Source: a virus
Taxonomy: Duplodnaviria > Heunggongvirae > Uroviricota > Caudoviricetes
IMG/VR virus record: IMGVR_UViG_3300028887_000066
Location: 1 to 64,000 of that record
DNA length: 64,000 bases
Direction: 5' to 3' (one strand)
Below the pieces are notes generated by a model. The model was not told where the DNA came from. It did not search any database and was given only the letters and a program-made list of their open reading frames with translations. Positions 1-64,000 of this stretch are shown one piece after another (position 1 is the first letter of the stretch; each line of letters starts with the position of its first letter). A program made the translations under genes and the position numbers.

Positions 1-2
1 AT

Positions 3-1814
3 AAGGTCATCTATCTCATCCCCGTCACCCTCAATGTTTACGTTGCCCTTTATGGTCATGTTTCCGTTAATATCCCATTCTATAGCACCGTTGCATATAT
101 ACCCTGAACCGTCAGACCTGAACTCAGTAGTGCTTCCTCCTACAGGAAGATTAGTTTCATTCGCATAGTCAAGCACCTCCTGCTTAATGGAACCACCAAC
201 TGTGAGGTCACCAGCAATCTTCACGCTTCCATCAGGATCCCATGATATTGCGCCTCCCGCAAGTGAGCCTGCACCGTCAGGATAGAACACCGTGGCAGCA
301 TTTGAATTATCTTTACCAAATGAGATAATGCTGTTTCCAAGCCCGTCAGCAATCTCATCTACGGACAATACACCTTCAATACGCACATCTTTCTTAATGG
401 TCATCGTACCGAACCTGTCCCAATATATGTTTCCTCCAGCAAGCCATCCTGAGCCGTCCCTATTGAATATTGTGCTTGCATTGGTTCCACCAGCAAACTC
501 CAAATCGGTTTCAGAAAGCCCTTCAATAACATCACCGATTCCCAACTGTCCTCTGATAACCATGTCACCCGCTGCATTCCAAGAAATGCCACTATTCGCT
601 ATCCATCCTGAACCATCTGACCCAAAATATGAATTTCCTCCATTAATTGTGAGGTCAATCGATGTTAAAGAACTTGCAACAGTTTCACCAAGCAAGTAAA
701 TCTTAGTGGCACTAAGGCTAATCGTACTTCCTGTGTCGTTAATCTGAGCAATAATGGAAGCCATTAATGGATTACCATTGATGTCCGTACTTCCCGAAGG
801 CCCTGACACCATCAATCCAACCATTCTTGCCGTCTGGAATATTTCTGACAATGTAACGCTGCTATTTCCTGTCATTTCCGATACCACGCTTTCCAAACGG
901 TTATTCACGGCATCGTATTTCAGCCAATATTCGTTCAATTGTCCAGCAACAGCATCATAGTACGACATAGCCTCCTTCAACTGTCCCTCGGCAATATCAA
1001 TTCTATTGTTGTATATGGTGACTGCTGATGTAAGGGCATTCACATATTCCGCAATTGTCTCCATGAATCCAGAATACGGTGCAATCACCGTATAGAATTC
1101 CGTCTTTGTACATGCGCTCTTATCAATATAGCCCCACATTTTTTCCTCGAATCCCAAAAGCTCATTTTGGACATAGGTGATATATCCTGAGTCGTTGGTC
1201 AATGCGGATAACTGCCCAGCGAAATCGATAAGTGCATCTTGAGACCATTTAAGTCTTTCATTAATCTCGGCAGTAACGGCATTTAATATTTCTTCACGAA
1301 GATTCTCAAGGTCTTGTCTTTGTGATTCAAGTTCAAGAATTATATTATTCGAATCGCCGTCCCTACCATCGTCACCATTTAAACCATTTACACCACTGAT
1401 GCCGTTTTTTATAATCGCATCATAATGCGTATTGTTGGTAAGATAGAAGCGGATAATCGTATAGCCTACCTCATATATCGTTTTTATACTAAGGATGCCG
1501 ACACCCTTCTCACCCTGTGGGCCGTTATAGTAAGTACCTGCATACTGAAGCAAACCACATGACGTATCATCGACGTTGAAATAATATTTGTAATCCAACA
1601 TCTGAATGTGCCTTCCATCAGGATCGGCATTTATGATTGAACATAACGTCTCATATTTTGTGGCATATGTTTCCTCATCAAGATTCTTGACAACTTCAGA
1701 AATCCTTGCATCATCCTGAATTTGTGTAGTTATGAATGGGTTGCCTCCGTATATGTCTGTAAGATAAGCGAATTTACAGTCGGTTATTCGCCATTTATAT
1801 ACAATTCCGCTCAT
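3..1814 (-). CDS. Tail fibre protein, C-terminus runs off the window; paralog of 1829..3286
   Basis: Absent from the ORF track. Manual translation from the ATG at 1814 gives MSGIVYKWRITDCKFAYLTDIYGGNPFI..., open to the window edge. It has short collagen-like G-X-Y stretches, a coiled-coil region and four repeats of F..DG(S/A)G..(A/C).G.I.W...G...I near the end. Confidence 0.8.
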   Translation of the reverse strand, partial: MSGIVYKWRITDCKFAYLTDIYGGNPFITTQIQDDARISEVVKNLDEETYATKYETLCSIINADPDGRHIQMLDYKYYFNVDDTSCGLLQYAGTYYNGPQGEKGVGILSIKTIYEVGYTIIRFYLTNNTHYDAIIKNGISGVNGLNGDDGRDGDSNNIILELESQRQDLENLREEILNAVTAEINERLKWSQDALIDFAGQLSALTNDSGYITYVQNELLGFEEKMWGYIDKSACTKTEFYTVIAPYSGFMETIAEYVNALTSAVTIYNNRIDIAEGQLKEAMSYYDAVAGQLNEYWLKYDAVNNRLESVVSEMTGNSSVTLSEIFQTARMVGLMVSGPSGSTDINGNPLMASIIAQINDTGSTISLSATKIYLLGETVASSLTSIDLTINGGNSYFGSDGSGWIANSGISWNAAGDMVIRGQLGIGDVIEGLSETDLEFAGGTNASTIFNRDGSGWLAGGNIYWDRFGTMTIKKDVRIEGVLSVDEIADGLGNSIISFGKDNSNAATVFYPDGAGSLAGGAISWDPDGSVKIAGDLTVGGSIKQEVLDYANETNLPVGGSTTEFRSDGSGYICNGAIEWDINGNMTIKGNVNIEGDGDEIDDL

Positions 1815-1828
1815 TTATGCTTATATAT

Positions 1829-3286
1829 TTAAACTCCGCTCAATTGGCGTTTTATATTTTCTATATCGTTTGTGTTTCCTGATACCACGATGCTTATATC
1901 CTTTACCCTCTGTATCAATTGATCAACATTCGGGTCAAGGAACCCCATCGTCTGTTCGTACAGGTTCTGGTATTCACGTTGATGGGCCGTGGCACTCTGT
2001 TCAATCATATCAATTCTCTCTGTAATAACGGACAAGTCGCCTTGTGTCATCATCGTTATCATACTTCGGACTGTCGCACTTGTCACTGCTGCTTCACTAA
2101 TATTGTCATAGTTCTCCGCCAATATAGTAACATTTGTCGTCAATCCGCTGATATTTCCTCTGACTTCATCCCTGAAATCATTCAGTAACCAATCAATATC
2201 AGCTTCATCAATCTCTTGTTTCTGTTTTATTGAGTCAAAATCGGTACTTACGGTAACGGCTGAATCCATTGCTTGCTGACAAGCAAGCTCAACCCTGTCA
2301 ATTCTTTCATTACACAAGTCAAAACGCTCAAATATGTCTTCGACAAACCCCGAAAATAATAGCTGTCTTTCATTGATTATCCTCAGTAATTCCATTACTT
2401 CTGTATAATCCCTATTAACATCTTCAATTTTGGTATTGATTTCATTAACTTGTCTTTGAATCTCCTCAATAGCCTCTTCTACCGAATTAAGCTCTTGTTC
2501 CCTTGTAGTAGCTGATGCTACCGCCCCTCTTGCAATAATACTTGCCGTGGCAGCGGACTGCAACGCTCTCGTGGATTTGTCGAATGCCTCGTTAGCCCTG
2601 TTATCAACAGCCTCTACCATTGATGTAAGCTCATTTGCTGCATTGATGGCATCCCTTGTCGCCCCACTTACAAGCTGAATATCACTATAAAGATTATTGA
2701 ATGTTTCAGAAATACCCGACATTATGGTTTCCTTTATAACCTCTGTCAGGTTCATTTCATTCACTATCTGCCGTACAACGTTTTCATCAAGTTCTCCAGC
2801 CTCACCGTCAACGCCTGAAGCACCGACGGCTCCTGTAACACCTCTTTCACCCTGTGAGCCATCTCTTCCATCAACACCGTCATTGATAACAATAGGATAC
2901 GAAGCCCCGTTGGTAAGGATGAAAGTAATGGTATTGACACCATTCACTTTGCTCTGTACTATCTCCGAAATACCGACACCTTGAATACCGTAATTGACGG
3001 TAGAACACGCACTGTTATTATCCATATTGTAGAAATATGAGTAATCTGGCATCTCGATATACTTTCCATCCTCATCCTCGTGTATGATACTACACATCTG
3101 ATCATACTTATTTGCATACGCCACCTCATTGAGCGTATTTGCTGCAAGTGATATTGCACTGTCATCAACAGGCTCACCACCATGCATTCCGCCAACCGCA
3201 ATAAACGGATTTCCGTCACCGTCCGTTCCAGTCGTGATGTATGCGTATTTTTGATCGGTTATTCGCCACTTATAAGCTGAAGCCAT
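1829..3286 (-). CDS. Tail fibre-like protein (collagen-like repeat plus coiled coil)
   Basis: 485 aa. Contains a GVDGRDGSQGERGVTGAVGASGVDGEAGE collagen run and a long helical C-terminal half. The N-terminal YKWRITD.K.AY...GNPFI domain is shared with the downstream gene. Confidence 0.7.
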   Translation of the reverse strand: MASAYKWRITDQKYAYITTGTDGDGNPFIAVGGMHGGEPVDDSAISLAANTLNEVAYANKYDQMCSIIHEDEDGKYIEMPDYSYFYNMDNNSACSTVNYGIQGVGISEIVQSKVNGVNTITFILTNGASYPIVINDGVDGRDGSQGERGVTGAVGASGVDGEAGELDENVVRQIVNEMNLTEVIKETIMSGISETFNNLYSDIQLVSGATRDAINAANELTSMVEAVDNRANEAFDKSTRALQSAATASIIARGAVASATTREQELNSVEEAIEEIQRQVNEINTKIEDVNRDYTEVMELLRIINERQLLFSGFVEDIFERFDLCNERIDRVELACQQAMDSAVTVSTDFDSIKQKQEIDEADIDWLLNDFRDEVRGNISGLTTNVTILAENYDNISEAAVTSATVRSMITMMTQGDLSVITERIDMIEQSATAHQREYQNLYEQTMGFLDPNVDQLIQRVKDISIVVSGNTNDIENIKRQLSGV

Positions 3287-3311
3287 ATATAATATTCAAT
3301 TTTGCTTTTTA

Positions 3312-6300
3312 TTAAGGTTCTATCTCACTATTTTTCGCATTGTACCTGTTAGTAAGAACAACTGAATCCTCTGCCAAACCTGCCGCCTTACCCTTCTCGA
3401 ACTTACCAAGTGAAGCCTCTTCACCAAGTATTGAAATCTCAAGCAATGTGGTTGATGGTATTATCTGTTTCAGATAAGGAAGAACGGATGAATAAAGATA
3501 ATCCCTAAAAATATCCCCCAATACATATTTTCCGTTAAACTGTATCCTGAGCTTTTTTGTATTGATAACAGAATATGCGGCACTTTCATCATAATTCTTT
3601 ACACCAGTCTCAAATGCCTTAGGTTCAAACCATGATTTATATGTTGTATCATATTCCGCATCCTTACCTACCTTTACCGCCTTGTCTTCTGTGGGTGTAA
3701 ATACCAATTCCCCATCATCACCTTCAAGGGCGTATATCATTTTATTGTTATCTGTATTGGTAAAATACCAACACTTCATGTTATCTTTCTGTTCGACAAG
3801 CTCGAATCCTATCTTCTCTATTTCATCTGTTTTAAGCTCACCTGTATAGCAATCATAGGCGTTTTCATTAAATGCCTCATTTTTAATACTATAATAAAAA
3901 AGCTTTCTGAAATACTCAAGGAATTCTTCACCATCATCATACATTCCCTTTCCTATGTGTGGGGCATTTCCTTTATTGTCATCGATCAACGATTCAAGAT
4001 ACAATACCCTCAAACCGTCATTCAGTCCATGCTCAATATCATAATTAGGGATATTCTCCCAACCGCTATCATCGCCGTCTTTCTTGAAATAATAACCTGA
4101 ATTGGTATCATTCAGTATAAAATAATGCGATGTGTTCGGACTCGGCTGTTCCCCATATTTGTCTATATATTCCGACAAGTCATAGACATAGAATATATCA
4201 TTACCATGTAATCTGTCAAGTGTAACTGACTGTAAATCACTAAGTGTCCTTACAATATTGATGTATTTGAATGATTCATCATAAAATCTTACACCGCTTA
4301 CCGTCTTGTCATATACGTTAGTCCATGTAACAATGAACTCGTCATAGTTCTTTTGTGACACGATAACAGTAGTACCGCTATTGTTGCAAGTATAGCCTGA
4401 TACCCCATCTGCTACATATGTCACCTTATTATCGGCCCCTATAGCAATAATTCTGCTGTCCGTTATATCGGTATTACCTGATGTAATAGCGGAAGCCACC
4501 ATGACAGTATCTCCACTGTTTACCGAACCGATGAAACAATATTGCCACTCAGTATCACCAGAAGCAATAGAGTAATCATAATCATCACCTGCGGCAACAC
4601 CGTCGAATGCATATTCACCGTCAATAAAATCATCAAGAAGGAACTGTGTTTCCGTAGTAGCCGAAACTGTTCTGTCCTTTGTTAAATATATTTCCTCTAA
4701 TAATGTAAGATTGTTTTCCTCAAGACGTTTTTTATACATCTTTCCCCATCCTCCATACATTTGGAAATATGGATTCCCATCATATTCCTCAAGCTTGTCA
4801 AACCAAGGTACGATATAGTATGTCATTCCATCCTTTGACGGGAAAAATGCACATGGAAGTCCTTGCAATGAATCTCCCTCACTATCAAATCCCTCTTTAT
4901 AGCTGTTGTACTTCTCAATAAGAGAATCGTTTGAATTTACTGATATTCCACTTTCACCTCCACTTGCAACATTGACATATTCAGTCAATGTATAGTCAAA
5001 CATATTATAAAAATTATTCCTTGAATTACCTGACAATGCATCGAAATTTGCAGGTGCGGAACCGCTGTATCTCTTGTTATAGGTTTTTACAAAATCAGTC
5101 CTTGCGCTTACATTAAGCCCCTCGTACCACGCTTTCCTGAAATCATACGACACCATACCGAACAACGAAAGCAACGACTCTATTCCCGCCTTGCTGCCCT
5201 TCATCGAGAAAATAGACCTTGAATTAAGCTTGAGGTTTCTCATGAATTCGTTGTCCGTGTCACTTACGGTGTATTTTCTTGTCTTCACTTTTTTGCTGCC
5301 TGTCCCGTCCATCATTGAATAGAACGCGGCATTTGTATCAAGCCCGTTAACAGAACTGTAAACTTCCCATCCTGACAATTCCAACGAATCTGAAAGGAAA
5401 TAATCTGGAGTGTTACTATATTGATTATATGTGACTACATTTACTGACTTGATATTGTCAATTGACCGTTTAATATCATCGAAGAAACGTCCATACATCA
5501 TTATGACATTTTCCATTCTCGCGGTTCCTGTCCTGTAGTCATCTGTATCTTCCGTACTGTTTGCCCTTGTATAAGTCAAGTCCATGTTCTTTATTGAATC
5601 ATGGGTCATCATATTCCAAAGGTTGTTGGTATATCCTTCGTCATAAAACTCGGCCAAGTTAAGCAAAGACTCTATGTAATCAGTATATTGGCTTGTAGTG
5701 ACATCCAAATTCCACCCAAAATGCGTCGGCCAAGTAAGTGACTTCTTATATGTCATAACACCCTTGTCGGTCTCATGAGGATAGTCTATAGTGCAAGTAT
5801 ATAATGGAATCGTATTCCTGTTAAGCAAAAGCCTCTCAAAGTCCGTCAATGATTCAAAATACTGTTCGATCAAAGCTTGTGTCGGACGTATCGTAACACC
5901 ATTATACGAAATATCAGTAAGCAAATAGTATTCACCGTTACTGTAATATTCATATATATAGAACTTTTTAATACTTGAATTTTCGGGATACCTCAAGCTG
6001 CTATTCAACATTACACATCCTGTAAATTCTCCGTCATAACACCCATCTTTCTTATAAAGTACCTCCCAGTCACAGGCGCACGCCATCATTGTCCCGCTTG
6101 GGTTGTTGATGTTGTAGTTGTTTGACGATAAACAGAAAAACCTCAACTTGTTTATATCACTGTCCTTTGAATAATCAACGTGCTTTTTGAATACGTCTAT
6201 ATTAAACGGATTGCTTATTTCAACAAGCCTTGTAACTCCTCTTCCAGGGCCGTCAAGCATTGGTTTCCCGTTTTCACTTAACCACCTGTTAGCATGTGTT

Positions 6301-6806
6301 ATGTCATTTGATATATCAAATCCGAAATACTCCGATTGTTGAAAATTTTTATCGTAATAATACACAACACTATCCTTCACATATAATTCCGCAGGATAAT
6401 TTTTAAGAATGTTGCTGACAGATGTTTTAATTAATTCCACACAGCTTCCATAATAGGCAAAGTCAAGTAATGACCCGAAATTAGGCTTTATCTTGATGGT
6501 TTTTGTGCTTGTATGTGTATCGTTACTTATACAGTTAAGCGTCCAATACTCACCTGTGTTAGTGCCATCGACACATACGTCCTGTTTCAGCCAATCACCA
6601 AAATTATGCTTACGCATGCCATTCGATGACATACGCCTGACCATCTTGAAGTTGTTTTCGCTGAACGGGAATACGTCTCCGTGGAAAGAACCGTTTTGAG
6701 TGGTCGTCATGTAATCCCTCTCATAGATTCTTCCCGCCGCAGTGGTTTTGTGCTTAGTCTTTATCGAATAGTTGCTTCTCGATACTATATATCTGTCAAC
6801 TGCCAT
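3312..6806 (-). CDS. Baseplate wedge-like virion protein (P2 gpI / T4 gp7-like motif)
   Basis: 1164 aa. The IFSMKGSKAGIESLLSLFG motif resembles the KGT..GI...L motif of gpI/gp7 wedge proteins. It lies in the baseplate/fibre operon. Confidence 0.5.
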   Translation of the reverse strand: MAVDRYIVSRSNYSIKTKHKTTAAGRIYERDYMTTTQNGSFHGDVFPFSENNFKMVRRMSSNGMRKHNFGDWLKQDVCVDGTNTGEYWTLNCISNDTHTSTKTIKIKPNFGSLLDFAYYGSCVELIKTSVSNILKNYPAELYVKDSVVYYYDKNFQQSEYFGFDISNDITHANRWLSENGKPMLDGPGRGVTRLVEISNPFNIDVFKKHVDYSKDSDINKLRFFCLSSNNYNINNPSGTMMACACDWEVLYKKDGCYDGEFTGCVMLNSSLRYPENSSIKKFYIYEYYSNGEYYLLTDISYNGVTIRPTQALIEQYFESLTDFERLLLNRNTIPLYTCTIDYPHETDKGVMTYKKSLTWPTHFGWNLDVTTSQYTDYIESLLNLAEFYDEGYTNNLWNMMTHDSIKNMDLTYTRANSTEDTDDYRTGTARMENVIMMYGRFFDDIKRSIDNIKSVNVVTYNQYSNTPDYFLSDSLELSGWEVYSSVNGLDTNAAFYSMMDGTGSKKVKTRKYTVSDTDNEFMRNLKLNSRSIFSMKGSKAGIESLLSLFGMVSYDFRKAWYEGLNVSARTDFVKTYNKRYSGSAPANFDALSGNSRNNFYNMFDYTLTEYVNVASGGESGISVNSNDSLIEKYNSYKEGFDSEGDSLQGLPCAFFPSKDGMTYYIVPWFDKLEEYDGNPYFQMYGGWGKMYKKRLEENNLTLLEEIYLTKDRTVSATTETQFLLDDFIDGEYAFDGVAAGDDYDYSIASGDTEWQYCFIGSVNSGDTVMVASAITSGNTDITDSRIIAIGADNKVTYVADGVSGYTCNNSGTTVIVSQKNYDEFIVTWTNVYDKTVSGVRFYDESFKYINIVRTLSDLQSVTLDRLHGNDIFYVYDLSEYIDKYGEQPSPNTSHYFILNDTNSGYYFKKDGDDSGWENIPNYDIEHGLNDGLRVLYLESLIDDNKGNAPHIGKGMYDDGEEFLEYFRKLFYYSIKNEAFNENAYDCYTGELKTDEIEKIGFELVEQKDNMKCWYFTNTDNNKMIYALEGDDGELVFTPTEDKAVKVGKDAEYDTTYKSWFEPKAFETGVKNYDESAAYSVINTKKLRIQFNGKYVLGDIFRDYLYSSVLPYLKQIIPSTTLLEISILGEEASLGKFEKGKAAGLAEDSVVLTNRYNAKNSEIEP

Positions 6807-6816
6807 TACTCAGCCG

Positions 6817-7731
6817 TTAAATATTCCTTATTATATTCTGTAAATCTGTTTCCTGATCAAATGAAATGTTATCATCATTCTTGATCTTGAAATCATGGTT
6901 GATTCCTCTTGCTGGATTGGTTATATTGCCATACAATGCCTGTTCGATGATATTACCGTCATCGTCAAATGTAGTAATAACACCTTTGTCAAGGTCACGT
7001 ATCTGTGTATTAGTCTGTAATGCATACAAGCTGTCAATATCGTGCTGAACCATCTCTATCTCAAGCATCACAGGATTGAACTTGGTACTTACCAATGCTA
7101 TTTTCTCATCGACTTTACCTATATATGGCTTACTGCTGCTATTGAATGACAGTGCCATACTTGGTGTAACCGTACAAAATACAAGGTTGCTTGAATCATT
7201 GAATCTGTACCTTATTCCCTTTGCCGTAGAATCATTCATGTTTTGTGCAACAGGCTCACACTTGTTGTTAGATGTGATTATCCTGTACTCACCATTTCTG
7301 TTTTGTTTTCCTTCATCAAAAAATTCCACTCTATAGCCCTGCAAAGCACCATTGACAAACATCGAATTATTCCCTCCAACGAAATCTGTTGAGTCCAATA
7401 CTATTCCGCTGATGTTAGGATATGCGGCCAACGTGCTTACATCGGTTATCTTTCCGTATACTTCCTTTGGCTTTATATAGATAGTATAAATTCCGATCTT
7501 ACCGAAAATATTCAATGGCAGACGCATATCATACATTCCAGGAAGCACGGAAATATCCGTATCATCAGACAGTGGGGCCTTTGTATTAGCCAACAAATTG
7601 CTGTCTAATTTCTTGAAATTCTCAAACCCCGTTGCCTCACTGCTTCTCGATGGTCTGTAATAGTAGTATATATCGACATCGGACGGAGTTACCAACGCAG
7701 GTTTCTTAGTTCCGTAAACGCCATTTGCCAT
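6817..7731 (-). CDS. Putative virion structural protein
   Basis: 304 aa ORF co-oriented within the structural operon. Confidence 0.55.
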   Translation of the reverse strand: MANGVYGTKKPALVTPSDVDIYYYYRPSRSSEATGFENFKKLDSNLLANTKAPLSDDTDISVLPGMYDMRLPLNIFGKIGIYTIYIKPKEVYGKITDVSTLAAYPNISGIVLDSTDFVGGNNSMFVNGALQGYRVEFFDEGKQNRNGEYRIITSNNKCEPVAQNMNDSTAKGIRYRFNDSSNLVFCTVTPSMALSFNSSSKPYIGKVDEKIALVSTKFNPVMLEIEMVQHDIDSLYALQTNTQIRDLDKGVITTFDDDGNIIEQALYGNITNPARGINHDFKIKNDDNISFDQETDLQNIIRNI

Positions 7732-7800
7732 ATTTTTATCGTAGATTTAAAATAACCATTATCTTTAACATAAATATAAACCCCCATATATTTTTGTCAA

Positions 7801-10392
7801 CTACAACTTAAAGAAATTGTTCTTGTAATTTTCAAGATCTGCAAACGTGTTGACTTCGCTTAAAATATGGTGTCTTTCAAAGGATGAAACCCCATTAGGG
7901 TTCCTATCAATGTACCCGTCAACTTCAGCCTTAATATCTGTGACACCCAATATAGATTCATCGACATATCCGTCTATTTCTTGAAATGTGCTGTATATCA
8001 TATGAGGCTCGTAATGCACCGCCGCCATTCCGTTTTCAAGCTCAATGAATCCCTCATCACCATTATATATGAATGACTTATCATAATCTATTTTAATGTA
8101 ATAAAATAACGATATTTTCCTATAGTAATGGTCTTTCCTAAATACATACACATCCTGTCCGCCAGTGGTCTTCTTTGTAACAGTATCGCCTGTATAGTGA
8201 TATATAACATTAACGCTTGCCTGCGTTATCTTAGGCATTGTATCCGTATCGATCCGTGCAAAACTTGATATATCATCTGTATCGTTCACTTCCAACCAAG
8301 AATATTGTCCGTCATAATTACCCAAATACTGTGAAATTGTATATGGATGCCATTCTATGAAATCTATCCCCGTGTTCTTTACAGATGAATCGTCATTCGT
8401 ATTGATTATCCTGTCAATAGAATATTCAAACCCTATCAGGTTATTATTAGCTATATTGCTGTAATATTTAGTGTTGGTATTCGTAGTTATTGCGCTTGCT
8501 CCATTACATATTGCCGTAAATACATTATTATGCCCATATATAAAATCGTGGTCAATACTGCATTCTTTCACATACCCATCACTATCAAACTGTATTGAAA
8601 AATATATGTACTCGTCCTGTATATCAAATATGAGGTCAAAATTCACAAAGCTCTTCAAGCCTTTGTGTTTCTCCCAATCAGTACGTCTTGTGGTAGCTAC
8701 CACCCCATTGTTGTTCAGCTTGAGACCGTCTCCGAAATGCAAGTTTTCATTTGTGAAACCGTCATTCTCTATTTTGAAAAAATGCCTTTGGGTATCAGCA
8801 TAATAACTGCTGAAATAAAAATTAATTACATTATTTTCGTTATCAAGATAGAAAAACGCTTCATCCTTATTAGTAAAACCTAATATTTCCTCATCTCCTG
8901 GAATAGTGGCTACCTCAGTAACCTCTTGAATCTCATCGTATTTAGGTTTTCCTGTGTGGCTGAATTTCAACGTCTCAAGAATGTTCGTATACAATTGTCC
9001 ATCTGCATGATACTTGACTTTCGTACTTCCAAGACAATATCTCAACTCACTGAATTGAGTTCCATCTGTAGCCACAAATGGTAATTCTCCGCCATTCTCC
9101 TCAAACGATTTCCTGTATCTTAATATCTCATTTATCCTACTTTTAGAGTAACCTGTAACACCGCTTGGTGGCAGTTCGTCATCTTCAGAGCCATTCAATT
9201 CACTTGCCTTTATCCAATGCTTTGGCCTTCCCGATGCCTCGTAAAATTCATCAAAATATGTAACTTTCTTTTCAGAATCATATTTTCCATTATAATACAT
9301 CGCTTTCCTGTAAAAATGCGGAATTCCATTAACCACTTCTATCTTTACCTCGGTGTCATTATGTGCGGCATTTTTACAAGCGTTGTATACAGACTCAGAC
9401 ACTTCTATATATTCGGTATATGGCGGCCAATATAGTATAAATGCCGATTCGTCTGTATCTCCGCTTAACTTATATCTTACTGTATTTCCCGCATAGTATT
9501 TTTTCCCAGGAATCCACTCTTCAATGTATGGTAGCAATAATCCCATTGCACTAGCCTCTCCTTCCATATACAATGGCATATTGATATAAGGTATTGAACT
9601 TACCGATCTCATATTATCAATAAGAATGTTATCCTTATTTAAGAAAAAATCGGAAAAATAGTAAAATTCTTCTTCGTAGTTTCTATCATCTACCTTGAAT
9701 ATCTTCCAAATTTCATCCCTTAATGCTGATACGGCGATAATTTTACACCATCCATTGCCGTTCCAACATTCAAAACCATAGTTTTCACTTACAAATGAAC
9801 CATCCTTATTTACGACAACATGTATATCACCATATGTTACCCCACTACCATTTTCAATGGGTTTGAATTGCCCTAAAGTGCAATAGTCCAACGACGCTAC
9901 GCTTGGGAGACTTGTAAGAACCGTAGTACATCCAGACGGGTGGTTGAAATAGAAATCGAAATTGTCAACATCGGCTATTTCGACCCAATGATATTTTTCC
10001 TTTTTCCTGCAAAACTTATAAAACCTCATTTCTTCGATATATTTTCTAAGAAGATAAAACCTATCTTCCATTACTTTATACCGCAACACGAGGTTTTCAT
10101 TACATTTGGTGTCGCCACTGTCATCTTCATTAAAACCACAATATACTAAAGGCAATGTATCTGACAAATCTATAAGGGATTCATAATCCAAACCCCTGCC
10201 GTCATTGATTATGTTATTAAAAGGTGTAATATTATTGTTTCTCTTAAAAACTAAATCAACGGGAAAATGTCCCCAACTCGTATATTCATCGGTTGTGGCC
10301 TCCAACAAATCACCATCGTCATACGACGACATTCTATTGTCGTTATAGTTCCTTATCCTGTCAAATACTACAGTTTTTTTTATTGGTTCCAT
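7801..10392 (-). CDS. Putative virion/baseplate protein
   Basis: 863 aa. Overlaps the upstream gene by 13 nt. The EEWIPGKKYYAGNTVRY motif resembles a CBM5/12-type W..G..Y..G..V.Y module. Confidence 0.5.
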   Translation of the reverse strand: MEPIKKTVVFDRIRNYNDNRMSSYDDGDLLEATTDEYTSWGHFPVDLVFKRNNNITPFNNIINDGRGLDYESLIDLSDTLPLVYCGFNEDDSGDTKCNENLVLRYKVMEDRFYLLRKYIEEMRFYKFCRKKEKYHWVEIADVDNFDFYFNHPSGCTTVLTSLPSVASLDYCTLGQFKPIENGSGVTYGDIHVVVNKDGSFVSENYGFECWNGNGWCKIIAVSALRDEIWKIFKVDDRNYEEEFYYFSDFFLNKDNILIDNMRSVSSIPYINMPLYMEGEASAMGLLLPYIEEWIPGKKYYAGNTVRYKLSGDTDESAFILYWPPYTEYIEVSESVYNACKNAAHNDTEVKIEVVNGIPHFYRKAMYYNGKYDSEKKVTYFDEFYEASGRPKHWIKASELNGSEDDELPPSGVTGYSKSRINEILRYRKSFEENGGELPFVATDGTQFSELRYCLGSTKVKYHADGQLYTNILETLKFSHTGKPKYDEIQEVTEVATIPGDEEILGFTNKDEAFFYLDNENNVINFYFSSYYADTQRHFFKIENDGFTNENLHFGDGLKLNNNGVVATTRRTDWEKHKGLKSFVNFDLIFDIQDEYIYFSIQFDSDGYVKECSIDHDFIYGHNNVFTAICNGASAITTNTNTKYYSNIANNNLIGFEYSIDRIINTNDDSSVKNTGIDFIEWHPYTISQYLGNYDGQYSWLEVNDTDDISSFARIDTDTMPKITQASVNVIYHYTGDTVTKKTTGGQDVYVFRKDHYYRKISLFYYIKIDYDKSFIYNGDEGFIELENGMAAVHYEPHMIYSTFQEIDGYVDESILGVTDIKAEVDGYIDRNPNGVSSFERHHILSEVNTFADLENYKNNFFKL

Positions 10393-12893
10393 TCTTTAAC
10401 TTGTAAGTATATTCTCATTACCTTACCGCCGTTATATGAAAATAACAGCCTGCTTATTGGTATATCCTGCTCTTTTTGCACATTTCCATTCATCACACCC
10501 CTGATATGCTGTCCATCATTCCATAAATCGTTGCCATTATATACAACGATTCTGTACAGATACTCCCTTGTCGTCTGTGCCGTGCAGCCGTATGTGGAGG
10601 CTGTGCATTTCAATGATGTTGCATTGTATGGTACTTTAATTGTATATTCCCTTGTATCCTTCTGATCCTTTACAACGTTTGCATTATACAATACATTATC
10701 ATCAATAGAGAATTTGACGTTTATCACGCTTTCATCAGGTAGTTCATTAGTAGCCTGTATATAACAAGTAACATTATATCCGTTCTGATCATCGCTATTA
10801 TTGCTTCCGTCACCACCCACCGTAGTAATTTCTCTCTCTACAGGCTCAAAACCATTGATTCTCGGCTCAAACAAATTGAAAATCATCTCGCTACCATTCA
10901 ATGCGTCTTTTACCCTAGGTAAAAACCAACAATATTGATTAAGCTTATAATTGTATTTTAATGCAATTTTTATGTAAGTATCACTGAACAGCCTTTTTGT
11001 ATTGATACCTGATATTATGGCATTTTCCCCTTCTCCGTCTACAAGCAAATAATGCACAGGAAACGGCTTTATTGCTTTGTTGTTCCACGAGATTTCCGTA
11101 TCTGACTTAATCGGTCTGTTTCTTTTCCGTCCGAATTTCCATGATTCGCCATCTGCATAATCAAATGTAGGCATTGTAAACGGTACGATTCTTCCATACT
11201 TCGCATGGTTGAACTCCACTTTCATATAAATGTAGCTTGTGGCGGCTCCATTAATAATATCAGGATGCAGATAAATGTAGAAACCCTCACTGCAAGCCCC
11301 CATGTCATACTTGTTTGAACACGAGAATTGTGCGGAAAGACGTAAATTATCGTTTATTCCACCATATTCATTTATCTGTTCATTCGCTACAAGACTTCCT
11401 TCTGAGTTTCCGTTTAACTTCGCATTCACGTATTTTGTATACAATTTTCCGCTATCCAAGAAAATAGTGGAATAGAATAGCAATGACTGAGTTGCTCTGT
11501 CCCTTGAGTCATAAAACGATAGTCTGATAAACGATTTCTTTATCTTGCTCTTCTGATAATATATGTCGTCATCCGTAAAATTCAAATGTCCTAAAAGATC
11601 TGCATGATTGTCAAACGTACTTTTATCAAAACCTATCTTATCTTTAGGGAAAATTTCAGACGGACATAAATCACCATTCTCATCAACCCCGTAGTTATTC
11701 CAAGCCAATTCATCCTCAGATACCCATTCTTTCAGAATTGAACCGTCACTTCCATATACATTAGTCCTCTTCCTGAAATGCAAATTAAACGTTATTTTAT
11801 TTACGGGTTTCAACACACTGTCTCTTGTTATGTCATTTTCATGAAAATCATTGGCATCACAGTACATTGGAACGAACTGTCTTCTTTCATTATCTACTAT
11901 ATCATTTATTGATTCGGTTTTTACCTTGTCAAGATAGTTTTCCTCCAACAATTCATCTTTATTTTGATCAATGGCAAAGTCCTCACCAAATGGCAACATT
12001 ATATGATAATGTCCCGTTTCCTTATATATTGAACTCGTTATCCCGTCTGATACAATGTCTTTCAGATAAAGCAATGTATCTGTAACACCGCTTTCATTTT
12101 CAACGACAACAGTATTGAAAAATCTTGGGTCAGGGTATGTAACCGTAATATCGGCGAAATTTTTAGCAAGCTTATCTAATGCTTTGTTGTATTCAGTATC
12201 TTCTAATGAATCGCCTGTTTTGTAAAAGAATATAAGTTGGAAGGCATCATCACTTGCATCTGTCAGAATCGGCACAATTCCATCATTCAATGTATATTTT
12301 ATATTGTCTAAGACGAATTCCAAAACCGCCCCACGGTTATTCTTCAAAATATCACCAAGCAGATAATGCCCGTCCTCCAATACAGTAGCATCAAAGACAA
12401 AACCATTAAACCAAACAAAATCTCCGTCGCACCTTTTTGCTTCCTCAATATCCCCCTGATAATAGTATTCATCAATGAAATCGGCAATTCTGTAATCCTT
12501 ATTTTTCCTGTAGAAATGTTCTGTCTGAAATGTTACAGATATTCCTAACTTTCTGTCAATATTTGGGAATACATCCGTAGTACCTGACTGTGGCGGCAGT
12601 ATCTTGTAGTCTATTGACAGTTTTTCCACATTATCTATCTCACATACCACATTCTCAAGTTTCGGAATCGTAAACGTGTCGCCATCGATAATGTTTACAT
12701 TCTGTAAAATATAGTAATACGATTCATCAGACCGCGACTCCAATTTTACAATATCATTGTCGCGCATCTTATGACAATCTGAGACTATCATTATCGCCTC
12801 ATTATCGCCACTTCCTGAATATCTCATTTCAGACGGGTTAAGATTATCGTATCTTATCTCCGAATCCTTGTTATTTATCTGAATCTTTAACAT
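10380..12893 (-). CDS. Putative virion/baseplate protein
   Basis: 837 aa, with short overlaps to both neighbours suggesting translational coupling. Confidence 0.5.
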   Translation of the reverse strand: MLKIQINNKDSEIRYDNLNPSEMRYSGSGDNEAIMIVSDCHKMRDNDIVKLESRSDESYYYILQNVNIIDGDTFTIPKLENVVCEIDNVEKLSIDYKILPPQSGTTDVFPNIDRKLGISVTFQTEHFYRKNKDYRIADFIDEYYYQGDIEEAKRCDGDFVWFNGFVFDATVLEDGHYLLGDILKNNRGAVLEFVLDNIKYTLNDGIVPILTDASDDAFQLIFFYKTGDSLEDTEYNKALDKLAKNFADITVTYPDPRFFNTVVVENESGVTDTLLYLKDIVSDGITSSIYKETGHYHIMLPFGEDFAIDQNKDELLEENYLDKVKTESINDIVDNERRQFVPMYCDANDFHENDITRDSVLKPVNKITFNLHFRKRTNVYGSDGSILKEWVSEDELAWNNYGVDENGDLCPSEIFPKDKIGFDKSTFDNHADLLGHLNFTDDDIYYQKSKIKKSFIRLSFYDSRDRATQSLLFYSTIFLDSGKLYTKYVNAKLNGNSEGSLVANEQINEYGGINDNLRLSAQFSCSNKYDMGACSEGFYIYLHPDIINGAATSYIYMKVEFNHAKYGRIVPFTMPTFDYADGESWKFGRKRNRPIKSDTEISWNNKAIKPFPVHYLLVDGEGENAIISGINTKRLFSDTYIKIALKYNYKLNQYCWFLPRVKDALNGSEMIFNLFEPRINGFEPVEREITTVGGDGSNNSDDQNGYNVTCYIQATNELPDESVINVKFSIDDNVLYNANVVKDQKDTREYTIKVPYNATSLKCTASTYGCTAQTTREYLYRIVVYNGNDLWNDGQHIRGVMNGNVQKEQDIPISRLLFSYNGGKVMRIYLQVKEWNQ

Positions 12894-15664
12894 ATTACAT
12901 TCTCGTCAGTTTCAACAAATTCATATGGTGTCACATCCTTATGCTTTCCGTCAATAACTAATTTCAAAACTCTCGAATTAACCCCGTCACAATATGACAA
13001 ACCATATTCACACACTGGATCCTGTCTCCGCAAGAAGAAATTGATATTTTTATGGTAATAATGCGCCCCATTCATAAATACAGAATCATAAAGTTCGCTG
13101 TCCGTCATTATGTTTATTTCCTTCTTCAGCGTGCGCCATATGTATCTTCCTGTTCCGTCATTCAATTCACGGGCATATTTAGGCTTTTCGCTGTTATGTC
13201 TGTAAACATTATATTCTTTCAGTTTTGTCTCTGTAAATGAATTTGGTATATTGATAGTTATGTATTCAAAATTATCACCTTCCACCAAACAACAAGTAGT
13301 GGTTAGGTCTTTCGTCCTGTCTTTCCCCTTATGATAAAGGTAAACAGTATCATTTACTTGAAAATAGTAGTTTTTCCTTGTTTTTATTCTTGCCTTTTGA
13401 AATAGTCCGCAATTTTCAAACGGCGTGTCATAGTCAATGTCATAATCTACCCTTGTATGTGCGCCGACATTGACTTCATCGTTGTACTCACGAACTTTCA
13501 TCCTATAATGTGGTTTGTAATAATATCCTTCAGGAAATACATTTGCTGGATAAGCCTCTGTTCCGACTTTTACATTGTCCTTGTCATATTTTGTGGTTTC
13601 ATTGAATCTTCTTGCTGATAAAAATTGTGAATCTATGTTTGCCGTACCGCCATTAGCGAATACAGAATCATAGTCATCATAATTTATTTCATCATATCTC
13701 AAGTTGGCATATTCACCGCTAACGGTCATATTATCACCTTCCTGTACATTAAAATCGGTGTTTTCCCTCTGTGCTGTATTGAAGCGGAAATAAACATCCT
13801 CAATAACCCTCTCCTCATATTCATACGGACTGAATTCAACAATATCACCAAGAAACTCACCATTGTTACTGAAAAACGAATCACCTCTTACCGTTATCTC
13901 ACCTTTTTCCTCTTCAAGGTTTCTTGCGGCATTATCCACATCAATATTAAGATTATTCAACAAGCACGTCTTCTTCAAATTTGCTTGTATGGAATTTGTA
14001 TCATTAACTCTTACATTATGTATTTTATGGACATTGTAGTCATGCACATAGGCAGGGCAATCCAAACCCGCAGTAAGTTTTCCAAAACAATGTGAAAATG
14101 TTATATCACTTCCAGCATACCTTTTTGAATTATACCAAGCCTTGTAGCCATCATTGTTTTTAACAAGTGTAAGAAACACCTCACTCACCTCTCGGTCAAG
14201 ATTATCCCTCAAACCTGTAAGGTCAATATCATCATTGAATATTATCTGTACCGCGTTATCATTATAGATACTTCGTTCAAAAGCCACCTTATTCAAAGCA
14301 CTGTCAAAGCCGTCAAGACAATGCGCACGGATGTCAAAATCAGTAACCTCGCTATCAGCATTCACATTCGTGTCTTTGAAATTGGGTATCCTCTTAAACA
14401 CCCTGAAATAATATTGGCAATCTTTTCCGTTTATTATCTTACAAACCCTTATCTGATTTTCAAAACTTCCTAATTCATCAAAATATTCTTCTATTGAATC
14501 AAACTTAACACTGAAATAATAATTTCCGTCATATCCGTCAAGCCCTACACCACTTACGGTGATAGTATTGGTTATCCTCTTAGGCGTGCCGTTTGAAATT
14601 ATGGTAAGTCCAATGATGTCACCATATGACAGATTATGCTTCACGTTAGTTCTGAATGTTATATCGGTGTTGCTCTCATAATATGTAATATCCGATAAAG
14701 ACGATACCATTATACATTCTAAACCGTTTACCTTCGTATTTGTGTCCTCAACTATACTATTGGTATATGCCGAATACGGATATGTAAGGCAGTAATCCCA
14801 ATTAGGCTCTATTCTCTCCTGATATTTGTTTACCTTTGGAATGAAAGAAAACAAAGACCTGTCAGGATACATATCTATGAACTCACAAGCCTTGTTATTG
14901 TTCATACACTTGTTTACACAGATATTATTACTACCCAATGCCACATTGTTAACATCGATTCCACAAGGATTAATAAAACCGAACCATCCATCTTTCTCTG
15001 TAAGATTCTCGGTAATTGAATCGGAAAACGAGCGAACAGTATCATAAGAATATAATCTAAGACCACTTCTTGATTTCATATTTCCTATAGTTGTACCAAT
15101 AAGATAGTCACTAACACGCTTCCCGTTTCTGTCCCTAATATAATCTTTAATTGTATTAAAATTTGTTTTCGCTGTATTACCTAACTTATTAATAACAGTG
15201 AATTCCTTAGCCCTTAATGTATGATTATTGAAAATATCAAAACCACAATGATAGACAAACGGCCCAATATCAGGATGCGAATATGATGTATCCTCAATGG
15301 CATCATGTCTTGTTATAATCTTGTCAACTTCCAAATCTTTGTATGTATGGTAATACTCAACATTCCACGAATCACACGCTTTTCCTGAATCCCCGAAAAA
15401 CTGACAATCACGCCAATGTCCTTCCATGTATACAACTTCAGTAATGGCATTGAAAAGAACATTACTGCATACAGGCATTATAGTAAATGTAAGCCTGTAT
15501 TTGTTAGACTTGTCCTTTTCTGCCATATACTGTTGAAACTGATCAATAGTATCAGAAACAGTATCATTGTGTATAAGTCTCTCTTCTTGAGAAAGATTCA
15601 GACCGACGTAGTTATCCACGTCGGTTGAATGCTTATTTCTGTATCTCCCTAATAAAAGTTCCAT
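12887..15664 (-). CDS. Putative virion/baseplate protein
   Basis: 925 aa in a tightly packed structural operon. Confidence 0.5.
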   Translation of the reverse strand: MELLLGRYRNKHSTDVDNYVGLNLSQEERLIHNDTVSDTIDQFQQYMAEKDKSNKYRLTFTIMPVCSNVLFNAITEVVYMEGHWRDCQFFGDSGKACDSWNVEYYHTYKDLEVDKIITRHDAIEDTSYSHPDIGPFVYHCGFDIFNNHTLRAKEFTVINKLGNTAKTNFNTIKDYIRDRNGKRVSDYLIGTTIGNMKSRSGLRLYSYDTVRSFSDSITENLTEKDGWFGFINPCGIDVNNVALGSNNICVNKCMNNNKACEFIDMYPDRSLFSFIPKVNKYQERIEPNWDYCLTYPYSAYTNSIVEDTNTKVNGLECIMVSSLSDITYYESNTDITFRTNVKHNLSYGDIIGLTIISNGTPKRITNTITVSGVGLDGYDGNYYFSVKFDSIEEYFDELGSFENQIRVCKIINGKDCQYYFRVFKRIPNFKDTNVNADSEVTDFDIRAHCLDGFDSALNKVAFERSIYNDNAVQIIFNDDIDLTGLRDNLDREVSEVFLTLVKNNDGYKAWYNSKRYAGSDITFSHCFGKLTAGLDCPAYVHDYNVHKIHNVRVNDTNSIQANLKKTCLLNNLNIDVDNAARNLEEEKGEITVRGDSFFSNNGEFLGDIVEFSPYEYEERVIEDVYFRFNTAQRENTDFNVQEGDNMTVSGEYANLRYDEINYDDYDSVFANGGTANIDSQFLSARRFNETTKYDKDNVKVGTEAYPANVFPEGYYYKPHYRMKVREYNDEVNVGAHTRVDYDIDYDTPFENCGLFQKARIKTRKNYYFQVNDTVYLYHKGKDRTKDLTTTCCLVEGDNFEYITINIPNSFTETKLKEYNVYRHNSEKPKYARELNDGTGRYIWRTLKKEINIMTDSELYDSVFMNGAHYYHKNINFFLRRQDPVCEYGLSYCDGVNSRVLKLVIDGKHKDVTPYEFVETDENVIC

Positions 15665-15665
15665 T

Positions 15666-18600
15666 TTATCCTGTTATACCTTTTGGGTAATATTTAACCA
15701 TTGCAATCTTATTTGTATCAGGGTACAAATGTTTCCATATGTCATTTACATCTTTTGAATACTTAGGATAAGCGGCTTCAGGCCCACTAAGTTTTGTCCA
15801 ATCATCGTATACAGCGAATATTGCATGTGAAAGCTCATCATTAATAATTTTTTTGAACGCCATCCACTTTTTATTTGGATAATCGCCCGATATTGAATTT
15901 GCAACAGATGCTATATGCGCCAATGTAAATTTTTCAGTAACTTCTATTACATTATACTCTGTATTACCAAAAATGCCGTTATAAAAAGCCGTATGTGTAT
16001 TTGAATAGTCTTTCGGAATCATTGCTCCATAAATTTTATTCACATAATTGTACGTATCCTTATCACTATTGGTTTTTACCTTATTTTGTTCGCCATTAAT
16101 TTTACAACCAAGTATAACAGCATCATTTACAATAATATAGTCAAGATAATAAGTTTTATTTTCAACAATTTTTGCAGAAAATAACGAAATACTTCTATTA
16201 TCTGTTATACCACAATTAAATTTACCATTACTTGTGTAATCAATTTTAAACACAGAATTTTCTTCTGCATCAGTATTCACCCACCAAATAACGATTTTTC
16301 CGTTAGTCTTCGGTATAAAACTTCTACTACCTGTCTTTTTCCCGTTACTATCCGTACTTGGTACAATATTGACTTGCTCAGTTCTGATAACACCGTCAGG
16401 ATTAACGGCAAATATATTGTATTCGACATTTGATGTTATAAGTAGCTTATCCCACCCATTAGCGTCAATAACAGTACATTTATATCCATTTCTAACCCTT
16501 TTGATACCTGTCTCAGAATCATTATCAAATGTCACGGTATCCATAACAGTTTTACCTTCAGCATCATAATAGTAACCATTTACCGTATAGATAGTATCGG
16601 TAAGAAGATTAAGACTGCTAAATGAATGTATTACATACGCTTGCCCGTCATTTGACCCACGAAGATAAACATCAACAATACTATCTTTCGTAACATTACT
16701 TACTTTAATTGTAGTGTCTTTTACCAATTTAACATCTTCTGCCCCCTCATTGATAGTGGTGTCATCTACTTTAACTTCGTTCTCGGTTTTTGTACAGTAA
16801 TAAAACCTCATTCCATTACTATAGTAGAAATCGTTATCAGATTCATTACACGGAAAATGGCATTCAGATGAAACACTGTATGTTTTAACGTTTACCAAAT
16901 CTCCATATTTTTTAGGTTTTCCTTCTTCCACTTCAAACGAAAATGATTCATTGCCATTGCTATAGTCGTTTTCATCCACATATTCTGGAAGCATCTTTAC
17001 CTGAGTACAATCACCTCTGAATGTCTCAACAAATGTAGACATATAACCATCATATACAGTACCATTAAATTTCACCTTGCCTGCTTTATTGTTATATGTT
17101 ACTAAATTTGTAACAGCAACTGAATATGACTTTATCCCATCCTCAGGATTTACAAGCATTACGGCATTAAGATAACATGGACGATACACCGACGGAATAA
17201 TTGCTGTCCCATATTCACCTAAATAAACGCCATATGGTCTTTTAGGATTTGATGGCATCATTCCTTCTACATATCTATTAATATTATCCCATCCTTCTTT
17301 ATTATAGCCATTTTCTTCAAAAAGCTTATACTTACCATTAGCATCAAAATATGATGTAGGAATATGAAATCCATTCATTGTCAAATGATAATCTGGATAA
17401 CGTCTATCACTTATTTGTGATGTATACTGAACATCACTTATATACATTGTTACAGCATAATCATTGTCATTTAACCTTCTTCCAACAAGTTTTTCTCCAT
17501 TACCTATTATGTAACTTGACCCATATCCCTTAACCTGATATGCAATAACACCGTCACCTATTGAATCAAACATAGAAGAACGGTAAAATGTTGACATCTT
17601 TGTAAGCCATTTCTCTTTCTCCGTAAATGTAGACGCGCTTGCTACTAACACACCCTCAACCCATGATCCATCAGAATATATCGCCTGTATTGGCAAATTA
17701 TTAAGACTCCTTGAAGTTAAGTCCGAATCACCAAAATATATATCGGCTTCGTTTACACCCATATTAATCGTTACGTCAGGCATTTTCATGACCCTCGGTT
17801 GTGTGTTGCAATCATATATATAGAACGTATAGTATGTATCATTTCCCTTCCACGCTGGTACTTTGTAAGTCTTTGGGTTTGTACCGCTAACATTTACATA
17901 ACTACTACTAAGATGTATCAAACCATCAAAACTAATATACTGCTCAAGAACCTTTTTATAAGATTCAAACGGATATTCACCTGTTTTTGCAAATATGAAT
18001 TTTTCATCGGTAGCAACTAATATACCCAATAGTGTTTCATTATAAACGTTTCCGAATTCAAGATAACCATTAGTAGTGTTTCTTACATTTGCGTCTTGAT
18101 TATAAGACGAAGTAGTAAAGTCATGCGCTTTGAACGTTACGCCACTTATTTTTGAACTTGTCGTCTCAGCAACGTCAAAAACGGCACTTACATCATCCCT
18201 GTCATCAGCATCAAGTGTTATCCTATATTTTCCACCATTAAGCCCGACGATTTTAAATGTACTATAATTATGAATCACCGTGTTAGTACCTTCTCCACCA
18301 GCTCTAATAACACCATTTTCATACTCATCCATTTTAAGCTTCATCGTATACCATGAATTAGAACCATTTGACTTTTCAAGCCTAACCTCATACGGTGAAT
18401 CGACATTTGTTATTATAATTTCAACATTTACTTCTTCCCCTGAGCAAATTTCAACATCATCGTGAATTTTTATCTCAAAATATGAGGCATCTTCATTTTC
18501 TGTATTACATGGAGCATAAAAGTCTTTATAAAAACGGTCAATAGCTGTATTACCATCTGACAAACCAAAATAAAAATAATATGAATTTTCATATTGTGGT

Positions 18601-21600
18601 AACGCTACTACATCACTTGAATACGCTATTAAATATTTATTTCTTTTTGCGGCTTTTAACGTTTCTCCAGTAAAACCTTCACAATCAGAAAGACCCATCC
18701 TAAAATAATAATAATCAGAGCTTTCATCATCTATTCCGCGTACATATAATTTAGCATCAAATAATTCAGGACGTTCATTTTTTATCTGTAAATGCCTTTC
18801 ACTGGTTTCCGTATCATCATTTTTTGTATCATAATAAGGATTACCATTAGTAAGTTGCACTTTACTTTTCAAAGAACCCTCAAAATTAGTTGGGTGTATA
18901 TATTTTATATCATACCTACGATACAAAGAATCTTTATCTACCTTGGTCTTCAGACCATTATAATTCATCGTTGCAAAAGCGCGTCTAAAGTTGGAGTCTG
19001 TTATTTCAAATTTTGAAATATACCCATTTGGTGCAAGAAAATCATATTTAAAATTATCTCCTTCCTTGTGGACAGTAGATTGTCTTTGAGACATTATCGC
19101 CCCAAATTCACAAATTCTTGAGAGATTAACACAAGATTTAACATTAACCTGTGAACTCATACAAGAAATCCCAAGAAAATGCCCACCAGGATAAAAAAGT
19201 TTGTCAAAATTATTTCCACCTTGATTCGGCCCTATGTATCCCCAGTCAATACCCGAAGCTTCGGTAACAGGATATTCTGTCACATCATCTTGTTCAAGTA
19301 ACGCTTCCGCATAATCTGCTTTAGAACTCCATTCATTATATGATTTAAACGTTTGTTCTTGCTGCACAAGAGGCTCAGTACCTATTACTTGTTGGGTACA
19401 AAATGTTCCCGCCCACGAATTACCATACATAAATGCGGGATTATCCATATTAGTGGAGGCTAAATTACTTGGCATAACAAATGTTGAAGAGGTCAATTCC
19501 TCAAAAATACGAGGTATTCCATCTTCGTCGCATTCATTCATTGAACCAAGTAATACAATGTCTGTAGCCCACAAATTACAACGGGTTCCATAATTATTAT
19601 TATACACATTAAGCCATTCAGCGGGCTTAAAATAATATGCTTTTTGATTTTGTAATGTAGTTTCGGCATGGACAATACCGCCACCTCCGTGAACATGATC
19701 CCCACTCATAATCCATTGGTGTTTCCTTCCATTACCTTTATGGCATTTTTGTTTACTACTACCACTACGACAGCCATTAGGAGATGTTACATTGGTAAAA
19801 TTACCTGTAGCATTATTATAGCTATACTCTAAAGCGCATTGTTGAGTATAGCGTCGCCCTGAGCCAAATGTATCTTCCATACAAGCTTCAAGACGTGCTT
19901 TTCTTCTTATAAGCCCAAACAGATAACTACGCTTTTTACGATAATTTATATACCAATGTGGAACATAAAGCATACCATTAATCCAATCATTATAAAAATC
20001 GAATTGTATGACTTCATATTCCATTGCAAGATTTATTTCAATACATTGAAATAAATAATCTGTTGAACGTGTTATACAATAAACACTATCAAGATTATTT
20101 TCCCTATTCTGATAGTCTATTGACTTAGTATCACAATCTTCGTCTTGGAGGCTTTGTAATGTTTCTGACAAATGATCGCATCTTGGAGCAAAATACCAAT
20201 TCTCAAGGTCTGGACAAATACCGTCACCCATACAGGCACAAATGTATGTATCATTTGATGAAATATCTTCAAGAATCTGATTAAGCCAATTCACAAAACC
20301 AAGGATACGCACGAGAATTTTTAAAATAGCACACTGAAGTACAAACATAAACGTAAGATTAACTCTCATATTATTATATGGAATAGGGTTATTTCCTCCA
20401 TTTACGTTAATGTTCTTAATTCCGCTAAATTTCACATTTCTTTGATTATTACCTTTCTGTATTCTTGGAATGTATTGTTTTACGGTGTATATTTTATTCC
20501 AAAATAAATCCCTGAATGATTTTGTTCCTGTTTCATCATCTGTGGTAGCACTTCCAAAATGATATGTATCCTTCAAGTCCTCATATGTTTTAGGGTTATT
20601 CGGGACTAATAATTTTGCAAGATGGTTATTCTCGTAATCACTTTGGAAATCAGTCAATGACACTCTGAACCTAACCCTTGTCCTTGTAGGGATGCCCTTT
20701 TCCTTGTCATCAGACGGTACGAAATTACCATATTCGTCTGTCATGTAGTAGTCAAGATTCATCGGAATTTGATAGCACCATGTTCCGTTTCCATCTATAA
20801 GCTGATTACCCTGTATCTGTTTTTCCTCGACATTACCATCAGGGGTTTTACGAATCATTTCAATAGTACCCGCGCCAGTAGTAAGCCTATCCATCTTACC
20901 CATTCTATCTGATGGGATACATTTTTTTGAAATGCCCTGGCTTCTCTCATCCGTAATCAACGACCCAAGAAAAATACATGTAGGTTCAAACTTATACTGT
21001 ACATCTACATCGTTTCTTGTAATTTTTATTTCATCTTCCTCTGTATCACCCCAAAACGGATATACATATACACTGTCATTCTGAGAAATAATCTGAGTCA
21101 GATTGTCAAGATTCGTATCACTCTTGAATTTATTCGCATTCTCAAACTGTGTTATGTTGTATCCTTTATATATCATATCCCTCGGACGCTGACTAAGCAT
21201 ACCAATATCTGACAAATCTATATCAACGTGGACGATATTCTCACCGACTGGTACGCCGAAAATCATATAGTCACCCGCGTCATTGCTCCTTGTAGTATAC
21301 TTGTAATACTTGTCAAATATTTCCACATAATTGTCATCGTCAAGAACCATACGCTTGCTTGGAAACGTACCGACAGGTGTATGGCATGATGTAACCTGTT
21401 CTTCAGGTAACAGATTATACCTTCTTCCTTCATTATCTTTTCCATAAACGTATGAATAAGGATACAAGGCACTAATTATAGGGTCGGCCGTTTCCTTATC
21501 ATCGAGGCTTACAAACACAGAAATTTTGGCATTAGGTATGCCTACGCCACCATTTGCCAAAACACGTCCTGCAATACATCCATAATCGGATGTATGCATC

Positions 21601-21743
21601 TTGTAGAAATTGCTTGTATCTATTTTCAAACTAAGTAGTTCAATGATATTGACATCACTGTCAAGCTTTACGCTTACATATTTGTCGGCATCATCATTCC
21701 CTACTTTTGTTCTTATCCTTATACTCCTGTTGTTTTCGATCAT
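15666..21743 (-). CDS. Very large virion/baseplate protein with an N-terminal carboxypeptidase-regulatory-like beta-sandwich
   Basis: 2025 aa. GCIAGRVLANGGVGIPNAKISVF...TTRSNDAGDYMIFGVPVG fits the CarboxypepD_reg-like pattern. It follows the gp6-like wedge gene. Confidence 0.55.
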   Translation of the reverse strand: MIENNRSIRIRTKVGNDDADKYVSVKLDSDVNIIELLSLKIDTSNFYKMHTSDYGCIAGRVLANGGVGIPNAKISVFVSLDDKETADPIISALYPYSYVYGKDNEGRRYNLLPEEQVTSCHTPVGTFPSKRMVLDDDNYVEIFDKYYKYTTRSNDAGDYMIFGVPVGENIVHVDIDLSDIGMLSQRPRDMIYKGYNITQFENANKFKSDTNLDNLTQIISQNDSVYVYPFWGDTEEDEIKITRNDVDVQYKFEPTCIFLGSLITDERSQGISKKCIPSDRMGKMDRLTTGAGTIEMIRKTPDGNVEEKQIQGNQLIDGNGTWCYQIPMNLDYYMTDEYGNFVPSDDKEKGIPTRTRVRFRVSLTDFQSDYENNHLAKLLVPNNPKTYEDLKDTYHFGSATTDDETGTKSFRDLFWNKIYTVKQYIPRIQKGNNQRNVKFSGIKNINVNGGNNPIPYNNMRVNLTFMFVLQCAILKILVRILGFVNWLNQILEDISSNDTYICACMGDGICPDLENWYFAPRCDHLSETLQSLQDEDCDTKSIDYQNRENNLDSVYCITRSTDYLFQCIEINLAMEYEVIQFDFYNDWINGMLYVPHWYINYRKKRSYLFGLIRRKARLEACMEDTFGSGRRYTQQCALEYSYNNATGNFTNVTSPNGCRSGSSKQKCHKGNGRKHQWIMSGDHVHGGGGIVHAETTLQNQKAYYFKPAEWLNVYNNNYGTRCNLWATDIVLLGSMNECDEDGIPRIFEELTSSTFVMPSNLASTNMDNPAFMYGNSWAGTFCTQQVIGTEPLVQQEQTFKSYNEWSSKADYAEALLEQDDVTEYPVTEASGIDWGYIGPNQGGNNFDKLFYPGGHFLGISCMSSQVNVKSCVNLSRICEFGAIMSQRQSTVHKEGDNFKYDFLAPNGYISKFEITDSNFRRAFATMNYNGLKTKVDKDSLYRRYDIKYIHPTNFEGSLKSKVQLTNGNPYYDTKNDDTETSERHLQIKNERPELFDAKLYVRGIDDESSDYYYFRMGLSDCEGFTGETLKAAKRNKYLIAYSSDVVALPQYENSYYFYFGLSDGNTAIDRFYKDFYAPCNTENEDASYFEIKIHDDVEICSGEEVNVEIIITNVDSPYEVRLEKSNGSNSWYTMKLKMDEYENGVIRAGGEGTNTVIHNYSTFKIVGLNGGKYRITLDADDRDDVSAVFDVAETTSSKISGVTFKAHDFTTSSYNQDANVRNTTNGYLEFGNVYNETLLGILVATDEKFIFAKTGEYPFESYKKVLEQYISFDGLIHLSSSYVNVSGTNPKTYKVPAWKGNDTYYTFYIYDCNTQPRVMKMPDVTINMGVNEADIYFGDSDLTSRSLNNLPIQAIYSDGSWVEGVLVASASTFTEKEKWLTKMSTFYRSSMFDSIGDGVIAYQVKGYGSSYIIGNGEKLVGRRLNDNDYAVTMYISDVQYTSQISDRRYPDYHLTMNGFHIPTSYFDANGKYKLFEENGYNKEGWDNINRYVEGMMPSNPKRPYGVYLGEYGTAIIPSVYRPCYLNAVMLVNPEDGIKSYSVAVTNLVTYNNKAGKVKFNGTVYDGYMSTFVETFRGDCTQVKMLPEYVDENDYSNGNESFSFEVEEGKPKKYGDLVNVKTYSVSSECHFPCNESDNDFYYSNGMRFYYCTKTENEVKVDDTTINEGAEDVKLVKDTTIKVSNVTKDSIVDVYLRGSNDGQAYVIHSFSSLNLLTDTIYTVNGYYYDAEGKTVMDTVTFDNDSETGIKRVRNGYKCTVIDANGWDKLLITSNVEYNIFAVNPDGVIRTEQVNIVPSTDSNGKKTGSRSFIPKTNGKIVIWWVNTDAEENSVFKIDYTSNGKFNCGITDNRSISLFSAKIVENKTYYLDYIIVNDAVILGCKINGEQNKVKTNSDKDTYNYVNKIYGAMIPKDYSNTHTAFYNGIFGNTEYNVIEVTEKFTLAHIASVANSISGDYPNKKWMAFKKIINDELSHAIFAVYDDWTKLSGPEAAYPKYSKDVNDIWKHLYPDTNKIAMVKYYPKGITG

Positions 21744-21999
21744 AATAGTTTACTATATTATCGCCCTTTAAATTAAAAAATTTTGTAAGACTAAGCTTTC
21801 CCCCTTTATATAATGTTAAGTATATCACATATGTAACAAGCATTGGTATAACGAGAAGCATTGTTGCACTTAATGCAAACTTATATGTATAATACTTAAT
21901 CCGACTTTTCAGAGTATTTCCGCGTTTTAATTTTGAATCTGCCCCGTATTTTGCGTAAAGGGCGTTTAGCTGCTCAGTCGTAGTGCAATTACAAGCCAT
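21694..21999 (-). CDS. Small membrane protein
   Basis: 101 aa. N-terminal MACNC and a hydrophobic segment FALSATMLLVIPMLVTYVIYL. Confidence 0.55.
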   Translation of the reverse strand: MACNCTTTEQLNALYAKYGADSKLKRGNTLKSRIKYYTYKFALSATMLLVIPMLVTYVIYLTLYKGGKLSLTKFFNLKGDNIVNYYDRKQQEYKDKNKSRE

Positions 22000-22005
22000 T
22001 TATTA

Positions 22006-22305
22006 TTATTTTTCAAATCTTTTATGAATTTCTTCTAAGTATCCTTCAAGTTCAAGGTATTTTGCAAGCCATCTAAAATTCCGATAAAACCATAGTTTGA
22101 ACTTTGTCAAAATTCTTATCCTCCACGCTTTCCTTTTTGTAAGAACGTTTCTCTTACCCTTCTCATATGTCACAAGCCGAATTATCTGACATATAATATA
22201 AACTATTATTTCGGTTATCATTATTACAAAATACCTAAATACATCAGATAATATAGGAAAAAGACTTGACCCGTAATACTTACTATTCAGCTTCTTATTG
22301 TTCAT
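22006..22305 (-). CDS. Small membrane protein
   Basis: 99 aa. Hydrophobic segment YFVIMITEIIVYIICQII. Its start overlaps the stop of the upstream gene. Confidence 0.5.
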   Translation of the reverse strand: MNNKKLNSKYYGSSLFPILSDVFRYFVIMITEIIVYIICQIIRLVTYEKGKRNVLTKRKAWRIRILTKFKLWFYRNFRWLAKYLELEGYLEEIHKRFEK

Positions 22306-24308
22306 TACCTTGCCTTTAAACGAACCCTAATGTCATTATCTGGGTTCTTTATCTCAAACATCTCATCAGACTCGCTATTCAGAATGTAATCAGATGCATC
22401 AAGGTCGATTTCAGACCTCACAGAATCAGTTTCCGATTCAATTCCTTCATTATCATAGCTTACATCAATAGTCTGTTGACTTATTTGCGTATTTGAATAA
22501 CCAACACCGTATTCGTTGTATACCCTTAAATCTATAAGATTAATAACACCGTCAACCTTTCCTATTTCTTTTTCCAAATCACTTATATAGATGTCCTCCC
22601 CCAATTCGTGACCATTAACGTCCATATAGTCCGTAATTGTTTTGATAACGCTTGTAAGAACGTCACTTGCGTTGTAATTCTTATTAAAATACAAATCAAC
22701 TTCGAATGACAAATTGACTATTCTTCCAGACTTGATTTCTACATAGTCATTAATGGTTCTATATCTTGACAAGTAATTCTGTATATTCGTTATCATCTCC
22801 GATGGCAATACATCACTAAGATGCCCCAAATGATCAATCAATAACAGATATATCATTATCTTGTTATTCTCCTCCACAGCACCGACCCTGAATGGGCAAC
22901 CATACCTTGCGGGCATAAGTTGGATTCTGTTCTCATAATCCTTAACTGTAACACACCTCTGTTGCGATGCATTATTATACTTTATCATCGCCTTTATCTC
23001 GTCCACCGTAGGAGCGTCTTTACCTGACACTGAAGGAATCGTATTAGTAGCCTCTATAGTCGTCAATATTGATGATGCGACATTCCTTTCATCAACAGTA
23101 ATCGGGGCTGTCTTATTCACGGCTTCAAGCGAAGTAATAGTCTTTATTGACCCCGTAGGCACATTAGATGCACGTCCACCACCTGACCGATAAAGTACAT
23201 ACATCGTAGTGCCTGCTCTCGGCAACCTTCCAAGAAAATTATTCCTTATCATCCTTGAAATCTGATAGTTTGAAAAATCTTTTCCTGCACTTGTATCCAC
23301 ATCTTGTCCTATCGGTTCGCCGCTTCCGAATATAATTTTCAAATATCCGTTATCCGTATATTCTGTAATAAACTTCTGTGTTATCGGATTCCATTTTCCC
23401 TTTGTTACGGAATATGTAGGCACATCCTGGCCTGTTGTCGAATTATAAAAGCCAAACTTATAAGTCATAGCTTTTCCATCAACCAATTCATCGCCCCATC
23501 TGTACTGATCAGTCAACGAATCTACCTCAAAGAAACGATAAACATCTGTTCCGCCCTCAGAATCACATGCATCGACAAACTCCGCTTCGGTCATAAATTC
23601 GCTTGTTGTCGGATCCGCCTGAAAGTTAGCACCGTCTTTGAATATTACGCTCTCAATACTCATTACATTCATTTCAGGTATGATAATTTCCATAAACGGA
23701 TATATTTGATTTGATGACAATGACATTTTGAATATCTTGCTGATACCAGCAGAGGCCGTACATGTTTTCGTAACCCTATAGCTTCTTACGTTGTTATTTG
23801 AATCGACCAAAGGTGTGATAGTCCTGTTACTCTCTCCAGCCTCATTGAACTGTTCTGAAAAATCAACAGTTTCATTCGTCTCAAAATATTGTCCATTAGA
23901 AGCTTTTAATCTTGTTCCCCTCTTTATTATTGGGGCAAACTTGAAGCTAGGCATACCAAGAGACGATGTTGAATTGGGATATGATGTACTTACTGGAAGC
24001 ATACAACTGAATTCAATTTCCGTAATAGCACCTTTCGGGCCAGGAACCTTAAATCCATTGCTTCTTGCCAATGCATATACAGAACTTGACTTCATCGCAG
24101 AATCCAAATTCGTTTCATTATATGCATTATCAATGTAATAACTGAGATTATCCCCTATTACGGCGGCTAAATCAATAAGCCAACTTCCAATAGACGCATC
24201 GGATAGGTTATTAGCTATCTCAGGATAATATTTTTTTGTATAATCCACGAGTTCCTGCTTATAGTCCTCGTAAGTCCTGCTCAAATATGAAATTTTCCTT
24301 TCAGACAT
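22305..24308 (-). CDS. Baseplate wedge protein, T4 gp6 / baseplate J-like
   Basis: Motifs SRTYEDYKQEL, DLAAVIGDNLSYYID, ARSNGFK, YRSGGGRASNV, SGKDAPTVDEIK and QQRCVTVKDYE are typical of gp6/J proteins. Confidence 0.85.
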   Translation of the reverse strand: MSERKISYLSRTYEDYKQELVDYTKKYYPEIANNLSDASIGSWLIDLAAVIGDNLSYYIDNAYNETNLDSAMKSSSVYALARSNGFKVPGPKGAITEIEFSCMLPVSTSYPNSTSSLGMPSFKFAPIIKRGTRLKASNGQYFETNETVDFSEQFNEAGESNRTITPLVDSNNNVRSYRVTKTCTASAGISKIFKMSLSSNQIYPFMEIIIPEMNVMSIESVIFKDGANFQADPTTSEFMTEAEFVDACDSEGGTDVYRFFEVDSLTDQYRWGDELVDGKAMTYKFGFYNSTTGQDVPTYSVTKGKWNPITQKFITEYTDNGYLKIIFGSGEPIGQDVDTSAGKDFSNYQISRMIRNNFLGRLPRAGTTMYVLYRSGGGRASNVPTGSIKTITSLEAVNKTAPITVDERNVASSILTTIEATNTIPSVSGKDAPTVDEIKAMIKYNNASQQRCVTVKDYENRIQLMPARYGCPFRVGAVEENNKIMIYLLLIDHLGHLSDVLPSEMITNIQNYLSRYRTINDYVEIKSGRIVNLSFEVDLYFNKNYNASDVLTSVIKTITDYMDVNGHELGEDIYISDLEKEIGKVDGVINLIDLRVYNEYGVGYSNTQISQQTIDVSYDNEGIESETDSVRSEIDLDASDYILNSESDEMFEIKNPDNDIRVRLKAR

Positions 24309-24314
24309 GATATA

Positions 24315-24707
24315 TTAAATCAATTTAACACCAAGCTCATTATTTTCGGTGGAATTACCGTTTTGCACACTGTATTTTAAATCAAGAAACACATGATGGT
24401 CGTCCTCATTGGCTATTACCTGAATATCAGTTAGATTAACATTCCTTACGTATCTGTTTACGGCGGAAATCGCCTCATTTCTGACACCATCCCATGTAAA
24501 TCCGTCATTTGGGTCGAATATGTATTTCGCAAGATTCGTTCCAAAGTCAGGCTTTCTTATTCTCGTTCTTACAGGTGTAAGTAATACATGCAATATCTCA
24601 CTTGCAACCTTATCACTCACCTTTTCATTAAGATCAAGGAATAAACCATCGTCATTATTATGCGTAAACGGGAATTTTATCCCATAGTATCTCTTAGTTA
24701 CTGCCAT
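24315..24707 (-). CDS. Baseplate wedge subunit, gp25-like
   Basis: GIKFPF...ILHVLLTPVRTRIRKPDFGTNLAKYIFDP is the gp25/GPW signature. Confidence 0.85.
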   Translation of the reverse strand: MAVTKRYYGIKFPFTHNNDDGLFLDLNEKVSDKVASEILHVLLTPVRTRIRKPDFGTNLAKYIFDPNDGFTWDGVRNEAISAVNRYVRNVNLTDIQVIANEDDHHVFLDLKYSVQNGNSTENNELGVKLI

Positions 24708-24729
24708 TTTTATCGAAATATTGCTTAAC

Positions 24730-24737
24730 TATAAATA
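24730..24737 (-). promoter_or_regulatory. Putative phage late promoter TATTTATA (gp25-like/baseplate operon)
   Basis: 22 nt upstream of the ATG at 24707. Confidence 0.7.
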
Positions 24738-24821
24738 CACACTTTATTAATTTCTCCATCATTACAAAAAACATAAAAAATTATATAAAAAAAGCAAGCA
24801 ATAATACTATTGCCTGCCTTA

Positions 24822-25223
24822 TTATCTCTTTATGCTTTCAGTCCATTTCCTAAATCCTATATTTCCCTTCAAAAACGATTCAGCCTCAAGCATTATCAGT
24901 TTCTTGTCGTCTGTTATCCTTTGCCCCTCATAAGCACCATTACCAAGCCTCCCCTCAATATTCTGCTTATGATGTATAAACTCGTGCGCCGCACTTCTAA
25001 GACAATCCTTAATCGCCCTTCCATTAGTGAATATTACCACTGTCTTATTTTCAGGGTCATAATATCCTGTACTTATCAGCACCTTCTCTTTTTGAGGCTT
25101 ATCATTCAATATGATTTTAGGGTACGGCTTAGATGTGTACCCATTTTCAATCATAAATTTAAGCAGGCTTGATATGTTTTCTTTATATAATTGAAACTGT
25201 GACTTATCCATTTCTATTAACAT
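24822..25223 (-). CDS. Small zincin-like metallopeptidase-domain protein
   Basis: HEXXH motif (AAHEFIHHKQ) with a downstream E (LEAES). The ATG at 25223 is preferred over the TTG at 25235 because a TATTTATA promoter motif abuts 25236. Confidence 0.6.
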   Translation of the reverse strand: MLIEMDKSQFQLYKENISSLLKFMIENGYTSKPYPKIILNDKPQKEKVLISTGYYDPENKTVVIFTNGRAIKDCLRSAAHEFIHHKQNIEGRLGNGAYEGQRITDDKKLIMLEAESFLKGNIGFRKWTESIKR

Positions 25224-25312
25224 CTTCTTTACCAATATAAATACCGCTGAACCAATAAAAAATGACCGACTACCACATTAAATAGTAATCGGTCAATAAA
25301 GCCTTACCTGTA

Positions 25313-25849
25313 TTATTTATCCAAAACGTCATTCAGCAAGAAATCAGACTCATTATTGAAATATTTTTTGGTATTTATTATCCTTTGGTTTTCAGAACCC
25401 CTAAAAGCCAATGTAATATTTCTTTTGGCTTCATCGTATTTCCCGTCAACAACGACATCTACTGCCTTGATTATTTTGATTCGCCATTCATTATCTGAAT
25501 TATCGGGGTCGATTCTGTCAAGGTCATATCCTGTATAAAGCCATATGTCTTTCATAGGGTAATTTTCCCTGAACCATAAAATTAACCTGTATAATTCTTG
25601 AAGACCTTCATCATCCTGACAAAGCGGATCACCACCAGAAAGCGTTAAACCGCTAATATACTCCTTATCAAGAATACCCTTCAATTTACCATATGTCTCA
25701 AGACTAATCCTCTCTCCTTGATTATGGTTCCAAGTCCACCTATTTTGACATCCTTTACAATGATGCCAACAACCTGACACCCACAATGTAGCTCTAACAC
25801 CAAGTCCGTTGTTAATGTCTGGCGACGTTATATCTAATACTCTTACCAT
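25313..25849 (-). CDS. nrdG: Anaerobic ribonucleotide reductase activating protein (radical SAM)
   Basis: NGLGVRATLWVSGCWHHCKGCQN (CxxxCxxC), GLTLSGGDPL and FRGSENQRII. Directly downstream of nrdD. Confidence 0.93.
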   Translation of the reverse strand: MVRVLDITSPDINNGLGVRATLWVSGCWHHCKGCQNRWTWNHNQGERISLETYGKLKGILDKEYISGLTLSGGDPLCQDDEGLQELYRLILWFRENYPMKDIWLYTGYDLDRIDPDNSDNEWRIKIIKAVDVVVDGKYDEAKRNITLAFRGSENQRIINTKKYFNNESDFLLNDVLDK

Positions 25850-25856
25850 AAGCCTA

Positions 25857-28466
25857 TCAGTTCTTAAAATGTTTCTTCCTCATTCCAAACTCCTGCTGTT
25901 TTCCCTTGTTAAAATGCTCTACAGTAGTCGAGAGATAACCCGTAATACGTCCTAACCTGATTATCTTCTCACATCCACATTTAGGACAGCATCCCTTTGA
26001 CTCATCATAGATAGGCTCACCGCAGCAAGCACACCTGTTCAAAGGTATATTGATGGCAAAATATGGTACGTCATGTTCCATAGCATAATCAACGACCTCT
26101 TCAACGGCATCAATATTATGATAACACTTTGCGGGCAATTCAACATATGTTATACACCCTCCTGTGCCATATTTTGTAAGTTTTGACTCAATATCAATTT
26201 TCTTGAATGCATCTAAATCGTGCCAAACAGGAACATGTATTGAATTTGTAAAGAACATCTTCTCAGTTCTCTCAAACTTAGGCTCACCGTTTTCATCAAC
26301 TGCCTGCACCAATCGACCCTCTTCATTCTCAACCATTACAGGCTCAATGGTATATGTCACATTCTCCTGTTCAAAACCCTTAAAGCGTTTCTTGAAATTC
26401 TTCATTGCTGTGTAGCAAAGATTCTCGGCAGGTGTATAGTAATTGGCGAAATTCAAACTATATTCCTTTTTGAATTCGTTGCTTTTCTCATCATACAGTT
26501 TTTCTATTTCCTCGGCTATTTCCAAGCCCTTTTCTGTCGTATGGTCAAATCCAAACAAGATAATCAATGCCTCAGCAACACCTAATTGTCCAAGAGTTAA
26601 TGTACCGCCTTTTAATGCAGAAATGATACCTTCTTCCTTATGGTAGCCCGCCATTGTTCCGTTTTCATACATAAATTTGGCCGCAGCAGGACTCTGTGAC
26701 GCAATATGATTAAACCTTTCGAGTAATGTATCCTTTGCCTCATAAAGTTTCTTTGTCAACAACTTAAAGAATTCATCATGATACATATGATATTTTTCTT
26801 CATCAGTTTCATCACCGTTCAGTTTCTTATCTACCTTCTGTTTTGTCATCATTGCCAAAGTAGGCAAAATGATGGTTACTGGACAGATATTTCCACGTCC
26901 ATCTTTCTGTGCGCCAGAAAAAACATCATCAATTTCATCATAGTTGCCATCAACAACACACTGTATGTTTCTCTTAAAGTTTTGTATAGCATTGATATTC
27001 AAACCGTTAGCTGTTCTACAACCCATTGTGCTAAAAAATTCAATAGGTCTTTCTTGCTGATCAACTTCGATGGTGTCACCATTTATTACAAGACCAAGTG
27101 TATAGGCAACATCAATATTATCTTTAAGATTAGCCAACAATTTAGCATAAGTATCATCATCAAGACTTGCGAGATATTCCCGTTTCATGTCCCTATCTTT
27201 ATTCACCCATGCAACCTGATTTGACCAATCACAATTTGCGTAATTAGGGTAGATTCTCATTGATGTCGATTTCAACGCAAGACGTTTCAAATCGTAGTTA
27301 GGTGTTCCAGGCTTGTCATTGATACCTTTCTTATATTGGAAAATTCCACATGGAAAAATAGATGTCACACCTTTACTTCCAAGACCTTCCATTGAAACCT
27401 CAAGGAGGGCCTTTGTCACCATTCTTCCTTCAAGCTCTGTACAAGTACCATAATTGATTGACGAGAATGGAAGTTGTGACCCTGAACGTGATTGAAGGGT
27501 GTTAAGGTTATGATACATACCCTCAACGGCCTGATATGTTTCACGCTTCGTATCATCAAGAGCCTTTTGACGAAGCTTTTTATCCAAATTCTTGTTAGCA
27601 AACTTGAAATCGCTGTCTTTAATGCCCGTTGTCAGATAGAATTCTGTTGTCTTATTAGTCACCCAATGCTTATATTCATCATAAGGCAAACTAAGAATGT
27701 CGAGGTCATAAAATTCGTCCAAATCCTTAATCCATTCCGCAATATAATGCTTACGATATGATTTACGGACAAATGGTATCATAGTCCAATCAAGATGACT
27801 TGCGGAAACCCCACCAAATTGCTGTAAGCTCTGCAATTGGAAAAGAACCGCCACCAACTGCATTGCCGTATTAACAGAACCCGCTGGACGCACATCTGTC
27901 TGACGTGTATTGAAACCTTTGTTAAGGGATTTATCCATCGGATAAGTCAGACAATTATGATCACCTATTCGATAGTGTCCTAAATCATGAATATAAACCT
28001 CATTATTCTCATGATTTTTCCTTGATGTCTTAGACATTAACTTTAACGCAATATTCTTAGACACAACTTCTGCTGTCTCCCCAAGTCTTCCACCAAAAGA
28101 TTCCTCATCAAGGTTAGCATTTTGGTTTTGGACGTTTGTTGCTGACAGTTTATCTTGAATTTGCTTTATCAAATCAGACTTCTGCTCACGTATCTCCTCA
28201 CGTTTACGTCGATAGTTTATAAATGACTCCACAACCTCGAATTTATTCCTCTTAATGAGTTCTTTCTGAATTACATCTTGAATTTCCTCAATTGGTGTTC
28301 CATCACCATTATTCTTGATGATTCGTTTCTCAACTGACTCCTTCAGTTGTTCAATAAACTTCTCAGGAACAGATTGACTAACAGAATTGAATGCCCTGTC
28401 CACCGCATCCATAATTTTCAAGAAATTATATTCCTGAGGTGTACCATCTCTTTTAATTACTTTCAT
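25857..28466 (-). CDS. nrdD: Class III (anaerobic) ribonucleoside-triphosphate reductase with ATP cone
   Basis: N-terminal ATP cone (MKVIKRDG), HNC, MGCRT, C-terminal Zn-binding cysteines and the RITGYL glycyl-radical loop. Confidence 0.95.
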   Translation of the reverse strand: MKVIKRDGTPQEYNFLKIMDAVDRAFNSVSQSVPEKFIEQLKESVEKRIIKNNGDGTPIEEIQDVIQKELIKRNKFEVVESFINYRRKREEIREQKSDLIKQIQDKLSATNVQNQNANLDEESFGGRLGETAEVVSKNIALKLMSKTSRKNHENNEVYIHDLGHYRIGDHNCLTYPMDKSLNKGFNTRQTDVRPAGSVNTAMQLVAVLFQLQSLQQFGGVSASHLDWTMIPFVRKSYRKHYIAEWIKDLDEFYDLDILSLPYDEYKHWVTNKTTEFYLTTGIKDSDFKFANKNLDKKLRQKALDDTKRETYQAVEGMYHNLNTLQSRSGSQLPFSSINYGTCTELEGRMVTKALLEVSMEGLGSKGVTSIFPCGIFQYKKGINDKPGTPNYDLKRLALKSTSMRIYPNYANCDWSNQVAWVNKDRDMKREYLASLDDDTYAKLLANLKDNIDVAYTLGLVINGDTIEVDQQERPIEFFSTMGCRTANGLNINAIQNFKRNIQCVVDGNYDEIDDVFSGAQKDGRGNICPVTIILPTLAMMTKQKVDKKLNGDETDEEKYHMYHDEFFKLLTKKLYEAKDTLLERFNHIASQSPAAAKFMYENGTMAGYHKEEGIISALKGGTLTLGQLGVAEALIILFGFDHTTEKGLEIAEEIEKLYDEKSNEFKKEYSLNFANYYTPAENLCYTAMKNFKKRFKGFEQENVTYTIEPVMVENEEGRLVQAVDENGEPKFERTEKMFFTNSIHVPVWHDLDAFKKIDIESKLTKYGTGGCITYVELPAKCYHNIDAVEEVVDYAMEHDVPYFAINIPLNRCACCGEPIYDESKGCCPKCGCEKIIRLGRITGYLSTTVEHFNKGKQQEFGMRKKHFKN

Positions 28467-28597
28467 AAAAATCTATTTTAGTGTAATCAATAATTACAGG
28501 CTCACTTTATTTTCTATAAAACAAATGGCATCAAAAAATCACACGAATTATGTAACTCTCTGATGCCCACGTTATTTTCACATATTCACATTTTTAT

Positions 28598-31114
28598 TTA
28601 GACAAAATTTGAATAGCGGTCATTAGCAGCCTTATTATCAGCATATTCATTATAGCCAAGCACGCTGTCAAATGGAATCATTTCGTCACAACTTATAGTA
28701 CATGTTCCGTTATTGAACTTAATACCGTTAAGCACAATTCCTGCCGAACCGCTTCTATTCTTCAATACAGCAAGAGTAGCTTTCTGATTCTTAATGTCAT
28801 CTACAGAACGAGCGATACTTACAACCACCTGTGCAATCTGCTGTTTCGTGAATGAACCTGCGCCTTGATCCATTGTTACAAGCTCTGATGTTACACTACC
28901 CCTATTGCCTTGCGTAGGTAGCCATATTGCAATATCAAGCTCTTTGGCAATTGTTTCAAATTTACGCATTGTCTTGGTTTCCTGCTCCCACTTCTGAAGA
29001 TTACCAGTACCCTTTTCATGGTTGATGCATTCAAAATAGTCGATAACAACCATATCAGGCTTGAATCCCTCATTTATCTTCTTCTTGATAAGCTGCTTGA
29101 TGTCGGTAGCTGAATATTCTCCTGTATTAAGCTGGATTATACGAATGTTATTCTTAATGTATTCCTTATCAGGATGGTTTTTAAGAATTTCACGTACCTT
29201 ATTCGTCGTTTCCTCTGTCTCATTCAGCTTACTCGTTTCAACTTGTGAAAGCCTTGAGAAATATTTCCTGTGAATATCCCTTGGGGAATCCTCAAATACA
29301 ATCTGTAAAATCTTATAACCCTTATTATCATTGGCTTCACATTTATATGCTGCCGCATAAGCCGATATACCAGTGGTCATTGAAGTATTATGGGTAACAA
29401 TAAAATCGTTTGTAAGATATAATTCATCTTCTGAATCAATTTTAATACATTGCCCATCACAAATTCTACTTGGTTCAACCGAATGAATAAAACGTTCACA
29501 TTTTCTTAATGTACGATAATGTACACGCTCTTGTTTCCTTTGTAATCTGAATATAGGTATCGATGGGTCACACAATGTTACAGTAACCTCATACTGAATT
29601 CCGCAATCGACTTTTTCGTTCAATTTTCGATTGAAGTAGTATGTTTTTTTCTCACGAATTTTTGCAAACCCTCCAAGAGAAAGAACAAGAAGCCTAACAT
29701 CTTCCGCCAATTGTTTTGATTTTGTATTGTAACAAGAACATCCGTTTTTCTGACAGGTTCCATCGGTATCCATAAGACCATTGAGTAGGGCAATACGGTT
29801 TTCTAATGAATTATAAAGATATTCTTTTGGAATATACTTGTTGTTAGAGTGATAAATTGTACTATCACCATTATATATAGCATCAAGTTTATTTATAAAC
29901 TCAGTACCAAAATATAAAGAATATGTACAATATCCATCTTTTCTATTATGGCATACCGTATTATGCTTATGCTTAGAAAGTAATGACTCAACTTCATTAA
30001 TATCTCTTTTTCCTACTGTCAAAACCCCTCTTTTAAAATACCCATCACCAATAAATGCTCCAAGCAGATACGGGTCTAAAATAATGGGCGTTTCATTAAA
30101 ATGTACGGCTTCAGACATAGGAACTTTAAAATTATGCCTTTTGTCATTTTTCCTAAACAAGCCCTTTTCCATTATTTCTTTAAGGCTTAAAACCCTAAAC
30201 GAATAATCAGGCTTATATATCTTATCATGTGCGTTTTTGGAAACACCAGGGACGTATTTCTTACCACTACGCTGATAAAAACTGTTTACGGCCCACAAAT
30301 GTTCTTTACCACATTCACAAGAAACACCATCAGAGAATGTTACACGATAGAATTGCCAATCTTTATGAGGGAATACACCGATTACATTATGTGCTTTACC
30401 GTCTCGGCCAATTACTTTATCACCGACCTTAATATCTCCCATATTTTTAAACCCATCAGGTGTAACTATCTGAGAATCAAATGGCTGCACTTTACCAAAA
30501 CTCGTCGGGCCCATTATCAAGCCGACCTTTCCTTTGTCAAGACCACCACCAAGACAATCATCAAGCTTTGAAATTCCCGTCGGAATAGTTACGACAGATT
30601 CCTTTGACAAATCTTCTTCAATGTTATCAAGAGGGGATGTCGTTTCTTCTGTCTTTCTTCCAATTGAGTTGGCCTGTTCAATAAGATGCTGGCATTCGTC
30701 ATACTTTGACATATCCCCATCACCTGCGATACGCCTGATTTCATTAGCCACACGAACCCAATTCTGCTGTTTGAAAAACTTCTCAGCCATATCCTCCACT
30801 TCCTCAATCCCCTCGGTGGTAAGGCTTTTCAGTTTTTTTATCGCCTCGTCGAAATACTGTATGTCATCCGTCGTAAATGATTTATCCCTCAATTTAATGG
30901 TAAGCATATCATACGATGCGGTAATGTCATATTTTGCATAGTATTCCTTCATAACGCCGACTATCGTTTTCAGATATGATTCGGTGAACATATTCTGGTC
31001 GATAATCGGGTAAAGGTCTTTAAAGAACTTGGGCTTTTCAATAAAAGCGGCGATGAGCTTATATTGAAAGTCAACGCCCAAGTATCCTAAATTATTCTTA
31101 ACAACTTTTGCCAT
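28598..31114 (-). CDS. dnaB: Replicative DNA helicase (DnaB / T4 gp41-like) containing an intein
   Basis: TIPTGISKLDDCLGGG, a Walker A GPTSFGK/T split by an intein, Walker B MVVIDYFE, PTQGNR and LKNRSG. Confidence 0.9.
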   Translation of the reverse strand: MAKVVKNNLGYLGVDFQYKLIAAFIEKPKFFKDLYPIIDQNMFTESYLKTIVGVMKEYYAKYDITASYDMLTIKLRDKSFTTDDIQYFDEAIKKLKSLTTEGIEEVEDMAEKFFKQQNWVRVANEIRRIAGDGDMSKYDECQHLIEQANSIGRKTEETTSPLDNIEEDLSKESVVTIPTGISKLDDCLGGGLDKGKVGLIMGPTSFGKVQPFDSQIVTPDGFKNMGDIKVGDKVIGRDGKAHNVIGVFPHKDWQFYRVTFSDGVSCECGKEHLWAVNSFYQRSGKKYVPGVSKNAHDKIYKPDYSFRVLSLKEIMEKGLFRKNDKRHNFKVPMSEAVHFNETPIILDPYLLGAFIGDGYFKRGVLTVGKRDINEVESLLSKHKHNTVCHNRKDGYCTYSLYFGTEFINKLDAIYNGDSTIYHSNNKYIPKEYLYNSLENRIALLNGLMDTDGTCQKNGCSCYNTKSKQLAEDVRLLVLSLGGFAKIREKKTYYFNRKLNEKVDCGIQYEVTVTLCDPSIPIFRLQRKQERVHYRTLRKCERFIHSVEPSRICDGQCIKIDSEDELYLTNDFIVTHNTSMTTGISAYAAAYKCEANDNKGYKILQIVFEDSPRDIHRKYFSRLSQVETSKLNETEETTNKVREILKNHPDKEYIKNNIRIIQLNTGEYSATDIKQLIKKKINEGFKPDMVVIDYFECINHEKGTGNLQKWEQETKTMRKFETIAKELDIAIWLPTQGNRGSVTSELVTMDQGAGSFTKQQIAQVVVSIARSVDDIKNQKATLAVLKNRSGSAGIVLNGIKFNNGTCTISCDEMIPFDSVLGYNEYADNKAANDRYSNFV
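29387..30490 (-). mobile_element. Intein (368 aa, class-3-like, Val1) with LAGLIDADG homing endonuclease
   Basis: Starts VQPFDSQIVTPDG and ends FIVTHN/T. Block B is GKEHLW and block F is GQCIKI. LAGLIDADG-like blocks are YLLGAFIGDG and LLNGLMDTDG. Confidence 0.9.
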
Positions 31115-31170
31115 TTCAAACTAATCTCCTTTTAATGGATTTATGTATAAATATGCGCAAAAAGTCATTA

Positions 31171-31971
31171 TCAACGTCTCTTGAAATATTCCAAGGTCTT
31201 CTTACGCACTTGACCCTCGACAGTCCTATAATATTTGTTATTAAGACGACGATAGCTCAGGTCATATGTCTTATCACCATAATCAACATATGTACCATAG
31301 TTATTCACATCATCATAGCTGCATACGCTGCAAAGCTCCTTCACAAGAACAGGAATCAAATCCTCACGAGCCTCAATAAACTCATCAATCACAGAACGTT
31401 CCACTGGCATAAACACACCTTCCGCCTTGTACTTGTTCTTTGAGTTGGAAATGTCTATATTTGTCCTGATAAATCGTGGATAAATGCTTCCATCCCAAAC
31501 CTTTGAGCAAACTTCTCGACCATTGTCACGGAATGAGAACTTCAATATACAAGGTTGCTCATTTTCTTTATCGGCAACATAGTCAGCCTTGTTAAAATTC
31601 TTCTCATAAACTGACATTTCGTTGCCATCCCACACATAAGTCACGTCAGAATTACGCAATACAACATAAATAGGACGCTCAAACTTCTCCCCACGGTGCT
31701 TTTTAGCCCATGCCTCCATCTCTTTCTCATCCTCAAGTACCTGAGGAGCCGTGCTGTACAAATAAATTCCTGTCTTGGCTTTCAAATCCTGATCGATGAG
31801 ATAGACACAGTGGTCAATTGTCTCAATTAAATCGAGGGAACTGTATGCCTCGCGCTTGAATCCGTTGATTCGGAAATATCTCTGACAAATTATATTGTCA
31901 TTAATTGTCAGGATAAACTCAAATTGCTCCCTTTTGGAAGCGGCTGTTTCATTTACTGTCTTCTCGACCAT
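31171..31971 (-). CDS. Hypothetical protein in the replication block
   Basis: 266 aa between the exonuclease and helicase genes, with its own TATATTTG promoter element. Confidence 0.7.
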   Translation of the reverse strand: MVEKTVNETAASKREQFEFILTINDNIICQRYFRINGFKREAYSSLDLIETIDHCVYLIDQDLKAKTGIYLYSTAPQVLEDEKEMEAWAKKHRGEKFERPIYVVLRNSDVTYVWDGNEMSVYEKNFNKADYVADKENEQPCILKFSFRDNGREVCSKVWDGSIYPRFIRTNIDISNSKNKYKAEGVFMPVERSVIDEFIEAREDLIPVLVKELCSVCSYDDVNNYGTYVDYGDKTYDLSYRRLNNKYYRTVEGQVRKKTLEYFKRR

Positions 31972-32024
31972 CTTCTAAAATTATTTAAATGGTTAAACAC
32001 TATTGTTTACTTAAAATCTTTTCT

Positions 32025-32032
32025 CAAATATA
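32025..32032 (-). promoter_or_regulatory. Bacteroidota-type promoter element TATATTTG
   Basis: Upstream of 31971. The same word occurs at 34555, 36994 and 39065. Confidence 0.65.
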
Positions 32033-32034
32033 CA

Positions 32035-33225
32035 TTAAATTTTAGATTCGTGATACCTTTTTATCTCTTTTTCCTCCAATTTCTTAAATGGAGAGAAAAA
32101 TGACGCGAATTTTGTATCGCCGACTAAATCTGTTATACCATCCTCCAAAATGTATGAATAAAGATTAGCAAATGACCTTCCATCAGGGTCTTGTGGAGCA
32201 TACATCATAGAGTCTATGGTATTTTTTGCTTCATCACTAAGTAGTGGATGTTTCAAATCTATGATTTTTTTATTGATTTCATAGAAATCTCCGTCATATT
32301 CCTTATTAGAGACACCATTTATTATATTTTGATGTACTTGTAACGGCTTTTTCTTAGATTTAACCCTTTCATCGATCAATTCCTTCGCTCTTTCCTTTAC
32401 ATCATCTATTGTAATTTTCCTATCAAGATATTCAGGAATAAGCTTTTTAAAACCTTCTTCCGACAATCCTTTGATGTTACCTATATTATCGCTTGTATCA
32501 CCACAAAATACCTTTTTGACCAAAGTATTCTCATAATGGTATCCAAAATATTCCTTAAAATTAGTAGTGGTAATGAATTTCTTTTTATGAAGCTCATACA
32601 ATGCTATGTCTTCGGCCAACAGTTGAGTCAAATCCATATCACCTGACATAATATATATTTTCTCATTTGGCTTCTTATGAGTACAATAATATGCGATAAA
32701 ATCGTCCCCTTCAGTCACCTCGTCAAATATACTGCGAATATATAATTCCTCGAAATATCTAAGCAATATGTCCCGTTCCCTGTCAAAATTTTCATCAACG
32801 AATTCATCCCATGTTTTCTTGTTTTGTGTGTTACTGTCTTTTTTCTTATTCTTGGAATATATGTATGCTTGCATCCGTTTCAGGTTTTCGTTATATTGCT
32901 TCATATATTCAGACACGCCATAATTCTCATAATGTTTGTCTCTGTTTGCTTTATATGGCTTATATAGATTCCAACGAAGCCACCCTGAGTATTCGTTATC
33001 AAATGTCACATAAACATAGTCTGGGTTAATTTTATTAATAAGCATCCTTAATTGGAGTAAGAATTGAAACACCCCGCCGATATGCACCCCATTTTGATTG
33101 ACCGTAGGATCCACCATACTAAAAAACAAAAGTGAATTGCCGTCTACAAGCAAAGTATAAAATGGTTTTTCTTTGATCAAATCAGGATGCTCTTCCTGTA
33201 TTTTTTTTCTAATAGGCTGGGACAT
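32035..33225 (-). CDS. 5'-3' flap exonuclease / T4 RNase H-like
   Basis: LLVDGNSL, YKPYKANR, EGDDFIAY, SGDMDLTQL and GDTSDNIGNIKG (H3TH) motifs. Confidence 0.9.
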   Translation of the reverse strand: MSQPIRKKIQEEHPDLIKEKPFYTLLVDGNSLLFFSMVDPTVNQNGVHIGGVFQFLLQLRMLINKINPDYVYVTFDNEYSGWLRWNLYKPYKANRDKHYENYGVSEYMKQYNENLKRMQAYIYSKNKKKDSNTQNKKTWDEFVDENFDRERDILLRYFEELYIRSIFDEVTEGDDFIAYYCTHKKPNEKIYIMSGDMDLTQLLAEDIALYELHKKKFITTTNFKEYFGYHYENTLVKKVFCGDTSDNIGNIKGLSEEGFKKLIPEYLDRKITIDDVKERAKELIDERVKSKKKPLQVHQNIINGVSNKEYDGDFYEINKKIIDLKHPLLSDEAKNTIDSMMYAPQDPDGRSFANLYSYILEDGITDLVGDTKFASFFSPFKKLEEKEIKRYHESKI

Positions 33226-33373
33226 ATTCCTCTATTTCTTTTCTTAATCCTTTATGTATTTCTTCTAATATCTTATCACTCACATATGAACCATCTTCAA
33301 GCTGCCACATGTAATGGTCACTGTCAAAATATACTTTTCTTGGGAACTCAATTGTTACTTCGTCGCTAAACAT
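33209..33373 (-). CDS. Small hypothetical protein (54 aa)
   Basis: Manual translation MFSDEVTIEFPRKVYFDSDHYMWQLEDGSY...EYVPAY. It fills the gap and overlaps the exonuclease start. Confidence 0.5.
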   Translation of the reverse strand: MFSDEVTIEFPRKVYFDSDHYMWQLEDGSYVSDKILEEIHKGLRKEIEEYVPAY

Positions 33374-33468
33374 AAGCTTATCATCAAATTATCGTAAAAA
33401 ATATTATTAAAAGGTTTAATTTTTATTAAATATACATTAAAATCCTTGGCCATACTATTTTTTCGACG

Positions 33469-33476
33469 TATCTTTG
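33469..33476 (+). promoter_or_regulatory. Bacteroidota sigma-A type -7 element TAnnTTTG
   Basis: TATCTTTG(CA) 27 nt upstream of the ATG at 33504. Confidence 0.75.
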
Positions 33477-33503
33477 CAATAGAAACATATAAATTACAAC
33501 ATC

Positions 33504-33896
33504 ATGACAAAACTTGAGGATATAAAAGCAAAATTATTGGCTGAAAACACTCCTGAAAAGAAAAGGGAAAGGTTAATCAAGGCATTCAATGAAATGAAAC
33601 CTTTCAAATATCCTTGTAACATACCAAACATACCTATTACCGACGAAGAGACATATAATACAGTAGTCGTTCCGAATCTCATCAGATGTGGTGCAATAGC
33701 AAAAAACAAGCTAATCATCGGGAAAACATATATAGGTGATTGTAGAAATGCTACAGAAGCCACATGGGATGGGGAAAAGTTCACATATATGCGTATAAAA
33801 TTCGGATGTGCGTATCCTGAAAAGATAAATCATTTTGAGGACGACAATGGATATGATTTATTCGTACCAATAAAAGAAAAACAGAATAACAAATAG
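33504..33896 (+). CDS. Hypothetical protein (accessory, opposite strand)
   Basis: 130 aa preceded by a consensus Bacteroidota promoter element (TATCTTTGCA). Confidence 0.75.
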   Translation: MTKLEDIKAKLLAENTPEKKRERLIKAFNEMKPFKYPCNIPNIPITDEETYNTVVVPNLIRCGAIAKNKLIIGKTYIGDCRNATEATWDGEKFTYMRIKFGCAYPEKINHFEDDNGYDLFVPIKEKQNNK

Positions 33897-33904
33897 TGTT
33901 TAAA

Positions 33905-34066
33905 ATGGAAAATAACTACATTGACGAAAACAGTTTCATTGGGCAGGGAAGAAGCCAAAAACAATTGGATAATGACAATTGGTGTGCAGGAATGTCAGCT
34001 ATCTTGTTCGGGGCATTTATAGTGGCGGCAATAATTTATGCGGGCATTAAACTTTTCTTTAATTGA
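33905..34066 (+). CDS. Small single-pass membrane protein (53 aa)
   Basis: Manual translation MENNYIDENSFIGQGRSQKQLDNDNWCAGMSAILFGAFIVAAIIYAGIKLFFN, followed by a terminator. Confidence 0.6.
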   Translation: MENNYIDENSFIGQGRSQKQLDNDNWCAGMSAILFGAFIVAAIIYAGIKLFFN

Positions 34067-34113
34067 AAAATAGAGGTTTGAAGATTTATTACTTTCTTCA
34101 AACCTCTATTTTT
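34066..34113. terminator. Bidirectional intrinsic terminator
   Basis: Perfect 19-bp inverted repeat aaaaatagaggtttgaaga / tcttcaaacctctattttt between convergent genes. Confidence 0.85.
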
Positions 34114-34519
34114 ATTCATAATATTCCAACTCATCTATCATATATCCGTGAAACTCATAATTCACATGATCTTCTGCATTGTCATACTCATCCCTCGTAA
34201 CACTATATTTTTCATAAACAAGGTCATATTTTCCTTCGGTGTCAAATGAATCGTATTCCTTCTTATATGCCTCAAGTGATGTTGGATCAATTAGTTCGTC
34301 ATTTTCATCATAGTATTTGTTATAGATTTCATCTACTTTCTCGTTCAAAAACTCTTCTATCTCGTCATATAGTTCCTTTGTAATTTTCTTATCCAATTCT
34401 TCACTTTCCTTGATGAAGGCTTCAGCCTTATCCCTTGTAGGAAACACGGCTTCATTTCTATCCCACTTATCTTCCCAATAACCTCCGTATGAGCGGACGA
34501 CATATACTTTCTTATTCAT
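34112..34519 (-). CDS. Acidic hypothetical protein
   Basis: 135 aa with N-terminal KVYVVRSYGGYWED...VFPTRDKAEAF, a pattern seen in small phage proteins. A TATATTTG element lies upstream. Confidence 0.7.
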   Translation of the reverse strand: MNKKVYVVRSYGGYWEDKWDRNEAVFPTRDKAEAFIKESEELDKKITKELYDEIEEFLNEKVDEIYNKYYDENDELIDPTSLEAYKKEYDSFDTEGKYDLVYEKYSVTRDEYDNAEDHVNYEFHGYMIDELEYYE

Positions 34520-34554
34520 AAATAATTTTTTTAAGATAACTTAATATTTCATTA

Positions 34555-34562
34555 CAAATATA
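34555..34562 (-). promoter_or_regulatory. Bacteroidota-type promoter element TATATTTG
   Basis: Upstream of 34519, just after the uvsX terminator. Confidence 0.65.
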
Positions 34563-34567
34563 TAAAA

Positions 34568-34594
34568 ATGGGTGATACAAATTGTATCACCCAT
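34568..34594 (-). terminator. Intrinsic terminator downstream of uvsX
   Basis: atgggtgatacaa-a-ttgtatcacccat hairpin followed by a T-run on the minus strand. Confidence 0.75.
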
Positions 34595-34608
34595 ATTCCT
34601 AATTATAT

Positions 34609-35775
34609 TTAATCCTCTTCTTCAACAAACTCCATATCTTCGGCTTTTGCATCTTGTAGTTTATCCGCACCAACGGCATTCTTCATTTTCTCAAAAATAA
34701 GAGGAATTTGTGTTTTCTTATAGTTTTCAAGTTCATCTTCACCGATAATGCCATTATGGACACAACAAATTGTCCCACTATAAACAATATTATATGGTAC
34801 GGGTAATTGTGTCTTGAAAATACTTATCTTGGCCAATGTGCCATATTGATATTCCTGCCCCTTCAAAACGGCTTTTAGCTTTTTCGTAGCGGCTTTTGCC
34901 GTTCCGCCACAGTGTATCCCAAGTCGAGTTGCATAGAATATGGCCTTGCCTCCACTATTTTCCACAGAAATAGCACCACCCATAGAATTCATTACATCCT
35001 GCCAAATCTTGTTTACGACAAGTAATGTATTTGAATACTGTGAATCTATCTCCTTAGACGCTGAAATACGGCTAAAAATAGGTTTAAATGCCGTTGAGAT
35101 GGCCCCAGCGTCAAATTGATTATTGCCTGTCTTTGATGTGTAGGAACGGTAAGACTGTATGCTTCCCACAGAGTCCCATACAAACAAAATCGGCATTGGA
35201 AGCTCTCCTTCATCTTGCTTATCGAGGAATGTATTGATAATATACGCAATATCCTCAATTACAGCCACCTTGCGTTTCTTCGCCTTTTTCGTTCCTGTGG
35301 AGTAATCCATATCACCGCAGAATTCACACATTTTTGAATTCGTAAACAGAAAATAATCCCCTTCCCAATTGACGATTTCTCGCTTAGTAGTAACCTCACC
35401 CGTAACATCATCAACGACTTCAACGTCATCATATACGGGTTCAATAGCCATACCACAATCTTTTGCATATTGAAAATCAAAGTTTCCTTCCGTTTCAAAA
35501 ATAACAGGAAGGATGCCTTGTCTCATTGCAGCGGCAATTGCACAATTCTTAATAGTCGATTTTCCTGTATCAGACCATCCACGCACGGTTGTAACACCCC
35601 TTGCAATAGGAATTCCAGGAAGCTTTAAAGCATCTTGATAGCCCTTAGGCATTATAATCCATTCCAATTCCTTATCTGCCGACTTACTATTTTCTTCGCC
35701 ACCAAGGAGTCCGTTCTTAAAATCCGAAACGCTAAACGACTTAACTGTCTTTTTCTTTAACGGCTGTTTTGCCAT
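34609..35775 (-). CDS. uvsX: RecA/UvsX-like recombinase
   Basis: Walker A GWSDTGKS, IFETEG, Walker B ILFVWDSVG and SGGKAIFY. Confidence 0.85.
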   Translation of the reverse strand: MAKQPLKKKTVKSFSVSDFKNGLLGGEENSKSADKELEWIIMPKGYQDALKLPGIPIARGVTTVRGWSDTGKSTIKNCAIAAAMRQGILPVIFETEGNFDFQYAKDCGMAIEPVYDDVEVVDDVTGEVTTKREIVNWEGDYFLFTNSKMCEFCGDMDYSTGTKKAKKRKVAVIEDIAYIINTFLDKQDEGELPMPILFVWDSVGSIQSYRSYTSKTGNNQFDAGAISTAFKPIFSRISASKEIDSQYSNTLLVVNKIWQDVMNSMGGAISVENSGGKAIFYATRLGIHCGGTAKAATKKLKAVLKGQEYQYGTLAKISIFKTQLPVPYNIVYSGTICCVHNGIIGEDELENYKKTQIPLIFEKMKNAVGADKLQDAKAEDMEFVEEED

Positions 35776-35874
35776 AATTCACATAAAATTTTACCTAAAA
35801 ATTATTGTTAGAAAATTCAGATGGTTGATGCTCCATGATTGATCAAAGAAACATCAACCACCATATTTTACCAA

Positions 35875-36912
35875 TTAGAACGGAAGACCGTCGTCACCTT
35901 CATCCAAAGAATTTACATTTTTCGTGTTTTGTGCATTGCCGTCAATCGCATTTTTTTCAGCGGCCTTAATCTGTTCATCGGCTTTCCTTTCACTCTCAGA
36001 TTTTTCCTGCTCTTTCTTTTTCTTGTATTCCTCAGGACTCATTTTCTTGATCCATTTATCGTTCTCCCTGTCGAACCAAGGAGTGTCACCATCGAGAATC
36101 ACCTTGAGATAATCGTATGGCTTTGCCACAAACACATCAGACCATACTTTTGCATCATTAAGCCATTTATCCCTCAATTCAGGGTTATCAGTCAATGGCT
36201 TAGGACTTCCGAATAATGATACGGTAGTAATCGTCTTGTTCGTAGGCTTCCCTTCCTTGTCATAACGACGCTTAACAGTAACCTTCAGGTCATAGCCCGT
36301 ATCAATATCAAGAATATTCTCAACAGGTTTTTTCTCTATTTCACACTCTTCCTTCTTATCATTGAAGAGTTTTCTTATCTGATGCTCAGGATCCATCTCG
36401 TCACTTCTAAGGTTAAACTTCCAGAACTTCACCCCTTCATCTTCCTTACCGCGCTCGATGCATCGTATAATAGAAACTTCATTAGGAATCATAGAAAGCG
36501 ACCTATCCCTCCATTCCATAGCAATGTTGTTCTCGCCCTTCTCCTTATATTCCGTGAACTTCTCATAGGCATGCTTTCTCTCCTCACAGAACGGGCAGGC
36601 AGTACCTAACTTCTCCGTATACTTGCCATGTGTCCTGTTAAGACATACATAAGACTTATAGCCGTTTTCTGAAATTTCCTTGGGGACTCCAACAGTATGC
36701 ATGTGGATGTGTTGGAATGGTGATGATGAATCCTTGTCAATGGTGATGATGCGAATATATATCTTCTTTTCATCCTCACCGTTTTCAAGTTTTACGTTGA
36801 GATAGTTCTTTGCGTCATAATTGGAAGTCGCAACGTATGCATTCCTTTTTTTCCCGCTGTTCTCTAAGGCTTCGATGGTTATATTCTTAGCCGTACTCTT
36901 TACATCTTGCAT
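35875..36912 (-). CDS. Single-stranded DNA-binding protein, T4 gp32-like
   Basis: Zn ligands H..C...CPFC, GVKFWKF, GYDLKVT and an acidic tail DDGLPF. It lies next to uvsX. Confidence 0.85.
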   Translation of the reverse strand: MQDVKSTAKNITIEALENSGKKRNAYVATSNYDAKNYLNVKLENGEDEKKIYIRIITIDKDSSSPFQHIHMHTVGVPKEISENGYKSYVCLNRTHGKYTEKLGTACPFCEERKHAYEKFTEYKEKGENNIAMEWRDRSLSMIPNEVSIIRCIERGKEDEGVKFWKFNLRSDEMDPEHQIRKLFNDKKEECEIEKKPVENILDIDTGYDLKVTVKRRYDKEGKPTNKTITTVSLFGSPKPLTDNPELRDKWLNDAKVWSDVFVAKPYDYLKVILDGDTPWFDRENDKWIKKMSPEEYKKKKEQEKSESERKADEQIKAAEKNAIDGNAQNTKNVNSLDEGDDGLPF

Positions 36913-36993
36913 TTTAAATTTTTCATTTTTTCTGCATTTAAGTTATTATTAAAACGTTTTTAAGTATGTTAATTTTTCTTTAATTTATCAAAA

Positions 36994-37022
36994 CAAATAT
37001 ACAAATCTTTTATATATAAATA
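36994..37022 (-). promoter_or_regulatory. Tandem promoters of the SSB gene: TATTTATA (37015-37022) and TATATTTG (36994-37001)
   Basis: Both recurrent motifs occur in the leader of the SSB gene. Confidence 0.6.
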
Positions 37023-37082
37023 CGAAGAAAGCCACTTTTTCAAGTGACTTTCCTTATTTATTTTTAACACTATTTCACATAA

Positions 37083-37913
37083 TTAATACTTGAGTACGCC
37101 ATCGAGTGTCTGATTATACATAAAATCATCATCATCCATTGAATCTGCTATGGATTTCCAATCGACATTACCATTTACATCATCCTTCGTGATGACATAC
37201 TGTCCCATGTTCTTACCATTGTTATCACTCTCGGTTGAATAGTTTGACGTTGCCTCTTTTTCCTTCCAATAATCCTCAGGCTTTACATTAAACGGGCCAG
37301 ACTTTGCTGTTTGCATACTGAGCTTCTCTATTTGCGTAGGATTTCTCTTTTCAAACTCTGCACGAAGGTCGTCTATTTTAGCATCATTCTGTTGAATAAG
37401 ACCCTTAAATGAGTCAAGCACATTCAACACCTTACTGAATTTATCATTAAGTTCAGTGACATCCTCCTCGGTTTTTTCCTGGCTGTCTGTAAGGTCTGAA
37501 ATATCCACTACATCATCATCAGGTGACGGCTGCTCACCACCTTCAAAGTCTTGATTGGTTATATCACCACCACCCATCATAGGATCTTGCTGCGCATCCT
37601 GTGGCGCAAATCCTTCAGGCCCTTGCGATGCTTGGTCTACTCCACCCATTCCTCCCATAGGGTCTTGTGCGCCCATAGGATTCTGTTGCTGCGCATCCGC
37701 ACCAAATCCATCCTGACCTTGTGGTGGCATCTGTTCTCCATTTGCCTCGCCCATGCCTCCATCCTGAGGCATTTCCTGTCCATTATCCTGATTTTCCTGA
37801 TCATCACCAGCTTCATCCACGTTACCGTTATACGGCATTACCGTGAATTCATAAATCTGCTGAAGTCTTTTCTTGGTCTCCTCGAATAATACACTCTTAT
37901 TGTTCTCTGCCAT
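37083..37913 (-). CDS. Acidic, G/Q/M/P-rich low-complexity protein (possible head-associated protein)
   Basis: 276 aa with a disordered middle region and a coiled coil. It is in a TATTTATA-driven operon. Confidence 0.65.
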   Translation of the reverse strand: MAENNKSVLFEETKKRLQQIYEFTVMPYNGNVDEAGDDQENQDNGQEMPQDGGMGEANGEQMPPQGQDGFGADAQQQNPMGAQDPMGGMGGVDQASQGPEGFAPQDAQQDPMMGGGDITNQDFEGGEQPSPDDDVVDISDLTDSQEKTEEDVTELNDKFSKVLNVLDSFKGLIQQNDAKIDDLRAEFEKRNPTQIEKLSMQTAKSGPFNVKPEDYWKEKEATSNYSTESDNNGKNMGQYVITKDDVNGNVDWKSIADSMDDDDFMYNQTLDGVLKY

Positions 37914-37940
37914 TTCCTATAAGCTGCTTTATACAGAATT

Positions 37941-38117
37941 TTAGCCAAAGAGAACCTGTCTGTTATCCTCAGCCAAGATTATTTTTTCATCGTCCTTATT
38001 AGTACGCTCTATAAGACCATTGTCCCTCTTGATTCTCTTAACGCGAACATTACTCTCATCTAGCGAATTGATGATTGAGTTTGCTCGTGCCATATCGTTG
38101 CTATTATTAAAACCCAT
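37941..38117 (-). CDS. Small hypothetical protein (58 aa)
   Basis: Manual translation MGFNNSNDMARANSIINSLDESNVRVKRIKRDNGLIERTNKDDEKIILAEDNRQVLFG. It fills the gap between its neighbours. Confidence 0.7.
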   Translation of the reverse strand: MGFNNSNDMARANSIINSLDESNVRVKRIKRDNGLIERTNKDDEKIILAEDNRQVLFG

Positions 38118-38122
38118 AACAC

Positions 38123-38377
38123 TTACACGGTTTCTTCCTTAGTTTCCTCACCATTTACGGCGACTGGATCCGCCAATACAGGCTCGGAAACAATATTATT
38201 GTTATTAGCCTTCTTATGCTTTCCGCTATTTGCGGTTTTCTTTACCACTTCCACTGTTTGCGGTTTAGAAACCGTTTCAACTATTTGAGGTGTTGATGAC
38301 GGTTTTTCAGTCACCGTTACCTTACCTACTCTCGGAAGCACCCTTCTTAAATTAGGGCTTTTCTTGTTTATAAACAT
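38123..38377 (-). CDS. Small hypothetical protein
   Basis: 84 aa with a TATTTATA motif about 25 nt upstream. Confidence 0.6.
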   Translation of the reverse strand: MFINKKSPNLRRVLPRVGKVTVTEKPSSTPQIVETVSKPQTVEVVKKTANSGKHKKANNNNIVSEPVLADPVAVNGEETKEETV

Positions 38378-38402
38378 AATTGTGTTAAACTTTTACTTTC
38401 TT

Positions 38403-38410
38403 TATAAATA
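38403..38410 (-). promoter_or_regulatory. Putative phage late promoter TATTTATA
   Basis: Upstream of 38377. Confidence 0.65.
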
Positions 38411-38430
38411 CAGCTTATATGGAAAAAACT

Positions 38431-39033
38431 TCATTTGTTCTTCAAAAAATAGAGATATGGAACCAATATGTTACACGATGGTATAAACATTTTCATTTTA
38501 TATGAAATAAAGTTATCATTATCTAATATGATATTGTTTTTCCCTTCTTTGATCAGGCTCCTAATCTTATCATCCTTAATTCCAATATATCTTGTATAGT
38601 CTAAAGAAAACCCTATCACGTTTCCTTCATAATACAGATATATGTGCCTATCAGTCAAATAGAATATTTTATCGGAATCATTCCTTATAAACCCAATAAT
38701 AGACTTGATTCTTGCCAACGACTCACAAAATATATTAATAAACGTATATTTTACTGAATTACTTAATTTGGAAACGACCAATTCATTGAATGTTAACAAA
38801 TCCTTTTCAAACTCATTACGTTTTTCAAGTTTTGTATAAGTCCAATAAAGATTTTTGCCTATTTTTTTGTCCAAAACATGAACATTCTCTTTACCACACA
38901 CTGACTCGGCTAATTCCTTGCCAATTATTAGGGTAGGTATTGAGGTGTCAATACTATCGGTCTTGCTGGTTTTCTCAACAAAATCGATAGTATCAACTTT
39001 TCTCATATTTGTTATGATTCGCCCTATATACAT
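38431..39033 (-). CDS. Hypothetical protein
   Basis: 200 aa with a TATATTTG element upstream. Confidence 0.7.
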   Translation of the reverse strand: MYIGRIITNMRKVDTIDFVEKTSKTDSIDTSIPTLIIGKELAESVCGKENVHVLDKKIGKNLYWTYTKLEKRNEFEKDLLTFNELVVSKLSNSVKYTFINIFCESLARIKSIIGFIRNDSDKIFYLTDRHIYLYYEGNVIGFSLDYTRYIGIKDDKIRSLIKEGKNNIILDNDNFISYKMKMFIPSCNILVPYLYFLKNK

Positions 39034-39064
39034 TCAAATTTACCGTTTAAGATATTCTACAATA

Positions 39065-39072
39065 CAAATATA
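39065..39072 (-). promoter_or_regulatory. Bacteroidota-type promoter element TATATTTG
   Basis: Upstream of 39033. Confidence 0.65.
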
Positions 39073-39081
39073 CAAATTATT

Positions 39082-42000
39082 TTATGTATTGTATATACCA
39101 TCCCACGCTGAAGGCATATATGCCTTGACATTGATGCCTTGTTCAATACGAGCCATTATTTCGCCCAATAAACAAATATTCTCTTTATCCCAAGATATTA
39201 CTGTATTTTCATCATACGTCTTATGAGCCGCATTGTTCTTTGTTAAAAATGAACAAAGGCTTGGGATATAGTGACACCATTGGTTATTCTTATTTTCATC
39301 GGCATCAGGTGGACAATACTTGTATATAATTGTTTTCGGAGTATTCCTACCAACATCAAAATATTTTTCCTTAATATAAAGGATGAATAATTTGCACGCG
39401 CTAACGGCATCCGTATGAGTTGTAAAACGACGATTATGATAATCCGTGAAATTACTCTTTGGGGTGATGTTTATACCATATCCATTCCACTTATCCCACT
39501 CGCTTGAACGTGTTATGTTAAATATTCTAAACGGTGAATGTGGTGTTTTTCCACTATTTCTTGGATAGTTTAAAGCTTCACATAAATGGTAATTACCACT
39601 TGCTTGCATTGTTTGAACTGTCTTCTTATGGCAATTTTTATGTCTTAATATGTAAATCGGCTTCAAATTCTTCCTATCTGGGTCGCTTGTGTTATATACA
39701 TACATATCAGATTGCCCAAAATCACTCACCCATTTATCACCACTATACATACATACATGCCCATATGCATACTGAGCCTGGCCGTTTTTATAACCTTTCA
39801 ATGCTTTATAGCTATAATTTCCATCGTACATACAAGCAACATCACCAGGCAATGCGTTTTCTCTCGTCCATTGCTGTCTCTGCGCACGTGTCCATCCCGC
39901 TGGAATTGTGTATTCACTACTTTCAGAAGATGGAATAAGTTCAAAATTATATTTTCTTACTCCTTGCTCACTATCTACATATCCTGATGCTTGAACTCCG
40001 TTTCCAATTCGGCATCTATCCTTATCATAACCTAATGCAACTGAAATGTATTTTGAAACGGCAGTTGCACACCAATGTCCGCTTGAACTTGTCACATAAG
40101 GACTTGGATAGGCACATTTTGTACCGTCTCTATTGCATAATGTACCCATCATTAACTCAACCGCTTTAGATGGGTCAAAATCGCTACAATCAACAGCAGA
40201 AGCCACAGGATTATACACCTCTAAACCACCATCCATATTTGTAGTAGTTCCTACTACTCTCCTGATATTGAAAATATCATCATTGAAAGCTAACTGATTC
40301 CTTGAAACCCTCACACCCGTAAACAATGTACTGAAATTACCTGCTCTAATATGATGCTCAACATTGGTAATGATATATGCCCCCCTAAACATAGGTATAT
40401 TATTCAATTGAAAATACATTAGAGGCATTATATTCGCACATCCAAGCATTTCAACAGAACAATTGTATGATCTGTTCGCATATATAGAATACACATCATT
40501 TGCTATCGTATATGGTTTTTCCAATGTACCATCATTTTTCCAGTTAGCAAGCTCAAACAAGTTTGCAATAGAATAGTCCGTAACACGTGGATTATCCATA
40601 TTGACGTTGATATTCTTAAAATATTGTTGATTCTGTCTTGCATACGTCACACCGAATGCGGGTATTGTCAATGGCATACCGCTTTGGCTCTTGTTGAACA
40701 AGTTAGCTATCGTTGTAGGAGCCGCATTACTCGCAATGTCGTTCAAGTCAGTTATACCATCGTCACACATACTCGTTTGAGATTCGTCCTCAAGCACATG
40801 TGATACCTCATATGTATACATACAAACATAGGTCGAACCGAACCCTCGTTTCATCGTATTCTCTATCTGAGGTCGAAATATATTCTCAAGTCCATTCTTA
40901 CTATAGAAATTATTCAATACAGGCAACGCCAAGAAAAGGAGTCTATTTTTCTGACAGACATCGGCCATAAACTCATATACGCTGTAATTGGATTTGTTGT
41001 CCAATTGATCAGCGATAAGCTTATATATGGTATCGGGATTTATTTTAAACCTTGATGATATATCGTTATAAAAAGAATCAATAAACACAAAATTATCATA
41101 TTCTTTTATTCCACGATGTCCATTATTCGAGCCATAATGCAATTGATCATTCACATAACGGCTTGTTTTCACGTCAAAATCATCAATAGGTGTCCTTAGT
41201 TCAAAATCACTTACGGAATATGAATTAATCCATTTATCATACAAATTTTTCAAAGCATTATATGCCTCAAGCTTATAATTTTCCGTAATATCTGTCTCGT
41301 CTACATTATTTTCTGCTGCCTCTTCAAGACTTTTCTGATCCCCATAAACGTTAGACAATGCGTTTACAAAAGCGACATACTCGCTTAATGGCATTGAAAT
41401 ACTGTCTCCATTATTTTCATCTTTTATTTCATAAAAATATTTTTTATGAATATTACTAAAAATGCCATCATACAACATTTCCCTCAAAGCAACAGAATTA
41501 TGATTGTCAACATCTTCAGATGGAGACCCATTATCGATTATAATATTTTTTAGATAGTTACTTATCGTTCTCCACTCATTAGATGCTAAGAATTTATCAA
41601 AAACTTTTTTCGCTTCTTCTTTTATTATTGTACTCAAATTATCCGTACATTCTTTAAAATCTTTTTGAAAGCCTCTGCTCGAATCTCCGTAATAGTAATA
41701 ATAATGGCTTGTATCATCATAATAGCCACTAAGATAAGAATGAATAAACATTAATGTCAATGGACTTATGCATGTAATACTTGTTTTATTTGATATTTCA
41801 CCTATATATCTAAACAAATTTTTAAATGCGTCACTTCTAGTCGTTCTCCATATAAATTCATGGCGATTATTCCCACGTCCACTCAGAAGATTGCTTGGAT
41901 AATCCCATATTAAAGTTTCCATTAAATCATAGACAAATAGTGATAAATTATACCCATTATTACCATTTATCATTCTTCCATAACTTGAAAAATGTCTATG

Positions 42001-44658
42001 TATAAACCTCTTTTTGAAATTAACCACTCTCAAAATATCATCGTCTTCAGATTCTGGGTCTTTAAACTCATTATTAGCCAAAGCCGAATTTACCTGTGTG
42101 CTAAATTCATTTGTGTCTAACTTTATTCTCTCAGAAAGCTTTTCACCACTTTCATCAGCAGACTTTTTCCATCGTTGAATATCTTCATACCTGTCATAAC
42201 CAAATACTCGCAACAATTTATCTGAACTCTCCTTATCTTTATAATATATAGCAGAACCCTTTTTATCACTTGTAAAGTATATGGCCGTATTTATTTCAGA
42301 AGATGTAACCCCACTATTACCTATTTCTATAACCGACGCAAGACTTTCTGTTTGTTGCTTACCATAGTAATTCTTTAAATCTTCTAATATATTAAGATCA
42401 TTTTCTTTTGCCCTTAATAAATGTTCTTTAAATTTTTTACTTGGTACATTTTTATGTAGACTAGTATAATTAGCCGCTTCATTTATGCCTATACTATCCA
42501 TATCGTCCCCACATTGATACCTTGAAATCAAATAGCGGCAAGTATAAAAATAAAGCAATTCGCCAAACATGTCATCTTCATTTGGACTTGTCGTAAAATA
42601 AGAATACGGATTAACGCCGTCATGAAGTACATCAGTAAGAGCCAACATATTAAAACCGCTATTGTTTACGGTTTTGGCTTCATCATTATAATTTTTATCA
42701 TTAAGTCCATTCGCTATATATTCCTTTGCTTTACTTTTAGCCGCTAAAGCGCCTGACAATAATTTTTCCACGTATTCCACTTCAGGCATATTCTTCAACT
42801 CAGGAATTGATCCAGGATAAACCTCTACTCGCTTATTGTCTTCTTGTTTAAAAAAAGCAGCAAATGGGGGGACAAAACTATCATTAGTAGCATAAGCGTT
42901 AAGGTCTGTCATTTCACGGCTAATTCCAAAACTACTTAGTTTTCTGTTCGAGCTTTTTATCTCCTTCAATTTACCGTAGAATCCCCTCATGAAGCAATCC
43001 ATATGGGCAAAAAGCATCCTAAAATAGTTATTTATTGTTGGAATAAAACCAAGTGCTGCAACACAAGCATCGTTCATATATTTAGTGTTTTCAGTAGCCT
43101 TAGATGATATTCTCATGTTAAGGTCTGAAATCCTATTATTTATTTTTTTATGAACATCACTAAACAGCATTAAACGACTAAACCAATTTCTATTTGGGTG
43201 TTCAACAAGACTTCCGTAAATTGACGGAAAATTATCACTCAGCCCATTTAAAGATGTTAAATTCGATGTTTCTGGGCAAGTTCTATTCGCTCTTTCAACG
43301 TATTCGTTTCCATTTTTATCATAGAAACCATCACAATTAGTTTTAAGTGTAACATCCTTTCGTAAAGAACCGTCGTTTAAAAATATTTGTGGAAAAACGG
43401 CGTTTAGTTTTGTCTCGGCATTACTTTCATATTCCTCATATTTATCAACAAACTCCTTCCAATAGTCTTTATCATATACTATCTCCGTTTCTTTTGTCTC
43501 ACCAAGACATAACAATCCAATGATATGTCCGCCTTCTATTTCTGTTAATACCTTAACATCGTGATTTCCATTTTTTATACTTTTTGTAAAATTTGACAAA
43601 ACTTCCACAATACCATTTAAAGTGTTAATTTCGTTTTGCCATTTTATACCATCATTAAACGTGGTATCCTCGGTCTCCCCGCTTTTAAACTCATCTTTCT
43701 TTTTGTTAAGTTTGTCGCATCTTTCCAAATATTCAATAAAAGTACATATCCTGTTTCCTTCTCCTCCACTTCCATTATCAAATTTATAATCGGCATCATC
43801 CCACTCTGCCCAATGTTCCTTTTCTGTCTCAAGGTTCATTCCATAATAAGGCGCACAGATAAGGAAATTAAGAGGAACATCCGTATAAAGCCCATACATA
43901 TATCCAATAAACGACACAGTAACCTCAAAATTCCCTGTCTCTGAATTAAAGTTATTTTTAAATTCATTTACAGCAAGAATAAATGTGATACTATTTCCAT
44001 AATAGCCTTTTATGGTAAGCAAAAATCTTGGATAAGGAAAACGAAACAATGCCCTGAAAAAATTATTGTAACCTGTAGCAAATTGACCCGCAACATTATC
44101 ACTTATATTTTTCCTTGCTTTCTGATCGGCTATATAAGCCATATCAGTAGGCATCATGAGCGAATATCCCCTTACGTCAATAAACTTAATGTTAACCTGA
44201 GGATAAAAATGTGAATCAAATGTAATATCAACGGATTCTATACCAAGACTTTCCTTATCACTTTTCTTGTCTCGATACATCTCCTGATAACTTGCATTCA
44301 AATATGACGTTGTGAGGTCATTACTAATTGTAGTGACCTCATCGTTATGGTTTTTACCTTCAATATCCGAACCCTGCATGAACGAAATATAACGTCCAAG
44401 TGCCGTACTATTATCATTTGTTATCTCAACAGTGAATATTTCATTGAAACTGTGTTGCCCACAATCTTCCCTATTAGGCATGATGACCTGTAGGTCAACA
44501 GACATATTTAAATCCTCAGGATTCCAAAAATGCCCATCAACATGGTGATTTGAATCTGTCACGGCACTTCCGTTAAAACTATGTACGCCCTCAAGTGCCA
44601 CCAAATCATTAGGCTCTATATACAAAAGCCTGCCATTTGTCTTCGTTACATTAGCCAT
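39082..44658 (-). CDS. Baseplate hub / tail-associated lysin with C-terminal NlpC/P60-type amidase and lysozyme-like domains
   Basis: 1858 aa. Hub-like motif SVEMLGCANIMPLMYFQLNNIPMFRGAYIITNVEHHI. Catalytic Cys/His pattern WCATAVS...YGHVCMYSGDKWVSDFGQ. Distal TPKTIIYKYCPPDADEN domain. Confidence 0.7.
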   Translation of the reverse strand: MANVTKTNGRLLYIEPNDLVALEGVHSFNGSAVTDSNHHVDGHFWNPEDLNMSVDLQVIMPNREDCGQHSFNEIFTVEITNDNSTALGRYISFMQGSDIEGKNHNDEVTTISNDLTTSYLNASYQEMYRDKKSDKESLGIESVDITFDSHFYPQVNIKFIDVRGYSLMMPTDMAYIADQKARKNISDNVAGQFATGYNNFFRALFRFPYPRFLLTIKGYYGNSITFILAVNEFKNNFNSETGNFEVTVSFIGYMYGLYTDVPLNFLICAPYYGMNLETEKEHWAEWDDADYKFDNGSGGEGNRICTFIEYLERCDKLNKKKDEFKSGETEDTTFNDGIKWQNEINTLNGIVEVLSNFTKSIKNGNHDVKVLTEIEGGHIIGLLCLGETKETEIVYDKDYWKEFVDKYEEYESNAETKLNAVFPQIFLNDGSLRKDVTLKTNCDGFYDKNGNEYVERANRTCPETSNLTSLNGLSDNFPSIYGSLVEHPNRNWFSRLMLFSDVHKKINNRISDLNMRISSKATENTKYMNDACVAALGFIPTINNYFRMLFAHMDCFMRGFYGKLKEIKSSNRKLSSFGISREMTDLNAYATNDSFVPPFAAFFKQEDNKRVEVYPGSIPELKNMPEVEYVEKLLSGALAAKSKAKEYIANGLNDKNYNDEAKTVNNSGFNMLALTDVLHDGVNPYSYFTTSPNEDDMFGELLYFYTCRYLISRYQCGDDMDSIGINEAANYTSLHKNVPSKKFKEHLLRAKENDLNILEDLKNYYGKQQTESLASVIEIGNSGVTSSEINTAIYFTSDKKGSAIYYKDKESSDKLLRVFGYDRYEDIQRWKKSADESGEKLSERIKLDTNEFSTQVNSALANNEFKDPESEDDDILRVVNFKKRFIHRHFSSYGRMINGNNGYNLSLFVYDLMETLIWDYPSNLLSGRGNNRHEFIWRTTRSDAFKNLFRYIGEISNKTSITCISPLTLMFIHSYLSGYYDDTSHYYYYYGDSSRGFQKDFKECTDNLSTIIKEEAKKVFDKFLASNEWRTISNYLKNIIIDNGSPSEDVDNHNSVALREMLYDGIFSNIHKKYFYEIKDENNGDSISMPLSEYVAFVNALSNVYGDQKSLEEAAENNVDETDITENYKLEAYNALKNLYDKWINSYSVSDFELRTPIDDFDVKTSRYVNDQLHYGSNNGHRGIKEYDNFVFIDSFYNDISSRFKINPDTIYKLIADQLDNKSNYSVYEFMADVCQKNRLLFLALPVLNNFYSKNGLENIFRPQIENTMKRGFGSTYVCMYTYEVSHVLEDESQTSMCDDGITDLNDIASNAAPTTIANLFNKSQSGMPLTIPAFGVTYARQNQQYFKNINVNMDNPRVTDYSIANLFELANWKNDGTLEKPYTIANDVYSIYANRSYNCSVEMLGCANIMPLMYFQLNNIPMFRGAYIITNVEHHIRAGNFSTLFTGVRVSRNQLAFNDDIFNIRRVVGTTTNMDGGLEVYNPVASAVDCSDFDPSKAVELMMGTLCNRDGTKCAYPSPYVTSSSGHWCATAVSKYISVALGYDKDRCRIGNGVQASGYVDSEQGVRKYNFELIPSSESSEYTIPAGWTRAQRQQWTRENALPGDVACMYDGNYSYKALKGYKNGQAQYAYGHVCMYSGDKWVSDFGQSDMYVYNTSDPDRKNLKPIYILRHKNCHKKTVQTMQASGNYHLCEALNYPRNSGKTPHSPFRIFNITRSSEWDKWNGYGINITPKSNFTDYHNRRFTTHTDAVSACKLFILYIKEKYFDVGRNTPKTIIYKYCPPDADENKNNQWCHYIPSLCSFLTKNNAAHKTYDENTVISWDKENICLLGEIMARIEQGINVKAYMPSAWDGIYNT

Positions 44659-44975
44659 TAATCAATAGTATATAAACTGTCGTAATAATCAATCCTCTTA
44701 TTATACTCCTCCAAAGTCTGTTGTAACGGATACGGCACTCTTATGTCGTATCCGTCAGGTATCTCAAATTCCAAGGACGCAACATCGTTATTGGCCATTA
44801 GTATAAGCCAATCATAATTAGGGTCTCCATATATGTCAAACGACACATTGTCCAACCGCGTAAAACCCTTTTTATATGTTACATACATATCACTCGACTT
44901 GAACGGTATGTCTATTTTTGGTACTTTCTTCATTGAACCGTTCCTTATTAGCTTCGTATATCTGTTATATGCCAT
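44658..44975 (-). CDS. Baseplate wedge protein, gp53 / LysM-like
   Basis: TRLDNVSFDIYGDPNYDWLILMAN...IPDGYDIRVP is a gp53/LysM-type signature. Confidence 0.8.
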   Translation of the reverse strand: MAYNRYTKLIRNGSMKKVPKIDIPFKSSDMYVTYKKGFTRLDNVSFDIYGDPNYDWLILMANNDVASLEFEIPDGYDIRVPYPLQQTLEEYNKRIDYYDSLYTID

Positions 44976-44992
44976 AATTGCAAACCTTTCAT

Positions 44993-47900
44993 TTATTTAG
45001 ATGGAGTATATAATTTCTTGTAGATAAGTTTTCCTGTTCCATTATCTATTTCAACTCTATCAGACCTGTTATCGTATACGCCTGAATTTGCATAATAATC
45101 AAATGTCTGAGCATTCTGTAACCTATTAATAGGCATATTGAGAGCCTGACCGCCAAGCAAAACGATACCCATACTCACATTCGCATACATAGGTTGCACG
45201 CCAATACCTTCAGGATTCAAATCCCATTGCATACCATCGCTTGAATAGGTTATATTCATCGATTGTATTATAATCCTTGAATAGATAAAATCACCTATTC
45301 TAAGCACACATACAGGCATACGCCCAAATGACAGGTTTCCTGCTGTAGGGGCTGTATTCGCGTAATCAGACAAATCAGATGCCGATACAGTATGTCCTTG
45401 TCTTGTACATTGGTGCAAGAAATTAAGCCTTTCGTTAAAACCTTCAGGGGTCATTGAGTGGAACGCTGGGTCAAAATACCTATATTTATCCTTGATACTC
45501 TTATACAAAACAGGGTCATTCACATCAAGTTCTTTGAAAAATTGATATTCATTGGCATAGCGTATCTTAGACATTTCATCATTTGCATCAGCACGTACAT
45601 TCAAAGTTCTTAAATACGTAACCTGATTTCCCTGTGAGTCCATACTTGTAATCATGGAACCGTCGGCATTTTGATTACCATCATTTACATCGCTATTAGT
45701 TGCTTGTTCGTCATCAATATTTCCAGCATTTGAAACAGTTGGATTATTTAATACAATAGTCACTATTGCACAACGCTGCAATTTTGGGTCAGGTGTATTA
45801 ATTTCCATATTATCCTCTGACACACTTGACTCTTTTGTACCAAATTCAACATTACCGCTAAAATTCAACGCCTCTTTCAATGTAGAACCTACACATTTCG
45901 CACGTCTATTAGCCAACTTATCAGTATTTTTGTTATCTTGATTTGTCGCAACACCATCTACTTTTATGGAAGATACTTGTCCGTTAGAGAATAGATCACT
46001 CAACTCCGTTATTTTCCCCTCACTGTCAGAATTGATACCTTTTATAAAGTTTTTCTCGCCATCACTGAGCTGACTGTTAAATATAGCGGCAAATACCTCG
46101 GCAAATGTATATGTAGCCCCGTATTCTGTACTTGGCTTGTCCAATTTACTATTCATATAGTATGATGATGTGTCAGTATAACTTGATTGGATAAGTCCAG
46201 GCTGTCTTAAATCCATATCTACACGATAATAAAACTTTCTATACGGTTTTTGTATTTTTTCCGTTTCTGAAAGTTCTGTTCCATAATACCAATTTCCAGA
46301 ACCTTTAGTGCCATAGTTTCTCGCCCAATTAAAATTTTCTCCATCGACACTACTTATACCATTTGCCGACATTTCATAGCCACAATATTCTGAGCCATCA
46401 GAAGGTACGGTCAGATTTTTACCAAATAACAGATATTTCCACCAATCATCATCAAGGTATCCTTTAGTTTCCCATTGACTCTGCTGAACTCTTTCATCAC
46501 CTATATAATTTCTGTTTCCTGAATAATTATTCGGGAAAAATACAGCAAATTTTATTTCTTTTCCGTCACCAGGTATTTCTTGTATTAGTCTGATGGGATT
46601 TTGATCATCTCCATTCTCATCTTGTACATCATCTTTAACTATAAGTGGTTGGCATCCAGCATAAAAACGAAGTATATCATCATCTATAGTACCATTCTGA
46701 CTTTGTTTGTCTTTCTCATCGACAGCATTGATGACTGATGGATGGTCTATAAGCAACGTAAAACTTAATTGCCCCGTCCTATCAGTATTAGAATATGTGT
46801 AAACCTTTTCACCACGCCCAATAAATGAATTAGCAGACCAATCTACTGTTACATTTTCTTGAAAATCAAGGTCATATGGTGGAAACCACATTATTCTTCC
46901 TTGGTTTGGCCCTATTTGTTCGCTTGATAGGCTATTCCCTTTTCTAGAATAATCTTTCCATGCTAAATTTTCAATCGAGAACATACATCTTTTAATATCC
47001 TCGTTTTCTGCACTATATGGAGTGATCTTGGTCATTCCATTTTTTTGGAGTACACTGTTTTTTATCAGATATTGCGCTCCGCCTTCTGAATCAATATATC
47101 CTCCATTCCCATCAGTAACTCTCGCCCTATATTTTTTCACCAATTCATCGTCACGTATGTCTTTTACGACGACAGTATCACCACTTAATCCCGTAAATGG
47201 TCTTATGGCATCTCTATATCTTGAATATTGGCGATGATACGTCCACGCTCTACAATACGGATTCTGGTATGCGGAAGTGGTACTTTCATTCGGATTATCC
47301 TGTGCTTTTAATGTCAATAATGTACGTCCTTTTCCCCTACCAAACACATCATGCCATTGAGTATCTATTGTATTGTTTTCTATCTCCCTGTCAACACCTG
47401 TGTAATAACGCCCCACCATCGTTTTTAACTTATGGGACATAAATAGTCTATCTGTTTTGTTAATTAAACGATTATACGCTTTATTAACAGCGGTATAAGT
47501 ATCAAATTCACCACTTAAAGCGTCTATATAACCCTTAAATGACTCGTTATCTTGATTAGAGTCATCATATATTTCATGGGTAACTCTCGCAGCAACACTA
47601 CCACTCTTACCATTTTCACGATAATTAGCTTTTTCCCTGTCATATGTGCTATATATTTTACCAGGATGATATGTTGAATGTGCTACGTTTAATCTTTTAT
47701 CATCAAACTCAGAATAAAGTGTATTATATACTCCTTCAGCTTGGTTTTCTATTTGTTCAATGACCGTAGGTATCGTACTTGTTGAACCAAAGGCATCGTA
47801 TGCTTTTTCATAATCCAAGCCAATCACACCATCATTGTCAGATGTAATAATATCTTCTAAATGAATTATCTTAGTATCAATACCTAATTCATCTCTTGTA

Positions 47901-48760
47901 CGTCCTGTACGCTGATCAATCCTTAAAATATCACTCAGTCTGAATATGGTTTGTAAATTATTACCATACAAACCGAATAACGTAGGAGTTATATAGGGAT
48001 GCCCTGAACTTATTTTATCTCTTCCCCTTGTCGAATTGAACTTAGCACCGTTATATAATGCCTGAGAATATAATTGGCTGGTAATGATGCCTAATCTCGT
48101 GTCAGAAGCTTCCGAAACAAGTGCTTGCTGTCCACTGATACTACCTTTAGTAGCTGAATTGATACCATTAAGAACCCAATTACCTAAATTAGTGAATCCT
48201 CTCTTATAGCCATCAGGATTTGTTGTAATTTCACCATTTAATGCTTCTGCTACACGTAAATCTTTAACTACACCTACCTCAGTCTCTCTTAATGCGTATT
48301 CAGTCTTTACATTAGCCATTATACCGTTGATAAAAGTAAATGCATTGGACTGATTCGAAGCAAAAAGATTATCAATATACAAACGGTAGTCTTCAAAACT
48401 ACCTCCCCATCGCTGCATATTGGCACTAAAGCTGTCATTCACAGAAAAAGGTCTCTCTTGTTCTCCATTTGCGTAATAATAGAAATTCTTATGTCTTGAG
48501 GTAACTTCATAATCGGGTTTATCTCCATATGTATATGCCAATAGACCAAGGTTATCTGTCATTGACTTTACATCCTTGGTCTGAATTTGATAATATTGCC
48601 CCATTAATGGGTATATATCATTCTTGTATTGAGCATATGTATCCTTCAAAATGATCAATTTGTTACGTATATCGGTATTTTTTTTCAAAACGCCATCTAC
48701 TTTCTTGATATTTGAGATACTTCTATCATTTACATTCCTTTTTCTTTTCTGAGTGCCCAT
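44993..48760 (-). CDS. Large baseplate / tail-tube-initiator-like protein with an OmpA-like domain
   Basis: 1255 aa directly downstream of the tape measure gene. Tube-like motif WSANSFIGRGEKVYTYSNTDRTGQLSFTL. OmpA_C-like motif IKVDGVAT...NTDKLANRRAKCV...QRCAIV. Confidence 0.6.
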   Translation of the reverse strand: MGTQKRKRNVNDRSISNIKKVDGVLKKNTDIRNKLIILKDTYAQYKNDIYPLMGQYYQIQTKDVKSMTDNLGLLAYTYGDKPDYEVTSRHKNFYYYANGEQERPFSVNDSFSANMQRWGGSFEDYRLYIDNLFASNQSNAFTFINGIMANVKTEYALRETEVGVVKDLRVAEALNGEITTNPDGYKRGFTNLGNWVLNGINSATKGSISGQQALVSEASDTRLGIITSQLYSQALYNGAKFNSTRGRDKISSGHPYITPTLFGLYGNNLQTIFRLSDILRIDQRTGRTRDELGIDTKIIHLEDIITSDNDGVIGLDYEKAYDAFGSTSTIPTVIEQIENQAEGVYNTLYSEFDDKRLNVAHSTYHPGKIYSTYDREKANYRENGKSGSVAARVTHEIYDDSNQDNESFKGYIDALSGEFDTYTAVNKAYNRLINKTDRLFMSHKLKTMVGRYYTGVDREIENNTIDTQWHDVFGRGKGRTLLTLKAQDNPNESTTSAYQNPYCRAWTYHRQYSRYRDAIRPFTGLSGDTVVVKDIRDDELVKKYRARVTDGNGGYIDSEGGAQYLIKNSVLQKNGMTKITPYSAENEDIKRCMFSIENLAWKDYSRKGNSLSSEQIGPNQGRIMWFPPYDLDFQENVTVDWSANSFIGRGEKVYTYSNTDRTGQLSFTLLIDHPSVINAVDEKDKQSQNGTIDDDILRFYAGCQPLIVKDDVQDENGDDQNPIRLIQEIPGDGKEIKFAVFFPNNYSGNRNYIGDERVQQSQWETKGYLDDDWWKYLLFGKNLTVPSDGSEYCGYEMSANGISSVDGENFNWARNYGTKGSGNWYYGTELSETEKIQKPYRKFYYRVDMDLRQPGLIQSSYTDTSSYYMNSKLDKPSTEYGATYTFAEVFAAIFNSQLSDGEKNFIKGINSDSEGKITELSDLFSNGQVSSIKVDGVATNQDNKNTDKLANRRAKCVGSTLKEALNFSGNVEFGTKESSVSEDNMEINTPDPKLQRCAIVTIVLNNPTVSNAGNIDDEQATNSDVNDGNQNADGSMITSMDSQGNQVTYLRTLNVRADANDEMSKIRYANEYQFFKELDVNDPVLYKSIKDKYRYFDPAFHSMTPEGFNERLNFLHQCTRQGHTVSASDLSDYANTAPTAGNLSFGRMPVCVLRIGDFIYSRIIIQSMNITYSSDGMQWDLNPEGIGVQPMYANVSMGIVLLGGQALNMPINRLQNAQTFDYYANSGVYDNRSDRVEIDNGTGKLIYKKLYTPSK

Positions 48761-48915
48761 GTTATCTAGATATTATCTAAACTAGAATAAAATAATTTTT
48801 ATATATAATAACATGTACTAGCTAGAAGCTATATAACATGAATAATATATATTATTTTTTTATATATTAAATAAAATATTCATGTTATCATGTTAATATC
48901 CTAGATCTACATGAA
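48761..48915. other. Extremely AT-rich, palindrome-dense intergenic region (candidate origin or protein-binding site)
   Basis: 16-bp palindrome aataatatatattatt (48841-48856), 12-bp inverted repeat ataacatgaata/tattcatgttat (48833-48844, 48877-48888), and clustered CTAG and CATG words. Confidence 0.4.
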
Positions 48916-48953
48916 AAATTAACTGTTAAAAGTTACAAAAATATCTTCAACAA

Positions 48954-51900
48954 TTAGAATTTCTTGTAGTGACTGTTCTTGTCGTAGCTCATATGTGTCT
49001 TTACATTGAACTTTTTCATCACTTCATTGGTTATCTTTTCAATGAATAATGGATTATCGAGTAATTTCTTAGCATCAATTTCCTTTGAATATGCCCCTAA
49101 ATCCAATTTAATTGTTCCTGTAACATTAATAGGTGATATATCGACTCTTGACGGGCCGATGTCCTCCCTATTAACACCAACAGCATTAAATGGTTGATCA
49201 ACGTGCGTGATATTCATTTCATTACCCCTTGGTGTAACGGTTATATTGTTCACTACATCACTCTGCCTGAATGATGGAATGAACGGATTTTCCATAAACC
49301 TTTGATTTACAGGAATTTGACCTGTAATAACAGGTTTTGCAACAGGATTATTAAGACCACCATCCCTAAATTTAGGTATTGCAGGCAGATTTCCATTTAC
49401 ATGTTGATCATTATTTTCATTACCCCTTGGTGTAACGGTTATATTGTTCACTACATCACTCTGCCTGAATGATGGAATGTTGTAATTACCTCCAACATTC
49501 CTATTGAAATAGCTTGTAATGTTAGAATTTACGTTTTGTCTATTCAAACCACCATTTTTATATCGAGGTGTCGGTTTTGTGGTTTGATCAATATGTTGAT
49601 TCCTATTAGTAATGCTAACATTGCTTATGGTATTGCTTGTACTGTCAAAAATCTGTGATGTATTATTTCCGTTATGTATATCAACAATGGCAGAATCATC
49701 CTCAATGAAGTGTGGAACTAATCGTCCGCCATCTCTCATACTTTCTAATATCTTAAAGTTTTCAGGTACTTTAACTTTATCGGCTGGTACGATATATTCA
49801 TTCTTAGATAACAGTGCCAAATTAGAATCACTTGTTTCAGTACCTATACCATTTACAACACCACCTTCTTTAAATGGGGGTATATCAGCAAGAGACAAGC
49901 CTTCTTGTTCATATATTTTTCTTGCTAACTCGTTATTACCTGCTATTACGGCCTTTCCACCATTTGCTATTGATTTAAGTTCAGAATTAGTATAATCACC
50001 CCTCAAAGCAAGCGCACCACCCGATTTATTAAGAATTTCATTTCTATATTTTTGATCCTTAAAGTTGCTACTAGCTTTAAATCCACCTATAGCACCACCG
50101 ATAACAGCACCTGCCAAAGCACCCCACGGGCCAAACATCATTCCCATTCCAGCGCCCATTCCTGCACCTTCAAGAATACTTCCTCCAACATAACGATTTC
50201 TGACAGCACCTGAGAAATCACCTCTATCCATATGCTGTGAAGCATTAGATCTGAGCATATCACCTCCTATACCTGCACCAACACTTGCAAGCATACCTAC
50301 ACCCATTCCCATTCCTGATGCTCTCATTGCATTTCCGAATGCGCCGATTCTGCCAGAGCCTCCTTGATAACGAGAGGCATTATATGCTGCTCTGAATTGT
50401 CTAAATTGACCGCCACCTCTTGCGGCAGCAACATTAGCGGCATTTACGGCATAACCTCTTGAACCACCACCTACATTTATTCTTCCACCAACAGCATCTC
50501 CACGAGGCATTGCGGGATTAGGAGACATTTGTACCGCACCTTTTTTACCAAATGAAGTCATTGCGTTATATCCGCCATTTAGCATGCCACCAGTTGCAAG
50601 TAATGCTTGGATAGACCTAACGCCAAAATTTATTACGGCTAATGTGGCGGCGTAACCTGCGATTACCCCAAGCGTCCCCTTAATAAAATTACCGATGCCC
50701 GTAATTTCAGAAAGCCTTGCCATTTGGTCATCACGAGCTTTCTGAATAGCTTCCATTTTCTCATTGTACCCAAGAAGCGTTTGAGTAATGGTCTTGATAT
50801 TGTCTGAATCCTTAATGCTTGTCTTTGTAAGAACATTTACATCTTCTTGTGTAAGTGTTGAAACATCTCTCTTAACACCATTAAGATTGACATAAGCATT
50901 ACCTCTTTCATCAAGTTGTGCCAAATTAAGTACGGCATTCTTCTGTTCCTCACTCCATCCCTTTCCGCTCACAGTAGGCTCTATTACCTTTCTTCGTCCT
51001 TGTGCAAAGATGGATTCCATAAGACCAGTATAATCCATTCCTGTGGCCTCGGCAGCGGCTCTTATCCTTTGACGATTGAATGCACTTACCTCAAGCTGAC
51101 CAGTATCTTTGTTAAATTTAGCCATGTTTCCAAACATACCCTCCAAGTTCTTTTCAAGCCCTTGGATGTCATTGAGTCCGTAATAAAGCATTCTCAATGG
51201 ATCGGAGAACTGGTTAAATGAACCACCTAACACGGATAACTGTGCGCCTGATTTCATCGCACCCTCTAAGGTAGAAACCTTATCTGCGAATCGAGCCACT
51301 TGTTGCATATCAAGTTTTATCTCCGTTGAACGCTTTGCCATTTCCTTCAGGCTGTGCAAACCTCGTTCAAATGTATAATTCTGTGCAAGTTTTATATTGT
51401 TAAGGAAATTTTTGGAATATTTTTCAAAAGAAACACCTTCTTTATTGGCTTCCTTGAACATTTCTCCAACTCTTTCTCCAACCTCATCAGGGTTAAGACC
51501 GAAATTTTCCAATGAAGTAGCAAACTGATTAGCGGCTTCATCGCCAACCATCGTCTTCATTGCAGCCATTGTTTCAAGCTCGTCCTTGGTCATATCGGTA
51601 CGTCTGCCTATAGTTGCATTGTACCTTTCCTGCAATTGGATAAGCTCTTTCGCATTGACATTATATTTGCCTTCGATGTTGTTACTTGTAGCAAATCTAA
51701 GAATGTCACCGCGCATTCTCTCAAACTGACGTTGTGACAAACCTATATGTTTTGCATAATCGGCGGCTTGTTGGTCAAGGTCTCCCCAAGGCTTATTAAT
51801 ATCCTTGACAATACCAAGAATCTCCGTAAAACCCTTCTTGATTTCAGAAATACCATTAGTGAAGCGTGCTGTATTCATTACCCTCTGATCAAGGTAATGA

Positions 51901-52574
51901 TTCATTCTTTCAGTTAGTCTTACACCTTCTTCTAATTTTTTATTCTGATAAGCCAATTCTTTATTTATGGCCTGTGTCAATTTATGTTCTTCAGCTCGTA
52001 ATGTCTTGATTTCAAGCATTTTAGACATCCTATCTTCCTCTAAAGAATCTATAGTATGTCCTTCACCCTTGATTTCATCAATTATATCACGGATTTTTTC
52101 AAGTTCTTTTCTTTCACCCTCAAGTTTTTCCTTTTCAGCATCTAATTTTGCCGCCTTTTCATCAAGACGTGCTAACTCGTTTCTTGCTCTTTGTTCTGCA
52201 ATGTCATCACCATTCATTATGGCATCATTTAATGCCCTCTGAGCGTCTAGAATCTGATTTGATATATCGTTTCTTTCATTGTCTTTATCATACAATTCGT
52301 CATATTTATCAGATAATTTGTCGTATAAATCGTTTTCTTGCTGAAGAAACTCTAACCTCTTTGAAATTTGATCGTATTCTTTTTCGGCATCACTAATATC
52401 GGCATCCATATCAGCTTTTTCTTGGCTGAACATGGGTGTCGTACCTAAATCACCTACATAACCATGTATAGACGCTAATTTATCTACAGATTCACTGAAT
52501 GATGAAAATATTTTTCTTAATTCTTGTATATCGCTATTTTCAAGCACGAGATTACCATTACTATCTCTTTTCAT
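48954..52574 (-). CDS. Tail tape measure protein
   Basis: 1206 aa with a long helical/coiled-coil region, a Gly/Ala-rich hydrophobic segment (GMMFGPWGALAGAVIGGAIGG) and the FKEGGVVNGIGTETSDSNLALLSKNEYIV motif. It follows the chaperone pair. Confidence 0.85.
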   Translation of the reverse strand: MKRDSNGNLVLENSDIQELRKIFSSFSESVDKLASIHGYVGDLGTTPMFSQEKADMDADISDAEKEYDQISKRLEFLQQENDLYDKLSDKYDELYDKDNERNDISNQILDAQRALNDAIMNGDDIAEQRARNELARLDEKAAKLDAEKEKLEGERKELEKIRDIIDEIKGEGHTIDSLEEDRMSKMLEIKTLRAEEHKLTQAINKELAYQNKKLEEGVRLTERMNHYLDQRVMNTARFTNGISEIKKGFTEILGIVKDINKPWGDLDQQAADYAKHIGLSQRQFERMRGDILRFATSNNIEGKYNVNAKELIQLQERYNATIGRRTDMTKDELETMAAMKTMVGDEAANQFATSLENFGLNPDEVGERVGEMFKEANKEGVSFEKYSKNFLNNIKLAQNYTFERGLHSLKEMAKRSTEIKLDMQQVARFADKVSTLEGAMKSGAQLSVLGGSFNQFSDPLRMLYYGLNDIQGLEKNLEGMFGNMAKFNKDTGQLEVSAFNRQRIRAAAEATGMDYTGLMESIFAQGRRKVIEPTVSGKGWSEEQKNAVLNLAQLDERGNAYVNLNGVKRDVSTLTQEDVNVLTKTSIKDSDNIKTITQTLLGYNEKMEAIQKARDDQMARLSEITGIGNFIKGTLGVIAGYAATLAVINFGVRSIQALLATGGMLNGGYNAMTSFGKKGAVQMSPNPAMPRGDAVGGRINVGGGSRGYAVNAANVAAARGGGQFRQFRAAYNASRYQGGSGRIGAFGNAMRASGMGMGVGMLASVGAGIGGDMLRSNASQHMDRGDFSGAVRNRYVGGSILEGAGMGAGMGMMFGPWGALAGAVIGGAIGGFKASSNFKDQKYRNEILNKSGGALALRGDYTNSELKSIANGGKAVIAGNNELARKIYEQEGLSLADIPPFKEGGVVNGIGTETSDSNLALLSKNEYIVPADKVKVPENFKILESMRDGGRLVPHFIEDDSAIVDIHNGNNTSQIFDSTSNTISNVSITNRNQHIDQTTKPTPRYKNGGLNRQNVNSNITSYFNRNVGGNYNIPSFRQSDVVNNITVTPRGNENNDQHVNGNLPAIPKFRDGGLNNPVAKPVITGQIPVNQRFMENPFIPSFRQSDVVNNITVTPRGNEMNITHVDQPFNAVGVNREDIGPSRVDISPINVTGTIKLDLGAYSKEIDAKKLLDNPLFIEKITNEVMKKFNVKTHMSYDKNSHYKKF
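49217..49479. repeat. Perfect 65-bp direct repeat (49217-49281 and 49415-49479) in the tape measure 3' region
   Basis: Two identical copies 198 nt apart, each encoding IPSFRQSDVVNNITVTPRGNE. Confidence 0.92.
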
Positions 52575-52593
52575 TTAGATGCTATAATTTTCC

Positions 52594-52601
52594 TATAAAT
52601 A
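52594..52601 (-). promoter_or_regulatory. Putative phage late promoter TATTTATA (tape measure)
   Basis: Lies between the terminator and the tape measure ATG. Confidence 0.7.
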
Positions 52602-52610
52602 GTCTCAAAT

Positions 52611-52640
52611 AAAAAACCCGCTATCAATTAGCGGGCTTTA
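52611..52640 (-). terminator. Intrinsic terminator before the tape measure promoter
   Basis: cccgcta-tcaat-tagcggg hairpin followed by T6 on the minus strand. Confidence 0.7.
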
Positions 52641-52659
52641 TCTTGTCAATAAGACAATA

Positions 52660-52944
52660 CTATTGGTTAAACACACCATTTTCTGCCTTTTTCTGTTCCA
52701 ATGATGCATACCTGTTCAATGCCTCTCCACTCATTTCCGATGTCCTTCCGTTTCCTGAAGAATCATTGTCCCTAAGTCTTTGCTGTTCCAAGTTATGCCT
52801 TTGAATCCAAATTTTCCTTTCCCTTACAGGCATATTCATTACGGTTTCATATGGTATTTTAATGTAGTTTACACAACCCCATATTTCCTCCCAGAATGCT
52901 TCCTCGTAGTTATCAGGCAATATTGAGAAAAATAAATTGGTCAA
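52660..52944 (-). CDS. Tail assembly chaperone, downstream (gpT-like) part; probably expressed by frameshift
   Basis: Has only a TTG start inside the upstream gene. WEEIW...IPYETVMNMPVRERKIWI resembles the gpT/E'-type motif. It immediately precedes the tape measure gene. Confidence 0.65.
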   Translation of the reverse strand: MTNLFFSILPDNYEEAFWEEIWGCVNYIKIPYETVMNMPVRERKIWIQRHNLEQQRLRDNDSSGNGRTSEMSGEALNRYASLEQKKAENGVFNQ

Positions 52945-54391
52945 GTGTGAGAAACATGGTAAGCGAGCCTCCTCCGATACTCGCAGGTTTCTCTACAGTA
53001 ACATTAAAGTCGATTCCAGGCTCATTTTCCGTAATGTACTTCCTTAATGCGGAAGAATCCTTTACGTTCATGAACATTACATACTCATCAATATATTTTC
53101 TGTCAGTAACATTATTAACAGATACGATAGAAGCTGATAGTTTGTTTGTAACGGAATGGCTAAACAATGCATCATCATCCGCATTTAACGATTCGGCATA
53201 TTCATTTATGGCTTTCGTGGCTTCAGTAAGCTTCACCCTCAACGCCCTGTCTGTCGTGTCATCGTTTTCAATAAATGACTTCAAATCCTCGTTAATATCG
53301 TTAAGCTTTGTCTTCTTGAGCTTTATATTCTCCTGCTCATCCAATTTTTCAAGTGCCTTGTTATCCTTATAGGAAAGGAATTTGAACTTAATTTTATCCT
53401 TGGAGAATGGCAATGTAAAACTGAAATGTCCGTTTGCATCGCCCTTCAGTTTGAATTTCTTGAATTTTATCTTCGTAAGATCAACTACGGTCTCAAATCT
53501 TTGCCCTGTCTCATTGTCAACGGCAGAAACAGGGTATTCAGGCCCATATCCGCTTGCACGCAACCAAAGTATGATAGCATCCCTGTCGCCTGGCAACAAA
53601 TCATCAGAATTGATAGCGTCTGTCATTATCTTCGTCTTCAACATATAATCCAAAAATGTACCGTCTTTGTAAAGGTTTGGTGATACAATCAAATTCTCAT
53701 CATAGGCTGTAAGATAAGCTACTGGTATCTTTGACATTTTGTTCTTATATGCTTCTCCCTTTGACGGCAATGGAATTACATCGTATTTGATATTATTGCC
53801 CTTTGCTTTCGTGACATCTATCTGTATAGTTGAATAATCTGTCTCTTTTTCGTCGTTTTCAGGCTCTTCAGGCTCATTTTCATCATTGGATGTGGAATTC
53901 TCCTCATCGGGTACTATTTGAGGCTCACTGCCATCGAAAACAGGAAAACCATCATCAGGAATTGACGGATTCTCTACTTCTGTCTTAGGCTCACCCTCCA
54001 ATTCTTCTTCCGTGATACCTTTTTGTTCAAGAATCTCTTGTCGTCTCAGTTCCTTTTTCAATATCTCCTCAAGTAACTTTTTCCTATCCGCACTTCCCTT
54101 TTTCCGTTTATTCTTGATACTCTCCTTCAATTCTTCTTCAGTACCACCAAGGAGAAGATATTTCTTCACAATGTCGCCTTCCATATTTTCAATAAGCCTC
54201 ATTGTGTCTACAAGACTTTTATCCGAATACTTTCTCTTTCCGTTTTTGTCAACGGCGGTCTTCCTTACTTTCTCCGTTTCTTGTTTTGTTTGTTCATACA
54301 TGGCATAAGAGGCTCTGAGCAACGCCTTTTCGCTTTCGGCTTCCTCAGGACTTAATCCAAGATTATTAACATTAGTGCTGTTTTTAGCCAT
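52913..54391 (-). CDS. Tail assembly chaperone / T4 gp26-like protein with a charged N-terminal extension
   Basis: Motifs YDVIPLPSKGEAY, VAYLTAYDENLI, GDRDAIILWLRASGYGPEY and DSSALRKYITENEPGIDF. Confidence 0.7.
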   Translation of the reverse strand: MAKNSTNVNNLGLSPEEAESEKALLRASYAMYEQTKQETEKVRKTAVDKNGKRKYSDKSLVDTMRLIENMEGDIVKKYLLLGGTEEELKESIKNKRKKGSADRKKLLEEILKKELRRQEILEQKGITEEELEGEPKTEVENPSIPDDGFPVFDGSEPQIVPDEENSTSNDENEPEEPENDEKETDYSTIQIDVTKAKGNNIKYDVIPLPSKGEAYKNKMSKIPVAYLTAYDENLIVSPNLYKDGTFLDYMLKTKIMTDAINSDDLLPGDRDAIILWLRASGYGPEYPVSAVDNETGQRFETVVDLTKIKFKKFKLKGDANGHFSFTLPFSKDKIKFKFLSYKDNKALEKLDEQENIKLKKTKLNDINEDLKSFIENDDTTDRALRVKLTEATKAINEYAESLNADDDALFSHSVTNKLSASIVSVNNVTDRKYIDEYVMFMNVKDSSALRKYITENEPGIDFNVTVEKPASIGGGSLTMFLTLDQFIFLNIA

Positions 54392-54408
54392 ATTCCAATA
54401 TTTTTATT

Positions 54409-54972
54409 TTACAAACTTATTCTTTCTATCAATGTGGCAAAATAGAACGGTGCATTCTCCACCTTGTACATACCGAACATCTTGCATCCGTGTATCATGT
54501 ATTTTATATTGTCCATTACAAGGTACATATCCCTCTTCGGTAAATGTTTTATCTTTGTCCTATTGTCTATCTCTTTATCGTTTAGGAGTTTATTGCTGTC
54601 ATCAAGCCAAAATTTCAATTCAGACTCACAATCTGAATCTATCGTGTTCGGATTGATGTTTATCCTCATTATGGACATCTTTCCGCTTTCCACAATATTA
54701 TCAATCCATTCACCACTAATATCATTTCCGTCGGAATCTGTGATAAAACATTCGCATTCACTTACCTTAATATTCTGCCTTACATCATGAGCAACGTAGT
54801 TATCATCATAGCTTCTGCGTGAATACATATTGGAAATGACGGTATCATTTCCCTTTTCATACATTTCCTCCTCATCATTCGAGCCAAAACGTCCTATGAT
54901 ATTCCTTTCAAAGTTTTCATCATATTTCAGTTCTCCCATATCGATAATGGGAATAAGTATCTTACATAACAT
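54409..54972 (-). CDS. Hypothetical protein
   Basis: 187 aa, co-oriented with neighbours. The true start may be the later Met (MGELKY). Confidence 0.6.
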   Translation of the reverse strand: MLCKILIPIIDMGELKYDENFERNIIGRFGSNDEEEMYEKGNDTVISNMYSRRSYDDNYVAHDVRQNIKVSECECFITDSDGNDISGEWIDNIVESGKMSIMRININPNTIDSDCESELKFWLDDSNKLLNDKEIDNRTKIKHLPKRDMYLVMDNIKYMIHGCKMFGMYKVENAPFYFATLIERISL

Positions 54973-54977
54973 CTCTA

Positions 54978-55526
54978 TTAATGCCTTTGTTTTTTCTTAT
55001 CTTTCTTTTCCTTGTCTTCCCTTGCCCGTCCTAACTTTTCCTTTAACATCTTCATCACCGATTCAGGATGACCATTTATGTCATGTTCCCAAATCCTTAT
55101 CAATGGTATCCCGTTCATCAGACACCATCTTGTTTTTTCTTTATCTACCCTGTGATTCCGTTTTTGGGTCGGGTTCATTTCCTCATAAATAAGCCCGTAT
55201 GCGTGCCAATAGTCACCATCGATTTCAAGGGCAAGATTCTCATTCGGACAATAAAAATCAAGGTATCGTCCTATAGATGCCATTCTGAACTGATAAATGT
55301 ACTCCACACCAAGTTTGTCAAGAAAATTCTTTGCAAATCTCACCTCAAGTTCGGATGTGCCGTATTCTGGATGCTCCTTATCCTTCTTCTGCTGAACCAC
55401 GGTGCTTTTCCTAACCTTCAATAAACGGTCATCTTTCACCCTATTAGGGTTAACGGGATTGTTTTTGTTTACTTTTTTAGGTTTTTTCTTGTGTTCCTTT
55501 ACTCCTTTTCTTATCGGTTGTGCCAT
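54978..55526 (-). CDS. DUF559 / Vsr-like PD-(D/E)XK endonuclease with a basic N-terminus
   Basis: TSELE...YIYQF...YLDFYCP...LALEIDGDYWH...DKEK...GIPLIRIWEHDI. Confidence 0.85.
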   Translation of the reverse strand: MAQPIRKGVKEHKKKPKKVNKNNPVNPNRVKDDRLLKVRKSTVVQQKKDKEHPEYGTSELEVRFAKNFLDKLGVEYIYQFRMASIGRYLDFYCPNENLALEIDGDYWHAYGLIYEEMNPTQKRNHRVDKEKTRWCLMNGIPLIRIWEHDINGHPESVMKMLKEKLGRAREDKEKKDKKKQRH

Positions 55527-55674
55527 AGAATAACCTGTCCATTGCTTCTTCCTCTTCTGAGGCTTTCCTTATTATTTCGTCCCTTTCATTGATCAATGAT
55601 TGGTATCCTGCACATTTTTCATCCATTGTTGAAAGCACATTTTCCACCAAATTCAACTGTTCTGCCCTATTCAT
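55477..55674 (-). CDS. Small hypothetical coiled-coil protein
   Basis: 65 aa, overlapping the start of the DUF559 gene. Confidence 0.5.
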   Translation of the reverse strand: MNRAEQLNLVENVLSTMDEKCAGYQSLINERDEIIRKASEEEEAMDRLFYGTTDKKRSKGTQEKT

Positions 55675-55700
55675 AGTTATATTTTACTGTTATTAAAATT

Positions 55701-55820
55701 TAGGCAATTACGTACTTTTTGACCCCAAAAGGTCTAAAGATTTACCGTGTTGACGTTTCATAGGGAGGCTCAATGCCTTTACCCTCACCGTCCTTGCGCC
55801 CACTTGCCTATGGGCTGTTA
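55701..55820 (-). ncRNA. Structured RNA resembling an IS200/IS605 TnpB omega (right-end) RNA scaffold, with no adjacent tnpB
   Basis: On the minus strand: hairpin GCCCA-UAGGCAAG-UGGGC; a GACG...GAAA-CGUC stem enclosing the hairpin AGGG-UAA-AGGC-AUUGA-GCCU-CCCU; a third hairpin GACC/GGUC; and a 3' UUGCCUA complementary to the first loop (7-bp pseudoknot). Confidence 0.6.
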
Positions 55821-55872
55821 TTTTTCTTACATTTTGTAACTATAGGTCTAATAGTATATAGTTATTAAAAAT

Positions 55873-56211
55873 TTATTTCATATATTTAGTAAAGAACGGA
55901 TTGTCTTTCATTGTTTCTATTAGCATTTCCTCATCCTTGCAATATTGCTCGAATAATATTGCATCGGACGGTGATAGCCTGAACCACTCTCCTATTCCGC
56001 GTTTCTGTGCAAACCTGTTATGCAGTTTTCTTTCAATGAAAAACGGGTATTTGGTATAGTATTTTTTGTACAGGTATATTTCACCGCAGTTTCCCGTCTG
56101 TAGTTTTTTTATCCTTTCAGACACGTCACCACGTGTAACACCTATCTTATACATTCCGTCATTCAGAAAATCCTTCAGCAGATATACGAAACCGCCAACT
56201 TTTGACTTCAT
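55873..56211 (-). CDS. GIY-YIG superfamily nuclease (T5orf172 / MUG113-like)
   Basis: GFVYLL...MYKIGVT...ERIKKLQTGN...IERKLHNRF...GEWF. The start is likely the ATG at 56211 rather than 56277. Confidence 0.85.
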   Translation of the reverse strand: MKSKVGGFVYLLKDFLNDGMYKIGVTRGDVSERIKKLQTGNCGEIYLYKKYYTKYPFFIERKLHNRFAQKRGIGEWFRLSPSDAILFEQYCKDEEMLIETMKDNPFFTKYMK

Positions 56212-56278
56212 AGCACTATTTATATAAAGAATAGGTGAATTTCTTTTATAGTAAATAAAAAGAAGTTGACTTTTCATG

Positions 56279-56286
56279 TATTTATA
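56279..56286 (+). promoter_or_regulatory. Putative phage late promoter TATTTATA
   Basis: Upstream of the plus-strand gene at 56335. The motif orientation follows the gene strand. Confidence 0.65.
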
Positions 56287-56334
56287 TCTATATTACAATA
56301 AAAAGACGATAAAACAAATTCAATTCAATAGGAT

Positions 56335-56733
56335 ATGAAGAAGGATTTTACAAGTGATTTCCATGAGATTACGGAAATGACAAACAAGATACGCTCGATA
56401 AATGAGACTATAGCATTCGGAGATTCATACTGTGAGGAAGATGATAAATTCGCCGCAGACAATGCCCAATTTGAAATGGGTGATGACGAAGAGACCGCAG
56501 GGCAAGCAGACCTCGCAAAGATGCAGCAGCCTGAGGAAGAGAAAACTGATGAGGAAAAGGCAATGGAAACAGAAGGTGGTGCAAATGCCGTCAATCAAAT
56601 CCGTGAAATTGCATTGAAAGGCATGATTGCTCTCTGCAATACTCCAGAAGAACCTTTATATCAAGTCCTCAAGAAGGTTTTCACTATGATAGACAAGGCC
56701 GTTGACAAGAGCGACGAAGAACAGCCTAAGTAA
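56335..56733 (+). CDS. Acidic hypothetical protein (probably late/virion)
   Basis: 132 aa with TATTTATA upstream (56279-56286) and a terminator downstream. Confidence 0.75.
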   Translation: MKKDFTSDFHEITEMTNKIRSINETIAFGDSYCEEDDKFAADNAQFEMGDDEETAGQADLAKMQQPEEEKTDEEKAMETEGGANAVNQIREIALKGMIALCNTPEEPLYQVLKKVFTMIDKAVDKSDEEQPK

Positions 56734-56760
56734 TAGAATATATATGCAAATAAACTAAAA

Positions 56761-56792
56761 AATGGCACTCATGTTCATTCACGAGTGCCATT
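56761..56792. terminator. Bidirectional terminator hairpin
   Basis: aatggcactc...gagtgccatt inverted repeat between convergent genes. Confidence 0.7.
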
Positions 56793-58445
56793 CTTGTATA
56801 CATATCTCAATAACCCACAGTCCCATATCTTACAATATCCCAATTTATCCGCCATCTGTGCCTCGGTCATTGACATAGGAAGCCCGTATCTGAAATTAAG
56901 ACCCTTTTTCCTGAAATTGAATTTATGTACTCTCTTAATTGGATTGTTCCTGTTTATGTATTTGTAGTCAGGTTTCAGCACACCATCCAATACAAACCCT
57001 AACTTGGTGTATATATTGTTTTCTTCATCCATCGTCCACCTTCTATCAGCAAACGACTTTACAATAAGCGGGCTTTTCTCCCTTAAAAAGTGCTTGAACA
57101 GTTTTCCACCCACACCACAGCATACGTACCTGTAGTCTGTTGCGAACCTGACCAATTCCCACTCCTCTTTTCTTTGGATGAAGCTCATAACACCTATCAG
57201 TTCATCATTGAAGTACGCCCCGTATGACACAGTACCCTTTCCATATCCCTGTATGTGGTATCTCTCAAGAAACTCCTGTGCTACCCATTTTTCTATTTCC
57301 CTTACTACGCACTTTCTTGCATATATTTTATCTTTAACTCCGTCTTTTCCTATAATATGAAGTATCTTATTGAACACGAGGTCTTTATCCTTATTGAATT
57401 CATCCTCGAATATATGAATTATCCTTACACCCTTCTTCAAAGCATCTTCAGTCTTCTCCAAGTGATATACCGAATCTTTTCCGAATTCCTCTGAATGCCA
57501 TTTCAGACCATTATACTCAATGCCTATCCTTAGTGACTTGATATATATGTCAATCTCCCTTCCATCCAATATTTCCCTGTCTCTCTTGACCACATCATCC
57601 TCTCCAAGATGCCATGTAAGAAAGTCATAGATTTCATTTTCGGCATTAGATAACACAACGGCACAATGCGGGCAACCATGTCCGTTCAATTGATCATATG
57701 GTCTCTGATAAAATACACCGTGTTTCGGACACACGATTTTCATTGGTTGCTTGAAATCTATGTAGTCCTCTTTATTATAAATGTATTTATCTCCTTGTGT
57801 TTTTTTAACCCTCTCAATAAATTCCTCAAATGTAACTTTATGTTTTTCACATCTTTTAATTATTCCACATTTAGGGCATCCTTGTTTCTTTGATAGGTGT
57901 TTACTTGGTGTCATCCAAAATTCACCGTGTATCGGACAAATGATACATACTTTTTCATGCATTTTATGGAATACAACTTTAGAATAGTCATACTTGTCAC
58001 CGTGTACTCTCTTGAACTCCTCTATTAAACTATCGGTTGTCCTATATTTTCCTTTACATTTAGGACATCCTTGTTTTTGACAATTAACATGGGCTGATGG
58101 TGTCATCCAAAATTCACCATGTTCAGGACAGATGATACACACCTTAGTCATTTGATTTACGTATTCTACTTTAGAATAGTCATATTTATCTCCGTGTATC
58201 TTTCGTGCCTTCTCAATAAACTGTTCAAGGGTGTCTCTTAACCCCCTTTTTAAATTTGCGCATTTTGGGCAGTTATAACCTCTTACATGTGCGGCAGGCT
58301 CTTGCCAAAACTCACCATGTTCAGGACATATTATTCTCATTTTAACCGATGATTTTACATATGTATTTTCATCATATCGGTATTTATCTCCATGTACCTT
58401 TCTTGCTTTTTCTAAAAAAGCTTCAAAACCCGTCTTTTTTGTCAT
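56775..58445 (-). CDS. Homing-endonuclease-like protein: four Zn-ribbon repeats, a PD-(D/E)XK nuclease domain and a C-terminal GNAT/Mom-like domain
   Basis: Four repeats of F.EK...HGDKYDYS...IICP.HG.F...P..H...GCP.C. Nuclease motif EIDIYI...IGIEYNGLKWH...IHIFEDE. C-terminal ELVRFA...GGKLF...SFADRRW...IYTKLGF. Confidence 0.8.
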   Translation of the reverse strand: MTKKTGFEAFLEKARKVHGDKYRYDENTYVKSSVKMRIICPEHGEFWQEPAAHVRGYNCPKCANLKRGLRDTLEQFIEKARKIHGDKYDYSKVEYVNQMTKVCIICPEHGEFWMTPSAHVNCQKQGCPKCKGKYRTTDSLIEEFKRVHGDKYDYSKVVFHKMHEKVCIICPIHGEFWMTPSKHLSKKQGCPKCGIIKRCEKHKVTFEEFIERVKKTQGDKYIYNKEDYIDFKQPMKIVCPKHGVFYQRPYDQLNGHGCPHCAVVLSNAENEIYDFLTWHLGEDDVVKRDREILDGREIDIYIKSLRIGIEYNGLKWHSEEFGKDSVYHLEKTEDALKKGVRIIHIFEDEFNKDKDLVFNKILHIIGKDGVKDKIYARKCVVREIEKWVAQEFLERYHIQGYGKGTVSYGAYFNDELIGVMSFIQRKEEWELVRFATDYRYVCCGVGGKLFKHFLREKSPLIVKSFADRRWTMDEENNIYTKLGFVLDGVLKPDYKYINRNNPIKRVHKFNFRKKGLNFRYGLPMSMTEAQMADKLGYCKIWDCGLLRYVYKNGTRE

Positions 58446-58588
58446 TGTTTGAACTATTTTTAATCATTCCATAGTAAATATACAAAAAATTATTATTTTG
58501 GTAAGAAAAAAGACAAATACTTCTATTTATTATTAAGATTAAAGAAAAATCTGAGTAAAAATAATTAAATAAATAAAAATGTTACGCG

Positions 58589-59077
58589 ATGAGTGACCTT
58601 TTAATGAATATGCCGTTAAAGTTCGAACCGCTGAGAAAGAACCGATGGGTCGTGCGTTTTCCAAGCGACCTTGGTATCTCTGAGTGGATGCTTAAATCGG
58701 CAGCAAGACCAAAAATCAATCAGAACGAAAAGGAAATACAGTTCCTTAACACATCAACTTGGGTTGTTGGAAGATATACTTGGGATGCCATTAACCTTAC
58801 CTTCCGTGATCCGATAGCTCCGTCTGCTTCACAAGCTCTTATGGAGTGGATCCGTCTCGCATCCGAATCAGTTACTGGCCGTCAGGGCTATGCAGCTGGA
58901 TATAAGCGCGACCTTGAGCTTGAAATGCTCGACCCAGCAGGTGTGTGTATGCAGAAATGGGTGATGAAAAACTGCTTCATTACGTCATGTGACTTTGGTT
59001 CACTAGACTATGCCGACGATGAATTGGCAGACATCACGGCAACTGTTCGTATGGACTACGCAATTCTCGCATACTAA
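58589..59077 (+). CDS. Tail tube protein (T4 gp19-like)
   Basis: FEPLRKNRW, SAARPKI, GRYTWDAINLTFRD, AAGYKRDLELEMLDP...KWVMKNCF...FGSLDY...ITATVRMD. Confidence 0.9.
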   Translation: MSDLLMNMPLKFEPLRKNRWVVRFPSDLGISEWMLKSAARPKINQNEKEIQFLNTSTWVVGRYTWDAINLTFRDPIAPSASQALMEWIRLASESVTGRQGYAAGYKRDLELEMLDPAGVCMQKWVMKNCFITSCDFGSLDYADDELADITATVRMDYAILAY

Positions 59078-59102
59078 CAGACAACAGAAAACTCAAAAAA
59101 TT

Positions 59103-59148
59103 AATAGGGTGTTATTTGGCAGCAAAAACCAATAACACCCTATTTTTC
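59103..59148 (+). terminator. Terminator of the tail tube gene
   Basis: aatagggtgttatt...aataacaccctatt followed by a T-run. Confidence 0.8.
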
Positions 59149-59207
59149 TTATTTAAAATAAATGACACTATTTTTTATATGACTAACCGAAAAATTTGTA
59201 TACAAAC

Positions 59208-59240
59208 AAAAAATGGATGCTGAAAATAGCATCCATTTTC
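59208..59240 (-). terminator. Terminator of the tail sheath gene
   Basis: aaaatggatgct-gaaaat-agcatccatttt hairpin. Confidence 0.75.
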
Positions 59241-59274
59241 TTTATGTAATATTTTAATAAATATCTATAATTTA

Positions 59275-62200
59275 TTAAATTTCATCAAATTGCACACCTT
59301 GTGGAGTAACGACGAAATTGATCTCGATATATTCCAAAGTAGGAGTTGGCTTCACATAAAGCACTGCACTAATTTCGTGTGCATCCATCTGTTCAGGGGT
59401 CTGACTTGTAGTAAGCCTGTAATCGGTGATACCGCGATCAGTCTTGATCTGAGACAGGATAGGCTTGATGATTCCCTCGAAATCATTCCTCAATGTAGCG
59501 TCGTTCTGATCGAAGATAAGCTTCAATGCAGCCTGTGCGATAAGCTTGCGCATATAGAGCATAAGTCTTACGACATTTACGCGGTTCATCGGAGTGTCAC
59601 CTGAGTACATTGTCTTGTTACCCCAAATCTTAACGCCGTCCTCCGAGAATGTCTTGAGCGGATTGATACGTCCGTTATAAACATTGTCCTCATCCTCAAG
59701 CTTTGCGAAGAAATGCATCTTGATGCACTCAACGTTACCTCTTTCGATACCTGCTGGAGCATACCAAGGGAATTTCTTGTTGTCCACGTTGGCCATATTC
59801 CTGAGTGCGTCCTTTGTCGCGGGAAGATTCACATAAATTGAATTGTCCTTGTCAAAATACTTGACCCAAGGATAGTATGTTGCAGCGTAGTATGTATCGA
59901 TTCCTGCATCATCAAGGTTCTCTGCTGCATCGGCTGATGAATACATTTCGTGTCTTGCATCGCTTGCGCCGAATGGCTTGTCAGGAGTGGTTACGACATA
60001 AAGCGTATCGCCCCTCTTTTCCTCTATCATGTCAAGAACGTCATTCACAAGGGCATTGTTATTAACGTAGTCAATACCAGGTGTAGCGAACAGGTTAATG
60101 ACAAACTGTTCAGGACGTTCAAACTGATTAACGCCTGCAAGGTATGCGTAGTAGTCTGAAGTGATTGCATCCTTGTCGAGACCGAATGCCTCGTAATCCT
60201 GAATCTTCGAGAATGTAAGACCTTCTCCGTTTACGATAGAGCCTTTATACTTGTTAGCCTTGAATTCATCGGTATTTGTACGACTCTTCCTGTAAATGTC
60301 CCAACCGTCGAAGCCGCCGTAAGGATAAACGGTGAATTTACGGAGATTCACATTTTCAAACAATGTTCCTTCCATATCTTCCTCAGTTCCTATAATAGGT
60401 GAACCGTCGTATTCGCCGCCATATACAGGTGAAACAGTCTCCCAAGTAAGTCCGCTTGTTGTAATGTCTCCGTCAATAGTTACCATTGAACCCTCTCCAA
60501 GCACATCTTGATTAAGTGTTGAATCAAGGTGGAATGGGTTTGTATAACCGTGCGTATATTCGTCCGTGTAGGCATTCTTACCCTTATAATAGAGCATATC
60601 GACATCAACACCTCTCAAGTCAGAAAGACCGAAATAGTGTCTCTTTGGCTTTTCATCAGAATATGTAGTATTATATGCAAAAGTAGGAGCTATAAGGTTA
60701 TCGTCATTTGCAATAGCTGCATAATCCCTTACAGGATAGCCCAAGAAACCGCAAGGCACGCAGTTACGTGTCATTTCATTGTCGATAATCTCAACCATTA
60801 CAAATTTAGACATAGACTCATAAGCACCGTCAAGAGTACCGATCTTCAAACCAATGTACTTTGAATCACCAGGCATCATTGTAAGACCCTTGAATGACTC
60901 AAGAATAACAGGATTCGTATCTGAATCATTGAAATCTCTTACAAGCACATCAAAGCGTCCTTCGTCGGGTTTGATGTTGGCAATTGAAATTTTTACAAGT
61001 GAGTTTGAGTTAGTACCATCGGAAATAGTATGGAATCTGAACAGTTTTTTGACCTCAAGATTCTTACTGTCACCCTTTATTTCTGATACGATCCAAGGAG
61101 TAGACGCGCAACGGAACTCTTCATGATAGTCGCTCATATTTGTTGCCGCAACAACATTTGGATGTTCATCGTCATCATTGAGATGGAAGAATGAATTTCC
61201 GCTGATAACCTTAACAGCCTTAACTGTGTTATATCCAGCCATTTCGTCAGATTCAACCTTGCCTACTGCTATATCTGTATCAACGTATACATAGGTTTTT
61301 GAACCGTCTGTCTCTGTAATAGCCTTTACTACATAGATATGACCGACCTCCAAATTCTTGTACTTATTTTCCTCGGCATCCTTATCATAAGCCTGATATG
61401 TTTCATCCCCTGCTGTACTTCCGTCACAAAGGTATCTTTGACCAAGGTATTTTCTTGTAAGGTTTGCTGAAGGTATGCTGATAAAATCGGCGACAGGATT
61501 CATGACGGCTTCAATACGGGTTTCGCTTATTTTAGTAACGACACCGTTAGCTTCTGGGGCATCATTAACACCCTTGTTCATATCGATAATTGAAACCTTT
61601 CCCTCTTCTGCAAGCTTCTGAAGCATTACGTCGTAGAATTCCTCCACGAACACTGCTGCTGTACCGTTTGTTGGATCGGAACCAAGAACATTGTAAATAT
61701 AGTCCTTGCTTCCTGCATTGAAAGAAACGGGGTATTCACCTATCTTTGTATATCCGATTTCATTTTCTGCCTTGCTTGTGGCTTTGTATGCGATAAGTGT
61801 GAAACGTCCTAAATTGTTTGCCGTAACATCGATTGTTTCAGGTGCGTCAGGATCAGTCTCCTTTTTCTTACCAGTGCAGTCATATTCGTTATGAATGTCT
61901 GTATAAGGCTTGATCTCAAGCTTGTCACAGTCAAACATAAGTGTATCGTATTTCTTTTCCTTATCGTCGCAATTGTTCGCCCCATTCCAGAATTTGTAGT
62001 ATGAGCCTCTTGACCTCAACACAGCAACAATATATTTGCTATCGTCATCACCACTTGCAGTGATTAACCAAGCAGGGCCAGCGTTGTATCCGCTAAGACC
62101 AAGCACGCGGCATACATAAAGTTGGTCAGATGCTGAAAGATATGATTTCGCAATATATGGCAATTCATACTTCGGATATTCGCTTCCTCCCTTGAAAGTC

Positions 62201-62394
62201 TCAGGGGATGTTCCACCAAAGTAACTTGTGAATTCCCCCCAATTTGCGATAGGAATTGGCTCAAAGGCAGGCCCTTTCTTTGTTTCGCCTACAAGACCAA
62301 GTGTTGTTATACCTAAGCTCTTAGCTGCATATGACAAGTCTGTAAACTGTGTGTATACGCCTGGACTTGAGTGAGTACCTCTAATTTTTCCCAT
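59275..62394 (-). CDS. Tail sheath protein (T4 gp18-like)
   Basis: SPGVYT, GLVGETKKGPAFEP, YAATYYPWV, PWYAPAGIERG, RINPL, IWGNKT, RVNVVRL and KPTPTLEYIEINF. Confidence 0.95.
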   Translation of the reverse strand: MGKIRGTHSSPGVYTQFTDLSYAAKSLGITTLGLVGETKKGPAFEPIPIANWGEFTSYFGGTSPETFKGGSEYPKYELPYIAKSYLSASDQLYVCRVLGLSGYNAGPAWLITASGDDDSKYIVAVLRSRGSYYKFWNGANNCDDKEKKYDTLMFDCDKLEIKPYTDIHNEYDCTGKKKETDPDAPETIDVTANNLGRFTLIAYKATSKAENEIGYTKIGEYPVSFNAGSKDYIYNVLGSDPTNGTAAVFVEEFYDVMLQKLAEEGKVSIIDMNKGVNDAPEANGVVTKISETRIEAVMNPVADFISIPSANLTRKYLGQRYLCDGSTAGDETYQAYDKDAEENKYKNLEVGHIYVVKAITETDGSKTYVYVDTDIAVGKVESDEMAGYNTVKAVKVISGNSFFHLNDDDEHPNVVAATNMSDYHEEFRCASTPWIVSEIKGDSKNLEVKKLFRFHTISDGTNSNSLVKISIANIKPDEGRFDVLVRDFNDSDTNPVILESFKGLTMMPGDSKYIGLKIGTLDGAYESMSKFVMVEIIDNEMTRNCVPCGFLGYPVRDYAAIANDDNLIAPTFAYNTTYSDEKPKRHYFGLSDLRGVDVDMLYYKGKNAYTDEYTHGYTNPFHLDSTLNQDVLGEGSMVTIDGDITTSGLTWETVSPVYGGEYDGSPIIGTEEDMEGTLFENVNLRKFTVYPYGGFDGWDIYRKSRTNTDEFKANKYKGSIVNGEGLTFSKIQDYEAFGLDKDAITSDYYAYLAGVNQFERPEQFVINLFATPGIDYVNNNALVNDVLDMIEEKRGDTLYVVTTPDKPFGASDARHEMYSSADAAENLDDAGIDTYYAATYYPWVKYFDKDNSIYVNLPATKDALRNMANVDNKKFPWYAPAGIERGNVECIKMHFFAKLEDEDNVYNGRINPLKTFSEDGVKIWGNKTMYSGDTPMNRVNVVRLMLYMRKLIAQAALKLIFDQNDATLRNDFEGIIKPILSQIKTDRGITDYRLTTSQTPEQMDAHEISAVLYVKPTPTLEYIEINFVVTPQGVQFDEI

Positions 62395-62429
62395 ATTTTA
62401 TTATTCTATTATTTACTTGATTATTTTCT

Positions 62430-62437
62430 TATAAATA
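62430..62437 (-). promoter_or_regulatory. Putative phage late promoter TATTTATA (sheath)
   Basis: 35 nt upstream of the sheath ATG. The motif recurs before many genes. Confidence 0.7.
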
Positions 62438-62489
62438 CCCTTTGTTTTCCGAAAATTAAATACACGGTCATAAAAAGCGTAATTTTCCA

Positions 62490-62864
62490 TTAATCGTACA
62501 CTTCATCTGTGAAATCCTCGTTGTAGGAATCACTTCCAGTAGGTGTCCCGAAATCATACATTAAATGCACAATAGGGTCAGAATCCGTAAGGATGTTGTT
62601 GTCTTTGTCTTCATAGTACAATATGAATTCGCCATCATAGAACTTCAAGAAAATGGTGTTGTCAGAAAACACCTCTCCGATGTATTCATTGTTTGCATCA
62701 TAATCGTATATGTCTACAGTTTCACCCTTTTTAATCTTATTGATGACACTAAGGCTTTTTGAACCTGATGTGTTGTCATCCCCGTCATATGGTGTGGCAA
62801 ATCTCACATCATTATTGTGAAACTTCACCGTATTTGTGTATGAGGTCTTAAATACTGATAACAT
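62490..62864 (-). CDS. Hypothetical protein
   Basis: 124 aa acidic ORF co-oriented with neighbours. Confidence 0.6.
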   Translation of the reverse strand: MLSVFKTSYTNTVKFHNNDVRFATPYDGDDNTSGSKSLSVINKIKKGETVDIYDYDANNEYIGEVFSDNTIFLKFYDGEFILYYEDKDNNILTDSDPIVHLMYDFGTPTGSDSYNEDFTDEVYD

Positions 62865-62876
62865 TGTCTTATCTTA

Positions 62877-63998
62877 TTATTCGTTATTGATTATATAGTT
62901 AAAATATTCGGCTATTGATTTCTTGTCACTGAGGTCAATGACATTGCCGATCTCATCCTCATTCAAAATTATATTAGGATTATACCCTCTTAATATCAAT
63001 GAAGCAAAGTTCTGCACGTTCTGTTTCTTGACAGATACCTCGAACCTATCGCCGTCATATGCTTCTATATAGCCTGATTTATTATCCATCTCCTTATTGT
63101 TAATAACTAATGTATAACCATTTGGTATTATATTGTTAAGGACGGCATCAGTTATTGTAAAATCAGTATCTATAGTAAATTCGACGGTAGAGCATTTCTT
63201 TGGAAATTCTATTTTCAGGTCAATTCCTTCAAATGATTTTGCATCATATTCTGTTATATTCACCTCAGGCTTGCTTCTCTTGACCTTCATATTATAAATA
63301 CCAAGATTCATCTTGAAAGGTCTCTCCTCAACCCTGTAGTCATCTTCGGTAATAATATATGCCATTACCTTTATTTTGTATGTCTGTGAATAAAACTGTC
63401 TGTCATCGATATTGTAGTCCGATTCATCACTTATGTTTTCAAGTGTCATCGGCATATAATGACCGTTTGGTCTTATATAGCATTGTCTTGCGGCAAATTT
63501 TTTGTTGATCAATGTATTGAAAGTATTCAATGATGAATATTTCGTAGAAAATATACTGAGCTTAAACATTAGGTCAACTGCCACTGGCTGCTTCATTTTT
63601 AATAATAACAATGACTCGGAGCCGTTGTCATCCAATGCCAATGTTTTTTTCATTGTATAAAACCTTTCGCCTGGAATGTTCCAAAGCCCCGACTGTATTT
63701 TTCCGTACTGTGGATTGTTTTCCCTGTTGACCGTCTTGAAATTCAAAAGCAGGTTATTGTTTGAATCCGTATATTTCCATGACTGAGAATACTCCGAAAA
63801 ACGTTGGTTACTGTATAATGTCATTGTTGGAAATACCGTTCCCTCGTCGCTTATTATCCTCAGTTCCTCATCAGCCCACCTTTTAAAATCTGCGTCAATG
63901 TCATCATACACAACAGTTTTCGGAATAAATGTACCATTTGAGAGGATGTCCTTCATTAATTCTATCCTGCGCTCCTTTCCTACTGCGCCCTCTCTAAG
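62877..63998 (-). CDS. Neck / tail-terminator-like protein, N-terminus beyond the window
   Basis: The frame stays open upstream of the track start at 63956 (LREGAVGKERRIELMKDIL). PVAVDLMFKLSIFS and DRQFYSQTYKIKVMAY resemble the gp15-type terminator fold. It lies upstream of the sheath. Confidence 0.55.
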   Translation of the reverse strand, partial: LREGAVGKERRIELMKDILSNGTFIPKTVVYDDIDADFKRWADEELRIISDEGTVFPTMTLYSNQRFSEYSQSWKYTDSNNNLLLNFKTVNRENNPQYGKIQSGLWNIPGERFYTMKKTLALDDNGSESLLLLKMKQPVAVDLMFKLSIFSTKYSSLNTFNTLINKKFAARQCYIRPNGHYMPMTLENISDESDYNIDDRQFYSQTYKIKVMAYIITEDDYRVEERPFKMNLGIYNMKVKRSKPEVNITEYDAKSFEGIDLKIEFPKKCSTVEFTIDTDFTITDAVLNNIIPNGYTLVINNKEMDNKSGYIEAYDGDRFEVSVKKQNVQNFASLILRGYNPNIILNEDEIGNVIDLSDKKSIAEYFNYIINNE

Positions 63999-64000
63999 TT

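Follow-up and report, generated by a model that had tools for sequence, protein, structure and literature searches.

We found that the RNA encoded between T5orf172 and DUF559-type nuclease genes of a jumbo phage belongs to the TnpB omega-RNA family, and that it is carried on a 173-nt insertion (55700-55872, minus strand) that is present in some closely related phages and absent from others. The window, meaning the whole 64,000-nt stretch that was analyzed, corresponds to the opening 64 kb of a virus record of 356,121 bp that is rated 100% complete. As judged from its sequence, the insertion pairs a short, degenerate stretch resembling a left end with a complete right end that encodes a full omega-RNA scaffold of ~115 nt, and it contains no listed ORF of at least 40 aa. 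On balance, we favor the explanation that it is a protein-free, non-autonomous, PATE- or MITE-like derivative of a tnpB-only insertion sequence (IS) whose RNA is used in trans by the phage TnpB in homing. The parent tnpB-only IS is common in rumen and gut jumbo phages. A first-pass annotation had read the locus as an omega-RNA scaffold without a neighboring tnpB; this reading is supported, and none of the tests run contradicts a TnpB omega-RNA identity.

The element lies in the gap between a T5orf172/MUG113 nuclease gene on its 5' side (55873-56277, minus strand; PF13455 at 1.4e-14 and PF10544 at 3.3e-9) and a 65-aa ORF directly on its 3' side (55477-55674, minus strand; a gene call on at least 24 contigs), which is followed in turn by a DUF559-type endonuclease gene. 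Both flanking genes are outside the element, which sits in a row of co-oriented genes, and the T5orf172 stop codon is part of the GAAATAA sequence that forms its left flank. These profile matches agree with the earlier assignment of the upstream gene as a GIY-YIG nuclease, T5orf172 and MUG113 being Pfam families that we take to be members of the GIY-YIG clan. The region around the element holds many homing-endonuclease-like genes. The gap had been described as richer in GC than its counterparts, which is true of the 115-nt scaffold (48.7% versus 36.7% for the window) but not of the entire gap (34.8%).

The hairpins, the GACG/CGUC stem and the 7-nt UUGCCUA complement that had been proposed for the minus strand were all recovered at the positions given here. 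Hairpin 1, GCCCA(UAGGCAAG)UGGGC, occupies 55798-55815 with five of five pairs intact, three of which covary in the family, and its loop UAGGCAA is the 5' strand of a pseudoknot. In the core (55752-55792), GACG (55792-55789) pairs with CGUC (55755-55752) around GGG..AGGC[AUUGA]GCCU..CCC, giving the GACG/CGUC stem, an internal loop of GUGA opposite UAUGAAA, a GGG/CCC stem and an apical hairpin. This core is invariant across 35/35 aligned members, and its apical stem covaries (UA/AU/GC). Judged by eye, the internal loop, GUGA against URUGAAA between the GGG/CCC and GACG/CGUC stems, looks like a K-turn. A third hairpin (about 55710-55748, minus strand) has an outer stem with two compensatory double changes in the window copy (copy 1), C:G and G:C versus the U:A and A:U of the others. 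The 3' strand of the pseudoknot, UUGCCUA (55701-55707, minus strand), is the exact complement of the hairpin 1 loop, and the right end of the element comes next, at 55700.

We then asked how well this structure stands up in single-sequence folding and in comparison with relatives. The RNA is not unusually stable when folded alone (minimum free energy −38.6 kcal/mol, z = −0.81, with 43 of 200 shuffles folding equally well), so the structure is demonstrated not by thermodynamics but by comparison. Among these 35 long-type sequences, standard pairs fill 92.3% of pair cells, versus 35-43% when partners are slid by 1-3 columns, and 15 of 32 pairs show changes on both sides. Stems and pseudoknot alike covary by pair counting, with none of 500 shuffles reaching the observed pairing and covariation values. 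Within the pseudoknot, three of the seven pairs counted change on both sides, the core pairs (alignment positions 18-22 with 130-134) are each formed in at least 34 of the 35 sequences, and the center pair takes the forms GC (12), UA (10), UG (5), AU (4) and CG (3). All 30 scored pairs are intact in copy 1.

Relatives of the scaffold were reached via the RNA core pattern and a protein database, a blastn search of the locus against 50,697 phage records having given no match and an IMG/VR peptide-pattern search for relatives of the 187-aa and T5orf172 proteins having given nothing usable. Within the phage's own genome, blastn detected two paralogs of the first ~80 nt of the scaffold, one at 196.9 kb, directly 3' of the only tnpB in the genome, and a solo copy at 309.5 kb that is 90% identical to the tnpB-linked paralog over 130 nt; the whole-phage BLASTN search suggested at first pass therefore did find a tnpB-linked copy. 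Searching with a 40-nt invariant core pattern (GGACGGUGAGGG ... CCCURUGAAACGUC) matched 8 loci in IMG/VR, ~45-46 metagenome loci and 3 genome contigs, two of them from Bacteroidales MAGs and the third a chance match. After duplicates and 2 chance matches were dropped, the family comprised ~44 members on rumen and gut phage contigs, of which 27 are immediately preceded by a TnpB reading frame and 17 lack one. An omega-RNA of this family would be expected at a tnpB 3' end, and the window copy instead adjoins T5orf172, with the nearest tnpB at genome positions 196945-198060; we therefore class it among the 17/44 orphan members.

A covariance model built from 26 tnpB-linked members only, with its structure from RNAalifold (model R2), gave a single match in the 64-kb window, at 55690-55825 on the minus strand (116.2 bits, E 3e-26, model positions 1-135 of 135). 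A second covariance model, in which the window copy was included, found just the three known copies in the genome. Together with relatives at tnpB 3' ends in this phage and on 26 other contigs, and with the covarying pseudoknot, the R2 match upholds the claim that the scaffold is an intact TnpB omega-RNA. The proposed check against curated models returned nothing: Rfam gave no match at gathering score across the 64 kb and none relevant at E ≤ 10 across 55300-56900. Rfam has no model for this RNA family, its HEARO and IS605-orfB RNAs included among those without a match. The family has two subtypes that have the invariant core in common, a 'long' one with the third hairpin before the pseudoknot strand and a 'short' one without it; the window copy and most tnpB-linked members are 'long', and the phage's own copies 2 and 3 are 'short'.

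The right end of the element is homologous to that of full-length elements, as the R2 match indicates, and its limit can be read from other copies. Sequences diverge 1-3 nt past the pseudoknot strand in L015/L017 (one related phage), in L014/L016 (different contigs) and in copies 2 and 3, which places the right end there. For L016, the empty site is visible in the related phage record G002, where the left flank ends ...ATAAATAG(T) and the element ends ...CCTAG(T); the ...ATAA flank and ...CTAA end of the window copy parallel the ...ATAG and ...CTAG of this pair.

The left end is far less distinct. The left part of the element (55816-55872, minus strand) is AT-rich (GC 17.5%) and includes a weak left-end (LE)-like stretch at 55863-55845, which an nhmmer profile of 11 family left ends matched on the minus strand at 7.6 bits (E 0.4), the fifth-ranked match in the window; ranked first in that search was the inverse of the element's own right end. 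The left part also has an 11-nt stretch, TATATACTATT, in common with the LE of the tnpB-linked member L061. By blastn, homology to full elements (tnpB 3' end or omega-RNA leader) begins at ~55832, ~37 nt before the core, and this search gave no LE match for the window copy. Full-length members have, at the left end, ~25 nt of inverted complementarity to the right end; a search for a left end matching the window copy's right end exactly in inverted form gave nothing. Among the orphans, L029/L036, L050, L053 and L025 are clearly miniatures made of a left end and a right end.

An imperfect 11-nt direct repeat, ATTTTTAATAAC and ATTTTAATAAC, surrounds the element, and the junction is thereby ambiguous within it. 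Its 10-nt part, TTTTAATAAC, has a left copy at 55861-55870 and a right copy at 55689-55698 (minus strand); the 10-mer occurs 5 times in 356 kb, always on the same strand, and two of these occurrences flank the element. To our knowledge, classical (peel-and-paste) IS200/IS605 insertion produces no duplication, and the flanking direct repeat is not a feature that it predicts.

Alleles lacking the element were found through the T5orf172 protein, which is 99-100% identical on many short metagenome contigs, and through the 65-aa protein. The search for empty sites suggested at first pass yielded 11 readable contigs, L072-L078 through T5orf172 and L090-L092 and L094 through the 65-aa protein, with flanks 97.4-99.6% identical to those of this genome; for L072-L078 the figure is 97.5-99.6%, leaving aside a divergent far-upstream stretch in two contigs. 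Alignments to these alleles stop at 55861 and restart at 55702 with 173 nt missing, and the distance from the T5orf172 stop to the start of the 65-aa ORF is 25 nt in L072-L078 versus 198 nt in this genome. The empty allele reads GAAATAA followed directly by ATTTTAATAACAGTAAAAT (its guide-side flank also given as GAAATAA and ATTTTAATAACAGTAAAATATAG), and the occupied allele reads GAAATAA, then the element from ATTTTTAATAAC to UUGCCUAA, then ATTTTAATAACAGTAAAAT, with the right junction also given as UUGCCUAA followed by AUUUUAAUAACAGUAAAAUAUAA. Five further contigs are of the empty type by gene spacing alone (four via the 65-aa protein and one via T5orf172). These alleles support the option, raised at first pass, of a non-autonomous mini-element. 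The element is likewise absent from distant relatives, namely L079 (80%) and the G002 and P0007 loci (~45-60% protein identity; P0007 by gene spacing), which indicates that absence is the ancestral state.

The 65-aa protein also led to two occupied alleles, L093 and L095, with the 173-nt element unchanged in both. L093, at 100% identity, probably represents this very genome. L095 comes from an independent run and shows 0 differences in 173 nt, which is not significant given that ~1.7 would be expected. Across ~1.8 kb of flanking sequence, 10-12 SNPs separate L095 from the empty alleles L090, L092 and L094, and 18 SNPs separate it from this genome. The flanks of L095 are thus nearer to those of empty alleles, and presence or absence does not follow the flanking SNPs, which implies at least two events, or recombination.

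Past its right end the RNA would run into a predicted guide, AUUUUAAUAACAGUAAAAUA (55680-55699, minus strand), with the guide length assumed from ISDra2, in which it is 16 nt (PMC10097598). This prediction shifts the guide proposed at first pass, 55700-55681, by a single base. The guide has the sequence of the DNA that adjoins GAAATAA where the element is absent, and it overlaps the 65-aa ORF's 5' leader; guide and empty allele are identical over the first 22 nt past the element, and the alleles differ at position 23. A guide that matches the empty site is in line with the TnpB homing model (PMC10055086). The flank suggests an AAATAR-type adjacent motif as a candidate for the element's target. 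The guide-match search that had been called for thus found the empty site beside GAAATAA but no second genomic target for any of the genome's three guides (≤2 mismatches in 16 nt) beyond AT-rich chance matches.

The window holds no tnpB or tnpA, as had been noted from the sequence: PF07282 and PF01385 match only outside positions 1-64000, and PF01797 matches nowhere in the genome. The sole tnpB of the genome encodes 371 aa (PF07282 at 93 bits, PF01385 at 91.7 bits) 141 kb from the element. Its product keeps the RuvC triad D189/E273/D355, which is invariant in the phage TnpB and five relatives, and is 57-64% identical to the TnpBs of 'long' tnpB-linked members. The tnpB gene is at its locus in every sister contig found, and no empty allele of the phage's own tnpB element, from which its adjacent motif could be read, was found among them. 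With one intact tnpB in the genome, the first-pass suggestion of a guide acting in trans for a TnpB encoded elsewhere is compatible with the mini-element reading. No Y1 transposase (PF01797) is encoded by this phage or in three related records, and this phage has no serine recombinase (PF00239); the element may have arrived through a host transposase or through recombination after TnpB cutting. Look-ups of the exact neighbor proteins of copy 2 gave no matches.

From these observations we propose the following sequence of events. The element would have entered the lineage directly past the T5orf172 stop codon, at ...GAAATAA, and insertion at this point would let the RNA run on into the flank as a guide identical to the unoccupied allele. 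The RNA may be transcribed as read-through from the T5orf172 gene and then taken up in trans by TnpB, of which the phage has a single, catalytically intact version encoded 141 kb from the element. The complex would then cut GAAATAA-ATTTTAATAACAGTAAAA in element-free genomes, either those of sister phages in the same infection or a copy from which the element has been lost, and repair by recombination with an occupied genome would copy the element in. Family membership, structure, the insertion polymorphism and the identity of guide and empty site are demonstrated, transcription, loading, the AAATAR-type motif and homing are inferred, and the phage TnpB probably uses the RNA in trans to home into the site or to retain it. 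The scaffold in the window is 'long' and the phage's own RNAs are 'short', making acceptance by the phage TnpB putative.

The most serious competing explanation, to which we assign an appreciable minority of the probability, accepts the same origin and holds the element to be inert: a recent, decaying solo right end or mini-IS whose RNA is used by no TnpB, with the intact structure reflecting youth and the patchy distribution being a product of routine recombination among phages or of a deletion that joins the flanking repeats. The orphans do decay as a group, with hairpin 1 paired in 71% of cells versus 98% in tnpB-linked members and with only one of five hairpin 1 pairs kept in L024/L033, and no RNA-specific promoter was found, neither sigma-70-like nor of the form TTTG..TAnnTTTG. 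The subtype also differs from that of the phage's own omega-RNAs, and the flanking 10-11-nt repeat could mediate precise loss. Against inertness stand the 30/30 intact pairs of this copy, the co-oriented gene row, which makes transcription likely, the fixation of an intact TnpB in the lineage, the invariant core common to both subtypes, and the incongruence of presence and absence with the flanking SNPs. A related explanation reverses the direction of change, with the occupied state ancestral and the element lost repeatedly to give the empty alleles, whether through precise deletion at the TTTTAATAAC repeats or through excision by a transposase, and with no recent insertion. Every empty allele retains one repeat copy, as deletion would leave it, and repeat-mediated deletion is documented for PATEs and IS605-type elements (PMC3119063). 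We nonetheless consider this reversal improbable, as the outgroups lack the element and the empty alleles are in the majority (11 readable versus 2 occupied); it would in any case leave the identity of the element unchanged.

Two further explanations would detach the RNA from mobility altogether. Domestication, either as a 3' UTR or regulator of the T5orf172 and 65-aa genes or as a partner of the neighboring non-TnpB nucleases, is suggested by position alone, between T5orf172 and DUF559-type genes and overlapping the 65-aa ORF leader. We regard it as very improbable, and the first-pass idea of an RNA working with the GIY-YIG or DUF559 protein is not supported, given that the T5orf172 and 65-aa genes lie 25 nt apart without the RNA in sister phages, that T5orf172 and DUF559 genes are adjacent without it in the G002 and P0007 loci, and that no other family member is downstream of a T5orf172 gene. 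Another family member has inserted independently just upstream of a T5orf172 homolog in G002-like phages (L016, L048 and L064), which suggests that the site is a hot spot for mobile elements and not that the two are partners. Phage group I introns typically show a structured RNA beside a GIY-YIG-type gene, and the locus could on that ground be the 3' part of such an intron, or another known ribozyme or riboswitch, carrying the T5orf172 gene. This is barely credible, and the intron piece itself is refuted: Rfam gave no match at either threshold, no host gene is split, the RNA family is attached to tnpB, and empty alleles miss only the 173 nt and keep the T5orf172 gene.

The preferred explanation, a mini-element whose RNA serves the phage TnpB, places the element closest to the PATEs, which are described by Dyall-Smith 2011 (PMC3119063) as protein-less LE plus RE derivatives of IS200/IS605 elements, and which encode omega-RNAs that need TnpB in trans (Meers et al. 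2023, PMC10055086). Like PATEs, the element has no internal gene, keeps the omega-RNA-coding right end of a tnpB element, needs a nuclease (and, if transposing, a transposase) in trans, is polymorphic between strains and has a guide equal to flanking DNA. Unlike them, it resides in the genome of a jumbo phage of lytic type and not in a cellular chromosome, its left end is short and weakly recognizable, an imperfect 11-nt direct repeat lies at its flanks, and the replicon has no TnpA; its full-length relatives, moreover, have ~25 nt of inverted complementarity between LE and RE, which departs from the classical IS200/IS605 picture.

The RNA itself can be set against the omega-RNA of ISDra2, solved by cryo-EM (Nakagawa et al. 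2023, PMC10097598), in whose 116-nt scaffold the bases immediately before the guide form a pseudoknot with the 5' region. Both have a scaffold of ~115 nt followed by a guide, with the same pseudoknot layout, and in tnpB-linked members of the present family the RNA overlaps the tnpB 3' end as it does in ISDra2. However, no sequence similarity between the two RNAs is detectable, the pseudoknot partner here is a hairpin loop, the core is invariant and K-turn-like, and the window copy has no adjoining tnpB.

In its proposed outcome, the system also resembles intronless homing by the free-standing homing endonuclease genes of T-even phages (reviewed in PMC13565253), in which one phage's nuclease cleaves the allele carried by a relative in the same cell and the selfish DNA is copied during repair; the element likewise sits in an island of homing-endonuclease-like genes. 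Here, in contrast, recognition would depend on an RNA guide and an adjacent motif instead of on protein, the homing DNA lies 141 kb from the nuclease gene and is unlinked to it, and the case is known from sequence alone. The arrangement of a guide RNA gene set apart from transposon ends and serving a TnpB-family protein also recalls TldR proteins, nuclease-dead TnpB regulators with stand-alone guide RNAs reportedly described by Wiegand and colleagues in 2024. A TldR-type regulator was rejected, as the phage TnpB keeps the D-E-D RuvC triad and the guide matches the element's own insertion site rather than a distant promoter, with no second genomic match.

The element is not a new kind of system, protein-less omega-RNA elements having already been described in bacteria and archaea, and what it adds is a sequence family of guide-RNA scaffolds that Rfam does not cover. 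We also raise, tentatively and as a rather doubtful possibility, that it acts as a guide-only gene drive, in which a protein-free element arms a TnpB common to sister phages against the unoccupied allele. If so, empty genomes would be cut and converted, or excluded, during co-infection, an RNA-guided form of 'marker exclusion' in which homing DNA and nuclease are unlinked, and the incongruence between the element and the flanking SNPs would be its footprint. With occupied and empty alleles of one phage co-existing in public metagenomes, the locus is a natural and clean test case, in which a single RNA, a single protein and a single 30-bp target would suffice to test TnpB-driven homing between co-infecting viruses directly.

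The 173-nt gene-less element (minus strand, 55700-55872), which joins a left-end-like part to an omega-RNA scaffold, is bounded by an imperfect 11-nt direct repeat containing the 10-mer TTTTAATAAC, found on the minus strand at 55861-55870 and 55689-55698. This 10-mer occurs only five times in the 356 kb genome, each time on the minus strand. Such a flanking direct repeat is not predicted by peel-and-paste insertion. In full-length elements of the omega-RNA family (for example L013, L043, L015 and L017), the left end matches the right end as its inverted complement over about 25 nt, a stretch that includes the strand forming the pseudoknot and one half of hairpin 3; such TIR-like ends are untypical of IS200/IS605.

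In the core of the scaffold (window 55781-55792 with 55752-55764, minus strand) lies a motif that is unchanged in all 35 aligned family members. It consists, in order, of a GGG/CCC stem, a 3-nt URU bulge, tandem G.A/A.G pairs and a GACG/CGUC stem, an arrangement that, judged by eye, looks like a K-turn. We know of no description of this motif as an omega-RNA feature.

Outside the window, the phage's own genome carries another orphan omega-RNA (minus strand, 309494-309622), which belongs to the short subtype lacking the third hairpin. Over 130 nt it shares 90% identity with the omega-RNA copy at 196842-196971, the one linked to the genome's only tnpB, and differs from that copy in its flank or guide. 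The tnpB-linked omega-RNA is followed by a long non-coding stretch in which, about 750 nt further downstream, a tRNA-like sequence with an apparent CAU anticodon can be read by eye (minus strand, about 196020-196095). The best genome-wide match to the left-end profile, an nhmmer profile of 11 family left ends, falls at about 338310-338620 on the minus strand (15.6 bits, E 0.0055), with a right-end-like terminus approximately 310 nt downstream and a small ORF in between. The omega-RNA core is absent between these two ends, and the segment is possibly a further derivative that carries other cargo.

Short-subtype orphan scaffolds that resemble stand-alone genes were also found at two other loci, L010:6460-6634 (minus strand) and L030:6793-6926 (plus strand). 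Each has a promoter-like motif, TTTG..TATATTTAC, immediately 5'; after the scaffold come a guide of roughly 25 nt and then a GC-rich hairpin carrying a T-run.

The window element lies within a minus-strand island of homing-endonuclease-like genes (54978-58445) encoding T5orf172, a DUF559-type protein and a 556-aa DUF723/HNH-type protein; the genome encodes paralogs of the 556-aa protein at two further positions, 171.5 kb and 348.3 kb. A 132-aa plus-strand ORF here (56335-56733) is probably a divergently oriented gene because gene callers call it on sister contigs; the overlapping low-complexity 89-aa ORF on the minus strand (56325-56594) is probably spurious. Phages resembling the related phage G002 carry a full tnpB element of the omega-RNA family (L016:1579-2951, and likewise L048 and L064) immediately upstream of their T5orf172 homolog, where G002 itself (L021, about 9300-9340) shows an empty site, AAATAGT|TTATTTTC. 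This insertion is a second, independent event beside the same nuclease cassette as the window element.
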